Assembly: GCA_965644265.1 (NCBI GenBank)
Contig: OZ286461.1
Coordinates: 97,030,001 to 97,094,000, forward strand
Source of the DNA: Glycera tridactyla
Lineage: Eukaryota
Reading direction: 5' to 3'
DNA: 64,000 nucleotides
Below are positions 1-64,000 of this stretch, piece after piece (position 1 is the first letter of the stretch; every line of letters starts with the position of its first letter). The position numbers and the translations under genes are program-made. Below the pieces are notes generated by a model. It was not told the origin of the DNA. It made no database searches and saw only the letters and a program-made list of their open reading frames with translations.

Positions 1-11216: not shown

Positions 11217-12991
11217 ATGGTGCGAATTCTAGCATCAGGTGAAATAGTTCAGGATGATGACCCACGGGCACAAGGAGGCGGAGGGAGAGGTGCGACAAAT
11301 AGAGGGAGTCAACAGCCAAGACCTCGCCAGGTACATCTTAATCAGAGTCATGAATGACAACCTGAAAACAAGCATTCCTTGATTCAAATATCTAGTTGTA
11401 CCATTTATATTTCATGTTCATGCTTTCAGAAAGTGAATGGGAGGGTGGGCCATTTTGTGTTAGCAATGATGCCTTGACGGCATATTCGGCACACTCAAAG
11501 TACATCATGAAGAAATATTTGTCTGTTCACAATGTAACAATACATGTTATAAATCTCATATGTTGATTTTGCCGTCACATCAGGGAATTCAGAGGAGTGA
11601 GTAGAGTTGAGTTCACTTTCAGCAATCAGTTATTATTGCCCCAGTCCAGTTGTTGTGAGTTGCCATGAAAGGTCATTCCTTGAGAGTATTCATAACAACT
11701 TTGCTCAGAAGTAGAAATGGAAAAAGTTTAGGGAAAACTTGATTCACTGGGATGTGGCCGCATAACACATTTGATAGTGGAAAGATAGATATGGCATGAT
11801 TCACTTGTGAATATTTTTAGAGAGAGTTACATGGTAACAACTCAGCAATGTCTTTAAAGGTCTGCAAATCAGAAGTTTGTGGAAAACAAAATTATGTGCA
11901 TAACCAGTAGTGCATCACCGTTCATGCCAATCTCCACTGACTTACTGTGTTATTACTAGCCATTAGATTGCTAGCATTGGACTGAATCTCTTGACATTTG
12001 GCTGAAGAAATTGACACGGCATTCGTGTACCAGGGAATTCGCTGAAATCTGTCCTGAAGTTTCTAAGACAGATGCTAGTCAGAATATTTGGTAAAGAATT
12101 TCAACATACGGTTGAACCTCCGCAAGAGACCACCTGTCAGTAATAGACACTATGAGTTGTGACCATGAAAGTATTTTCAACAGTGAATGACCTCTTTACA
12201 AAGGCTACTTCTAGATATGATCGAAGGTGGTGTTTCTAGACAGGTTCAACTATTTCTGAAAAATCTACTTAATCTCATCGGCATCATTGTGAAGTGAGAC
12301 AAGCCACACAGGCCCATCCATCATTTAGAGTGGATCGATAGGGAGACCAAATTAATGAATGGTACTTATGAATTATGATAGGGCATGGACATCATGGATA
12401 TATTGAAACATCAGTCATGTCTTGTATGATGAAGTTGTTCATCTATTTTGTATGGGGAGACTGAGTTGATGAAAGATAGGAATCATGGTATATACAAGTC
12501 AGTGTGCATATGGTGGAAATGGATGTACACCTCAACTAGAGGTTTCCTACAGCCTTCGGTCATGTCATGCATGATGATGTATTTCATCTACTTTGTAGGG
12601 TGGTATTGGAGGCATTCCACAAGAGCCGGTCGACCACATGCCGAATCCAGGTGAGAGCGTATTTGACACGCTGAACGAGAAGGCAGCATCTATTGGAATT
12701 CCTCGATGGAACCTCGGACCATATGTAGTAGAACCAATCATATCTGTGGCCTTCATTCTTCTCCTGATTTTAATAGGCATCCATGGACTTCTTTTTGGTA
12801 TCCTCCTATTTGTAATATGTAAATGGAGTGGGGGTGGAGGAGGACCTGGGGCGGGATGGCAAGGGTGGATGGGTGGTAATATGGGGGGTAGGGATGGTGG
12901 TGATGGGGGTGGGGGTTCTGGCAATGATAATCCAGGAAGAGGGGGTCGAGGATGGTCCAGTGGCGGAGGCCAGAGACTCGGCCACTCCTAG
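11217..12991 (+). CDS. FAM241B: FAM241-family (C10orf35/C4orf32, DUF4605) small membrane protein, ~168 aa. Coding exons 11217-11330 and 12599-12991; non-coding exon 1 probably ends at 9924.
   Basis: The N-terminus MVRILASGEIVQDDDPR is nearly identical to my recollection of human FAM241B (MVRILANGEIVQDDDPR). The core SVFDTLNEKAASIGIPRWNLGPYVVEPIISVAFILLLILIGIHGLLFGILLFVICK matches the DUF4605 pattern. The phase-0 intron is GT-AG (CAG|GTACAT ... TTTGTAG|GGT). Assignment to paralogue A versus B is not meaningful in an invertebrate. Confidence 0.9.
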
Positions 12992-13046
12992 TAGAATTAT
13001 ACATGTATCTATATTTTCTACTGTATATATTTCAATTGTGATCGTG

Positions 13047-13260
13047 CAGGGCACGACGTTGCTACCTGTGGGTAGCCAATGGCTACCAAATTTACCCCCT
13101 GGTTACCATATTTTGAAAGTTAGGAGCCAGCTGCCCCTAAAATTTTGAGAGATTGTAATAGGAACTTATTGACTGGTTACCAAATTTTTGCACTGGCTAT
13201 CAAAAATTTCAACTTTGGAGCCAGGTGGCTCCTGAATATTTTGAGCAACATGGAGCCCTG
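13047..13260. mobile_element. hAT-type MITE with CAGGG termini and a 5-bp TSD, just 3' of the FAM241 stop
   Basis: CAGGGCACGACGTTGCT versus the reverse complement CAGGGCTCCATGTTGCT; flanks TCGTG and TCATG (one CpG-type mismatch). Confidence 0.7.
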
Positions 13261-15584
13261 TCATGATTATAGAATTTTTCTGTGAAATTGGGAATCAATT
13301 TGAAAGTTGGAGAAGCGGATTTGCTGCACTGAATCCAGTTCTAGCAATATGGTCCAGTCAAGCCATGAATATTCCCAAATCAGGAATATTATGAGGCCTA
13401 AATTTCAACTCCTCATTGCCTAGCTAAGTTATTATTTTCAAGTGCCTAGCAAGAGTGAAAATATCATTGTTTTCATGTCGTAGATGATAAAGCTGGTGAC
13501 TTTGAGTTGAGTGACGGAGCTCTCCAAAGTGAAAACAGATGCCAGAGGGGTTAAACTACATGTATTCTTAATCTGCACCAAATGCGAAGCATTTAATGAG
13601 ATACTTCCTTGACACTGATTCAACACCCATTGGAATCTACCCAATGCCTACCGATCGCCCCATTTCCCTTTTTATCATGTGATCAATCTTCATAGGCATT
13701 CAATGAAAATTGTCGTGACAGGATCTCCTGCTTATTTCTCACGTAATTCCCATCACCATTCCATCATTTATTCTCTTATTCCTCAATCTTTTTCCACTAT
13801 TCTGATGAGTATGATTCAACATTTTGTACTTGGTCATTCAAGGCATCTTTGTGAATATTTTTCAAATGTTTTAATAGCTTTGACATGTTATCTGCATGTA
13901 AATGTGTACATGTATTCAAGTTAGCAATGCTTGTTAGGATGACTCCAACTTGTTTGTGTGTTTATGGTCAAGCAGGAGTCGGTGTCAAAACATTGTAGCC
14001 AATGTTGGGTATTTCTGTCTTCATTCTTCACTGTCAGCATTTTTAGTAGCCAGGAATGAATAATTTACCAAAAAATCATCGGGAAATATTCATCCAAGTT
14101 GATACAAATTTCCCACCTAGTTTTTTCCAAGTGTTTTGAGCATCTTCAACCCATCCATCAGACAGGTAAAATCAAATTCACCCGCCCACTAGGGAAACAT
14201 GTCTCCTCACATTCTGACATATGAATGGAAGTCTGACCTCTGCGATAGTTTGTTTCCCTTAGAGATTCAGGATGATGCATGTGGACAATGTCAAACCTGT
14301 CTGAGTGACTACCTACCTACAATGGGCAACATGAGCTGTGATTGTGATTGTATTTGTAGACATGTAGCCCTCATAGATAGGTTTTCCACCATAGAATATA
14401 TTATCTCAGTCTCCATTCAGGGTCGCCTTTGTATAGGGGTGTTTCTTGAGCAGATTTGACTGATATACAGTACATCTTTGGTTTGGGATCTGTGAGGTCG
14501 CTGTAGTAGATGATGAGGCATCCAGGTTGTGTGAATCTGGGCACACAGCATACATTTCACTTGGATTTCAATTTGCTGTTAAACTTCAGCCAAATACTGA
14601 AATGTTAATGTAATCTCTGTGTATGACAAGTATGACAAGGCACATGTATCCTCAGTGGTAAAAAAGTATATTTGATTCTGTGCAATATATGACGCTCTTG
14701 ATGTTTATAAATGTGTGACAATATTCCATCTTTTTAATTGACTATTGATTGATAATGTACTGTACATGTTTTGTGTGAGAGTTGATTAAAGGATTTAATG
14801 TTTCTTTGTTGTATTTTCAACTTTTCATCCATGTTCTTCTTTATAGTACACAAGTGTATAGAAACAATATCATACTCAATATAAAGTTGATGATGGATTC
14901 ATTCTGTACACCTTGCACTAGTCAGAGACTGTGCTGCGTTGGGGATAAAGGTGATGTAATGTTATTCTGTATTTCCAACCTAGTTGAAATCTTCCCATGA
15001 TTCTGAATGCTGATATCAAACTACAATCCAAAGATTGATTTTTTTTGTTTTTGCTATATTTCCTTTTAATGTGGTCATTATCATCAGTGCCATCACCAAC
15101 AGCAGCCATTGTAGTGATGAAACATTTAGTTCATTGCACCACCATCACCACCACCACCACCATTATCATCATCAATTAATCAACATCAACTCATGCTCAC
15201 CTACTTTAACCAGAAATGACACCTCTAGTGTGTGTGAATTCAATAGATTACATGTATCTGAAATGACAGCTTGGGTGTCTGTGATTTTCATATCATTTCA
15301 TCTTCCATTGGGGTACCACAAAGAGTTTTGGATGACCTCACCACATGGTGCTGATCAGCACAGAAAAATACAGTGATGCCAACCATTACAATTCTGGGGT
15401 GATGATTACACTTATTGAGCCAAGACTTTAGCATAGTATGCGTAACATCAGTCCAAGAAATTTAAGAATCACTTTTTTGATCATTGCAGAAACTGCCATT
15501 ATTACTCCTGAAAAATGGTATAATTATTGATTTTTGTCATCAAAGGTTGGCAACCCTGAAAATATCAACCAATCAATCAGTATC

Positions 15585-15750
15585 GGTAGGATGTGGGTTC
15601 AGGGTCTCTGCAGATAAATTTTTGCCTTCTGTTAGTGACCCAAAAGGAGGAGTTTTGAATGATCCCACCCATGCCCATTGCATGGGCGTCACAATATAGC
15701 ACAGATGGAGCTGATGGGACGTTAAACCCCCGACAAAACAAGCAAAAAAA
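15585..15750 (+). mobile_element. SINE 3' two-thirds preceded by a sequence resembling the 5' leader of the long retroposon
   Basis: GGTAGGATGTGGGTTCAGGGTCTCT is followed by the SINE body and tail. A separate SINE 5' fragment lies at ~15260-15345. Confidence 0.7.
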
Positions 15751-16224
15751 CTGGAGCAGAATTCCATTTTCATGTTAGCACATGGGACGAATGCAGACTG
15801 TAGGGAAACAAAAACTATTTACATGGCAGGGACATGCGGAGAGAATAACACAACGTGCCAAATGTCCCACTCAAGGGAAAAACAGTGGGACATTTCAGAA
15901 AAGAGTGGGACACACTCACAGAACATCAGAAATCAGGCTGAATAGGGAGTTTTTCACCCCTCACCATTATGGAATCAAGAAATAAAGCAGTAATTGAAAA
16001 AAACACAAAGTTATTTTGTTTATGCTTTCTTTATCATCAAAAAATAAATCTACAATACAAATGCATTGTTTTGCGTATCATCAGCATTGAGAACACAGAA
16101 CATAAAGTATAGCGCAGTATTTGAGATGTGCGATATTACATGACAAGATACAATGCATAAAGTTATCCCTATTTGTCAAGACAGTTGAAGACACAGGGTA
16201 TTGCTGGCTGGAAGCTGACAGGTG

Positions 16225-16457
16225 TGGACTAGAAAAAGATAACTATTTGTCAGCATTTCAGTTGCTCAGGTCTGGACTAGAAAAAGATAACTATTTGCCA
16301 GCATTTCAGTTGCTCGGGTCTGGACTAGAAAAAGATAACTATTTGCCAGCATTTCAGTTGCTCGGGTCTGGACTAGAAACATTTGAAACATTTGATTTTG
16401 ATGGAGTCTGGACTAGAAAATGATAAATACATGTATTTGTCAGCATTTCAGTTGCTC
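16225..16457. repeat. 48-bp tandem repeat (x3 plus a variant) in the hAT 3' region
   Basis: TGGACTAGAAAA starts at 16225, 16273, 16321, 16369 and 16409; the unit includes the transposase stop-codon region. Confidence 0.9.
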
Positions 16458-17959
16458 TTAGAAAAGATCTTGCGGGCTGATGCATTTCGCCAGCACTTGA
16501 GGGCTCCATCAAAATCAAATGTTTCAAACTGCCCTCCCTCAATTTGGACACGCATAAGCTGATCACAGTGTGCAGAAGACAATCTGTTCCGCATAGCGGT
16601 AGTAGTCTGGTTCTGCACACTGAAAGTGCGCTCGCAATCGGAAGTGTGCACTGGGTGAGTGAGTGCAAGACACACAATGTACCGCAGATTGGGAAATGAA
16701 TCCCCATGGTGAGTGGCCAAGAGTTCCCACAGAGCTGACATTGAATCAGTCGCAACTGATTCATACCTGAGGGTCTTGACCAAAGACTTGCACATGTGCC
16801 ACTCACCCATGATATCTGAGACACTTGCTGCAGGAATGAATGGTGGAGACTTGAAAGTCTCATTTTGAAATTCATGAGTTTGCTCATTTGTGTAAAACAA
16901 TGCCAAATCCCGTACCTCCTCATCACCCCACTCAAGGAGGGCAGTTTCACTCATGAAAGTGATGCCTCTCAGACCCAGCATACCAAATTTGGTCATGCTG
17001 TCTGTATCGGGAAACCTAGCATGCAGTCCATCAAGCATGGCCTGCAAGAAATCACGGCGGCAAATGTGAGAGTGGGCAGCATAGGCCTTTGATACTTTAT
17101 GATGGCCTTTGAAGACACCGCCAACCAGATCACTGCTCAAAGCATCAGCATGCATGGGCTTGCCGAGTGGGTTTTGTTCATCACGGAGCTGTTCAAGCGC
17201 CTTGATGCAAGCCTGAACATTTATTCTCACCAAACTAATGTCAACGTCTTTCTTCTGAAAAAAGAGGTTCAGTTTCATGATTGGTTCTAGCCAATCTAGC
17301 ATCGAGTATGCTGTACGGATGAATAATTCCTGGCCTATCTTTCTATTCAAACCAACGGCTCTAGGGCAGTTCTTAGTAGCCAAGTAAGTCATCAGACTAT
17401 CAAGGGTTCTAACTACCGATTCAAGTGCTGTGTAAAAAGATAACCAGCGAACCTGGTGCACTTCCCTATACTTTAAATGAGGTTCATTTAATATGTTTTG
17501 CACAGACTGCAGCCCCGCCACTTTCGTTGGGCTCATCTTGAAATAGTAATAGATTGATGTGATAACATCTTTAAAATCCCTGATGGATTTTACTTTATCT
17601 GCAGCATGCTCAGATATGAGGGCTGTGCGGTGAGCACTGCAGTGCGTACCTGAAACATGTGGATTGGCCCGCAAGAACTGCCCAAGTAGACCATTTTTCT
17701 TGCCAGTCATGACGGCTGCACCGTCAGTCCCTAGCCCATACACTTTTGACAGGGAAATGTTCCGTTTTTCTAGCTCAAATTTGATGGCATTGAAAATGCC
17801 CGAACCTGTAGCATCACCAATATATACATCAGTTAAAAAATGTGTCGAGGGATGCAATGTGATAGGGTTCACCACTCTTATATTGATCGCAAGCTTGTGA
17901 TTTACTACAATGTCCGTGCTCTCATCTGTCAACACTGTTATTGTTGGGGAAGAAGACAT

Positions 17960-20932
17960 ATGTATGACAGTCTATGTAAGGAAAAATTATCCAGTGTGGA
18001 CATTTTGAGTGCAGATGATCCCATTCAAAACTTCACAGAGATAATGCATGGTGTAGCGTTACAAACTATCCCCAAGACCTCTCCTTATCAAGGACAGGCT
18101 TCCAAACCATGGTTTAACGATGATTGCAGAGAAGCTATTGATGAAAGGAAACAAGCACTGAAAGACTTCTCCAGAAGACCTGCTGCGGACTTATTGACTG
18201 AGTACAAAGTACTGAAGGCGAGGTCTCGTAGGACATGTCGCAGCAGTAAGCGTCACTGTTGGAGGGAGTTTGTATCAGGACTTAATTCAAACACACCCAT
18301 CAATAAGGCTTGGAACATGATTCAACGAATCCGTGGAAAGGGTAGAGGCCCACGAATCCACCATCTAAAAAAAGATGATCATCTGATCACGCAACCTCAG
18401 GATATTTCGGAATCACTAGCATCACAATTTGCACAAAATTCATCTTCTGAAAATCACTCAGAGGAATTTCAAAATTATAAAGAAAAGGCTGAAGGAAAAC
18501 AACTTGATCTAACATCTGATAATACAGAAGAATATAATCAGCTTTTTTCGATGACTGAACTAGAAACTGCATTGAATGCATCCCATGATACCTCCCCAGG
18601 GCAAGATGAAGTCCATTATCAAATGCTGAGACATCTGCCAGCCTGCTCTTTGCAACTGATGCTCGATATCTTTAACCAAATTTGGGAGACTGGATGCTTT
18701 CCCACTTCATGGGCAGAAGCCATCGTCATCCCCATAGCAAAGCCAGGTAAGGATCCATTTGATCCTGTAAATTACAGACCAATAGCACTCACAAGCTGTG
18801 TCTGTAAGACCATGGAAAGAATGATAAATAAGAGGTTGGTTTGGTACTTGGAGTCGAATGACTTGCTAACACCATATCAGAGTGGTTTCCGGAAGGGCAG
18901 AAATACACTGGACAACCTGATAAGGTTTGAGACATTTATTCGTGAGGCCTTTGTTCAGAAGCAGCACTTAGTTGCAGTTTTCTTTGACATGGAGAAGGCT
19001 TATGACACCACCTGGAGATATGGAATTATGAAAGATCTACTCAAAATGAACCTTAGAGGCAGAATGCCTATTTTCATAGAGAAATTTTTGAGGGATCGGT
19101 CTTTCCGTGTCCGAGTTGGATCTACCTTCTCAGATAATTTCGACCAGGAAATGGGGGTCCCACAAGGAAGCATTTTATCAGTTACCCTTTTCAGCATTAA
19201 AATGAATAGTATTGTTGAATGCCTCTCCCAGGACACCAATTGCTCCTTATATGTAGATGACTTTCTTATCTGCTATGGAGCTAGACAAGTTCGGGTAGTG
19301 GAGAGGAAACTACAGCAAACCCTATACAAACTTCAAGACTGGGCGGACAAGAATGGCTTCAAATTTTCTAAAACCAAAACAGTTTGCATGCATTTCTGTA
19401 GATCAACAAGGCATCATGATGAACCAGAGCTCTTTCTGGGTGGATCAGCAATACCAGTAGTGGAACAAACAAAGTTTCTAGGCCTGGTCTTTGACCGACG
19501 ATTGACTTTCAAACCCCATATTCAGCAACTCAAAGTCAAATGCCTGCGGGCACTTGACATGCTGAAAGTGCTATCCCACCTGGACTGGGGAGCTGACCGG
19601 GAGACCCTGCTCATGGTTTACAGATCTCTTATTCGATCTAAATTGGATTATGGGTGCATGATTTACGGCTCTGCATGCCCAACCAACCTCAAAATGCTTG
19701 ATACAGTCCATAACCAAGCTTTACGCATATGCCTCCGAGCTTTTCGGACATCACCTACTGAAAGCCTCCATGTGGAAGCCAATGAACCTTCACTTCATCT
19801 ACGAAGGATAAAGTTAGGTCTCCAGTATTGTCTGAAATTGAAAGCAAACCCATCGAATCCAACACATGAGAGTGTCTTCAGGCCTAAATATAAACAGGAA
19901 TTTCAAGAAAATCTCAACGTCATTGCTCCTCTTGGAATAAGATTCGAAAATCACTTTGGAAGTTGTGACTTTGACACACTCCCAATATCACAGATGGATC
20001 CTGCTCAGATTGCGGACTGGAACTGTGACATTCCACAAATACATCTAGACTTGACTCAGTCCACAAAGGAGAACACCAACCCATCGCTATACAAAAGTAG
20101 ATACCTAGAGATTAGGTCACGTTATAGTGATCATGAGGCCATCTTCACGGATGGATCCAAATGTGACAGCAAAGCATCTGCAGCTGTTTATACAGAATCA
20201 CAAACTTATTACTGCAGATTACCTGATTGGTCAACAGTGTTCTCAGCTGAACTGAGGGCCTTACTAATGGCTTTCAAATACTTATCAAGGTCGGAAAAAC
20301 AAAAGTTCATAATTTTCACAGACTCCCTGTCATCTCTGCAGGCCTTGCAGGGAAATCTCAGGAACTGTATACTCTTGCAAATCTTGCAAGAGTATCAAAA
20401 AATCAAAGATCATCAAAAGACTGTTAGACTTTGCTGGATTCCGAGCCATATCGGAATTCCTGGAAATGAGGCAGCCGATAAAGCGGCCAAAAGGGCTCTA
20501 GGCTTGCCAGTCACTGAAATGGAAATCCATTATTCTGACTTCAAGCCAAGAATAAAGCTCTATATTGACCAACTCTGGCAGAATGAATGGGGAACCAAAA
20601 AGCGAAATAAATTGTATCGCATCAGACCAAAACTTGAGGACAGATTCCCTGTGAGAACTATGAATAGAAGAGAGGAGATAGTACTTTCCCGTCTGAGGAT
20701 AGGACATACATATCTCACCCATTCACACCTTCTGAAAAAACAAGGCAATCCTAATTGCTTTGCATGCGGATGCCGTCTCACAGTTAAACATTTGTTGCTC
20801 GACTGTAGAAAACTATCGCAAACTAGAGTGAAATATTACAATGTTGAAAATATGACGCAACTTTTCATGAAAATCGACCCAACAGACATATTTGATTATT
20901 TGCATGAATTGGGAATATTTAGACAGATATGA
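17960..20932 (+). CDS. LINE ORF2 fragment (RT + RNase H + zinc knuckle, no endonuclease). The first ~40 aa of the 17840-20932 ORF are antisense hAT sequence.
   Basis: Similarity to the second LINE copy begins only at ~17960 (compare 38823). Confidence 0.85.
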   Translation: MYDSLCKEKLSSVDILSADDPIQNFTEIMHGVALQTIPKTSPYQGQASKPWFNDDCREAIDERKQALKDFSRRPAADLLTEYKVLKARSRRTCRSSKRHCWREFVSGLNSNTPINKAWNMIQRIRGKGRGPRIHHLKKDDHLITQPQDISESLASQFAQNSSSENHSEEFQNYKEKAEGKQLDLTSDNTEEYNQLFSMTELETALNASHDTSPGQDEVHYQMLRHLPACSLQLMLDIFNQIWETGCFPTSWAEAIVIPIAKPGKDPFDPVNYRPIALTSCVCKTMERMINKRLVWYLESNDLLTPYQSGFRKGRNTLDNLIRFETFIREAFVQKQHLVAVFFDMEKAYDTTWRYGIMKDLLKMNLRGRMPIFIEKFLRDRSFRVRVGSTFSDNFDQEMGVPQGSILSVTLFSIKMNSIVECLSQDTNCSLYVDDFLICYGARQVRVVERKLQQTLYKLQDWADKNGFKFSKTKTVCMHFCRSTRHHDEPELFLGGSAIPVVEQTKFLGLVFDRRLTFKPHIQQLKVKCLRALDMLKVLSHLDWGADRETLLMVYRSLIRSKLDYGCMIYGSACPTNLKMLDTVHNQALRICLRAFRTSPTESLHVEANEPSLHLRRIKLGLQYCLKLKANPSNPTHESVFRPKYKQEFQENLNVIAPLGIRFENHFGSCDFDTLPISQMDPAQIADWNCDIPQIHLDLTQSTKENTNPSLYKSRYLEIRSRYSDHEAIFTDGSKCDSKASAAVYTESQTYYCRLPDWSTVFSAELRALLMAFKYLSRSEKQKFIIFTDSLSSLQALQGNLRNCILLQILQEYQKIKDHQKTVRLCWIPSHIGIPGNEAADKAAKRALGLPVTEMEIHYSDFKPRIKLYIDQLWQNEWGTKKRNKLYRIRPKLEDRFPVRTMNRREEIVLSRLRIGHTYLTHSHLLKKQGNPNCFACGCRLTVKHLLLDCRKLSQTRVKYYNVENMTQLFMKIDPTDIFDYLHELGIFRQI

Positions 20933-21174
20933 ATCGTGTGCATGCTAACCCAGTGCATGCCGACTGGGATATCAAAGGCCGGCCGTGCTGATAGGAGTCT
21001 TTTCCTTGACGCACGTTAAAGATCCACTGCTGTCTTTCGCAAAGAGTAGGGACGGCCCCCGGCAGGCAGTGACTCTTTTCTTCAGCATTTTCAGTTTTTT
21101 TTGTTTTTTTTCAGTCCGATATAACCCAAGTGGGTTTAAGTGACGTTAAACTTAAACAAACAACAAACAAACAA
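17960..21174 (+). mobile_element. 5'-truncated RNase-H-containing LINE (I group, Nimb/I-like), young copy
   Basis: Uninterrupted ORF to 20932 with RT (GVPQGSILS, LYVDDF), RNase H (IFTDGSK, AELRAL, FTDSLS, WIPSHIGIPGNEAADKAAK) and a C-terminal CFAC...H...C knuckle. The 3' UTR ends TGACGTTAAAC-(AAAC)n. ACAT is duplicated at 17956-17959 and 21175-21178. The APE domain is missing. Confidence 0.95.
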
Positions 21175-24100
21175 ACATCTTGGAGGTAATCTGATGATCA
21201 ATAACAGATGACAGAGCCTCTAAAAGGCCATTTCCTGACCTTACACTGGTGTAATCCACGGTACTGGTACATTTCAAATGTTCAACATCAGGAACATTCA
21301 AGTGCTGCGAGAATTTGATGAGCGAAGAATATTTTTCAAGAGGCAATGATTCCTGACATAGCCAAAAGACCGCTTTCATCGCAATTAACACACCCTGCTC
21401 TTCCTTCGTCCGAGCCTGCCCGAGTGCAGCATCCATATTCTTCTTTTCTGTGGGTGCACACACTATGCGTCTGTGGTCTTCTGTGGCAAGGTGCCTTGTT
21501 AGTGTTGAGGTACGAAAATTATTCATACCAAGTGCAAGAGTGTTCTTGAGCCCTCCCTCTCTACATAATTCACAGAACATGAGATTATTCTTCGAGTCAA
21601 ACTTTAACCAAGGGTACGCTTGCATCCACGCCTTCCTGAAGTTGCGAGTGACAGTCTGGTCCGACGATGAAGATGAAGTTGGCTCCCCGGATGGCTCGCT
21701 CTGTTGTTTATTCGCCTGCTGCTGATCACCACTCTCATCACCCTGCGGCTCGACACTCTCAACCTCTGCCTGCTTGCCACTCAGAGGCTGATCGGGCTGT
21801 GCTCCACTCTCTGGGCCTTTTTCTGCATCCTAAAAAACAAAAATCTAAATTAATGATCTGGTAACTAATTTTTTTTAGGTACAATCTTGCCAATTAATGA
21901 CCTGGTAACTATTTTTTTTTCAGATACAATCTTGCCCTATCTGTGTGATTGGGGAAAATAGTATATTTAATCATGCTGCTTTGTGCAGTTCCCCAGGCAA
22001 ACAAAATCCCTACTACAGTAACTCATTCACCATTAAAAAATGACACAAATAACAAAATCATCCCTGCTACAGTAACTCAATCACCATAAAAATGACACCA
22101 ATGTCTCCACAGGACACCCATTATATATTGGACAAACATGTGGCACCCCAAAGGCATGCCACCCCAAAGGCTGTATCAGCCCTCAACAAATTTCACAACC
22201 CAAATCAGAGGGGGGGGGGGTGAGCACATGGCACTGGCCCACATGTCATGGCACTTGCCAGAAAAGTTTCTCAAACTCCAACAAACACCTGACAGATTCC
22301 CATGATACCAGTTGTTTGCACCCAAAAACAACACCTACCATCACTCTAAAGTGGCTTCTTATGTCCATTTTCCGCCGTTTCCCGCTTGACATTTTGCTGA
22401 ATATAATAATATTGTTGAGAAACGCAAGTGAAACCCAGAATCGGTCCGAAATCTCGCATGAATTCACGCCTGGCGCGAGAGTTGGCGCAAGACTTCACCT
22501 CATTTGCATATCATTTAGATACGTAATTTATGCGAGTCACGTTTGAATTCACGCAGGCTCGAGATCGATTTTTCAAGATGGCGCCCGATTGTTTTGGTCA
22601 ACGAATAACCGGTAAAATATACAATTTCGTTCGTCAGACGAATAATTCCGACATCGATAAAGCTTTTATCCATTCGTGGCGATTTCAGTGCGACAAATGA
22701 GAAAGTTACGCGACTATGGCACGTGGCGCTGGCCTCTGCATGTCCCTGCATGGTTTCCAATACCTGCCAAACCCATGTCCTGCCTCTTTCATAATCTTGC
22801 ATCCAAAGTTAGAGTACGACATGGAACATTTGAGACCCCTGAGGCCAACTCATGGATCAGGATGTTCACTTCATACTTCCCAGCTAAAGAACTGTCCTCT
22901 TCTCAGGTCCTGGGCCCCTGAGCCATGGGCTAAATTTGAATAGATTGTAAATGCCTGTATATAAGGGTGCTGCAAGTACTGTCTTGAGAACAAACATCCT
23001 GAGGCCAACCCATGACTTGTTATCCAGAGACTCAACTGTGGCATAAGATTAGATGGTGACTTCATTTATAAATGCAAACTGGACAAGATCATTCCTTGCC
23101 ACTCAGTGGGCACAGGGAAATGGCCCGGCAATGAAGAAACTTGCTCCGAGGAAAAACAGCAACAGACGGATGAGGATGTAGAAGCGGTGGTGGGTTGACA
23201 GATGATGTTGACTGGTCATCTGTCGGCAGTGTAAAGGAAAGACGTGGAGGCAGTGCAATGCCTTGTGGGCTCCGAACTGTGTTTCCTCTACTCCAATTGG
23301 TCACCCATCATTCAGGGTATGATTGATACCCCTGTGCTATGGAACCTGACCTTCATTCACACAACCGAAATCATATTACTTTTGGTAATATGTATTTTTC
23401 GGTTACATGAAAAAACAGACAAGATCATGTCTGGCTATAACATTTTATTGGAAATGTTTTATGTACCCTGGATGCCTCTTGTCATCTAGAGCTGAATCCC
23501 ATTTTCATGTCAGCACATGGGACCAATCCATGAAATGTATGGAAACAAAAAACCTATATGCATGGTTGACGATGCCTGCTTAAAAAGCTATCAACATTAC
23601 ATCAAATACGAGTGAAAAGATAAGCAGGGCCTGGGACAAACCGATGTCCTGCCTCTCACACGAAACATTTGAGACGCCTGCGGTCAACCCATGGATCAGA
23701 TTGTCACTTTGTACTTCCCAGGTACAGAACTGTTCTCTCTATACATTATGGGCCCCTGAGGCAAACTCATGGGCTGGATTTGAAGAGATTGTTGTGCAAT
23801 TGCCTGTATATAAAGTTGCTGCAAGTTATGTTTTGAGAACAAAAATCCTGAGGCCAAGTCATGATTTGTTATCCAGACAGCAGTTGAGATGGTGACTGTA
23901 TTATTAAATGTAAACAGGACGATCATTCCTTGCTACTCTCAGGTGGCATGGGGGAACAGCCTGGTCAGTGGACATCATGGGACCACTGAAGTGCCAACTG
24001 AGAAAAAACAAAAGAGAACATGGTACATTACAGGACCAAAATAGTATCAGGGCGGATGTTTGAACGAAAAGCCCCATGTCTCCAATGTCCTAACGCAATA

Positions 24101-24765
24101 ATCTGCTGATCACTGTATCCTTCCGCTGCCATAGAAGTAGCACGCCCAATACGGGATGAGTGTATATCATACCTGCCTAGATGTAAATACAGGCCTTCAG
24201 TTTTAGCCAACCATCTTCTCGTCACAGCTTGGCTGTCTTCATGAGGGAACGTCCGAAATGACTTATGTGGTGTCAAGAGGACGTTAAACAATACTCAATC
24301 AATCATTAGGAAATGCAAAGCTTTTGCTTGAGGGAGCTGCTAATGAATATGCACGGTACATTCTGACTTGTTCTTCAGGGTAGAACTGGGATGTGTTGAT
24401 CCCTGAGGAGTGTGTAAGACCGGAATTTTATGGTAAGACTTAAACCATCTAAAGTTTCCCTGAGTTTAACATTCATGTGGAGAAGGATGTGAGCCTGTGT
24501 ATTTGACGAACAAACTTCAGAAACTTGAAGGCATGCATGATACATCACGGCATTCGTGGCACAGAAAAGCTTTTATTGATAAGAATCACTGATAACGTGG
24601 TTCACGCATGAAGTCAATTTGGACAATAACATGAGATTCATTCTGAGGCGATGAGCACGCAGGCCATGCACCCTTGTGATAGCCTTGATCAACTCAGAGG
24701 TCCTGAAATTTTCAGATGGATCAGGCATGTGAATACTATTGTGAGCAAATGCAAGTCCTGACAAT

Positions 24766-24962
24766 TGTAGAGTAGGTAGAGGTGGGTCTGAACCGCCAGC
24801 TACTTCCATTTGACAACCTTTCAGGTTCCCCATCATCTTGTGTTCAGGGTTCATGAGAGTGATGTCTGCAGGGGAGAGAACATCTAGCTTTCATTAACCA
24901 GGAACACACGGCACACATAATCCTGTGTGTTGATACATGCCGTTAAACCTCAAACAAACAAA
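24766..24962 (+). mobile_element. 5'-truncated copy of the long non-coding retroposon
   Basis: Tail GCCGTTAAACCTC(AAAC)n; 9-bp TSD CCTGACAAT (24757-24765, 24963-24971). Confidence 0.85.
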
Positions 24963-25134
24963 CCTGACAATCGTGCGCTAATTGTACTTGCAGAGAGATT
25001 ATTTGTTGCTAGGCAAGAGAATAAAATATGTCTTCTGAAGCTGGCAAAATAATAATTTGCTTGAGAAATGAAGTGACAAAACTACGGAAAGAGCACCAGC
25101 TGCGTTTGTAGGAAGCACATGTTGCAGTTGAGAT

Positions 25135-26322
25135 TTGAAGTTGACAGTTTGTAATTGAACACATTGGTTGAGTATTCTCCGAATCTAATGCTTTTCCTCG
25201 TGTTAAGTGCTGCACTCTGCAAAAAAAAAAGCATTGCTATCAGGCTTGAGTGTTAGCTTCCAGCCAGTTACATAGGTAGATATGCCATAATTAGATTCAG
25301 TTTGTTCAGGAAGAGTAGGTAGAGGTGTGTCTGAACTGTTAGCTACTTCCACTTGACAACCTTTCAGGTTGTGGGTAGGATGGGAGTCCAGGGTCTCTAT
25401 AGATGGCAGCCACCAATGGGCGCGGGACTTTTACTCTGAAGTGTTGCCATCGGGGATGATGTGGCCTAGGTGTAGCATCATCCCTTCTCTTCTTCTCAAT
25501 ATCTTTTGGAATGGGGGGTTGAATGAAAACATACCTTCAAAATTTTCTATCATCTATCTTTAGGCATTTTCTATCAAAATTGCACTTTCACCAGATTTCT
25601 TTTTCTTGACCTCTTTCCTATCCCTCTAAGCTATTTCTTGTTTCTTCAGTGAAATGTTCTCAGGTGTAGGTAGCTGATGGTTTGCCTGTAGCAGATATTG
25701 TCACTATGCAAAACGCGGGTACCAGGCATACCAGTTCTGGGTCACTAGGGCTGCGACTAGGTTTACTAGGTTGTGTGATGGCATTGTACTGCAAGCATAG
25801 GGCAAGCCATGATTGTAAAGCTGGTTTGAAGTTGACAGTTCGTAATTGAAGACATTGTTTGAGTATTCTCCGAACCTAATGCTTTTCCTTGTTTCAAGTA
25901 CTGCGCTTTGCGTAAAAAAAAACATAGCTATCAGGCTTGAGTGTTAGCTTCCAGCCAGTTACATAGTTAGATATGCCATCATCAGGTTCAATATGTCTTT
26001 TTTGTAGAGTTAGAGTTGGTAGGGGTGTGTCTGAACCATCTTGTGTTCAGGGTTTGTAAGAGTGATGTCTGCAGGGGAGAGACCATCTAGCTTTCATAAA
26101 CCAGGAACACACGGCATACATAATCCTGTGGGTTGATACATGCCGTTAAGCCTCAAACAAACAAACAAACCTTTCAGGTTCCCCATCATCTTGTGTTCAG
26201 GGTTTGTGAGAGTGATGTCTGCAGGGGAGAGAACATCTAGCTTTCATAACCCGGAATACACGGCATACATAATCCTGTGGGTTGATACATGCCGTTAAAC
26301 CTCAAACAAACAAACAAACAAA
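25135..26322 (+). mobile_element. Long non-coding retroposon containing a nested full-length copy of itself (25371-26167)
   Basis: Outer TSD GCAGTTGAGAT (25124-25134, 26323-26333); inner TSD AACCTTTCAGGTT (25358-25370, 26168-26180). Both copies end in GCCGTTAA(A/G)CCTC(AAAC)n. Confidence 0.88.
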
Positions 26323-26502
26323 GCAGTTGAGATGCCATCGAAGAGCAAAGTTTTCGTGTAGCAGATTTGATGGTTTCACCACTGTATGGTCTTCCATTAA
26401 TAAATCTGGCGTTTCCTGAGAACGAGCCCTGTGGGGTGCCCGAGGAAGAATAGGCCCAACGTTTCCCTATGTGTCCTAAGAGGCGACTAAGTGGGCATCT
26501 TA

Positions 26503-26656
26503 GAAATGACACCTTGGGTGACTGTGAATTTCATAAATTTTCGCCTTCTGTTTGGGACCCAGAAGGAGGAGTCTTGGAAGATCCCACCCATGCACATTGC
26601 ATGGGCATCACAATATAGCCCAGATGGTGCTGACATGACGCTAAACCACAACCAAC
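26503..26656 (+). mobile_element. Same SINE inserted in the DIRS element
   Basis: GAAATGACACC...GGAGTCTTGGAAGATCCCACCCATGC...TGACGCTAAACC. Confidence 0.85.
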
Positions 26657-26659
26657 CTG

Positions 26660-27965
26660 AGGATGAGAAAGGTGGTCTGGGAGGACATTCTGTATTCCCG
26701 GTATGTGCTTGGCATGTAAGGACACATTTAATGTGAGGAAGAGTGTGACAAGCTTTCGAATGATGGTCATGCATTTAGATGATTTTGATGTCTGATTATT
26801 TACTGAGTGTGCTACATATCAGTATACAAAATGTTGGGAGTTCTTCGTAGATTTTGCAAAATTGGGAAAAGGGCGTAAATAGGGTGAATTTCAAGAAAAC
26901 TATATCAAATTCTTGCCACCTGATTGGCCAAGCTACTTTTATCCAGGCGGTTCCCAAGCAACCCCGCCTCCATCCCAGACTTGGATGCATCTGTGTGCAT
27001 CCTTGAAGTTGCTGTCGTGGCAGGCTTACAGAAATACTATTGGAATGAGTCAAAAACTGTGGAATGACTGTTTCACCGGTGCAATTGCATCATATAACCG
27101 GTGGTGAAAGCCCTTCCTGGCAATAGTATAATTTGATTTGCTAACCGGTGACTCCTGTCCAAACTTTTCACTTTGTGCACCAACATCATTGGTGAGATGC
27201 AGTCAAGCATATCTGAAACCTTATCGGCTGGAAGCCTGGCCAAATGTGTCAATTCCGATACCCAAAATGAGACAGATTTTTTTCCTGGGGCTGTTGGCAC
27301 TCTGCAGAGCCTGAGAAAATCCTGGAGATACAAGTCACATAGTTCTATATGCTTTGCCGTGATCAGAAAATCATGCATGAAGAGAAAAGCTTCAGTAATA
27401 TCCTTTCTATAACAGTTGGCAATTGTTGAAAAATATGGCCAGAACTACTCAAACCCGGTGGGAGGCATTTGTCGAAGTAATATGATCCCTCTCAAAGTAA
27501 GCTAAGCTTGTGATATTGAGTTGGGTCTATGGGTAGAAGTCAAAAAGCATTTTTGATGTATGTCTCTGCCAGATATACAGCAGAGCCAAGCAGTTGCATT
27601 TCTTCTGTTGCTTCGACAACACCAGAATAGGAGATCATCTTATATGCTTGAGGTATATTGTGATTGATCAAGGTCTCATCATATGGGTGCGACAGGTCAT
27701 ATATGGAATGGAATTTCCCAGGATCTTTTTTTTTTTTGGGGGGGGGGGTGATATATAAGGGCGAGATCTTGAAAATTGTATAGGGAGGAAACTTGTATGG
27801 GCCTTCAATTTTGCCTTCATGTAGTGATTTATGAAACACATCTTCATGGGCTGAAACTGTCTTGAGAATTCTTGGTATCACAGGGAGTAATCTCCTGTTC
27901 ATGCCCAAAGAAGAATCCATGCCTAAAGCCATCAAGATGTCCTTTCTCATCCTGTAATTGTTCAA
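26660..27965 (-). pseudogene. DIRS-type RT and RNase H relic
   Basis: EGPYKFPPYTIFKISPL...PKKKKDPGKFHSIYDLSHP...INHNIP...YLAETYIKNAF; DFLITAK...RLPADK...PGRAF; IRKLVTLFLTLNVSLHAKHIPGIQNVLPDHLS. Confidence 0.88.
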
Positions 27966-28274
27966 ATAATATGTTGAGCTATTAGGTGCACTAGTTTGGC
28001 CAGCTTTGGCTGTGTGTGACCATTGATTGAATTATTTGCAGCCTGCTGTCGGTTCTGCTGTTGCAGTTGCTGCCGCTGGGAAAATAGGTGGCATGTCACT
28101 GATTACATTGCCAACAGAAATGTTTGTATTTACAGACTGATAATTTTGGGCATCTGACACCTCAGGTGTGGTTTTTGAAACAAAAGCGCTGTGGAATCTG
28201 CTTGCTTCCATTTGGAGGTTCCACCTTATGCTGGGGTCTTATCGTTCTTAGGGAGCCTGTACTCATAGTCGAGA

Positions 28275-29748
28275 TCAGGCCTCACAATTGCCCAGCTCAG
28301 CTATCTCGCCCTGGTTGGCCTCAATCTCACAATTTACAACCATAAAGTTTTCCCAAGCCACACACCAGTTATCGATGTTTCTTATAAATTTGGATCTTCT
28401 CTGCAGCACCTTCAACTGACCACCCTTCAGAGTGAGAGTCTCCCCTTCTTCATGTTGATTGAAATTGGGTAGTAGCTGAGCCATCAGGACATACATATTT
28501 GTCCAAATCCCCTTTTTGAGATCTCCGCTAGCGGAGATCTTTATGCCATCACCTTGCTGCTCGAAATGCTTTCTAACTTCGCCGATTCTGACTTTGGAGG
28601 CTGATATAATCAAACGAATCTTGATCGGATCTGTGAAAAAGGATCGAATGATCTAATCTAACACAATTCCGAGATGATTTATGGATCCGATTAACGACAA
28701 TTTGAGGAAATGTAGCGATTATGTAATGGACATTTCGCCATTCATTCATTTTTGTTGCCGATTACCGAGGCACACAGATACGACTGCTCAGAGATGTATA
28801 GCTACGCACAAATAGTAAATGCCTGTCAATCAAGCTCTTTGGGCACGCCCACTTCGATGTTGACATGTTAGTCCTGATTTCTGATTGGCTGGTTTAACAC
28901 ACGCTATCTACAACTCCATATATGAATCGGCGCATTGATCCAAGAAACCTAGTAATGAGGTGCGGAGAAGAAGCACTACTTTACTCCCCTACGAACTATC
29001 ATATCAACCAAAACACAGATTTTTCGAGATTTATACATGGAGGTAAGTCAAATGGGTGTCGAGGAATCAAGAGAGAGAGACAGAGAGAGAGAGACAGAGA
29101 GAGAGACAGACAGACAGACGATTTGGCGAAAGTAGTCCCGGCTCTGAACCTGATAAACATGAATGACGGCGATTTGACGAACCCTGTTTGTGATAAAATG
29201 TGGCCATAAGGGTACAAGACGAATCCACGTGTGGCTTGCTCATGACTCGCTGCCCCATATTCCTGAAGGAGGGCTCGTCGATACCCACCCATCGTCATCT
29301 CTCTTCTTCTCTCTCTCTACCCCCCTCTCTCTCTCTCTCTATTTCGGAGATCTCTCGGCGCCCCTGGGCGCTGTTGTTGATATTGGGGTCTACTAACAAG
29401 CCCACAATAGAACCAAAAGAAAGTGTGGGTCTGTCGACCAAGGAGATGCTTGCATCCTCGCCTGAGAGGGAATGAGTTTCAACAGCGGTCCCATACTGGG
29501 GTTTGGGGCTCATCGGAATTACCTGCCTGCTGCTGCAAGAGAGGGGTAGAGGTGGTATTAGAATGGGTGGGGCATGCAATAACCCTGGTGTCTGCCTGTG
29601 CTGCAGTTTTGTCATCCCAGGGTGTTCGGAGAGGCAAAGACGTGTATGGGTGATTGGCTCGACACTGTCGTTTTGTGCATCGGACATGGCCTTCGTCCCC
29701 TTGTATTGAGCTCTCCATCATGGACAGCCTCTCCACAAGATCCATCAA
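28275..29748 (-). pseudogene. Probable gag-like ORF1 remnants of the DIRS element, with unrelated sequence and (GA)n repeats at ~28620-29400
   Basis: LKKGIWTNMYVLMAQLL...IRNIDNWCVAWENFMVV resembles DIRS ORF1. 29479-29748 is assigned by position only. Confidence 0.55.
29070..29115. repeat. (GA)n/(GACA)n microsatellite
   Basis: Directly visible. Confidence 0.85.
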
Positions 29749-32365
29749 CGCCTTATTCAGATTTTGAAGGTTCTTACCCTTTCTCCTTCTCCTTTCCCTT
29801 GGGTGGCACTATGAAGAATAATAAAGAAGATACTAAAGATAGCAGAGATGAGGCGATACATATATGAATGGACCTGAGACAAACTCGTGGCCCAACTAAT
29901 GAAAAACTCAAAACAAAGTGGCAAGAAATGAAAGAAAAGAGGGGAGGCTTGTAAGCCCATATGTGCTATTGAGTGCTACAAAAATGGTACTCACCGGGTA
30001 TGAAACTGACATTCCGTGAATCAGTATAGGCATTTAATAAATGTGCATTTTGACTAAGAAACGAATGAACAGAGCCTGGGACAAACCCATGCTTGTATGT
30101 ACATGAAACAGTGGTGCAAAAAAATTCTGGGTACCCCGATGCCTAAAGTACGGTATGATAGCTGACAAGATAACAATCGAATTATGAGTGTTGTATATCG
30201 AATCGAAGGTGAGAGGGAGCTCTATCGCATGGCATGCTTCATTAGCGATAATAGAGGAATTTAGTCTCGAGTAGGTCATGACAAGCTCTGCCCTCTCTCA
30301 CCACAGATGGCTCACAGCTGATCACAGCACTATTGATCGAATAAAAAATGTATGATCACATAAAAAACTCGCTCAGTATGATGGTCCGTTGGTGATTGTG
30401 ATTGAAGTGCATCCTCTGTGCCAGGAAATACATTGGTGTGTAGGTGAATCAAATATCACTCCACGTGTTTGGTGCTGGTGTCACAATATCGAGACCAGTA
30501 AAAGCACAGAATGGCTCATGATTACGATTTTCACCCCTATATTACGCCATTACGATCTGGTAGTCAATTTTTACGCTTTTTGGAGGGGACTGGTACTGCA
30601 TCCTGCTACAGTCCATTCCAGGTCATAATGTGGCTTCCTAAAGTATCATGCCAAGTCACTGGTGTGGCATCATTTGGGCATACTTCAATGAACACAAACC
30701 AACTGTGAATAAAACCAACTATAGGTAAACTGTACAGTCAATGGGGCTCCTGTTGAGCAGGGGGTTCCTGTCGGCCCCATGACAACCACTTGCCGGCAAC
30801 ATCCCTACCCCTGCACACTTCTCTCACCCTATCCCCCACCCCTTCAACCCTTACCCCTCTAGTCAAGTGATATTTGTATGTTATATTCATGTTTGTCTTA
30901 TTGTCAACTTTACCCATGTAAAGTTTCTAAGTGATGTTTTATGTGACTTTTCCATGTAGCAAAATAATTTATATTGTCTCAAAGTGAAGGTAATGGAGAT
31001 CATTTCACAGTGGTTGCAACTCTGCACACATACACACAGACTGGCTTCACTGAACATTCACATGCTTCTATCAGGCAGGAGATAGTTGATACTGCCCACA
31101 GTAGCTGTTGTAGAAACAGACATGATGCTAGCCACCCAACCAAAGCAGGGTGTCAAAATTTTGTCAAAAGTGATGAAACAGTTTTTGAAGATGCCCAAAT
31201 TAGTATGGATGAGTGGTTCCAGCTTGCCGTCAGATAACACAGACATGAATGCCCATCTAAAACTTGCAACCTTTTATTGGTATCTCAATCTATGCAGGAC
31301 CTTTAATTAGATAAAACATATATCATATTGTTCCAGTTGACTTACTATTCTTCTCTGATCTGAGCCAGTCTGTAGGACTTATTACAGAGGGGGTGGGGTG
31401 GGCGGGGGGGGGGGGGATTTCAAACATGTTTTACCCCTGTTCTTCTTCATTTCATATTGATAAATAGTCTTTTTTTTTCAACTTGCCACTGACAATTGGA
31501 TTTGATTCCTATCATATTCTAATTTGGTGTGTGTTTACTAAATATGTAATTTAAGGGCAATGTATGGTGATTAACATATTTTCATTTATTGAATTGGTGC
31601 AAAATGCTGGTGAACCATAGTACATCGCGTCGCGAATCGCGGCGTGAATGCCGCGTGTTCATCTCTCTGCGTAATCATTACTCTTTGGGATTCTGAAAAG
31701 TTGGCATCTCTGTCAGAATGCCATCAGAGTTCGCACACAATTGTTTGAGTCCACTATTATGACTGGTCCCATTTGAACGGAAAGTTTCTTCATCACATGC
31801 CATCTTTGCTCCCAAGGAATCGCAGGGAAAATAGCCACCGATCTTACTTGAGAATGTTGGGCTATGATCTCTGTGGCCCTTCCATAGGTATTATGCATGA
31901 CTAGCCAAGCTTGCAGCTGCTGTCGCACCCCTCTTGGACAGCTGGGCCAAACCATTTGAGCTGATGACAATCAGCACATGGCCTGGATAGATTGAGTTTA
32001 TCTGCTTTCTAACTCGGAGTCGAATGAACATTATCCACAAAGACAATCCCAGTGGAGGCAGTGTAGATATGTGTGCAAGATCTGGCATCGGTGAAGCCTG
32101 TCCCAATAGCTAGCTCTACCTCTGGTAGTTGTAGATCTTACACAACTGACAAAAGAGCAGTATGCCAAGACTTGATGGGTTCACGTCTTCTGGGCACACT
32201 TGGGGCGATCTGGTCAGGGGATCGATCCCAAAACGGGAGTAGACCCTGTACCCGACCTTGTGGACTGCTTTCAGTAGTCCGACATCGCGTGGATGTCCCA
32301 ATATGGCTCAGAGGGTGCTTATAGGCGTAGAACAGCCGACCAAGCAATCATAATTTTTTATAATA

Positions 32366-32541
32366 CAGTTGAACCTGGTATACAGGGCACCTGCATTAAG
32401 CAACCACCTGCCTTAAGCAACCACTTATGAAAGTCCCTCCAGAGTATTTATCACTAAAATTAACCTGTATTAGGCATCTACCTGTCTTAAGCAACCACTT
32501 TTCACTGTTCCAAGTGTGGTTGCTGAATACAGGTTTGACTG
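32366..32541. mobile_element. Tc1/mariner-pogo-type MITE (TA TSD)
   Basis: TA|CAGTTGAACCTG ... CAGGTTTGACTG|TA with internal AAGCAACCAC repeats. Confidence 0.85.
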
Positions 32542-32589
32542 TAACAGAAATTACAGCTTGAGTTATGTTAACTTCATAAATGTTCACCT

Positions 32590-33760
32590 TCCGGTAGGGA
32601 CCCAGGAGTCTTGAATGATCCCACCATGCCCAGTATAGGACAAATGTAGCAGCCGTGACGTCAAACAAGAACCAACCAGTCGAAAATCAACCTCCAGTAT
32701 GGGTCCCAAAAGAAGGAGTCTTGAATAATCGTACCCATGGCTATTCCATGGACGTCTCGGTGTAGCCCAGGTGGTGCTGTTTGTTTGTTTATTTGGTTTT
32801 AACGTCCTTTCAACCACCTTTGGTCATATCGGATCCCAGGTTGTGCCCATGGGTCATATAACCAACATCCAGCCAACCCATGGATCATGAAACCAATCAT
32901 CCAACCGACCAAGTTTCAGGATGATTTTTCAAGAGGACCTTCGATGGTGAGACGATTGCAAAAAAATATCAAGTCGCAGCAGTCGTCCTCAAATAAGAAT
33001 CGCTTCAAGAAATTGAAACGTTTTCATGTTCGAGGCCAAAAAGGAAGCGTGTTTAACTAATATGCGTGGGCTTTTCGTTATACCTTACTGGTCATCAGAT
33101 GCAGGCCATATTTGTCTATGCTGCATGCACGTAAAATATCCGCACATGGAATTCACATTACTGTATTCACATTACTATCGGGCCCATTCAACCAACCAAC
33201 CAAAATGCTAACTGTGGCTCTCCTTGGTCAACGTTCTACGCTCCACACCAGGGCCTTGTTCGGCTGGGTGATAATTGTTTACAATTGTCGACAATCTTGC
33301 GTTCGACAATATGACGAGTCGAATGCAAGATTGTTGACAATTGTCAACGATTGTCAACCAGCGAACTTGCTCCATCACTGCTATGAGAAAGGGTCAAAGC
33401 TAATTCGGCAATCTAATGAGGCTTGCAATCTCCATGCTGGATTCAGGAGGATTCAGTACCCTGGCACTATAACAGATGTCACTGCCAATGTGCGATTTAT
33501 GTGACTCTGATTCTTCAAGTTCGAATAAACTTTGTCGTAAGAAGCCAGGAATGTAGATATTGACTTCCACTGTCGAGAAGACTGACCAAGGTTCATTTCC
33601 GTTGAGGAAATGACTGAATTTTACATCATTGCACCTTCCATTATGGATCTAGAAGGAGGAGTCTTGAATGATCCCACCAATGCACCTTGCATGAGCATCA
33701 CAATACCGCACACATGGCGCTGGCATGATGCTGAACCAGAATCAACCTACCAACAACTTG
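32590..33760 (+). mobile_element. Cluster of older diverged SINE fragments (32590-32680, 32700-32760, 33645-33760) plus an inverted tail at ~32780-32830
   Basis: GGAGTCTTGAATGATCCCACC core in each. Confidence 0.7.
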
Positions 33761-34234
33761 TTAAGGATTGCAAATGATCAAGTTTGGTTATATCCAGGCC
33801 AGTAAGTTCACTTCCCTCTCAAGTCCCAACAACTCTTGGTGGTAGAAAGCTAAGCATGTTGCTGCGCATCATCTCACTCAGGTACCCATACAGCAGGGGC
33901 CCTTTATTTTAAAATAGGAGGATTTAGTGAAAAGAAGTGACACTGCATTTATGCAAGTTGCAAGTTGTACAAAAATTTCCTAGGCTTGGAAATATCTTCT
34001 GTGTCTGCTGTGCTGACAGTTCCAAAACCTCAACCCACCCATTCTTCTATTTTTTAATTGTCGGCTACTTCTATTGACGATCATCTTGTGTTCAGGATTT
34101 GTTAAAATGTCAATTCAAGTGTAAGGTCAGTAAAAATGCAATTTTGGTCAATCCGATATCGTTCATTCCCAAGTTCATTAAGTTCACTCCTGATAAAAGT
34201 TCGTTCGACAAGGGTAAATAAATTTCATGGATTC

Positions 34235-34967
34235 TCTTTCATCTCTGCAAGATTTGCAGGGAAATCTATACTTTGTGAAACTTAGAAGACTTTCAAATAA
34301 TCAAAGATCATCAAAAGACAGTCAGACTTTGCTGGATTCCACGCCATACCGGGATTCCTGGAAATGAGGCAGCTGATAAAGCTGCCAAAACTGCTCCAGG
34401 CTTACCAGTCACCGGAATGGAAATCCACTGTTCAGATTTCAAACCACAAATGAAGCTCTACATTGACCAAATGTGGCAGAAAAAAAACGGTGATAAATTA
34501 TATCGCATCAGACCAAAATTGGAGGACATATTCCCAGTAAGACCAATGAGTGGAAGAGAGTAGATAGTTCAGTCCCGTCTGAGGATAGGACATACATATC
34601 TCACCCATTCACATCTTTTTACAAAAAGAGGTTATCCTACTTGCTTGCATTTACTGTGGACCATTACAATGTAGAGACTATGACACAACTCTTCATGGAA
34701 GTTGTTCCAACAGACATATTTGATTATTTGCATGAATTGGGAGTATCTAGACAAATATGAATCAGATGCACACTAAGCCAGTGCATGCCTACTGGGATAT
34801 CCAAGGCTGACCATGTGTATAGGAGTCTGGTCCTGTATGTACGTGAAAGAACCACTGCTGTCTTGAGAGTAGGGATGGTCCCCGGCAGTGGTGCCTCTTT
34901 TCTTCATCATTTTCAGTCTGATATAACCCAATATGGTTGAAAGGACGTTAAATCCAAACAAACAAAC
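34235..34967 (+). mobile_element. Fourth, decayed 3' fragment of the LINE
   Basis: WIPRHTGIPGNEAADKAAK-type sequence, 3' UTR, and GGACGTTAAATCC(AAAC)n tail. Confidence 0.85.
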
Positions 34968-35739
34968 TCCACCTATCCAACATGATTACGAAGTATCTAG
35001 AGCTAGCATACCCAAATATTTTAATGGCTGGAGGTTGACGCTCGAGCCTCTTGCTCAAAATGAGGTTCATGATATTTATAGTGGCCATTGATCATTCATC
35101 AAGCGAGAAAAAAGATATGGAATCCGTGAATGCAAGTGCTGGAACCACAGAAGACATATCTGGCCATCAGGACATGCTACTTCAAGCACTAGAAAATATG
35201 GAGGTGAAGCTAGCTTTGTTGAAAAATAAGTAAGCAAACGCAATAATCACATTTCCACGTACGGTGCTGAGATATGCATTTTTTCCCCTGAATCTTAACT
35301 TATGCAGACGCCAACTTTTGGAAATCAAAATTCCTGATGATTAGGCATGTACTCGAGATTTCTGCACATGAGCATGAACGCGAGCATATGCTGCTTGCAC
35401 AAATTACATGTATAATGACAAATACCAAAGGGTACTTTGGAACACACTTTTGTGCTGATTCTGATAAAATCATGCAAAGAAGCCCAATATCGATTAAAAA
35501 AAATGCATACTCACATCGAACCTTTCCAGAAATATCATCGCAACATTTCCAAACCAGCAGGGCAATCCATGATCCACAGGAGCCATCTGCAAATGTCACA
35601 ATAAGACTCAAATGTCCAACAACCACACTATGTATAGTATTTACAGAATATTGACAGGATGGTCATTTTTCAAATTGGTGTGGACAGCTTTGAAGCTGTG
35701 GCCATTTTGGCCTTTACCAACAGATCATGGATTGGAACC

Positions 35740-37035
35740 TATTGGTGACAAATATTTCCATGTGCTGCCATCAAGTTTTCTAGTCACAAGGCTCCTTGGA
35801 ATTCTAGTGCTCAGTTGGGCCTAGATTCAGTCTTTTTTTTTTCGAAAAATGCTGAAAATCCTTTCGCAGTTAGCATTGGAGTGAAACAGCACAAGAATTC
35901 CTGCATCCATTTCCATCTTTGAGGAGGCTGATGGCATGCCAAGCCTTGTTAATGGTGTCATTCGTAATATCTTTTTCAAAGTGGGATATCTGGTAGTTGG
36001 AAAACTCTGTCTGAACTTCAACCTGAGAAGTATTAGCACCAGCACCAGGCATTAAGCAAGGATGCTTCTTGATGGAAGAACACAAAAGAGAAATTTTGCT
36101 CACTTCCTCTGGTGAAATCTGCACAGCAGCATAAGGAAACTTCTTGATCATATAATCACATGCTGTAGTGTAGAATTTTCTGACAGAAGAATAGAACCCT
36201 GTTTGTTGGTATGCTCCTTCAGAAATTTCCTGGCTTCAGCACCTTTGAAGAGGCTATCTTTTTTCCGGTGTGATGCATTCTTGTAATCAATATCGTACAC
36301 TGGATGTGGTTTGAACGACTAAGTGACATTCGCTGTAGGTTTCAGGAACTCAGTCATGATGTCAATCAGCTTTTGCATAAGGACACTGTGAAGCAGGTGA
36401 ATTTGGGAGCATCTTCCTGTAGGATGACATTTTCTTGTTCAAAGAGTGGAATGAGAGCCTTCGGAAACAGACAATACAAATGTGTATTCCTGAATCTTGC
36501 ACTATCTTTATCTTACCAAATGCAGGGCACTGTTTCCTCATCTGCTCATTCTTTCAGCCTCCTCTCTATAGCCTTCTTCCCTTGAAGTTTGGACTGTGAA
36601 AATATATACTGTGTCAAATCAAGAGACCGAAATAGGTTTTATGGCTTCCTTTACTTTGGTAGTCTTCTTGTCTTCGGCAACCTGTTTGTGTGAGCTTGAA
36701 GATGGAGCTGGTATATTGACTACTTTCACGCTTTTATCACTTGCCTTCTTTGTCTTCTAATATTCTACCCCAAAGAATATCTGCAGAGGTTCCCACTGCT
36801 TCAACAAGCAGTCCAGGCATACTCCAAGAGACTGCCATCTGGTGCTATCATGTCTCGGTATCTTCCTTACATCAACACCAAAAAGCTCCTAAAGTGAGCG
36901 TAAATCTTGGTTCCCATTGCTGGACTTGTCGAGATAATAAAATGTCTTTGTCAAAATGACATACAAATCCATGGGTAGCTTTCTGGCAGCTTTCTCACCA
37001 GCGATATACATGATGTGACATGGACAACCCAGAAT
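35740..37035 (-). pseudogene. Second, decayed hAT transposase of a different family
   Basis: GCPCHIMYIAGEKAARKL..., YYLDKSSN...RKIPRHDSTRWQSLGVCLDCLLKQWEPLQIFF, and C-terminal HSNANCERIFSIFRKKK, with multiple stops and frameshifts. Confidence 0.85.
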
Positions 37036-37390
37036 ACATAACAGATAACAATTTTCTTTATTTGCTCAAGCACACAGAGGGTGGTGGCCTATATCATCCG
37101 GGCTAGAGCTCCGGTATACACACGTAATCAAATTTATTAGAATACTCCCCCATTACCAATCAATTAGAAATTCTATATGTAAGTGCAAATGTATCTACAA
37201 TTATTACCAGACTACTTAATCAAGGCACCATAGAATGTGGTAAAAATCGTGATATAAACAAAGGTGGTTAAAGTATGTTAAATCACAATCAAACAAACGC
37301 CTAAATCGTAATGGTTGGCATCTCTGCAGTAGTAGTGATATATCTCGTATCAAAGCTGAGTGAAGATTATTTCAAACTGGGCACTTCTAC

Positions 37391-37553
37391 CATGGCGCCT
37401 TGGGTGTTTGTGATTTTCATATCATTTCACCTTCCGTTGGGGACCCAGAAGGAGGAGTCTTGGAAGATCCCACCCATGCCCATTGCATGGGCGTCACAAT
37501 ATAGCCCAGACGGTGCTTACGTGACGTTAAACCAGAACCAACCAACCAACCAA
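37391..37553 (+). mobile_element. Same SINE
   Basis: Near-identical body and (AACC)n tail. Confidence 0.85.
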
Positions 37554-38146
37554 GCTGATCAGTACCTGGGTACCCTGTTGCATGCAGTTTTATGGGTGTG
37601 AAATATTGTGCCATCTTTTACAAATCACTGATTTTGCCCATACTGATTTTGGATTATGGTGATACTATATATAGTTCGGCCAATGCTACTCTATCAAATG
37701 AATAATAATGCGAAATGCTCTGAAGCCTGCAGGATCATTTTGTGAGCTCCCAAGATTAAATTCAGTGGAACCGATTCGTAACTCTCCAAAAATCATGGTA
37801 GTATCAAGCATGTGCAATTTGCCATATTGTCTACAAATGTGTCACTGGTTTGTGTCATATGATGACACAATTAAGAAATTATGTTACTTGTTTAGGGCAA
37901 GCGCTACTAACCCAATAAAAGTTCTATACAGTTCACACGAAATCATTGAGAATCGGAATCTGTGATATTTTCCTTACATGAATAAAGATTTTCCACAACA
38001 ACAATCATTCAGATATTGTTAGGGACTAAAAGAGCAGGATAATAATACTGGTTTCAGATTGAATTTCTATTCAGACACGTATATAAATAAGACTTATGAT
38101 CTCATTCTCCGCTTAGAGAACAGAGGGTTTCAGAGAATTCTCCTTC

Positions 38147-41100
38147 TGTCGTGGTTTTAGAGCAAATAAGCATGAATTAGATTTATTAGTAGCTAAATAT
38201 TGCCCAGCAGTGATATGTCTCCAGGAAACCTTCATGCAAAAAGATATCGAACTCCGTGGATATGTTACCTATGATATAAAAGCCACCATTGATCATGCCA
38301 ACCGACCGCATGGAGGTGTGGCTCTGCTTGTCAGGCAAAACATCCCGCAATCACAGATTCCACTGACTACAACTTTGAAGGCAGTGGCTACTAGAATCAC
38401 ATTGGATAGAACAATCTCAATTTGTTCAGTATATCTTCCCCCTAGTGAAACTAAGACTGTGGGTAAACTCAATAGACTTCATGATCAACTACCAGCCTCA
38501 GCCATAATGCTGGGGATTTTAATGCACATAATGCTATATGGGGAGGAATTAATTCTGACTCTAGGGGTGATAGGGTTGAAGAATTTATCAACCATAAAAA
38601 CCTAAGTATTTGGAATGATGGTGCCCCCACCTATTTTCATCCGGGGAGTGGATCTTTCACTTCTATTGACCTCTCCATTTGCCATTCATCTCTTCTGCTA
38701 GTCTTTACCTGGCAGACAGAAACTGATCCACATGGCAGTGACCATTTCCCTATCATACTGAGTAATGACAACAAGATCCCTGACAGGCTACCAACATGGA
38801 ATCTCACAAAAGCAAACTGGACTATGTATGACAGTCTCTGTAAGGAAAAATTATCCAGTGTGGACATTTTGAGTGCAGATGATCCCATTCAAAACTTCAG
38901 AGATAATGCAAGGTGTAGCATTACAAGCTATTCCCAAGACCTCTCCTTATCAAGGACAGGCTTCCAAACCATGGTTCAACGATGATTGCAGAGAAGCTAT
39001 TGATGAAAGGAAACAAGCCCTGAAAGACTTCTCCAGAAGACTTGCTGTGGACTTATTGACTGAGTACAAAGTACTGAAGGCAAGGTCACGTAGGACATGT
39101 CGCAGCAGTAAGCGCTACTGTTGGAGGGGGTTTGTATCAGGACTTAATTCAAACACCCATCAATAAGGCTTGGAACATGATTCAACGAATCCGTGGAAAG
39201 GGTAGAGGCCCATGAATCCACCATCTAAAAAAAAGATGATCATCTGATCACACAACCTCAGGATATTTCGGAATCACTGGCATCACAGTTTGCACAAAAT
39301 TCATCTTCTGAAAATCACTCAGAGGAATTTCAAAATTATAAAGAAAAGGCTGAAGGAAAACAACTTGATTTAACATCTGATAATACAGAAGAATATAATC
39401 AGCTCTTTTCGATGAGTGAACTAGAAACTGCATTGAATGCATCCCATGATACCTCCCCAGGGCAAGATGACGTCCATTATCAAATGCTGAGACATCTGCC
39501 AGCCTGCTCTTTGCAACTGATGCTTGATATATTTAACCAAATTTGGGAGACTGGATGCTTTCCCACTTCATGGGCAGAAGCCATCGTCATCCCCATAGCA
39601 AAGCCAGGTAAGGATCCATTCGATCCTGTAAATTACAGACCAATAGCACTCACAAGCTGTTTCTGTAAGACCATGGAAAGAATGATGAGTGAGAGGTTGG
39701 TTTGGTACTTGGAGTCGAATGACTTGCTAACACCATATCAGAGTGGTTTCCAGAAGGGCAGAAATACACTTGACAACCTGATAAGGTTTGAGACATTTGT
39801 TCGTGAGGCCTTTGTTCAGAAGCAGCACTTAGTTGCAGTTTTCTTTGACATGGAGAAGGCCTATCACACCACCTGGAAATATGGAATTATGAAAGATCTA
39901 TTCAAAATGAACCTTAGAGTCAGAATGCCCATTTTCATAGAGAAATTTTTGAGGGATCGGTCTTTCCGTGTCCGAGTTGGATCAACCTTCTCAGATAATT
40001 TCGACCAGGAAATAGGGTTCCCACAAGATAGCATTTTATCAGTTACCCTTTTCAGCATTAAAATGAATAGTATCGTTGAATGTCTCTCCCAGGACACCAA
40101 TTGCTCTTTATATGTAGATGACTTTCTTATCTGCTATGGAGCTAGACAAGTTCGGGTAGTAAGGGGAAACTACAGCAAACCCTATACAAACTTCAAGACT
40201 GGGCGGACAGGAATGGCTTTAAATTTTCTGAAACCAAAACAGTTTGCATGCATTTCTGTAGATCGACAAGGCATCACGATGAACCTGAGCTCTTCCTGGG
40301 TGGATCAGCAATACCAGTAGTGGAACAAACAAAGTTTCTAGGACTGGTCTTTGACCGACGATTGACTTTCAAACCCCATATTCAGCAACTCAAAGTCAAA
40401 TGTCTCCGGGCACTTGACATGCTGAAGGTGCTATCTCACCGGGACTGGGGAGCTGACCGGGAGACCCTGCTTGTGGTTTACAGATCTCTTATTCGATCTA
40501 AATTAGATTATGGTTGCATGATTTATGGCTCTGCATGCCCAACCAACCTCAAAATGCTTGATACAGTCCATAACCAAGCTTTACGCATATGCCTCCAAGC
40601 TTTTCGGACATCACCTACTGAAAGCCTCCATGTGGAAGCCAATGAACCTTCACTTCATCTACGAAGGATAAAGTTGGGTCTCCAGTACTGTCTGAAATTG
40701 AAAGCGAACTCATCAAATCCAACACATGAGAGTGTCTTCAGGCCTAAATATAAACAGGAATTTCAAGAAAATCTCAACATCATTGCTCCTCTTGAAATAA
40801 GATTCGAAAATCACTTTGGAAGTTTTGACTTTGACACACTCCCAATATCACAGATGGATCCTGCGCAGATTGCGGACTGGGACTGTGACATTCCACAAAC
40901 ACATCTGGACTTGACTCAGTCCACAAAGGAGAACACCCATCGCCCTGTCTGAAATGGCACCTTGTGTGTCTGTGATTTTCATATCATTTCACCTTCCGTT
41001 TGGGACCCAGAAGGAGGAGTCTTGGAAGATCCCACCCATGCCCATTGCATGGGCGTCACAATATAGCCCAAACGGTGCTGACGTGACGTTAAATCAGAAC

Positions 41101-41772
41101 CAACCAACCAACCAACCAACCCATCGCTATACAAAAGTAGATACCTAGAGATTAGGTCACGTTATAGTGATCATGAGGCCATCTTCACAGATGGATCCAA
41201 ATGTGACAGCAAAGCATCTGCAGCTGTTTATACAGAATCACAAACTTATTACTGCAGATTACCTGATTGGTCAACAGTGTTCTCAGCTGAGCTGAGGGTC
41301 TTACTAATGGCTTTCAAATACTTATCAAGGTCGGAAAAACAAAAGTTCATAATTTTCACAGACTCCCTGTCGTCTCTGCAGGCCTTGCAGGGAAATTTCT
41401 GGAACTGTATACTCTTGCAAATCTTCCAAGTGTATCAAATAATCAAAGATAATCAAAAGACTGTTAGACTTTGCTGGATTCTGGGCCATATTGGAATTCC
41501 TGGAAATGAGGCAGCCGATAAAGCGGCCAAAAGGGCTAATTGCTTTGCATGCGGAACCCAGTGCATGCCGACTGGGATATCAAAGGCCCTCCATGTTGAT
41601 AGGAGTCTTTTCCTTGACGCATGTTAAAGATCCACTGCTGTCTTTTGCAAAGAGTAGGGACGGCCCCCGGCAGGCAGTGACTCTTGTCTTCAGCATTTTC
41701 AGTTTTTCAGTCCGATATAACCCAAGTGGGTTTAAGTGACGTTAAACTTAAACAAACAAACAAACAAACAAA
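38147..41772 (+). mobile_element. Second copy of the same LINE, near-complete but frameshifted ORF2 including the APE endonuclease
   Basis: CRGFRANKHELDLL...ICLQETF...GGVALLVR...SVYLPP (APE), then RT and RNase H fragments nearly identical to 17960-21174. (AAAC)n tail, 7-bp TSD CTCCTTC (38140-38146, 41773-41779), SINE insertion at 40944-41118, and two internal deletions near the 3' end. Confidence 0.93.
40944..41118 (+). mobile_element. Same SINE inserted in LINE copy 2
   Basis: ACCCATCGC is duplicated at 40935-40943 and 41119-41127; (AACC)n tail. Confidence 0.88.
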
Positions 41773-42039
41773 CTCCTTCACAGTTAGCATCATTCAAAGG
41801 GGTAATGAGTGCAATTTTGCCAGTGAAATCAGCTTTTGGAAAGTGTCATCATGATATGCGCTGTGTAGTTACCATAATTTATGTGGACATCTCTAGGACA
41901 TCCAAAGTGATTGTCTGTAGTTTCAATATGTTTCTTTCCGAATTCTGGATCACTGTTGAAGTGGAACCATCTGAGGGCAAGGCAGCTAAATGATGTAGCC
42001 ACTAAAGTGTGATCTCCTGAAAGACCTTTTTACAACCAC

Positions 42040-43523
42040 TTATTCGATCTAAATTAGATTATGGGTGCATGATTTATGGCTCTGCGTGCCCCACCAACCT
42101 CAAAATGCTTGATACAGTCCATAATCGAGCTTTACGCATCTGCCTCCGAGCTTTCCAGACATCACCTACTGAAAGCCTCCATGTGGAAGCCAATGTACCC
42201 TCACTATGTCTATGAAGGATAAAGTTAGGTCTCCAGTACTGTCTGAAATTGGAAGCAAACCCATCAATTCCAACACACGAGAGTGTCTTCAGGCCGAAAT
42301 AGAAAAAAAATTCAAGAAAATCCCAACGTCATTGCTCCTCTCAGAATAAGATTCGAAAATCACTTTGGAGGGTGTGACTTTGACACACTCCCAATATCAC
42401 AGCTGGATCCTGCTCAGATTGCAGACCCGGGCTGTGACATTCCACAAATGCATCTGTACTCCACAAAGGAGATCACCAAATCATCACTATACAGAAGTAG
42501 ATACCTAGAGATTAGGTCACATCATAGTGATCATGAGGCAATTTTCACTGATGGAAAGCATCTGCAGCTGTTTATGCAGAATCACAAACCTATTACTGCA
42601 GGTCACCTGATTGGTCAACAATGTTTTCAGCTGAACTGAGGGCCTAACATATGGCTTTCAAATACATATCAAGGTAAAAAAAAAACAGAAGTTCATAATT
42701 TTCACAGACTCCGTGTCATCTCTGCAGGCCTTGCAGGGAAATCTCAGGAACTGTGAATTCTTGCAAATCTTAGAAGAGTATCAAATAATCAAAGATCATC
42801 AGAAGACTGTAAGACTGCTGGATTCCAAGCCATATTGGAATTCCTGGTAATGTGGCAGCTGATAATGCGGCCAAAAAAGCTCTAGGTTTGCCAGTCACTG
42901 AGATGGAGATCCACTATCCAGACTTCAAACCAAGAATAAAGCTCTACATTGACCAACTCTGGCAGAATGAATGGGGAATCAAAAAGCGAAATGAATTATA
43001 TCGCATAAGACCAAAACTGGAGGACAGATTCCCTGTGAGAACTATGAATAGAAGAGAGGAGATAGTACTTTCCTGTCTGAGGATAGGACATACATATCTC
43101 ACCCATTCACACCTACTGAAAAAACAAGGCAATCATAATTGCTTTGCATGCGGGTGCCATCTCACAGTCAAACATCTATTGCTCGACTGTAGAACACTAT
43201 CACAAACTAGAGTAAAGCATTACACTGTTGAAAATATGACACAACTTTTCATGGAAGTTGATCCAGCAGACATGTTTGATTATTTGCATGAATTGGGAGT
43301 ATTTAGGCAGATATGAATCATATACATGCCGACTGGGCTATTAAAGGCTGGTTGTGTTTATAGGAGTCTGATCCTGTACCCACGTAAAAGAACCACCGCT
43401 GTCTTTTGCAAAGAGTAGGGATGGCCCCCGGCAGTGGTGCCTCTTTTCTTCTTCATTTTCAGTTTTTTCAGTCTATGACCAGAGGTGGTTAAAAGGACGT
43501 TCAACCTAAACAAACAAACAAAC
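42040..43523 (+). mobile_element. Third, more diverged 3' fragment of the LINE
   Basis: RSKLDYGC...; RNase H and C-terminal region (ORF 42852-43316); 3' UTR and (AAAC)n tail. Confidence 0.9.
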
Positions 43524-44146
43524 TAATCACAAAAATTGTTTCGAGGTTCTTCAACTTTCTCAGCTTATTCAGGTGTAACTTGATTTCTTCGAAGAATGGC
43601 ATGCCGTCATGTTTGGTCGGTGATCCATAAAACTCTTTCTTATGATAGCTCTTCCCCACTCTTGCCTTCCTAACATCTGCAAGATCAGTATCGGGTGAGA
43701 GGATAGAATGTCCAGCTTATACAAAGTTGCACAGAACCGGTTATCGGTCATTGTCTTCCTTATCTCTTGTTATTCACTATCTTTTTGACGAGCAAAATAC
43801 TTGCAGTCTGCGGCATGATATACTGCTTCTAATTCCTTATAAAACGAAAGCCACCGAATTATATGTAATTGAACCCCTTTGATGTGGAGCCATATTTCAT
43901 TCTGTCCGACTGTTTAGATTTTGGTTCATGTCACTCCATTTTCCAGGTCACATGAGGCCAAAAGGTCACAAAGAGTTTGGCGACCAAAAAAGTAAAACCT
44001 TCAACTCTGTCTGTATTGTGACCTCTCCGAAATGAACAATGCTTTTTTGACTTTCGTTGTTATGTAAATCTCCCATAATTGACAATGCTTCTATTGTCCA
44101 ATAGGATACTTCAGTCCGAAATGACCCATGTGGTGTCGAAAGGACG

Positions 44147-44314
44147 AAATGACACCTTGCGTGTCTGTGAATTTCATAAATTTTCGCCTTTTGTTGGGGA
44201 CCCAGAAGGAGGAGTCTTGAATGATCCCACCCATGCCCATTGCATGGGCGTCACAATATAGCCCAGATGGAGCTGACGTGACGTTAAACCCCCAACAAAA
44301 CAAAACAAACAAAA
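44147..44314 (+). mobile_element. ~168-bp SINE-like retroposon (type copy)
   Basis: 12-bp TSD GTCGAAAGGACG (44135-44146, 44315-44326). It starts AAATGACACC and ends GTGACGTTAAACCCCC(AAAAC)n. Confidence 0.9.
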
Positions 44315-45994
44315 GTCGAAAGGACGTTAAACAATACACAATCGTGTTATGTTAGACCTCTTCGTAATGTATAACTATTCTGAAGTCCTTCATCATGACT
44401 ATCGTTCATTTCATCTACTCCTCTGCTCTCCTCAAACGCAAGCACACCCCATTTCCTTCCCTGTGTGTGATCATAGCAAGAAATTATGGGGTGTTGTCCC
44501 GACAAGTTATACACCACGAGGTGTGTATTGTCAGTATAATTCACGAGGCCTTCAGCCTTACATTCTAACAAATAAAAGCAAACCCCAATTGAATTGGCAT
44601 GCTTCATGAGTCATTTGTTCTTTAAAAATATCACGATTTGTCATGCTAATTGAAGGCTGTCAGCTCATCTGAGTGGAATTCAGTCTATTTGTTGATTCCA
44701 TTTATCCCATCATGAACCTCATATATGGAACGTACGGGAGTTACAATATATAACAAACATGAACTAATAAGCCGAATGTCACTTATAACGAGCTACAGTC
44801 CTACAGTAGTCTTGTCAAACAGGGCAGATCATAGGGAAACCATCAATGTATTATTTGTTTGTGTAGCACCAAAATTCATGACATGCAATCAGAAATTGAA
44901 TGGATCACGAATCATTTTATTGACATGAACTTTGCCAGATGAGCTGCCTGTCGATCCGTGTCTATTTCAAATGGGATCCATTTCATGCCGCGTTAAACTC
45001 AAACAAACAGTCAAGCATCCAGTATACTTTCTCCTCTGTCACTGTCTTTAAGTCTCTAATTTTCACTGTTGCTTCAATCCAGAAGTGTTGCAGCAATATG
45101 AGAGCATGCCTCTCCCAATCCAGCAATTCAATAGCAGTGTGCTTTGTGGATCTGGCCATTTTTCAAAGGGATGAGCCACACTGTCAATGCTTTTCCAGTC
45201 ATCCTCTGATAATGCATCACTCGAAATATCAACCAAGAAAACTTTTGTTTAGGGAAATCAACTAGATCAAATCATGTACATTTAGGGAGTCTTCACGAAA
45301 AACTTTTTTTCAGCCACTCTCCATTTTCTTCTGTACCCAACTGGGTGTATGGTTGTGTCACTTGGTGTTCGTTTTCATATAACTCAACGATTCTTTATTT
45401 GTTTTGTTTTTTATGTTTTTTTATGATGCATAGTGACATTTTTTGGGGGGTTGTCTTGGCATTTCCTGCTATTTCTGCTTTGAGGAGTGCGTTGGCTTTC
45501 CGGGTTTCAGCATGGACTTTGTTCCTGGTTTTCGCATATTCCTTATATTTCCCTTCATCTTTTGTTTCTAGTAACCGCTGTCATGCCCTTTGCTTTTTCT
45601 GAGTTCGTTTCCTGATACAGGTACTGCACCTTTTCTCTTGAAATCACCCGTGATTAGCTGATGAGATGTATCAGACAGATATTTCATGTATAACATAATT
45701 CAGCTTTGTATCAGTATCATTTGATGAATTTTTGCTGCGGTAGATAGCTGCTACCATCATCAAATCTTTGCAGTTCAGTTTCACTTGGTAAATTGAATTC
45801 TTGAGAAACTATTTCTAGTACTTCACCATAGATCTACTCAAAGTACTTGGCTACTATTCCTTCTCGATGGTTAATCACTATATTCAATGTTGAACTATTT
45901 CACATTTCAGTGCTGGTTTCTGGTGTACAAGATCTGTATCTGGCCAATATTGTGTAGGTGATCACTGGTGATAGATCATCAACCAACAAGTAAA

Positions 45995-46404
45995 CATCTC
46001 CCTCCCTGGAGAAGTGAGGACGAACACACGATCATCAAGAAATAAGCCACATGAGCTACAGTTCTGCCACTTGCAAACCCGAGTGAACTGCTACAAATAT
46101 AGCATCTTCCCACGGATTGTCCCCGTATGGAATCAGCTACCACTAGCAGCAGTCTCTGCAACTACCACAACGACCTTCAGGAAGCATGCGATGCCGGTCA
46201 TCATCACGTTGACCCAGCTTCCTGGGTCTGGACGTGTGTAGTGTCCCATGGCGCCCCAACTACACCCACATGTACATATGATTTTAATCGATGTTTGGAG
46301 TTGGTTTTAAACTGCACAGTTGGTGGCGTCGTCTGCACCCAGCCATCTCCGGGACAGCGCCAGCTTGTAGGAGATTACCGACTCAAGACTCAAGACTCAA
46401 GACT
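45995..46404 (+). mobile_element. 3' fragment of a CR1/L2-group LINE
   Basis: TRSSRNKPHELQF...YKYSIFPRIVPVWNQLP...TFRK is the typical CR1/L2 ORF2 end; (CAAGACT)n tandem tail at ~46384-46404. Confidence 0.75.
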
Positions 46405-47269
46405 GTGCGAATGTGACACGTGTCGGCCCTCCCGCGAACCTTCCGCGCATAAATCCGTCAGATGGCGGATTCGTAGAATTTGCGGTGAGCGACATCTAGC
46501 GAATCCATCCGAGTTTGCTTTGGTAACTGGCTTCCTTAGCAACATCGTTGTCTTGCCCATCATCCTAACCACAAGTTTTTGTAAGTAGAGCATTGTTTTC
46601 CCCGAATGGAACTTCATAAATCTCGGGACTATTCTCCACGATAGCCGGCCGATGATCGGATCTTCATACCGCACCAATTGGATTGTTAACACTTTCAGAG
46701 AACGCGTTCTTTTCAAGTGCACCAACGAACAGTGCTGAATATTGTTTATTCCCTATTATCACCCAAAGTGAGTTACCCCAAAAATACATCGAGCGTAGTT
46801 ATGTGACAGTTCGGCCTGCATAAGTTGTGTTCTGTTCAATAGCTAGATCTGATGTACTATAGGTGCTATGATATGAGGTTATGTGTATTATCACATGGAT
46901 GGGTCATTTTCAGTGAAGTAATAGGTATCGTAGTCTTCTTCAGTAATGTGTGTGTTACTTAACAGCTGAGTGGAGCACTACTTTTCTGGCTCTTCTTTCC
47001 TGCTCCTGTGATAGGCATTTTATTTATCAATAGATGCACCACTAAATGTGATATATCACAATGACAAGTGGAAAAAGCATTTTTTCGTGTTTCTCATACT
47101 GTTCGGGTGGGGAGGGGAGGGGTAGGCAGTTGAGTACACGTGCACTCGTTTGCTGTCACTCTCGAATGACAACAAGCAGTCTAGAATTGTCCCGCCGTTC
47201 GATTCAATCCTAGAGAAATAGATCCCGGTTTATGGTGCCAGGGAAGCAACTAGAACGCAGTCTTCCTAT

Positions 47270-47490
47270 TTTTGGCTCGCATGCGAAGCTAAATGCGAGT
47301 CTTTGTAATCACGCAGTTGGTCCGGCCGTCCGGCCGTCCGTCCGGCGTGAAGGTCTGAGGTTAAGGTTTTGGTTAAAGTTTTTCTTTGAAGCCCCACTCG
47401 GCTAATATTGCACCTACATTCTTGAAATTTGGTATACATATGCATCAGTAGTTGGACAACATGATGGGAGCATTCTTTTTCATAATCCAT
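47270..47490 (+). mobile_element. HINE/Helentron-associated (DINE-1/pearl-like) repeat
   Basis: TTTTTGGCTCGC...GCGAG head, (GTCC)n-type core, and TTGAAATTTGGTATACA body. Confidence 0.6.
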
Positions 47491-47849
47491 CTCATATAGG
47501 TGGGAAATTCTGAGAGAAAAGAAGACTTTTTATTTGTGAGTTTGGAATTTATTGAGACAGCTGGACCCATTCATCCTGCCTGAGTTGCATAAGACACCAC
47601 AGAAATCTACATGATTCTTCGCCTGTCCTTTCATTGTTTGGGAAGGCTCTCCCGGTGACTCTATTGTTCTGGTTCTGTTACATAATCGTCTAATCAGTTT
47701 CATGCACCAACTGCTACATCAAGCACTGTATAAATAGATGGACCTAAGTTCACTTTGTCATACATACACTAGTATGCATATCCGATTATTTGCTCCCTCG
47801 AGCACAGTATAGATGGACCTCATTTCACTTTCTTATACATACACATGTA

Positions 47850-48213
47850 TGGGTGGGGGTGGGGCCACGGTTGAGGGGAAGTGCTGGGCGGGGGAGGGGG
47901 GGGGGGGGGGTCTGGGGATGGGTGATTGGTGGGGTGAGTTCTGTGGTGGGTGTGGGGGAGGGGTGGTGGGGATTGGTTGGTTGGTTCCGGGTGGGGGGGG
48001 GGGAGGGGGTGAGGGCCAGGGATGGGTAGCAGTAGGGATGGGGGTGGGGAAGATGGGTGGGGGTGGGGAAGATGGGTTGGGGTGGGCTGCAGATATGGGG
48101 TTGGGTGTGTGTGTGTGTGAGGGGGAGGGTGGGGGATTGGTGGGATGGGGGTGGGTGAGTGGGGGAAGGGTGCGGTGGTGGGGCAAACACACACACACAC
48201 ACACGCATGCACG

Positions 48214-48260
<47 letters not shown>
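47850..48260 (+). repeat. G-rich low-complexity tract followed by (CA)n
   Basis: More than 30 G-runs of at least 3 nt in ~330 bp; (CA)n/(CGCA)n at 48186-48259. Confidence 0.9.
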
Positions 48261-48261
<1 letters not shown>

Positions 48262-48379
48262 CCCTTTCGACAAGCGGCGTGCATGCGAGCCTTTTGTGCA
48301 TTTATGCCTTGTTACCAATCTTATCATGATATGAACAAGCCAATATATGGGAACAGATCATAACAAACATTTGAGAAGA

Positions 48380-48740
48380 GTTAGTGTTAAATGCGCGGGA
48401 GCGTTGACAACGCCGTTGTTGTGGATGGTGCCGGGAGCTGAAGCATACGCGCACACGCTCGTCATGCGAATGAAACGCACCATTAAACATCAATTTTCCT
48501 CAACTTCCATTGATTAAACCTACACAAATATGACACCGACGTACTCACGAATGTATGCGCATTGCTCTTGTCGATGACTAACACATTGTCACGGCTGATA
48601 TATTTGAATAAGTCCGTGTTTGTTGAAGCGAAGTTCAACGTGTCTTCCTCTGTGGCTAGCTCTCTAGACGCAACCGCTTCACCAGGTCAACAGTTCACAG
48701 ATCGATCCGCATTTTCTCCGCCAGGTGACCGGAGAAGGTC
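48380..48740 (+). promoter_or_regulatory. CpG-rich probable promoter/first exon of the DYDC gene
   Basis: Local CpG enrichment about 0.5-0.8 kb upstream of the DYDC coding exon, with a possible donor CAG|GTGACC at 48724/48725. Confidence 0.45.
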
Positions 48741-49235
48741 GAAATTCATTTGTTGTCAACTTCAAGGCCATTTCTTCTTGCTATATGATACCATGTGTAT
48801 ACAAAATGCATTCTTTAATAGTTCACTCGTCTTTGGATTTAGAATCCTGCCACCCCCTCCCCATTTCAAGATTTTATCCAACTCAGGGGGGGGGGCTTAG
48901 AAACACACCGATCTTCTATGGATGGCCTGATCCTGAATTTTCATGTTTTTTTCAGTTTCTGGCACTGGTTACACTGTTGAAAATGTGCCAATTGCAGTGC
49001 TCCCACTATTCTGAATCATAATTTTCAGTCACATTTCCATCATCAGTATGTTTCTTTGAATACTAAGTTGCAGCAGAAACTGAGTACAGCATGTCATATT
49101 GATGTTTTCCATATAATCACTCCTCATTTTCCCATTAATTGTATTGACTTGTATTTTCCAACATGATGACTGACATGCAGTTTGCTACATGTGTTGTTTT
49201 CTTTTTGATCATAGGTATCACAATTTCATTTCATC

Positions 49236-52015
49236 ATGGACACAGAATATCTCAAGAAGCATCTTGGCAAGTGCCTGGTGCAATGCTTAACAGAAGTATC
49301 AGAGAAGCGACCTCTTGATCCTATTGAATACATGGGACAGTGGCTTTACAAGCATCTAGAAAATGGCAAACAACAGATGAAGGTAAGTTATTCTCTCAGC
49401 AGAAATTGATCCAGTTATTCCCCCCTTATGAAAAAGAAAAACTAGCTCTCACCTAAGGATCAATCACACTACTGAACTTGTCTGCAGTGACCACTTTGGG
49501 TCATGGTAGCAAGTGGTCATTTTTGACATGGGAATACAAAAGTAGATAACTGGAGATTGGATCACTTTGTAGTGATGTTGGAGACATCTTTATTGATAGA
49601 TCCAAATGTGAGAAGAGGATCTGCAGCTGTGTGCACCGAATGAAGAAAAAAGGTTCATACTCTCTATCTTCTCTACCGGCCTTGCAAGGAAATAGTCTTG
49701 CAATTCTTGGTAGAATATTGAATAAAAGATCATCAAGCAACAATCCAACTCAGCTGAATTCAAAGTTATATTGGGGACACAGAATGAGGAGTCTTGGATG
49801 ATTCAGGGGGGGTCTCTTTGCAGTGAATGATTTAGGGTGGTCTCTTTGTGATGAATCATTCAGGGTGGTCTCTTTGTGGGTTTCACAGTACATGATCATT
49901 GATGAGTACAATTTTGTTGCTGAAAAATAATATTCTCATGAATTTTTATTGCCCATGAATAGGAATGTGGTGAAGCAGATCAGTTGAAGAAAGAAAAGGA
50001 AGCATTTGATGTCGAGCAGGAACGGCAGAAGAAAATGGTGGAGGAGAAGAAGGCCTTGGCACGGGAAGAGCGTGAGAAGAAAGAGGTGAGTTTGCTTGAT
50101 TCTTATTTCTGGACATGGAGAGTAAATTTCATTTTGGATTTCATTTTTGTCTTGCAAGAGATTATACAAGGATGATAAATGAATAAAGAATCACAATATT
50201 ATTTGTGCAAGAATTTGGATTTTGAGAACCATGGTATAAAGCATTAGAGGTCATTGTGTGAAACATCACATTGAGTGTCTCTTTTTCACTTTCCATCTGA
50301 TTGAGGGTTCAGGGCCCTATTTGGCAATGTAGTGGCATAGGTGCTCTCAACTACCATGAATTTCTGAGAAAAGCTTGCTTATTTAAAGCATCTTTTACAT
50401 TTTGGGTGAAAGAGGCCCCATGTCTCCCATCCACGACCCATTGCATCAGTCATTATATAACACTTAGCAAGCTAACATTTTGTTGAAGCGAATATTTCTA
50501 TTCAAGAACTGAAAATCATTTTGACTGAAAGTGAGTCAAACCTGCTGAAAGGACATCTCTCCACAGAGGTAAATCTTTCATGCAAGCATGGTAGTGCTTG
50601 CAGCCCAATAGATGGGCCACCAGTTTAAATTTATGGTCGGACTGCCCTGAGCATGCAAATACTGTACTCAGCAAGAACTTTTCTTGAGCAACCATGCTGT
50701 ATTCATCCAACCAGAGTGATTTCACCTCCTCTGGGTATGCTTCTCTGCATCTTCCCTTGGTTGTATGCTTTGGACAGGTTTCACTGTACCACTTTTTAAG
50801 CAACAGGGAAGCCTTTTTAAGTGGATATGACTGCACATTCAACTGTTCAGAATGATATCTTCATATGGGATATGTTGCAGGCTGCTGAGGCGGCGGCAGC
50901 AGCTGCAGCGAAGGCAGCAGATGATGGAGCTGTTGGCCTAGCAACCGTGGTTGAGAAGGAAGAGCCAGCGGAGGCTGCACCACCTCCAACAGAGGAAGGC
51001 GCAGCTGCGGAGGAAGGAGCAAAGGAAGAGGCACCGGCTGCAGAGGTAAGGCATCATGCACATTCACACACCACTATTTAATGAGATTTCAAGTACAGTC
51101 AGACTCGTACTGAGTAAACACCCATGAGAGAGTGGCTGCTCGCTTCTCAGGGCTCAACTTCCTTTCCACCTCACTGGTTTATATGAAACTGAAAACACTC
51201 AAGAAAGGAAGCATGGCTGCTGGGGGCAATGCCTTACTCTTGGCAAAAGACAGCTGTTGTTCTTCCATATGCATGGCTCCTTTGAAACCCCAGTTGGCAT
51301 GCACTGGGTTAGTGTGCACATGATTAAAATTTGTTGAAATATTCTCTTTTTTTGCAAATTATGGAATTTGTCTGTCGAACCAACTTCCAGGAAAATGTGT
51401 TTCTTCTTTTGCACATTGTAATACTTTTCTCTGACATTATAGTCATTTACAAACAAGCAACAATTGTTTGATTGTGGAATGGCACCTCACAAAAGTGGCT
51501 GCTTAATGCAGAATCAACTGTACATTCACCAAGGAATAGATGGATTATAAAACTACAAATATGAAGAGTTTGCCAGTCAAAATGTACAATTGATGATTAT
51601 ATGTGAATCAGATGAATTACAGCAATAAATACTACTTTTTAAAACGCCATTTGCTCTGGACTTCCAGTTTTCTTGATCTCTCACTGGGAGGCTCATTAGA
51701 ATCAAGAGTGGAAGACAATTATTTAATTCAAACAGATCTGGATGAATTTTGTTGGATGTATTTTGTTCAGGCTGAGGTCCTGATAGGATAACATAGATCA
51801 TGGACTTGACATGTTTCACATATACTGTATTTCACTCAGAGTTGATGCATTGTGAGGTTGGGTGTCAGTATTCACTAGTTCACGTGGTTCCTTGGTTTCA
51901 TTAATTTCAGGAGGGTGAGGCGACAGAGGAGGCCCCAGCAGAGGGAGGCGAGGAGACGGCACAAACAGAAGAAACGCCCGCAGAACCAGCGCCTGAAGAA
52001 GCTCCTGCGGAGTAA
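49236..52015 (+). CDS. DYDC1: DPY30-domain-containing protein (DYDC1/2-like), 179 aa. Exons 49236-49382, 49963-50085, 50881-51045, 51911-52015.
   Basis: MDTEYLKKHLGKCLVQCLTEVSEKRPLDPIEYMGQWLYKH matches the Dpy-30 dimerisation motif of DYDC1 (recalled as [40 protein letters not shown]). A Glu/Lys coiled coil and an Ala/Glu/Pro-rich tail follow. All three introns are phase 0 with GT-AG, and the stop is TAA at 52013-52015. Confidence 0.9.
49590..49745 (+). mobile_element. Highly decayed fragment of the LINE RNase H region inside DYDC intron
   Basis: CCAAATGTGA...ATCTGCAGCTG and GGCCTTGCAAGGAAAT blocks match 20158-20350. Confidence 0.5.
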
Positions 52016-54134
52016 CATCAGCACATAGACTTTTCATACGTTGGGGGGGGGGGGGGGGGGGTCACTCGCTCTGGTCAATTTCCCATAGGAACCAAATATT
52101 TTGTATCAACTTAGATTGGTGACTTGATTCTGCAAAACAATGTAAGGTGTTAAGAATATCAACTTCTCACCACAATCAAATCTATTGTTCAATGTAGTTA
52201 GTCTATGCATTCTCACATCCCACTCATGCACATTGCATGGGAATCTCAGTGCAGCCCACTCAGTGCTGAAGATACCCCAAACAGCCAAACAATCCATAAT
52301 ACTGCCAGACCTGCCTTCTCTCTGCATTAGCCAATAAGGCAAAGCCCCAACTATAAATTGAATGAATCCATATTGCAAGTGAGGCAGCTCTGATTCTCAA
52401 CATGTACATGTACTGCTTCCAGAGTACATGTGATGTAACATGAAATAACAGCTTTAATTTCCTCAGTAGGCAAACTTGAGAGTGGTGACTTCCTCCCCTC
52501 CCCTTTACTGTTCTTTATTTGTTGTTCATGTCTTCATATACATCACATATTCCTCCATTGATAGACTTCACATCTGTGGACTGTTTTCAGTCTGTTTTGT
52601 GCCACATTGTTGGCGATCCTCATATCAATAGGAACTCTTGGTTTTTATATGTCTGTATAGATAATCATCGCAGTGGCAACTGACATTAGCATTTAATTTT
52701 TAAGGTGACAGAGGGACTTATTACAACCCTAGTTTGGAGGAGATGGCAAAATCAATTGGGATCCTGACATATTTGATCACTGATACATGGCATCTTCAGA
52801 GGAAGATTCAAATTACATATTCAACTCTATATGAATTCCATCAATCCATTTCCTGATTGAGTTTTTAGTTGAACCATACCTATATAATAGGAGATAGTTC
52901 TTTTTCTACTTGCTTCTGTGATATCTTTTGAGATCAGTATTGCTCACCTTTGTGCACAAATATTCTTATGCATGTTTTATCACTTGTTAACCAGTTCACC
53001 ATCTGAAAGATTTTCTACAGCTTTGATGAAAAAATCAACTGGGATAATATGAAGATTAGCCCGTAAGATTGTCTTTCAGTAAGGTGTCTTACGGAGGAAA
53101 GACTTAAGTTATACCATAGACCAAGTTGAGTTAGTAGAATTACACATAATCACTACATATTATGGATGTCTGGAAGAAAATGTGACTTGCACAAACACAT
53201 TGGTAGCTATTCATTCATCTGGTGAATGTAGGTGCTGTCCTCGCAATTTGATCGTAAGCAAATAATTTCTGAGAAATATTCTACCATTTTTATCCAGATG
53301 CATGAGCTGTACATAATAGTCAAGGATGAGATCATTGGTATACAGTACTCTGTTTTGCTCCCATTGTATGTAGAAAAATATCAGATTTGTTGACCTGAAG
53401 ATGGACTGGTCAAGAGCCACTTCAATGAACTCATAAAAAATTCAGTCACAGTTAGATTGGTATCATATTGTGCTTTTTAAGTCACTTTTTCATCAATTTT
53501 GGATACTTTATACATGGTAGAAATTCTAGTTCATACATTTTCCTTGTTCAATTTGATGGTGGAAGAAAGTGTTTATGATGGATGGACTTTGATGTGCAAA
53601 TTGAATGTGATATAAATTATGTACCAACTAGTCCGTCATGAGTTTGTTGATTGTTAAGGGGCTCAGATCCTCATTTACAACTGACATCACAGGAGGTCAC
53701 CAGCCTAGACTCACCCTCCCTGTGGTCTGCTGAAGGACCACACTCCCAGCATCCTTCATGCTCCCGCTCTTTAGCATTGTCATACACAGTCTAATCTGTC
53801 TTAGGCAGCCACTGTACTAAGCAGCCACCTGCCCTAAGCAGCCACTTTTGAATTTCCCACCAGTAGTTTTTCCACTATAATTAGCCTGCTCTAAGCAGTC
53901 ACCTGCCCTAAGCAGCCACTTTTTGCCTTCCCAAAGGGTGGCTGCTTAGGACAGGTTTGACTGTATGACCTAAAACCCACAGGTGAATTCTTCCCCAAAA
54001 CATGGTGTCGCTTTCTTCCGCTTTTTATGAGAGAAATACCAAGAGATTGACAAGAATATCCTCTACTGCATATCTCAATATAAAAACTTTCAAAAACATC
54101 CATCATACATTTTTAGCAAGTTGAAAACAGGATA

Positions 54135-54400
54135 TTATACCCCCGCCCAAATGAAGTTTGGAAGGGGGTATACTGGAGTCATGCTGTTGGTCGGTCGGTC
54201 GGTTGGTTGGTCTGTCCCCAAAAGTATGTCTGGCGAACTACTCACACATTTCTCAAGCTAACTGATTGAGACTTGGCATATGTCATCACCATGAAGTGCA
54301 GATGTGCAAGACACTATTTTCATGCAGATTGGTCTACACTTTCCAGAGTTATTCAAGAATTTTTTTTTTTGTATCTGTGTATTTGGTTGTATCTGTAAGT
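54135..54400 (+). mobile_element. HINE-like repeat
   Basis: TTATACCCCC...GGGGGTATA stem, (GGTC)n core, and GACTTGGCATA body. Confidence 0.6.
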
Positions 54401-55395
54401 TTGGATTTCATGGAGACAGCGGAATCGACGAGGCTGATTTAATTGTCTGGCCTCTCACACTCCCCTTGGCTCTCCTTTCATTATTATGTGAGATTCTCTG
54501 GTAATAGACGTGCTTCCGCTCTTCTCCTATATGACTGTAATCCATTTCGTTGCTCTCCATAATTACATAACAGACCCTCAACACACAAACACACACATGG
54601 ATACACACACATAGTTAGTCCTGCTTGAGAGACCACCTCTCCATACAGACCACCTGTCTATAAACATCTCCCTGAGCTGCTACCATGATACCTTTTTCAC
54701 TGGTAAATGACCTCTATCAAAACCACATGTCTACAAAGGCCACTTTTTGGTGTGACAGGTGGTGGCCTTTATAGACAGGTAGGCTATGTCTTGGCCATAT
54801 TGCATACATTCTTAGTATCAAAGTGGCAGGGGTATTTTTAGTCACCTCTGTGACAAAGCTCTAGTTATTAACTACTCCATTAATTGCCACTTCAATCTCC
54901 TATGATCAACCTGTATTACTCAGGTCCTACGGGTCCGATTTTCAAGGGGATTGTATCAAATTCAATCCACATTTGCTGACTAAAGGGTGAATAACTGGAC
55001 TCCAACTTCATGTCAAAGGATAGTAGGTTGCGGTTCTCCCGGGATACCAAGATCACTTCCCGGACTTTCATGGGGAGATTGTTATTGCCACATGTCCGGC
55101 TATATTGTGGCAGCCTGATTTTGCCTTGCTGCAGACTTCCATGATCCTGAAGGATGCCCATCTAGCTACGGCATCTCTCAGAACTCTCCAGGAGGCAGCT
55201 CATTAGTGGCCCACAGTCGTCTCCAGTCCCTCTTCCTTCATGGTATGAAGCTACAAGGCCACATCCTCCCCGATTGAAGCATTTCAAATTCAGTGTTGTG
55301 ACAGCAAAATCTACTGACGACATATTTCATGACACACGATGTGATACATCATAATAATGATTTTTATGATTTTCAGTATTAGAAAAAATAAAAAG

Positions 55396-55556
55396 CAGTC
55401 GAACCTGCTCTAAAGACCACCGCTCTATAGAGACCACCTCTCTATAAAGACCACCCTGAGCTGCGACCGTGGTAGTATTTTCAACAGTAAATGACCTCTC
55501 TATGAAGACCACTTTTTGATGCGACCGAAGGCGGTCTTTATAGACAGGTTTGACTG
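55396..55556. mobile_element. Same MITE superfamily
   Basis: CAGTCGAACCTG ... CAGGTTTGACTG|TA with GACCAC/TATAGA repeats; inverted relative to the copy at 5734-5871. Confidence 0.85.
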
Positions 55557-56315
55557 TACTTTGTGGGGATACATTGAGTAATATTTGTGTTTAAGGAATC
55601 ACAGAATCCACGACATGATGGAATATAGCTGTCCCACCACTACTCTATTTGTATACTAACCCCTCCCCCCCCCCCCCCCACACACACACACACCCTCCTT
55701 GCTGGGGCAGACATTAACAAGAATCAACGGGGGGGGGGGGCTGGCTTGAGTTGCCTATCCCTCAGTATATGCTAGTCCAACTCATGTCCCCGGAAAATAC
55801 AGCCAACCCTTCATAATTCTCGGAAATCTGGGAATGGCAGAAGGATCAGCAACACTGCAAATTGATTGCCCATGACCCATTGGTGACTGCTATAAACAGA
55901 GATCCTGTACTCCCACCAGGACCAGGACCATGCCCATCGTAGCATCAAACATATCCCATCCTGGTCGTCTAACCTGGTTGCATCAAAGTGGCCTTTATAG
56001 ACAGGTCATTTTCTGAAGATGATCTCATGGTCTCAGCTCAGGTAGATTATTGTACAGAGGTGTTTGTTGTATAGGGGCAGTTTAGATGGCTCAAAATTCA
56101 TACACATTTGTACGCATGAGTAATGAGGTAATGAGACTATGTTTAGTGCAACTTCCAACCATGGCAAGGGTGATGAAACCGGCCAAGTGGAGGCCAGTGA
56201 ACTGATCCCATGTTCGCTGCGTAACACAATGGCCTAAAATAACTGACCTAGTGGAAGCTATGTGAATGAATCTCATGTTCACATGGTAACACCACAGTCA
56301 ACATTTTTAATAACA

Positions 56316-56619
56316 GAAATGACACCTTGAGTGTCTGTAAATTTCATAAATTTTCGCCTTCTGTTGGGGATCCAGAAGGAGGTTGGTTGGTTGGTTGGTT
56401 GTGGTTTAACGTCACGTCAGCACCATCTGGGCTATATTGTGACGCCCATGCAATGGGCATGGGTGGGATCTTCCAAGACTCCTCCTTCTGGGTCCCAAAC
56501 GGAAGGTGAAATGATATGAGTCTTGAATGATCCCACCCATGCCCATTGCATGGGCGTCACAATATAGCCCAGATGGAGCTGACGTGACGTTAAACCCCCA
56601 ACAAAACAAACAAAACAAA
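56316..56619 (+). mobile_element. SINE with a second SINE copy inserted in inverted orientation (56382-56517)
   Basis: The forward copy breaks at GAAGGAG|GAGTCTT, with a reverse-complement copy between the two halves. Confidence 0.88.
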
Positions 56620-57494
56620 TGGTACATTGAAAACCTGACCGGGAGCACTTCTACCAAGATTTTGTTGGTCAATAAACCCAAGCAACTGATGACTGAAGGC
56701 TACTAGATCGAGTAGTGTGCTCCATCTCCACTAATAATGGTTCGATTTTCATAATCTAAAATCCAAAATAATCAGCAGAGAGCGCTCTCTGCTGCCATGT
56801 GCATGTCAGGCAAAAACACGGAAATCCGCGGATCCGCGGAAGAATCACATCCCTGCCTCTGACATGACTGCTTTTTCAGGGCATTTTTTTTATGACATAG
56901 TCAAATATCCTATGTCCTAAGCAAGAACTTGCCCTAAGCAACAGGTATTTCCTCATCCCATTAGAGAGTATTTTCAACTATAATTGACATGCACTAAATA
57001 TGAACTTGTTATAAGCAGTTTTTTTTTGCTTCCCGAAGCTTCATGCTTAGGACGAGTTTGACTGTACCACTTCAAGAATAGGGTATGGAACATGTTGATT
57101 GACAGCATGCATTGACTCTAAGGATTATGCGTGCCAGTTGTTCTTGATGTATGAAAGCTTAATGTTCTGTCTCTGTTAGGCATCACTCACAAACTCTCAA
57201 GCATATGTTGGGAGAACCTGGAAGGTTGTCAAATGGAAGTAGTTGTCAATCCTGACTCCCCTCCATAGTTAACAGTACAGATCTTCTCAATATAAACAGG
57301 CTCAAATGGAATCGAATGTATGCCAAAGTACATTTGTATTCTTGGAATTGAATAGACTCTAGGTGAAACCTCTGGAGACAGTCCTCTTTTGAGAGACTGC
57401 TTTTGATCAGTTCATTTCTATTCGGCATAGTCAAATATACCTCCAATGAGACCACCTTTTTGGAGAGAACACTCATGGTTGGCATTTGAAGATT

Positions 57495-58559
57495 TGCTTG
57501 TTTGTTTGAGGTCTAACGGCATGTATCAACCCTAGGTCCGATGAAAGCTAGATGTTCTCTCCTGCAGACATCTCTCTCATAAACCCTGAACACGAGATGA
57601 ACCTGAGAGGTAGAAATTACCTTCATACTTGATATTTCCTTCTTGTCAGCCCTGGCCATATCAGTATTTGTACGAGAATGTTCCTCCCTGCATCCCTCGT
57701 CTGGCTACGAGATGTTGCTGTCACCAACAGGTAGCTAACAGTTCAGGCACACCTCTACCTACTCTTCATGAACAAACTGAATCTGATGATGGCATATCTA
57801 ACTATGTAACTGGATGGAAGCTAAATCATGCCTGATAGCAATGCTTTTTTGCAACGCGCAGCACTTGACACTAGTGTTAAGACGATTCGCTCAGAAATCG
57901 ATTTAATCGATCGAATTCGGTTTCGATTCTACTAATCGATGTTACTTTGTCAGAATCGATTTTTCGGCTTTCATTTTCAGCAGGACAAATTTCATCATTA
58001 AATATATTTTTTCTAGAATAATCAGGATCCTGTTATCATTTTTCAAGATTTATTAGTCTATCTTTCACTCTTCAGCAACTTTTGACTCTTTTTACAAATG
58101 AACTCTTGTCTTCTCACTTCTCAAGTCATGTCAGTCACCATCCTTCATGCATTAAATCAGTCTTCTTTGACACTTGACTAAACATCGATTATAATCGATT
58201 AATCAATCGAAATAAATTCCGATTAATCGATTCCCAAAATAGGTACCGATTCCTAACACTACTTGACACAAGCATTAGGTTCGGAGATGAGGTGTGCCTG
58301 GTACCCGTTTTTTGCATAGTGACAATATCTGCAAAAGGCAAACCATTGGCTACCTACACCTGAGACCATTTTGCTGAAGAAATAAGAAAGAGCTTAACGG
58401 GCTACAAAAGTGGTGAAGAAAAAAAGCATGCTGATAGTGTAATTTTGATAGAAAATACCTGAAGACATATGATCTGAAGGTATGTTTCATTCAACTTCTC
58501 ACACCCGCGCCCATTGGTGGCTGCAATCTATAGAGACCCCGGGCTCCCACCCTACCCAC
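57495..58559 (-). mobile_element. Full-length copy of the long non-coding retroposon, interrupted by a hAT MITE
   Basis: It has the same 5' start (GTGGGTAGGGTGGGAGCCCGGGGTCTCTATAGAT...CCACCAATGGGCGCGGG) and the same body and tail as 25371-26167. Confidence 0.85.
57872..58261. mobile_element. hAT-type MITE with an 8-bp TSD
   Basis: TIR TAGTGTTA(A/G)GA, TSD CTTGACAC (57864-57871, 58262-58269), and many subterminal ATCGAT motifs. Confidence 0.9.
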
Positions 58560-61500
58560 GGCATTTGAGGTGGTCTCCTAAGAGAGGTTTTACTGTAGTA
58601 TGATTTGTGGTTCAGGTATGCCCAATATACACACAATTTGCTCACAGAAAAATTCCACAACAGATTAGTATAAAAATCTCATTTATTTCCACAAAGTTCT
58701 AGTAGGTCATGACAGAAAATGACCTTCTAAATAAAATATTGTACATGTATCTACAAGAAAACACATCCTGTACCCCTGTATCATGTAACTGTGTGAAATC
58801 TGGGCATACCCAGTCGAACATCCCCAACGTAAAATCCCGCCCCATTATAATGTGCACATTAAAACAACGGACAAAAGCTTTATATAACCCGCCATTTCCC
58901 GGATGTCACTTTCTGGAATCTGTCATTCAATGAGCTATGAACCAGGCTAAGGTATAATTTGTTGAGATCACCAATGAATATGCAATGGGCACAAACTGAA
59001 AACACACCACAGAGATAGCGTCACAGACATCATCTCTGATTTAGGAGATTCAACTCACAATATTGAACACCCCTGCATTTGCTAAAAGAAAAGACAAGAG
59101 TCACTGAACAATGTATCTTCCCACTCATCAAGATTGAACATTTTCAAGACCCAACTGTGCAAACCTCTGCAAGTTCAATACACTCAATGCCAATACACAC
59201 AAAAAATTGAAGAGAGCGCAGTCTTTGAATTCACACTTGGACCAATAGATGAGCCTGTACAGATTCTTTTCATCTCCACAGGATGAACCCAAGCAGTTTA
59301 TTCTCACTGATGATGATGATGATGAACCTTTGCTACCATTGCTACGGTGGCATTTTGAATCGAAGAGTAATGATGGCAGTTTGCAGTGTCTTCAAATTAG
59401 AAAAATCCAGATTTCAGGGAATAATCTCACACATAATATACAGAATCAAGAGACAGTACCAATCACTCAAGGGTTGTGTTCATTTGCTCTTGTTTATATT
59501 GGATCAGACGAGAAAATTATCTTGATTCACTGTCAATGAATTGTGGAGACGCAACTCTAATTATGGGAGAAGAGGATACAGACACATCCTCCATTTCACA
59601 CCTGAAACTTGGCAGTGTGAAATGGAGAATGTTGTGAACAAACCCCATATTTTCAATGTGTGACAGATCAACTAGTTTGTGACAGAAAATATAAATAATT
59701 ATCCAATGTACATTGCAAGGTATATAGCGAAAGAAAGACAAGATAAACAAGTCATGAGTTTCATTGAGGTCCACTTCATTGAACGACACACTTGCACTTA
59801 CTTTCACTAGAGAGCCTGAGTCAACTTAATACAAAGTACAATATGTGTGCAACAAGGTTGAAATTGAGTACAGCTTGTGAAGTTGGTATGATTTCAGTGG
59901 AAAATCCGAAGATTTCAGTAGAAAATCCAAAGAACTGGATTCAACCACACAAACTTCAAGTGAACTGAAGTGGAGTTCAGAATGACTGCACTAAGGAAAT
60001 ATCTGACCAAAGTTGACTCGCTCACTTTAGTGTGATTACACTGACCTCTTAACCACAGTGGAACCTGTGATGAATACCTGAATATCACTAAATGCAATCT
60101 CCCTAGAGGTGGTGTGTCATGTGTGTCATTCAACAACCTAAAATTAAAGAGCTGCCTTGTCAAATCATGAATCAATGTCATATTTGTTAACTCAGGCGAT
60201 GATACTGCATGAGGCAATTACAGATTTGAAATGAGGACTGCAATATCTCCCTTCAAAGTGACTGTAAACGTGAGACTATTTTATTCTTGCAGCTGCCTCT
60301 GATTCAGAATGAAGTGCATGACACCGCATTCAAGTTTTAACCCATTCATCTGACATGTCAATTCTCCCGAAGCCACAACGGCACATCAATTTCATACCTA
60401 CAATCTTTTGGCTGAACAGATTATTTGAGCGAATAATCCAAGATGTCTAAATATATGACTTTTGAACAAAACCCTTTGCAGTGTTTCCAGTCAAAACATC
60501 TGATTCATCAATACAAACAACGGTTCAAACTGACCAACACCATTCTCCTAGTTCCCATTCCTAACACTGCACACATTTTAAGCAAACTCATTTTCTCATG
60601 AAAAGCCTGAGGGCTCTCAGACACACCTACCATTCAAACACCCTCCAGCAGTCCAATGTGATCCATAATAACTGAGTATTTTTATGCAACCATAAATTCT
60701 CCCAAAGCAATCAGTCTTGAATATTGTGAGTGTCAAGTATCACCCACAACACTTTTTATCAGGATCAATTACAATGATGTATTCTTGGGCCCAAACTGAA
60801 AAATCACAGCTGCCGATCTAATATTGATTTTGAAATCACTTCAAACAGCAAAGCAGCTGGTGATTTTGACTGCCAACAGGCACGATAAATTTCTGATTTA
60901 GAAATTGTTTCTAACAAGTAATTTCATCTCGGACATTCCATGCAACCACTTATGCCAACCACACATGTCTTGACTTCAGACAGATAGACAGACAGGGGTT
61001 TATTTTCTTCATAATCATTTCATTAAATCATGTGATCAGATGAATGTTTCATATCTTGCACAAGCCAGCGTAAACAATACCATGTGTTAATCATCTGACA
61101 ATGCTAGGTACACCATTTTGCATTTACACACCCACTGTTGTACATTCACACCTGAAAACTAAACTTTCGATACAAAAATGCCGAACATCTTATTTTTTCC
61201 ATATAAATTTTCAAAATTTTGGTGACTAGATTCTCTTCATAATTTCATTACTTATCAGAATAAGTTCGTACAAACTGAATGGTCCTTATGTTCCTCAGAA
61301 AGAAGCCACCGGGAGAGTGTGAATCAACAAATCATACCAATGTGATCTGAGATGAACAACCATTTTTTTTGAGAATGATGGTGATTTTCCATTAGTTTCA
61401 CTCTTGATAACACATCAATCGCGGTGTCGATATATACACTCTACACGGTAGGAAATAGACTAATGAAGAAAAGAAACATGTTATGTTTGACCTGAGAAAT

Positions 61501-62659
61501 CGAGTCAAATAAAAATTGCTTATCAATCAAATTGTGCACAGACCTGAGATTTAGAAATTGTACCAATATAAAATACTACTGCTGATGTTCCCGAGAAAAA
61601 TTAAAACTCGCATCATACTCCAGTGGGATAAGTTGTGGGAATTCAATATCACTACCTCATCTTTGAAATGAATCGGACTCAGTGATCAAATCTAAACACA
61701 TTAATAATGACCCATCAATCAGATTGTGAGCGTCACTCGGCAGGTGGTGTTTTACAAATTTTTGATTGCCAGAACTTGCTAGTCCTTAAGAATTTCCAAA
61801 TTGGCAGTGCAATCTTTGCCTGTATTAGTGAGGGCACCAGTGCTGGAATCAACATGCTCTAGGGTGGCCTGGGTCTGTTATGATACAATCCCACCCCTAA
61901 ACATCGACTCCAATTGCAGATGCCATTCCTAGAACTTCAACAAGGCATAACCCAATACCAAACAAATCTCATAGTTCAAGCTAGGGATGACATGCATGGT
62001 TCAACCTGCTTCGCTATCATATGCTGCCTCTTGACCTTTAAATTTTGTCTCATTTATGAGTGGTTGATGAATGGCGAGCCGCAGATGCAATTATGCTCAT
62101 TGCAAACTTATTATTATTCAGATATGAACAAATACAAGACGTCATCATCCATCCAACTAGTCAGTTTAGCCTTGGCAACGCTTCAATCGAGGAGAATGTG
62201 GCAAACCTGAACACGGTAAAACAGTCAATCGCAGTTGAACAAGACAAACTGATTGGCTGGCTGGGTGAAAAATTCTCTTTGTCCATTCCTGGAATTCCAA
62301 TTTTGCAGCTGCTCCCATGTTTCATGAATACAGGCAATAGATGACGTATCCTCGGGGGTATCCTGCCACCAGAAGGCATTACGAACAAGGCTTATATATA
62401 TATAGGGGGATGTATACCCTGGACACAGTTCATTACACATTCCCCGTCTCAGGACAAGCCATGCGCTTAAAATGCTCCTGTCAACGTAATTGTGACGCTA
62501 TCAATCAGTATCCATCTGAAAACAGAAATATCCCAAATTAGTTCAGCAGGTAGAATACAAGTATATTTCATGGCAAACCAATGGGATGTACAAGTCAAAT
62601 TGGTGGTTTGCTAGTTCAATGTGTTTCAGTGTACGGGATTATGAAAAGTTGCATCCTGG

Positions 62660-63050
62660 ATTTCTAAATTCTCTGAAATGAATCTGCCAGTGCACACCTA
62701 CACTTCAAGACATTTCAGAAAAACTTTATTTCGGTGTAGCGATTGTGGAGACATGACTTCCTCCAAGTGTGGATGGGAGTGCCTAGCATTCAGACATTTC
62801 AGCTGCCCGTGGGCAGCCCATAATATGGCAGAAGCCAGAATAAATGGGCCAGTGCACACCTTCACATAAAGGCGCTTCAGGAAAAATTTATTTCGTGTGA
62901 ATCGGTGCAGGGGTTGCAGAGATACTGGTTCCACAAAGTTGGCGTGCACAGATGGACGGACGGACAAGGGACAGACGCACACACGCACGCACGGACAGAC
63001 AGACGCAGACTATTTTATAGTCCCCCTTTCGGTGTTCCGGCGGGGGACAA
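62660..63050. mobile_element. HINE-like repeat
   Basis: (GGAC)n/(GCAC)n core followed by the stem-loop GTCCCC...GGGGAC. Confidence 0.6.
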
Positions 63051-64000
63051 TGAAACATCTGCCCAGCAAGTGGCCTCACATCAAAGACATGTCTATCATC
63101 AAAATAATTGAATGCAATTGAGCACCGACTTCCCATGAAAAGAAAGATCGCAAATTAAGTAATGATTTCCTAATGCACACATCATAAAACATAAATCATC
63201 CAGAGTATTGATATACATGAATGGCATAATTCTGGCCCAAAAAAAGTACCATGAGAACACATGCAAAATCATTTATTGGGTCTCTTGAAATGCTTGAAAC
63301 AGGAAAAATCTGTCGAGGAATGTTATGAATCCTCTGACCAAGTAATAGTGATGGGCAAATGATCCATCATGATATTCAATGGTTGATTGAAGCAGAGCGG
63401 ATGATAAGTCACCGAATATAAATAGTCAAATCTGCCAAAGAGGAGACCTGCGGATCCATGTGTAAATGCCATTTGTAGAAAGGATATCTTCATATCAATG
63501 TAATCCTTCCAATTTGACAATGGAATTGAACCAGTCATCCGACAGGCTTGTAGGAGTATTCCCTCCTCTTCCTTAAGATGCAACCTTGGCAAGAAGTTTA
63601 TATCTGATTAAATTCCCATTATCAAGAACAGCAGGAAGCAATGTTTCAGGTTAACCGGGCTTTTACCCCATTTATACAAATGTCAAAATAAATGGCATTG
63701 CTCCTGTGGATTGATGTTCACAAAAATATACGTTGTACTAAAAGATGTTATAAGCGTGATCAGTATTACATGTTGAATCCCATCGTTCACCAAGCTCTAA
63801 TGAAATCATAAATCTATAAAGTCATCTCATTGTTCACACAGGGAACTCAAATGTTGGTTCAAAAGTATAAGAGACACAGAAATAGAGTTGTAGATACATA
63901 TTTTAATTTGTATAAGTTCTCATAAATATATGTAAATGGCAGATCATAGATCGAAAGAGATAATATCGAATATCACAGTATCAAATAGACAATAGTCAAT

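Follow-up and report, generated by a model that had tools for sequence, protein, structure and literature searches.

A probable young, autonomous hAT transposon family of Glycera tridactyla with target-site duplications of 5 to 7 bp

hAT transposons carry short terminal inverted repeats (TIRs) starting with CAG or TAG and usually duplicate 8 bp of their target. For cut-and-paste transposases, the length of this target-site duplication (TSD) is usually taken as a fixed signature, set by how the two active sites are arranged. That some hAT elements depart from 8 bp is recognised in PMC12730594. The hAT5 and hAT6 groups, with TSDs of 5 and 6 bp, were named in 2007 (Kapitonov and Jurka, Repbase Reports 7:1188 and 7:1192, as cited in PMC12730594), and the same paper places both within an animal lineage that includes Blackjack. 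Hermes of Musca domestica (PDB 2BW3, 4D1Q, 6DWW, 8EDG) has an 8-bp TSD and an N-terminal zinc finger, typed as BED, followed by a catalytic core with an alpha-helical insertion domain. Vertebrate ZNF862 and C17orf113 are hAT-derived host genes with a zf-C17orf113 finger, DUF4371 and a hAT dimerisation region. Our literature search found no paper linking C17orf113 with hAT, and the papers found on ZNF862 were uninformative on a transposon origin.

The window analysed here is a 64,000-nt stretch of Glycera tridactyla DNA. It contains a hAT element on the minus strand at 15827-22748, about 3.6 kb long once an inserted LINE is left out, which is most probably one copy of a low-copy, young, autonomous hAT-superfamily DNA transposon family. 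The flanks of this insertion are unique sequence between a SINE and a DIRS-like repeat. The features are listed below in window coordinates.

15822..15826, no strand: 3'-side TSD, CATGG on the plus strand, equal to the 5 bases of the other flank; other lengths from 2 to 10 do not fit
15827..15841, minus strand: 3' TIR, CAGGGACATGCGGAG read inward, with the same terminus in all nine genomic copies amid unrelated flanks
15863..15912, no strand: three subterminal copies of GTGGGACA, which have GGGACA in common with the TIR
16219..16379, no strand: 48-bp tandem repeat of 3.4 units in the 3' untranslated part
16382..16528, minus strand: perfect 25-nt inverted repeat, arms at 16382-16406 and 16504-16528
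16448..17959, minus strand: distal part of exon 2, 503 codons and the stop, with the D, D and E of the catalytic triad, the CxxH and RW motifs and the hAT dimerisation domain
17960..21178, plus strand: 5'-truncated LINE with RVT_1, RNase_H and a (CAAA)n tail, antisense to the transposase; the span includes one ACAT copy
21179..21829, minus strand: proximal part of exon 2, 217 codons, with a linker rich in acidic residues and Ser, and a zf-C17orf113-type CCHH zinc finger
21830..22338, minus strand: predicted phase-0 intron, 509 bp, GTAGGT...ttttgttttttAG, with a polypyrimidine tract
22339..22392, minus strand: predicted first exon of 18 codons, MSSGKRRKMDIRSHFRVM, in which an I-x-x-H-F motif comes after a basic stretch
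22393..22733, minus strand: CpG-rich 5' subterminal region, presumed promoter and 5' UTR
22734..22748, minus strand: 5' TIR, CAGGGACATGCAGAG read inward
22749..22753, no strand: 5'-side TSD, CATGG on the plus strand, a direct repeat of 15822-15826

An earlier reading made from the letters alone, referred to here as the sequence-only reading, had reported intact TIRs and a 5-bp TSD, and both were borne out. The bases at 15827-15841 pair with the reverse complement at 22734-22748 at 14 of 15 positions. The single mismatch is common to all nine copies found in the genome and is therefore a family trait, not decay. All nine copies have 15-bp TIRs that start with CAGGGACATGC. The motif GTGGGACA has five matches in the window, three of them inside the 50 bp at 15863-15912, and the copy designated L027 has the same three subterminal motifs; judged by position, these are likely the transposase-binding sites of the element. 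In the 25-nt inverted repeat, the last codons (FETFDFDG) pair with the 3' UTR and the stop codon is enclosed (MFE -52.3 kcal/mol, z = -4.4); the repeat is kept in L027, L028 and L029.

The genome search found exactly nine copies with both termini, on seven contigs. All end CAGGG...CCCTG, lie in unrelated flanks and have a TSD of their own; a partial relative (L011) has one terminus only. Four copies are full-length, including the LINE-broken window copy. Two of these, at C42:14848260-14851889 (L027) and C47:14477735-14481353 (L028), are free of the LINE and open, with exon 1, the GT-AG intron and a stop-free 720-codon exon 2, and the fourth is broken by an insertion other than the LINE. The other five are internal-deletion derivatives, whose exact ends in different flanks show past transposition; one holds an inverted internal fragment, as is typical of gap-repair errors. 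Copies differ by about 1-2%, no two are identical, and the closest pair is about 0.9% apart. L027 and L028 differ at 34 positions in 3619 nt, with 14 differences in 2160 nt of coding sequence (pN/pS = 0.38); the selection test between copies, with only 14-24 differences per pair, was not significant. In L028 the 5' TIR carries a G-to-T change, and the protein has five private replacements, one of them at a conserved Phe. L027, with both TIRs intact, has three private replacements, all outside the conserved columns, and is the only copy that looks wholly unblemished. The C42 and C47 copies are structurally intact, could supply transposase and may be active at present. The sequence-only reading had proposed a search for uninterrupted copies and had presented the window element as one to be resurrected; the search succeeded, so not all other copies are decayed, and natural intact copies remove the need for resurrection.

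The predicted gene joins an 18-codon exon 1 to a 720-codon exon 2 across a 509-bp GT-AG intron. This gives 738 codons without stops once the LINE is left out, in agreement with the short first exon proposed earlier. The exon 1 peptide is identical in seven of the eight copies that retain it. All four full-length copies share the same intron donor and acceptor, and the length of the intron ranges from 507 to 518 bp with the frame preserved. Exon 2 contains 68 stop-free codons from the acceptor to its first ATG. The N-termini of homologues have a K/R-rich stretch followed by an h-x-x-[FY]-F (FF-like) motif and resemble exon 1, whose 18 codons were compared by eye only.

The transposase would have four parts: the basic motif, the CCHH finger, a Hermes-like DDE core with an all-alpha insertion, and a C-terminal hAT dimerisation domain. 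The zf-C17orf113 domain (PF25431) scored 50.8-52.7 bits against a cut-off of 29.5 (52.7 for the proximal part in the window), and for the hAT dimerisation domain (PF05699) the window copy (28.3), L027 and L028 reached 28.3-29.0 bits, above the cut-off of 21.4; the match to DUF4371 was weak. The D, D, CxxH, RW and E motifs noted from the letters alone are all present as invariant columns in an alignment of 20 proteins (D229, D296, C324/H327, R388/W389, E660), in which C86/C89/H113/H119 are invariant too. HMMER aligns the RW and the C-terminal E with their Hermes counterparts, the RW lying opposite Hermes CPTRW. In a sequence search against solved structures the Hermes match was marginal (E 0.13), and a fold search was needed to settle the relationship. 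For an AlphaFold2 model of mean pLDDT 84.6, each of the top 11 listed PDB matches (ranks 1-12) was Hermes, with E from 8e-11 to 7e-9; the best had E = 8e-11 and a probability of 1.00, and TM on target reached up to 0.71. ISCth4, the P element and RAG1 came next, at E of 1e-3 or above. The model predicts a DDE triad in an RNase H-like core split by an all-alpha insertion domain, in a Hermes-like fold.

Hermes is by far the best structural match: the DDE triad, CxxH, RW and C-terminal region align, and an N-terminal zinc finger precedes a core with an alpha-helical insertion in both. However, sequence identity is only 13-16%, the Glycera protein is about 130 residues longer, and its finger is of the zf-C17orf113 rather than the BED type. 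The nearest database proteins, unnamed entries in ENA, are 57-60% identical to the transposase. Mollusc predicted proteins auto-named 'C17orf113-like' or 'ZNF862-like' (Pecten maximus, Haliotis rufescens, Pinctada imbricata, Saccostrea cucullata) share its length, domain order and 45-53% identity, start with a basic motif followed by an FF-like motif, and fall in the same well-supported clade. The element very likely belongs to the lineage of these proteins, which represent different families and were compared by protein alone. The vertebrate ZNF862/C17orf113 genes share the finger, DUF4371 and the dimerisation region; fish ZNF862, in contrast, is 26% identical and has a long separate branch, and the Glycera gene lies inside a multi-copy mobile element with TIRs and TSDs. 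In its features the family resembles hAT5 and hAT6: it is a probably autonomous animal hAT with TSDs of 5 or 6 bp instead of 8 bp, its TIRs are short and of the CAG type, and its DDE transposase includes a hAT dimerisation domain. Each of those groups has one TSD length, whereas the Glycera family has 5, 6 and 7 bp. The family adds a good example to a rare hAT variant that was already known; 5-bp hATs, described as little studied in the sequence-only reading, already had group names.

The LINE in the window copy is about 3.2 kb long and lies on the plus strand, with matches to RVT_1 (1e-35) and RNase_H (7e-13) and, being 5'-truncated, no endonuclease domain. Its target duplication, ACAT, stands at 17956-17959 and 21175-21178. 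The LINE splits exon 2 in frame, between AAG (K, 21181-21179) and ATG (M, 17959-17957). Removal of 17960-21178 had been said to restore the reading ...ITSK-MSSSPT..., and L027 and L028 naturally read ITSKMSSSPT without interruption; the uninterrupted exon 2 was read directly from these natural copies. The LINE is very young, as had been said; at least 40 further copies match it at 99-100% identity across the full 3.2 kb (5698 first-look candidates). The statement that the transposon was broken only by this LINE holds for the reading frame but not for the element as a whole. In the nine-copy alignment, 25 bp adjoining the 5' TIR are deleted from the window copy alone, between 22674 and 22673, and the missing 25 bp held the only 5' subterminal GGGAC motif. 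The window copy also has 13 private amino-acid replacements, and its 48-bp repeat is two units longer than that of L027. It most probably inserted with a 5-bp duplication and was later inactivated when a LINE of a currently expanding family retrotransposed in antisense into exon 2, 5'-truncated and with a 4-bp duplication; the subterminal deletion and the private amino-acid changes are further acquisitions.

By analogy with Hermes, the zinc finger would bind the TIRs, which contain GGGACA, as well as the subterminal copies of GTGGGACA, and the DDE site would excise the element, aided by the CxxH and RW motifs. Reinsertion would proceed via target cuts staggered by 5 to 7 bp, the repair of which would yield the flanking duplications. 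Gap repair interrupted after excision may have produced the internal-deletion derivatives.

The labels of the nearest named proteins and the zf-C17orf113 domain could suggest a domesticated host gene of the ZNF862/C17orf113 type, or a segmental duplication of one. This is extremely improbable given nine copies on seven contigs that share identical TIR ends but lie in unrelated flanks, each with its own TSD, the empty paralogous sites described below, derivatives that retain only the ends, a full catalytic set, and the distant position of fish ZNF862 on the tree; we rejected it on the TIR, TSD and empty-site evidence. The divergence of about 1-2% between copies, the intact LINE-free copies and the lack of 8-bp TSDs (0/9) together support recent activity of the family, which the sequence-only reading had also proposed and with which the five exact-ended derivatives agree. 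A more serious alternative, although we consider it somewhat doubtful, is that the family is already extinct: the two open copies would be young relics kept from moving by subtle defects or by silencing in the host, and the window copy would be one more dead insertion. The small copy number (nine, four of them full-length), the lack of any identical pair and the mutated TIR of L028 would fit such an end. Yet two 720-codon exons would remain open by chance only if very young, every full-length copy retains intact splice sites and an intact exon 1, L027 has both TIRs and no change at a conserved column, and many sister hAT families in the same genome retain multiple intact ORFs.

TSD length varies among the nine copies: five have 5 bp (one with a mismatch), three have 6 bp and one has 7 bp, and the usual hAT length of 8 bp, which the sequence-only reading had set against its own view, is absent from all nine. 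The hAT5 length is found in the window copy and four others but not in the other four copies, and the hAT6 length in three of nine; the stagger spans 5-7 bp, in place of the 5 bp proposed in the sequence-only reading. At the C42 copy, five paralogous empty sites contain a single 6-bp target, with flank matches that overlap by exactly 6 bp; at the C34 derivative, more than 10 contain a single 7-bp target, with an overlap of exactly 7 bp. The 6-bp (C42) and 7-bp (C34) TSDs are proved by these sites. For the 5-bp TSDs, the empty-site look-up gave none, the flanks being unique at the window copy, L030 and L032. It is possible, at slightly less than even confidence, that a single hAT transposase inserts the element with a stagger that varies between 5, 6 and 7 bp. 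Alternatively, related hAT transposases of the same genome, some producing 5-bp and others 6-bp duplications, may have mobilised members of the family, especially the non-autonomous derivatives. At least 60 related hAT ORFs are present, many intact and at 30-47% identity, among them a tandem cluster at C26:49.25-49.30 Mb, and 6 bp occurs in three of the four full-length copies, whereas 5 bp occurs in four of the five derivatives. We regard such cross-mobilisation as unlikely: the nearest other family reaches at most 47% protein identity, except for one broken relative at 68-70%, and cross-recognition of TIRs at such a protein distance would be unusual. Moreover, the window copy is full-length with 5 bp and the remaining derivative has 7 bp, so there is no clean split by copy type; nor is TSD length split by the subfamily with an 11-bp indel.

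What makes the locus interesting is the occurrence of 5-, 6- and 7-bp duplications among near-identical members of one family; in other respects it is an ordinary case of nested transposons in a genome rich in repeats and in related hAT families. If a variable stagger is true, TSD length would be a loose property of this lineage, and the labels hAT5, hAT6 and hAT7 would in part stand for a single, flexible chemistry. With such a natural enzyme the rule of fixed TSD length would become testable, and the two natural intact copies would offer a direct system for asking what sets the spacing of target cuts in hAT transpososomes. Beyond insects, fish and plants, intact and recently mobile hATs could serve as transposon tools, and they help to explain how mollusc-type genomes are reshaped.

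The transposon occupies window positions 15822-22753, including its target-site duplication (TSD), and lies on the minus strand. Its 5' terminal inverted repeat (TIR), CAGGGACATGCAGAG (22748-22734, minus strand), is identical at 14 of 15 positions to the 3' TIR, CAGGGACATGCGGAG, which runs inward from 15827. CATGG adjoins both ends on the outside (15822-15826 and 22749-22753), and a script that matched the end of one flank to the start of the other at every length n from 2 to 10 gave agreement at n = 5 only. No N bases were found within the region. A 3,219-bp stretch on the plus strand (17960-21178) splits the transposase. It encodes RVT_1 (1.2e-35) and RNase H (7e-13) domains in a single frame open for 990 codons, and it has a (CAAA)n tail at its end and ACAT on each side; no endonuclease domain was found in it. 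This insert is a 5'-truncated LINE, and it has inactivated the window copy. Because the bordering codons are AAG (K) and ATG (M), the transposase frame continues across it as ...ITSK|MSSSPT.... The sequence-only reading was correct about the TIRs, the 5-bp TSD, the LINE bounds and this frame. The two transposase pieces are listed below.

Transposase pieces of the window copy
16448-17959, minus strand: distal piece, 3' of the LINE; 503 codons; hAT dimerisation domain PF05699 above cut-off
21179-21625, on to the acceptor at 21829, minus strand: proximal piece, 5' of the LINE; zf-C17orf113 zinc finger PF25431, 52.7 bits

Exon 2 stays open for 68 codons upstream of its first ATG, as far as an AG with a pyrimidine tract before it; 509 bp further upstream of this acceptor lies an 18-codon ORF, MSSGKRRKMDIRSHFRVM, followed by GT. 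These features predict a two-exon gene, in which the 18-codon exon 1 (22392-22339) would be joined to exon 2 (from 21829) across a GT-AG intron (22338-21830). The exons, and the two halves of exon 2 in the window, were read separately. Support for the model is of an indirect kind: all 4 full-length copies share one predicted donor, one acceptor and one exon 1 peptide around an intron whose length varies from 507 to 518 bp, and full-length homologues have a similar N-terminal motif (MPPKRK...ILKFF in Haliotis; ...IESFF, ...IGKYF and ...IEKYF in others). At the other end of the gene, a perfect 25-bp stem (16382-16406/16504-16528; MFE -52.3 kcal/mol, z = -4.4), kept in all full-length copies, would join the final transposase codons in the mRNA to the 3' UTR by base-pairing, enclosing the stop codon.

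DNA searches of the same genome (2.04 Gb, 207 contigs), in which the window spans C7:97030001-97094000, with each element half and each 120-bp terminus recovered exactly nine copies with both ends.

Copies of the family with both ends (L, copy; C, contig)
Window copy, C7:97.05 Mb: 6922 bp; full length, split by the LINE; TSD 5 bp
L027, C42:14848260-14851889: 3630 bp; full length, unbroken; TSD 6 bp
L028, C47:14477735-14481353: 3619 bp; full length, unbroken; TSD 6 bp
L029, C11: 5006 bp; full length, interrupted by a separate 1.28-kb insertion and a 6-bp deletion; TSD 6 bp
L030, C1: 1163 bp; internal-deletion derivative; TSD 5 bp
L031, C7:56.75 Mb: 1192 bp; derivative with an inverted 159-nt exon-2 fragment; TSD 5 bp, one mismatch
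L032, C13: 794 bp; derivative; TSD 5 bp
L033, C7:105.65 Mb: 2943 bp; derivative with a nested 1.67-kb TIR element; TSD 5 bp
L034, C34: 881 bp; derivative; TSD 7 bp

The search for uninterrupted copies thus yielded two, L027 and L028. Both keep their exon 1, GT-AG intron and 720-codon exon 2 open, and the frame runs through as ...ITSKMSSSPT... at the point where the LINE sits in the window copy; their 18 + 720 codons give the 738-codon transposase that had been reconstructed from the window. The element had been described as resurrectable, but resurrection is unnecessary, as natural intact copies are present. L027 and L028 are separate insertions, because their flanks and TSDs differ. They lie similarly far (14.85 and 14.48 Mb) from the start of contigs whose lengths are almost the same, 80.9 and 80.0 Mb, a likeness that may be coincidence. 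The insertion in L029 (L029:2437-3716) interrupts exon 2 at a site other than that of the LINE, and the deletion lies just downstream. In L031 (C7:56750270-56752461) the inverted piece lies between two end segments and is a scar of the type left by template switching in gap repair. The element nested in L033 (L033:1306-2985; C7:105652600-105656543) has perfect 25-bp TIRs (GGTACTGTCTCTAAAGGTGGTGATC) and a 4-bp target duplication, ATAT; it is an unclassified DNA transposon, distinct from the hAT family.

Alignment of L027 with L028 shows 34 mismatches over 3,619 bases. Between the window copy and L027, divergence is about 0.7% in the 3' coding portion and about 2% in the non-coding portion at the 5' end. 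Any two copies compared have 14-24 coding differences. The pN/pS ratio is 0.38 between L027 and L028 and 0.7-1.4 against the window copy; all these counts are too few for a test, but they are compatible with neutral decay of the broken copy. The claim that the window copy is broken only by one LINE holds for the reading frame. It does not hold for the whole element, because this copy has further private changes: a 25-bp deletion between short direct repeats, 75 bp inward of the 5' end, which takes out the sole GGGAC motif of the 5' subterminal region; two additional 48-bp repeat units; and 13 amino-acid replacements found in neither L027 nor L028, four of which (T102M, L174S, Q335H, F514S) fall in columns where most homologues match the intact copies. 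In L028, base 4 of the 5' TIR has changed from G to T and five replacements are private to this copy; L027 has three private replacements. The inserted LINE has at least 40 further copies that are 99-100% identical across the full 3.2 kb (5,698 first-look candidates). It is younger than the hAT copies, and its family, very young and abundant by these counts, is probably retrotransposing now.

Other repeats surround the element. It sits just outside a DIRS-like repeat (22768-23148 and beyond; at least 17 copies, 69-86% identity) that starts 19 bp to its right. On the left, a roughly 140-bp SINE-like repeat (15614-15753) stops about 70 bp short of it; this repeat occurs thousands of times in the genome (3,803 first-look candidates, 90-95% identity). 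A further reverse-transcriptase ORF (39412-40952; RVT_1, 1.4e-23) is part of another retroelement.

An alignment of 20 proteins (exon-2 numbering) has invariant zinc-finger columns C86, C89, H113 and H119, and invariant catalytic-region columns D229 (DESTD), D296 (GTDGA), C324/H327 (CSAH), R388/W389 and E660 (CERTFS). In HMMER the RW and the C-terminal E pair with those of Hermes, at marginal E-values only. The AlphaFold2 model built from this alignment has a mean pLDDT of 84.6, with disorder confined to the first 59 residues. In a Foldseek search of the PDB, all of the first 11 chains listed (ranks 1-12) are Hermes transposase (E = 8e-11 to 7e-9, probability 1.00, TM on target 0.57-0.71), followed by ISCth4, the P element and RAG1 at E >= 1e-3. 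The protein holds a complete hAT catalytic set within a modelled Hermes-like fold. The hAT identification made from the window is borne out: the catalytic residues and dimerisation domain agree with the modelled fold and the type of TIR, and therefore place the element in the hAT superfamily.

Exact ends, target duplications, empty sites and deletion derivatives establish a mobile element. The proposal of recent activity is supported by the two intact, near-identical copies and the derivatives. By analogy with the known biochemistry of hATs such as Hermes, the zinc finger would bind the GGGACA-bearing TIRs and, as putative sites, three GTGGGACA repeats clustered at 15863-15912. Excision would proceed through a flanking hairpin, assisted by CxxH and RW, and integration would use a 5-7-bp stagger; the derivatives, and the inverted piece in L031, could be products of faulty gap repair.

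The closest database proteins are unnamed ENA predictions (57-60% identity). Named relatives, from Pecten maximus, Haliotis rufescens, Pinctada imbricata and Saccostrea cucullata (45-53%), are auto-named C17orf113-like or ZNF862-like. Identity to fish ZNF862 is 26%. In a quick maximum-likelihood tree the family groups with two ENA proteins in a strongly supported clade containing the mollusc proteins, and fish ZNF862 falls outside it on a long branch. The same genome contains at least 60 more related hAT ORFs (30-47% identical), many intact (720-830 codons) and multi-copy. On contig C26 (49250092-49301334), at least seven hAT-transposase-like ORFs of 765-777 codons, mostly open and 30-35% identical to the window's transposase, lie on one strand about 5-6 kb apart. 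Such a tandem arrangement contrasts with the scattered copies of a transposon and may reflect a domesticated gene that has been amplified into a cluster.

The usual hAT TSD is 8 bp, and in this respect the family differs: no 8-bp TSD was found among the nine copies. In transposase sense, the 5-bp TSDs are CCATG, CAAGG, GATGT, CATCA and GGTAT/GGTAA (one mismatch), the 6-bp TSDs CTTCAC, CTCATG and GTTCTT, and the 7-bp TSD CATAATG. The 5-bp TSD reported from the window therefore stands for that copy and four others; as a fixed family length it fails (6 bp in three copies, 7 bp in one). The two longer lengths are provable because L027 and L034 sit within other repeats. Each copy with its flanks was searched against the genome, the overlap of left- and right-flank matches giving the TSD length. 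For L034, more than 10 loci match both flanks without the element and overlap by exactly 7 bp (e.g., C42:20445975-20445981, C74:44421-44427 and C7:92107723-92107729). For L027, five empty loci overlap by exactly 6 bp (C4:117389203-117389208, C51:8074096-8074101, and sites on C13, C32 and C10). These are paralogous empty sites, which fix the element ends and TSD length. Genome searches with the flanks found no empty sites for the 5-bp cases; the four exact 5-bp pairs are far above chance (about 1 in 1,000 each). The division into subfamilies that an 11-bp indel marks is not followed by TSD length. PMC12730594 credits Kapitonov and Jurka (2007) with characterising hAT families that have 5-bp and 6-bp TSDs and naming them hAT5 and hAT6, assigns both to an animal lineage including Blackjack, and adds a fungal hAT7. 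The element belongs to a kind already known. TSD lengths of 5, 6 and 7 bp inside one family are the feature worth following up.
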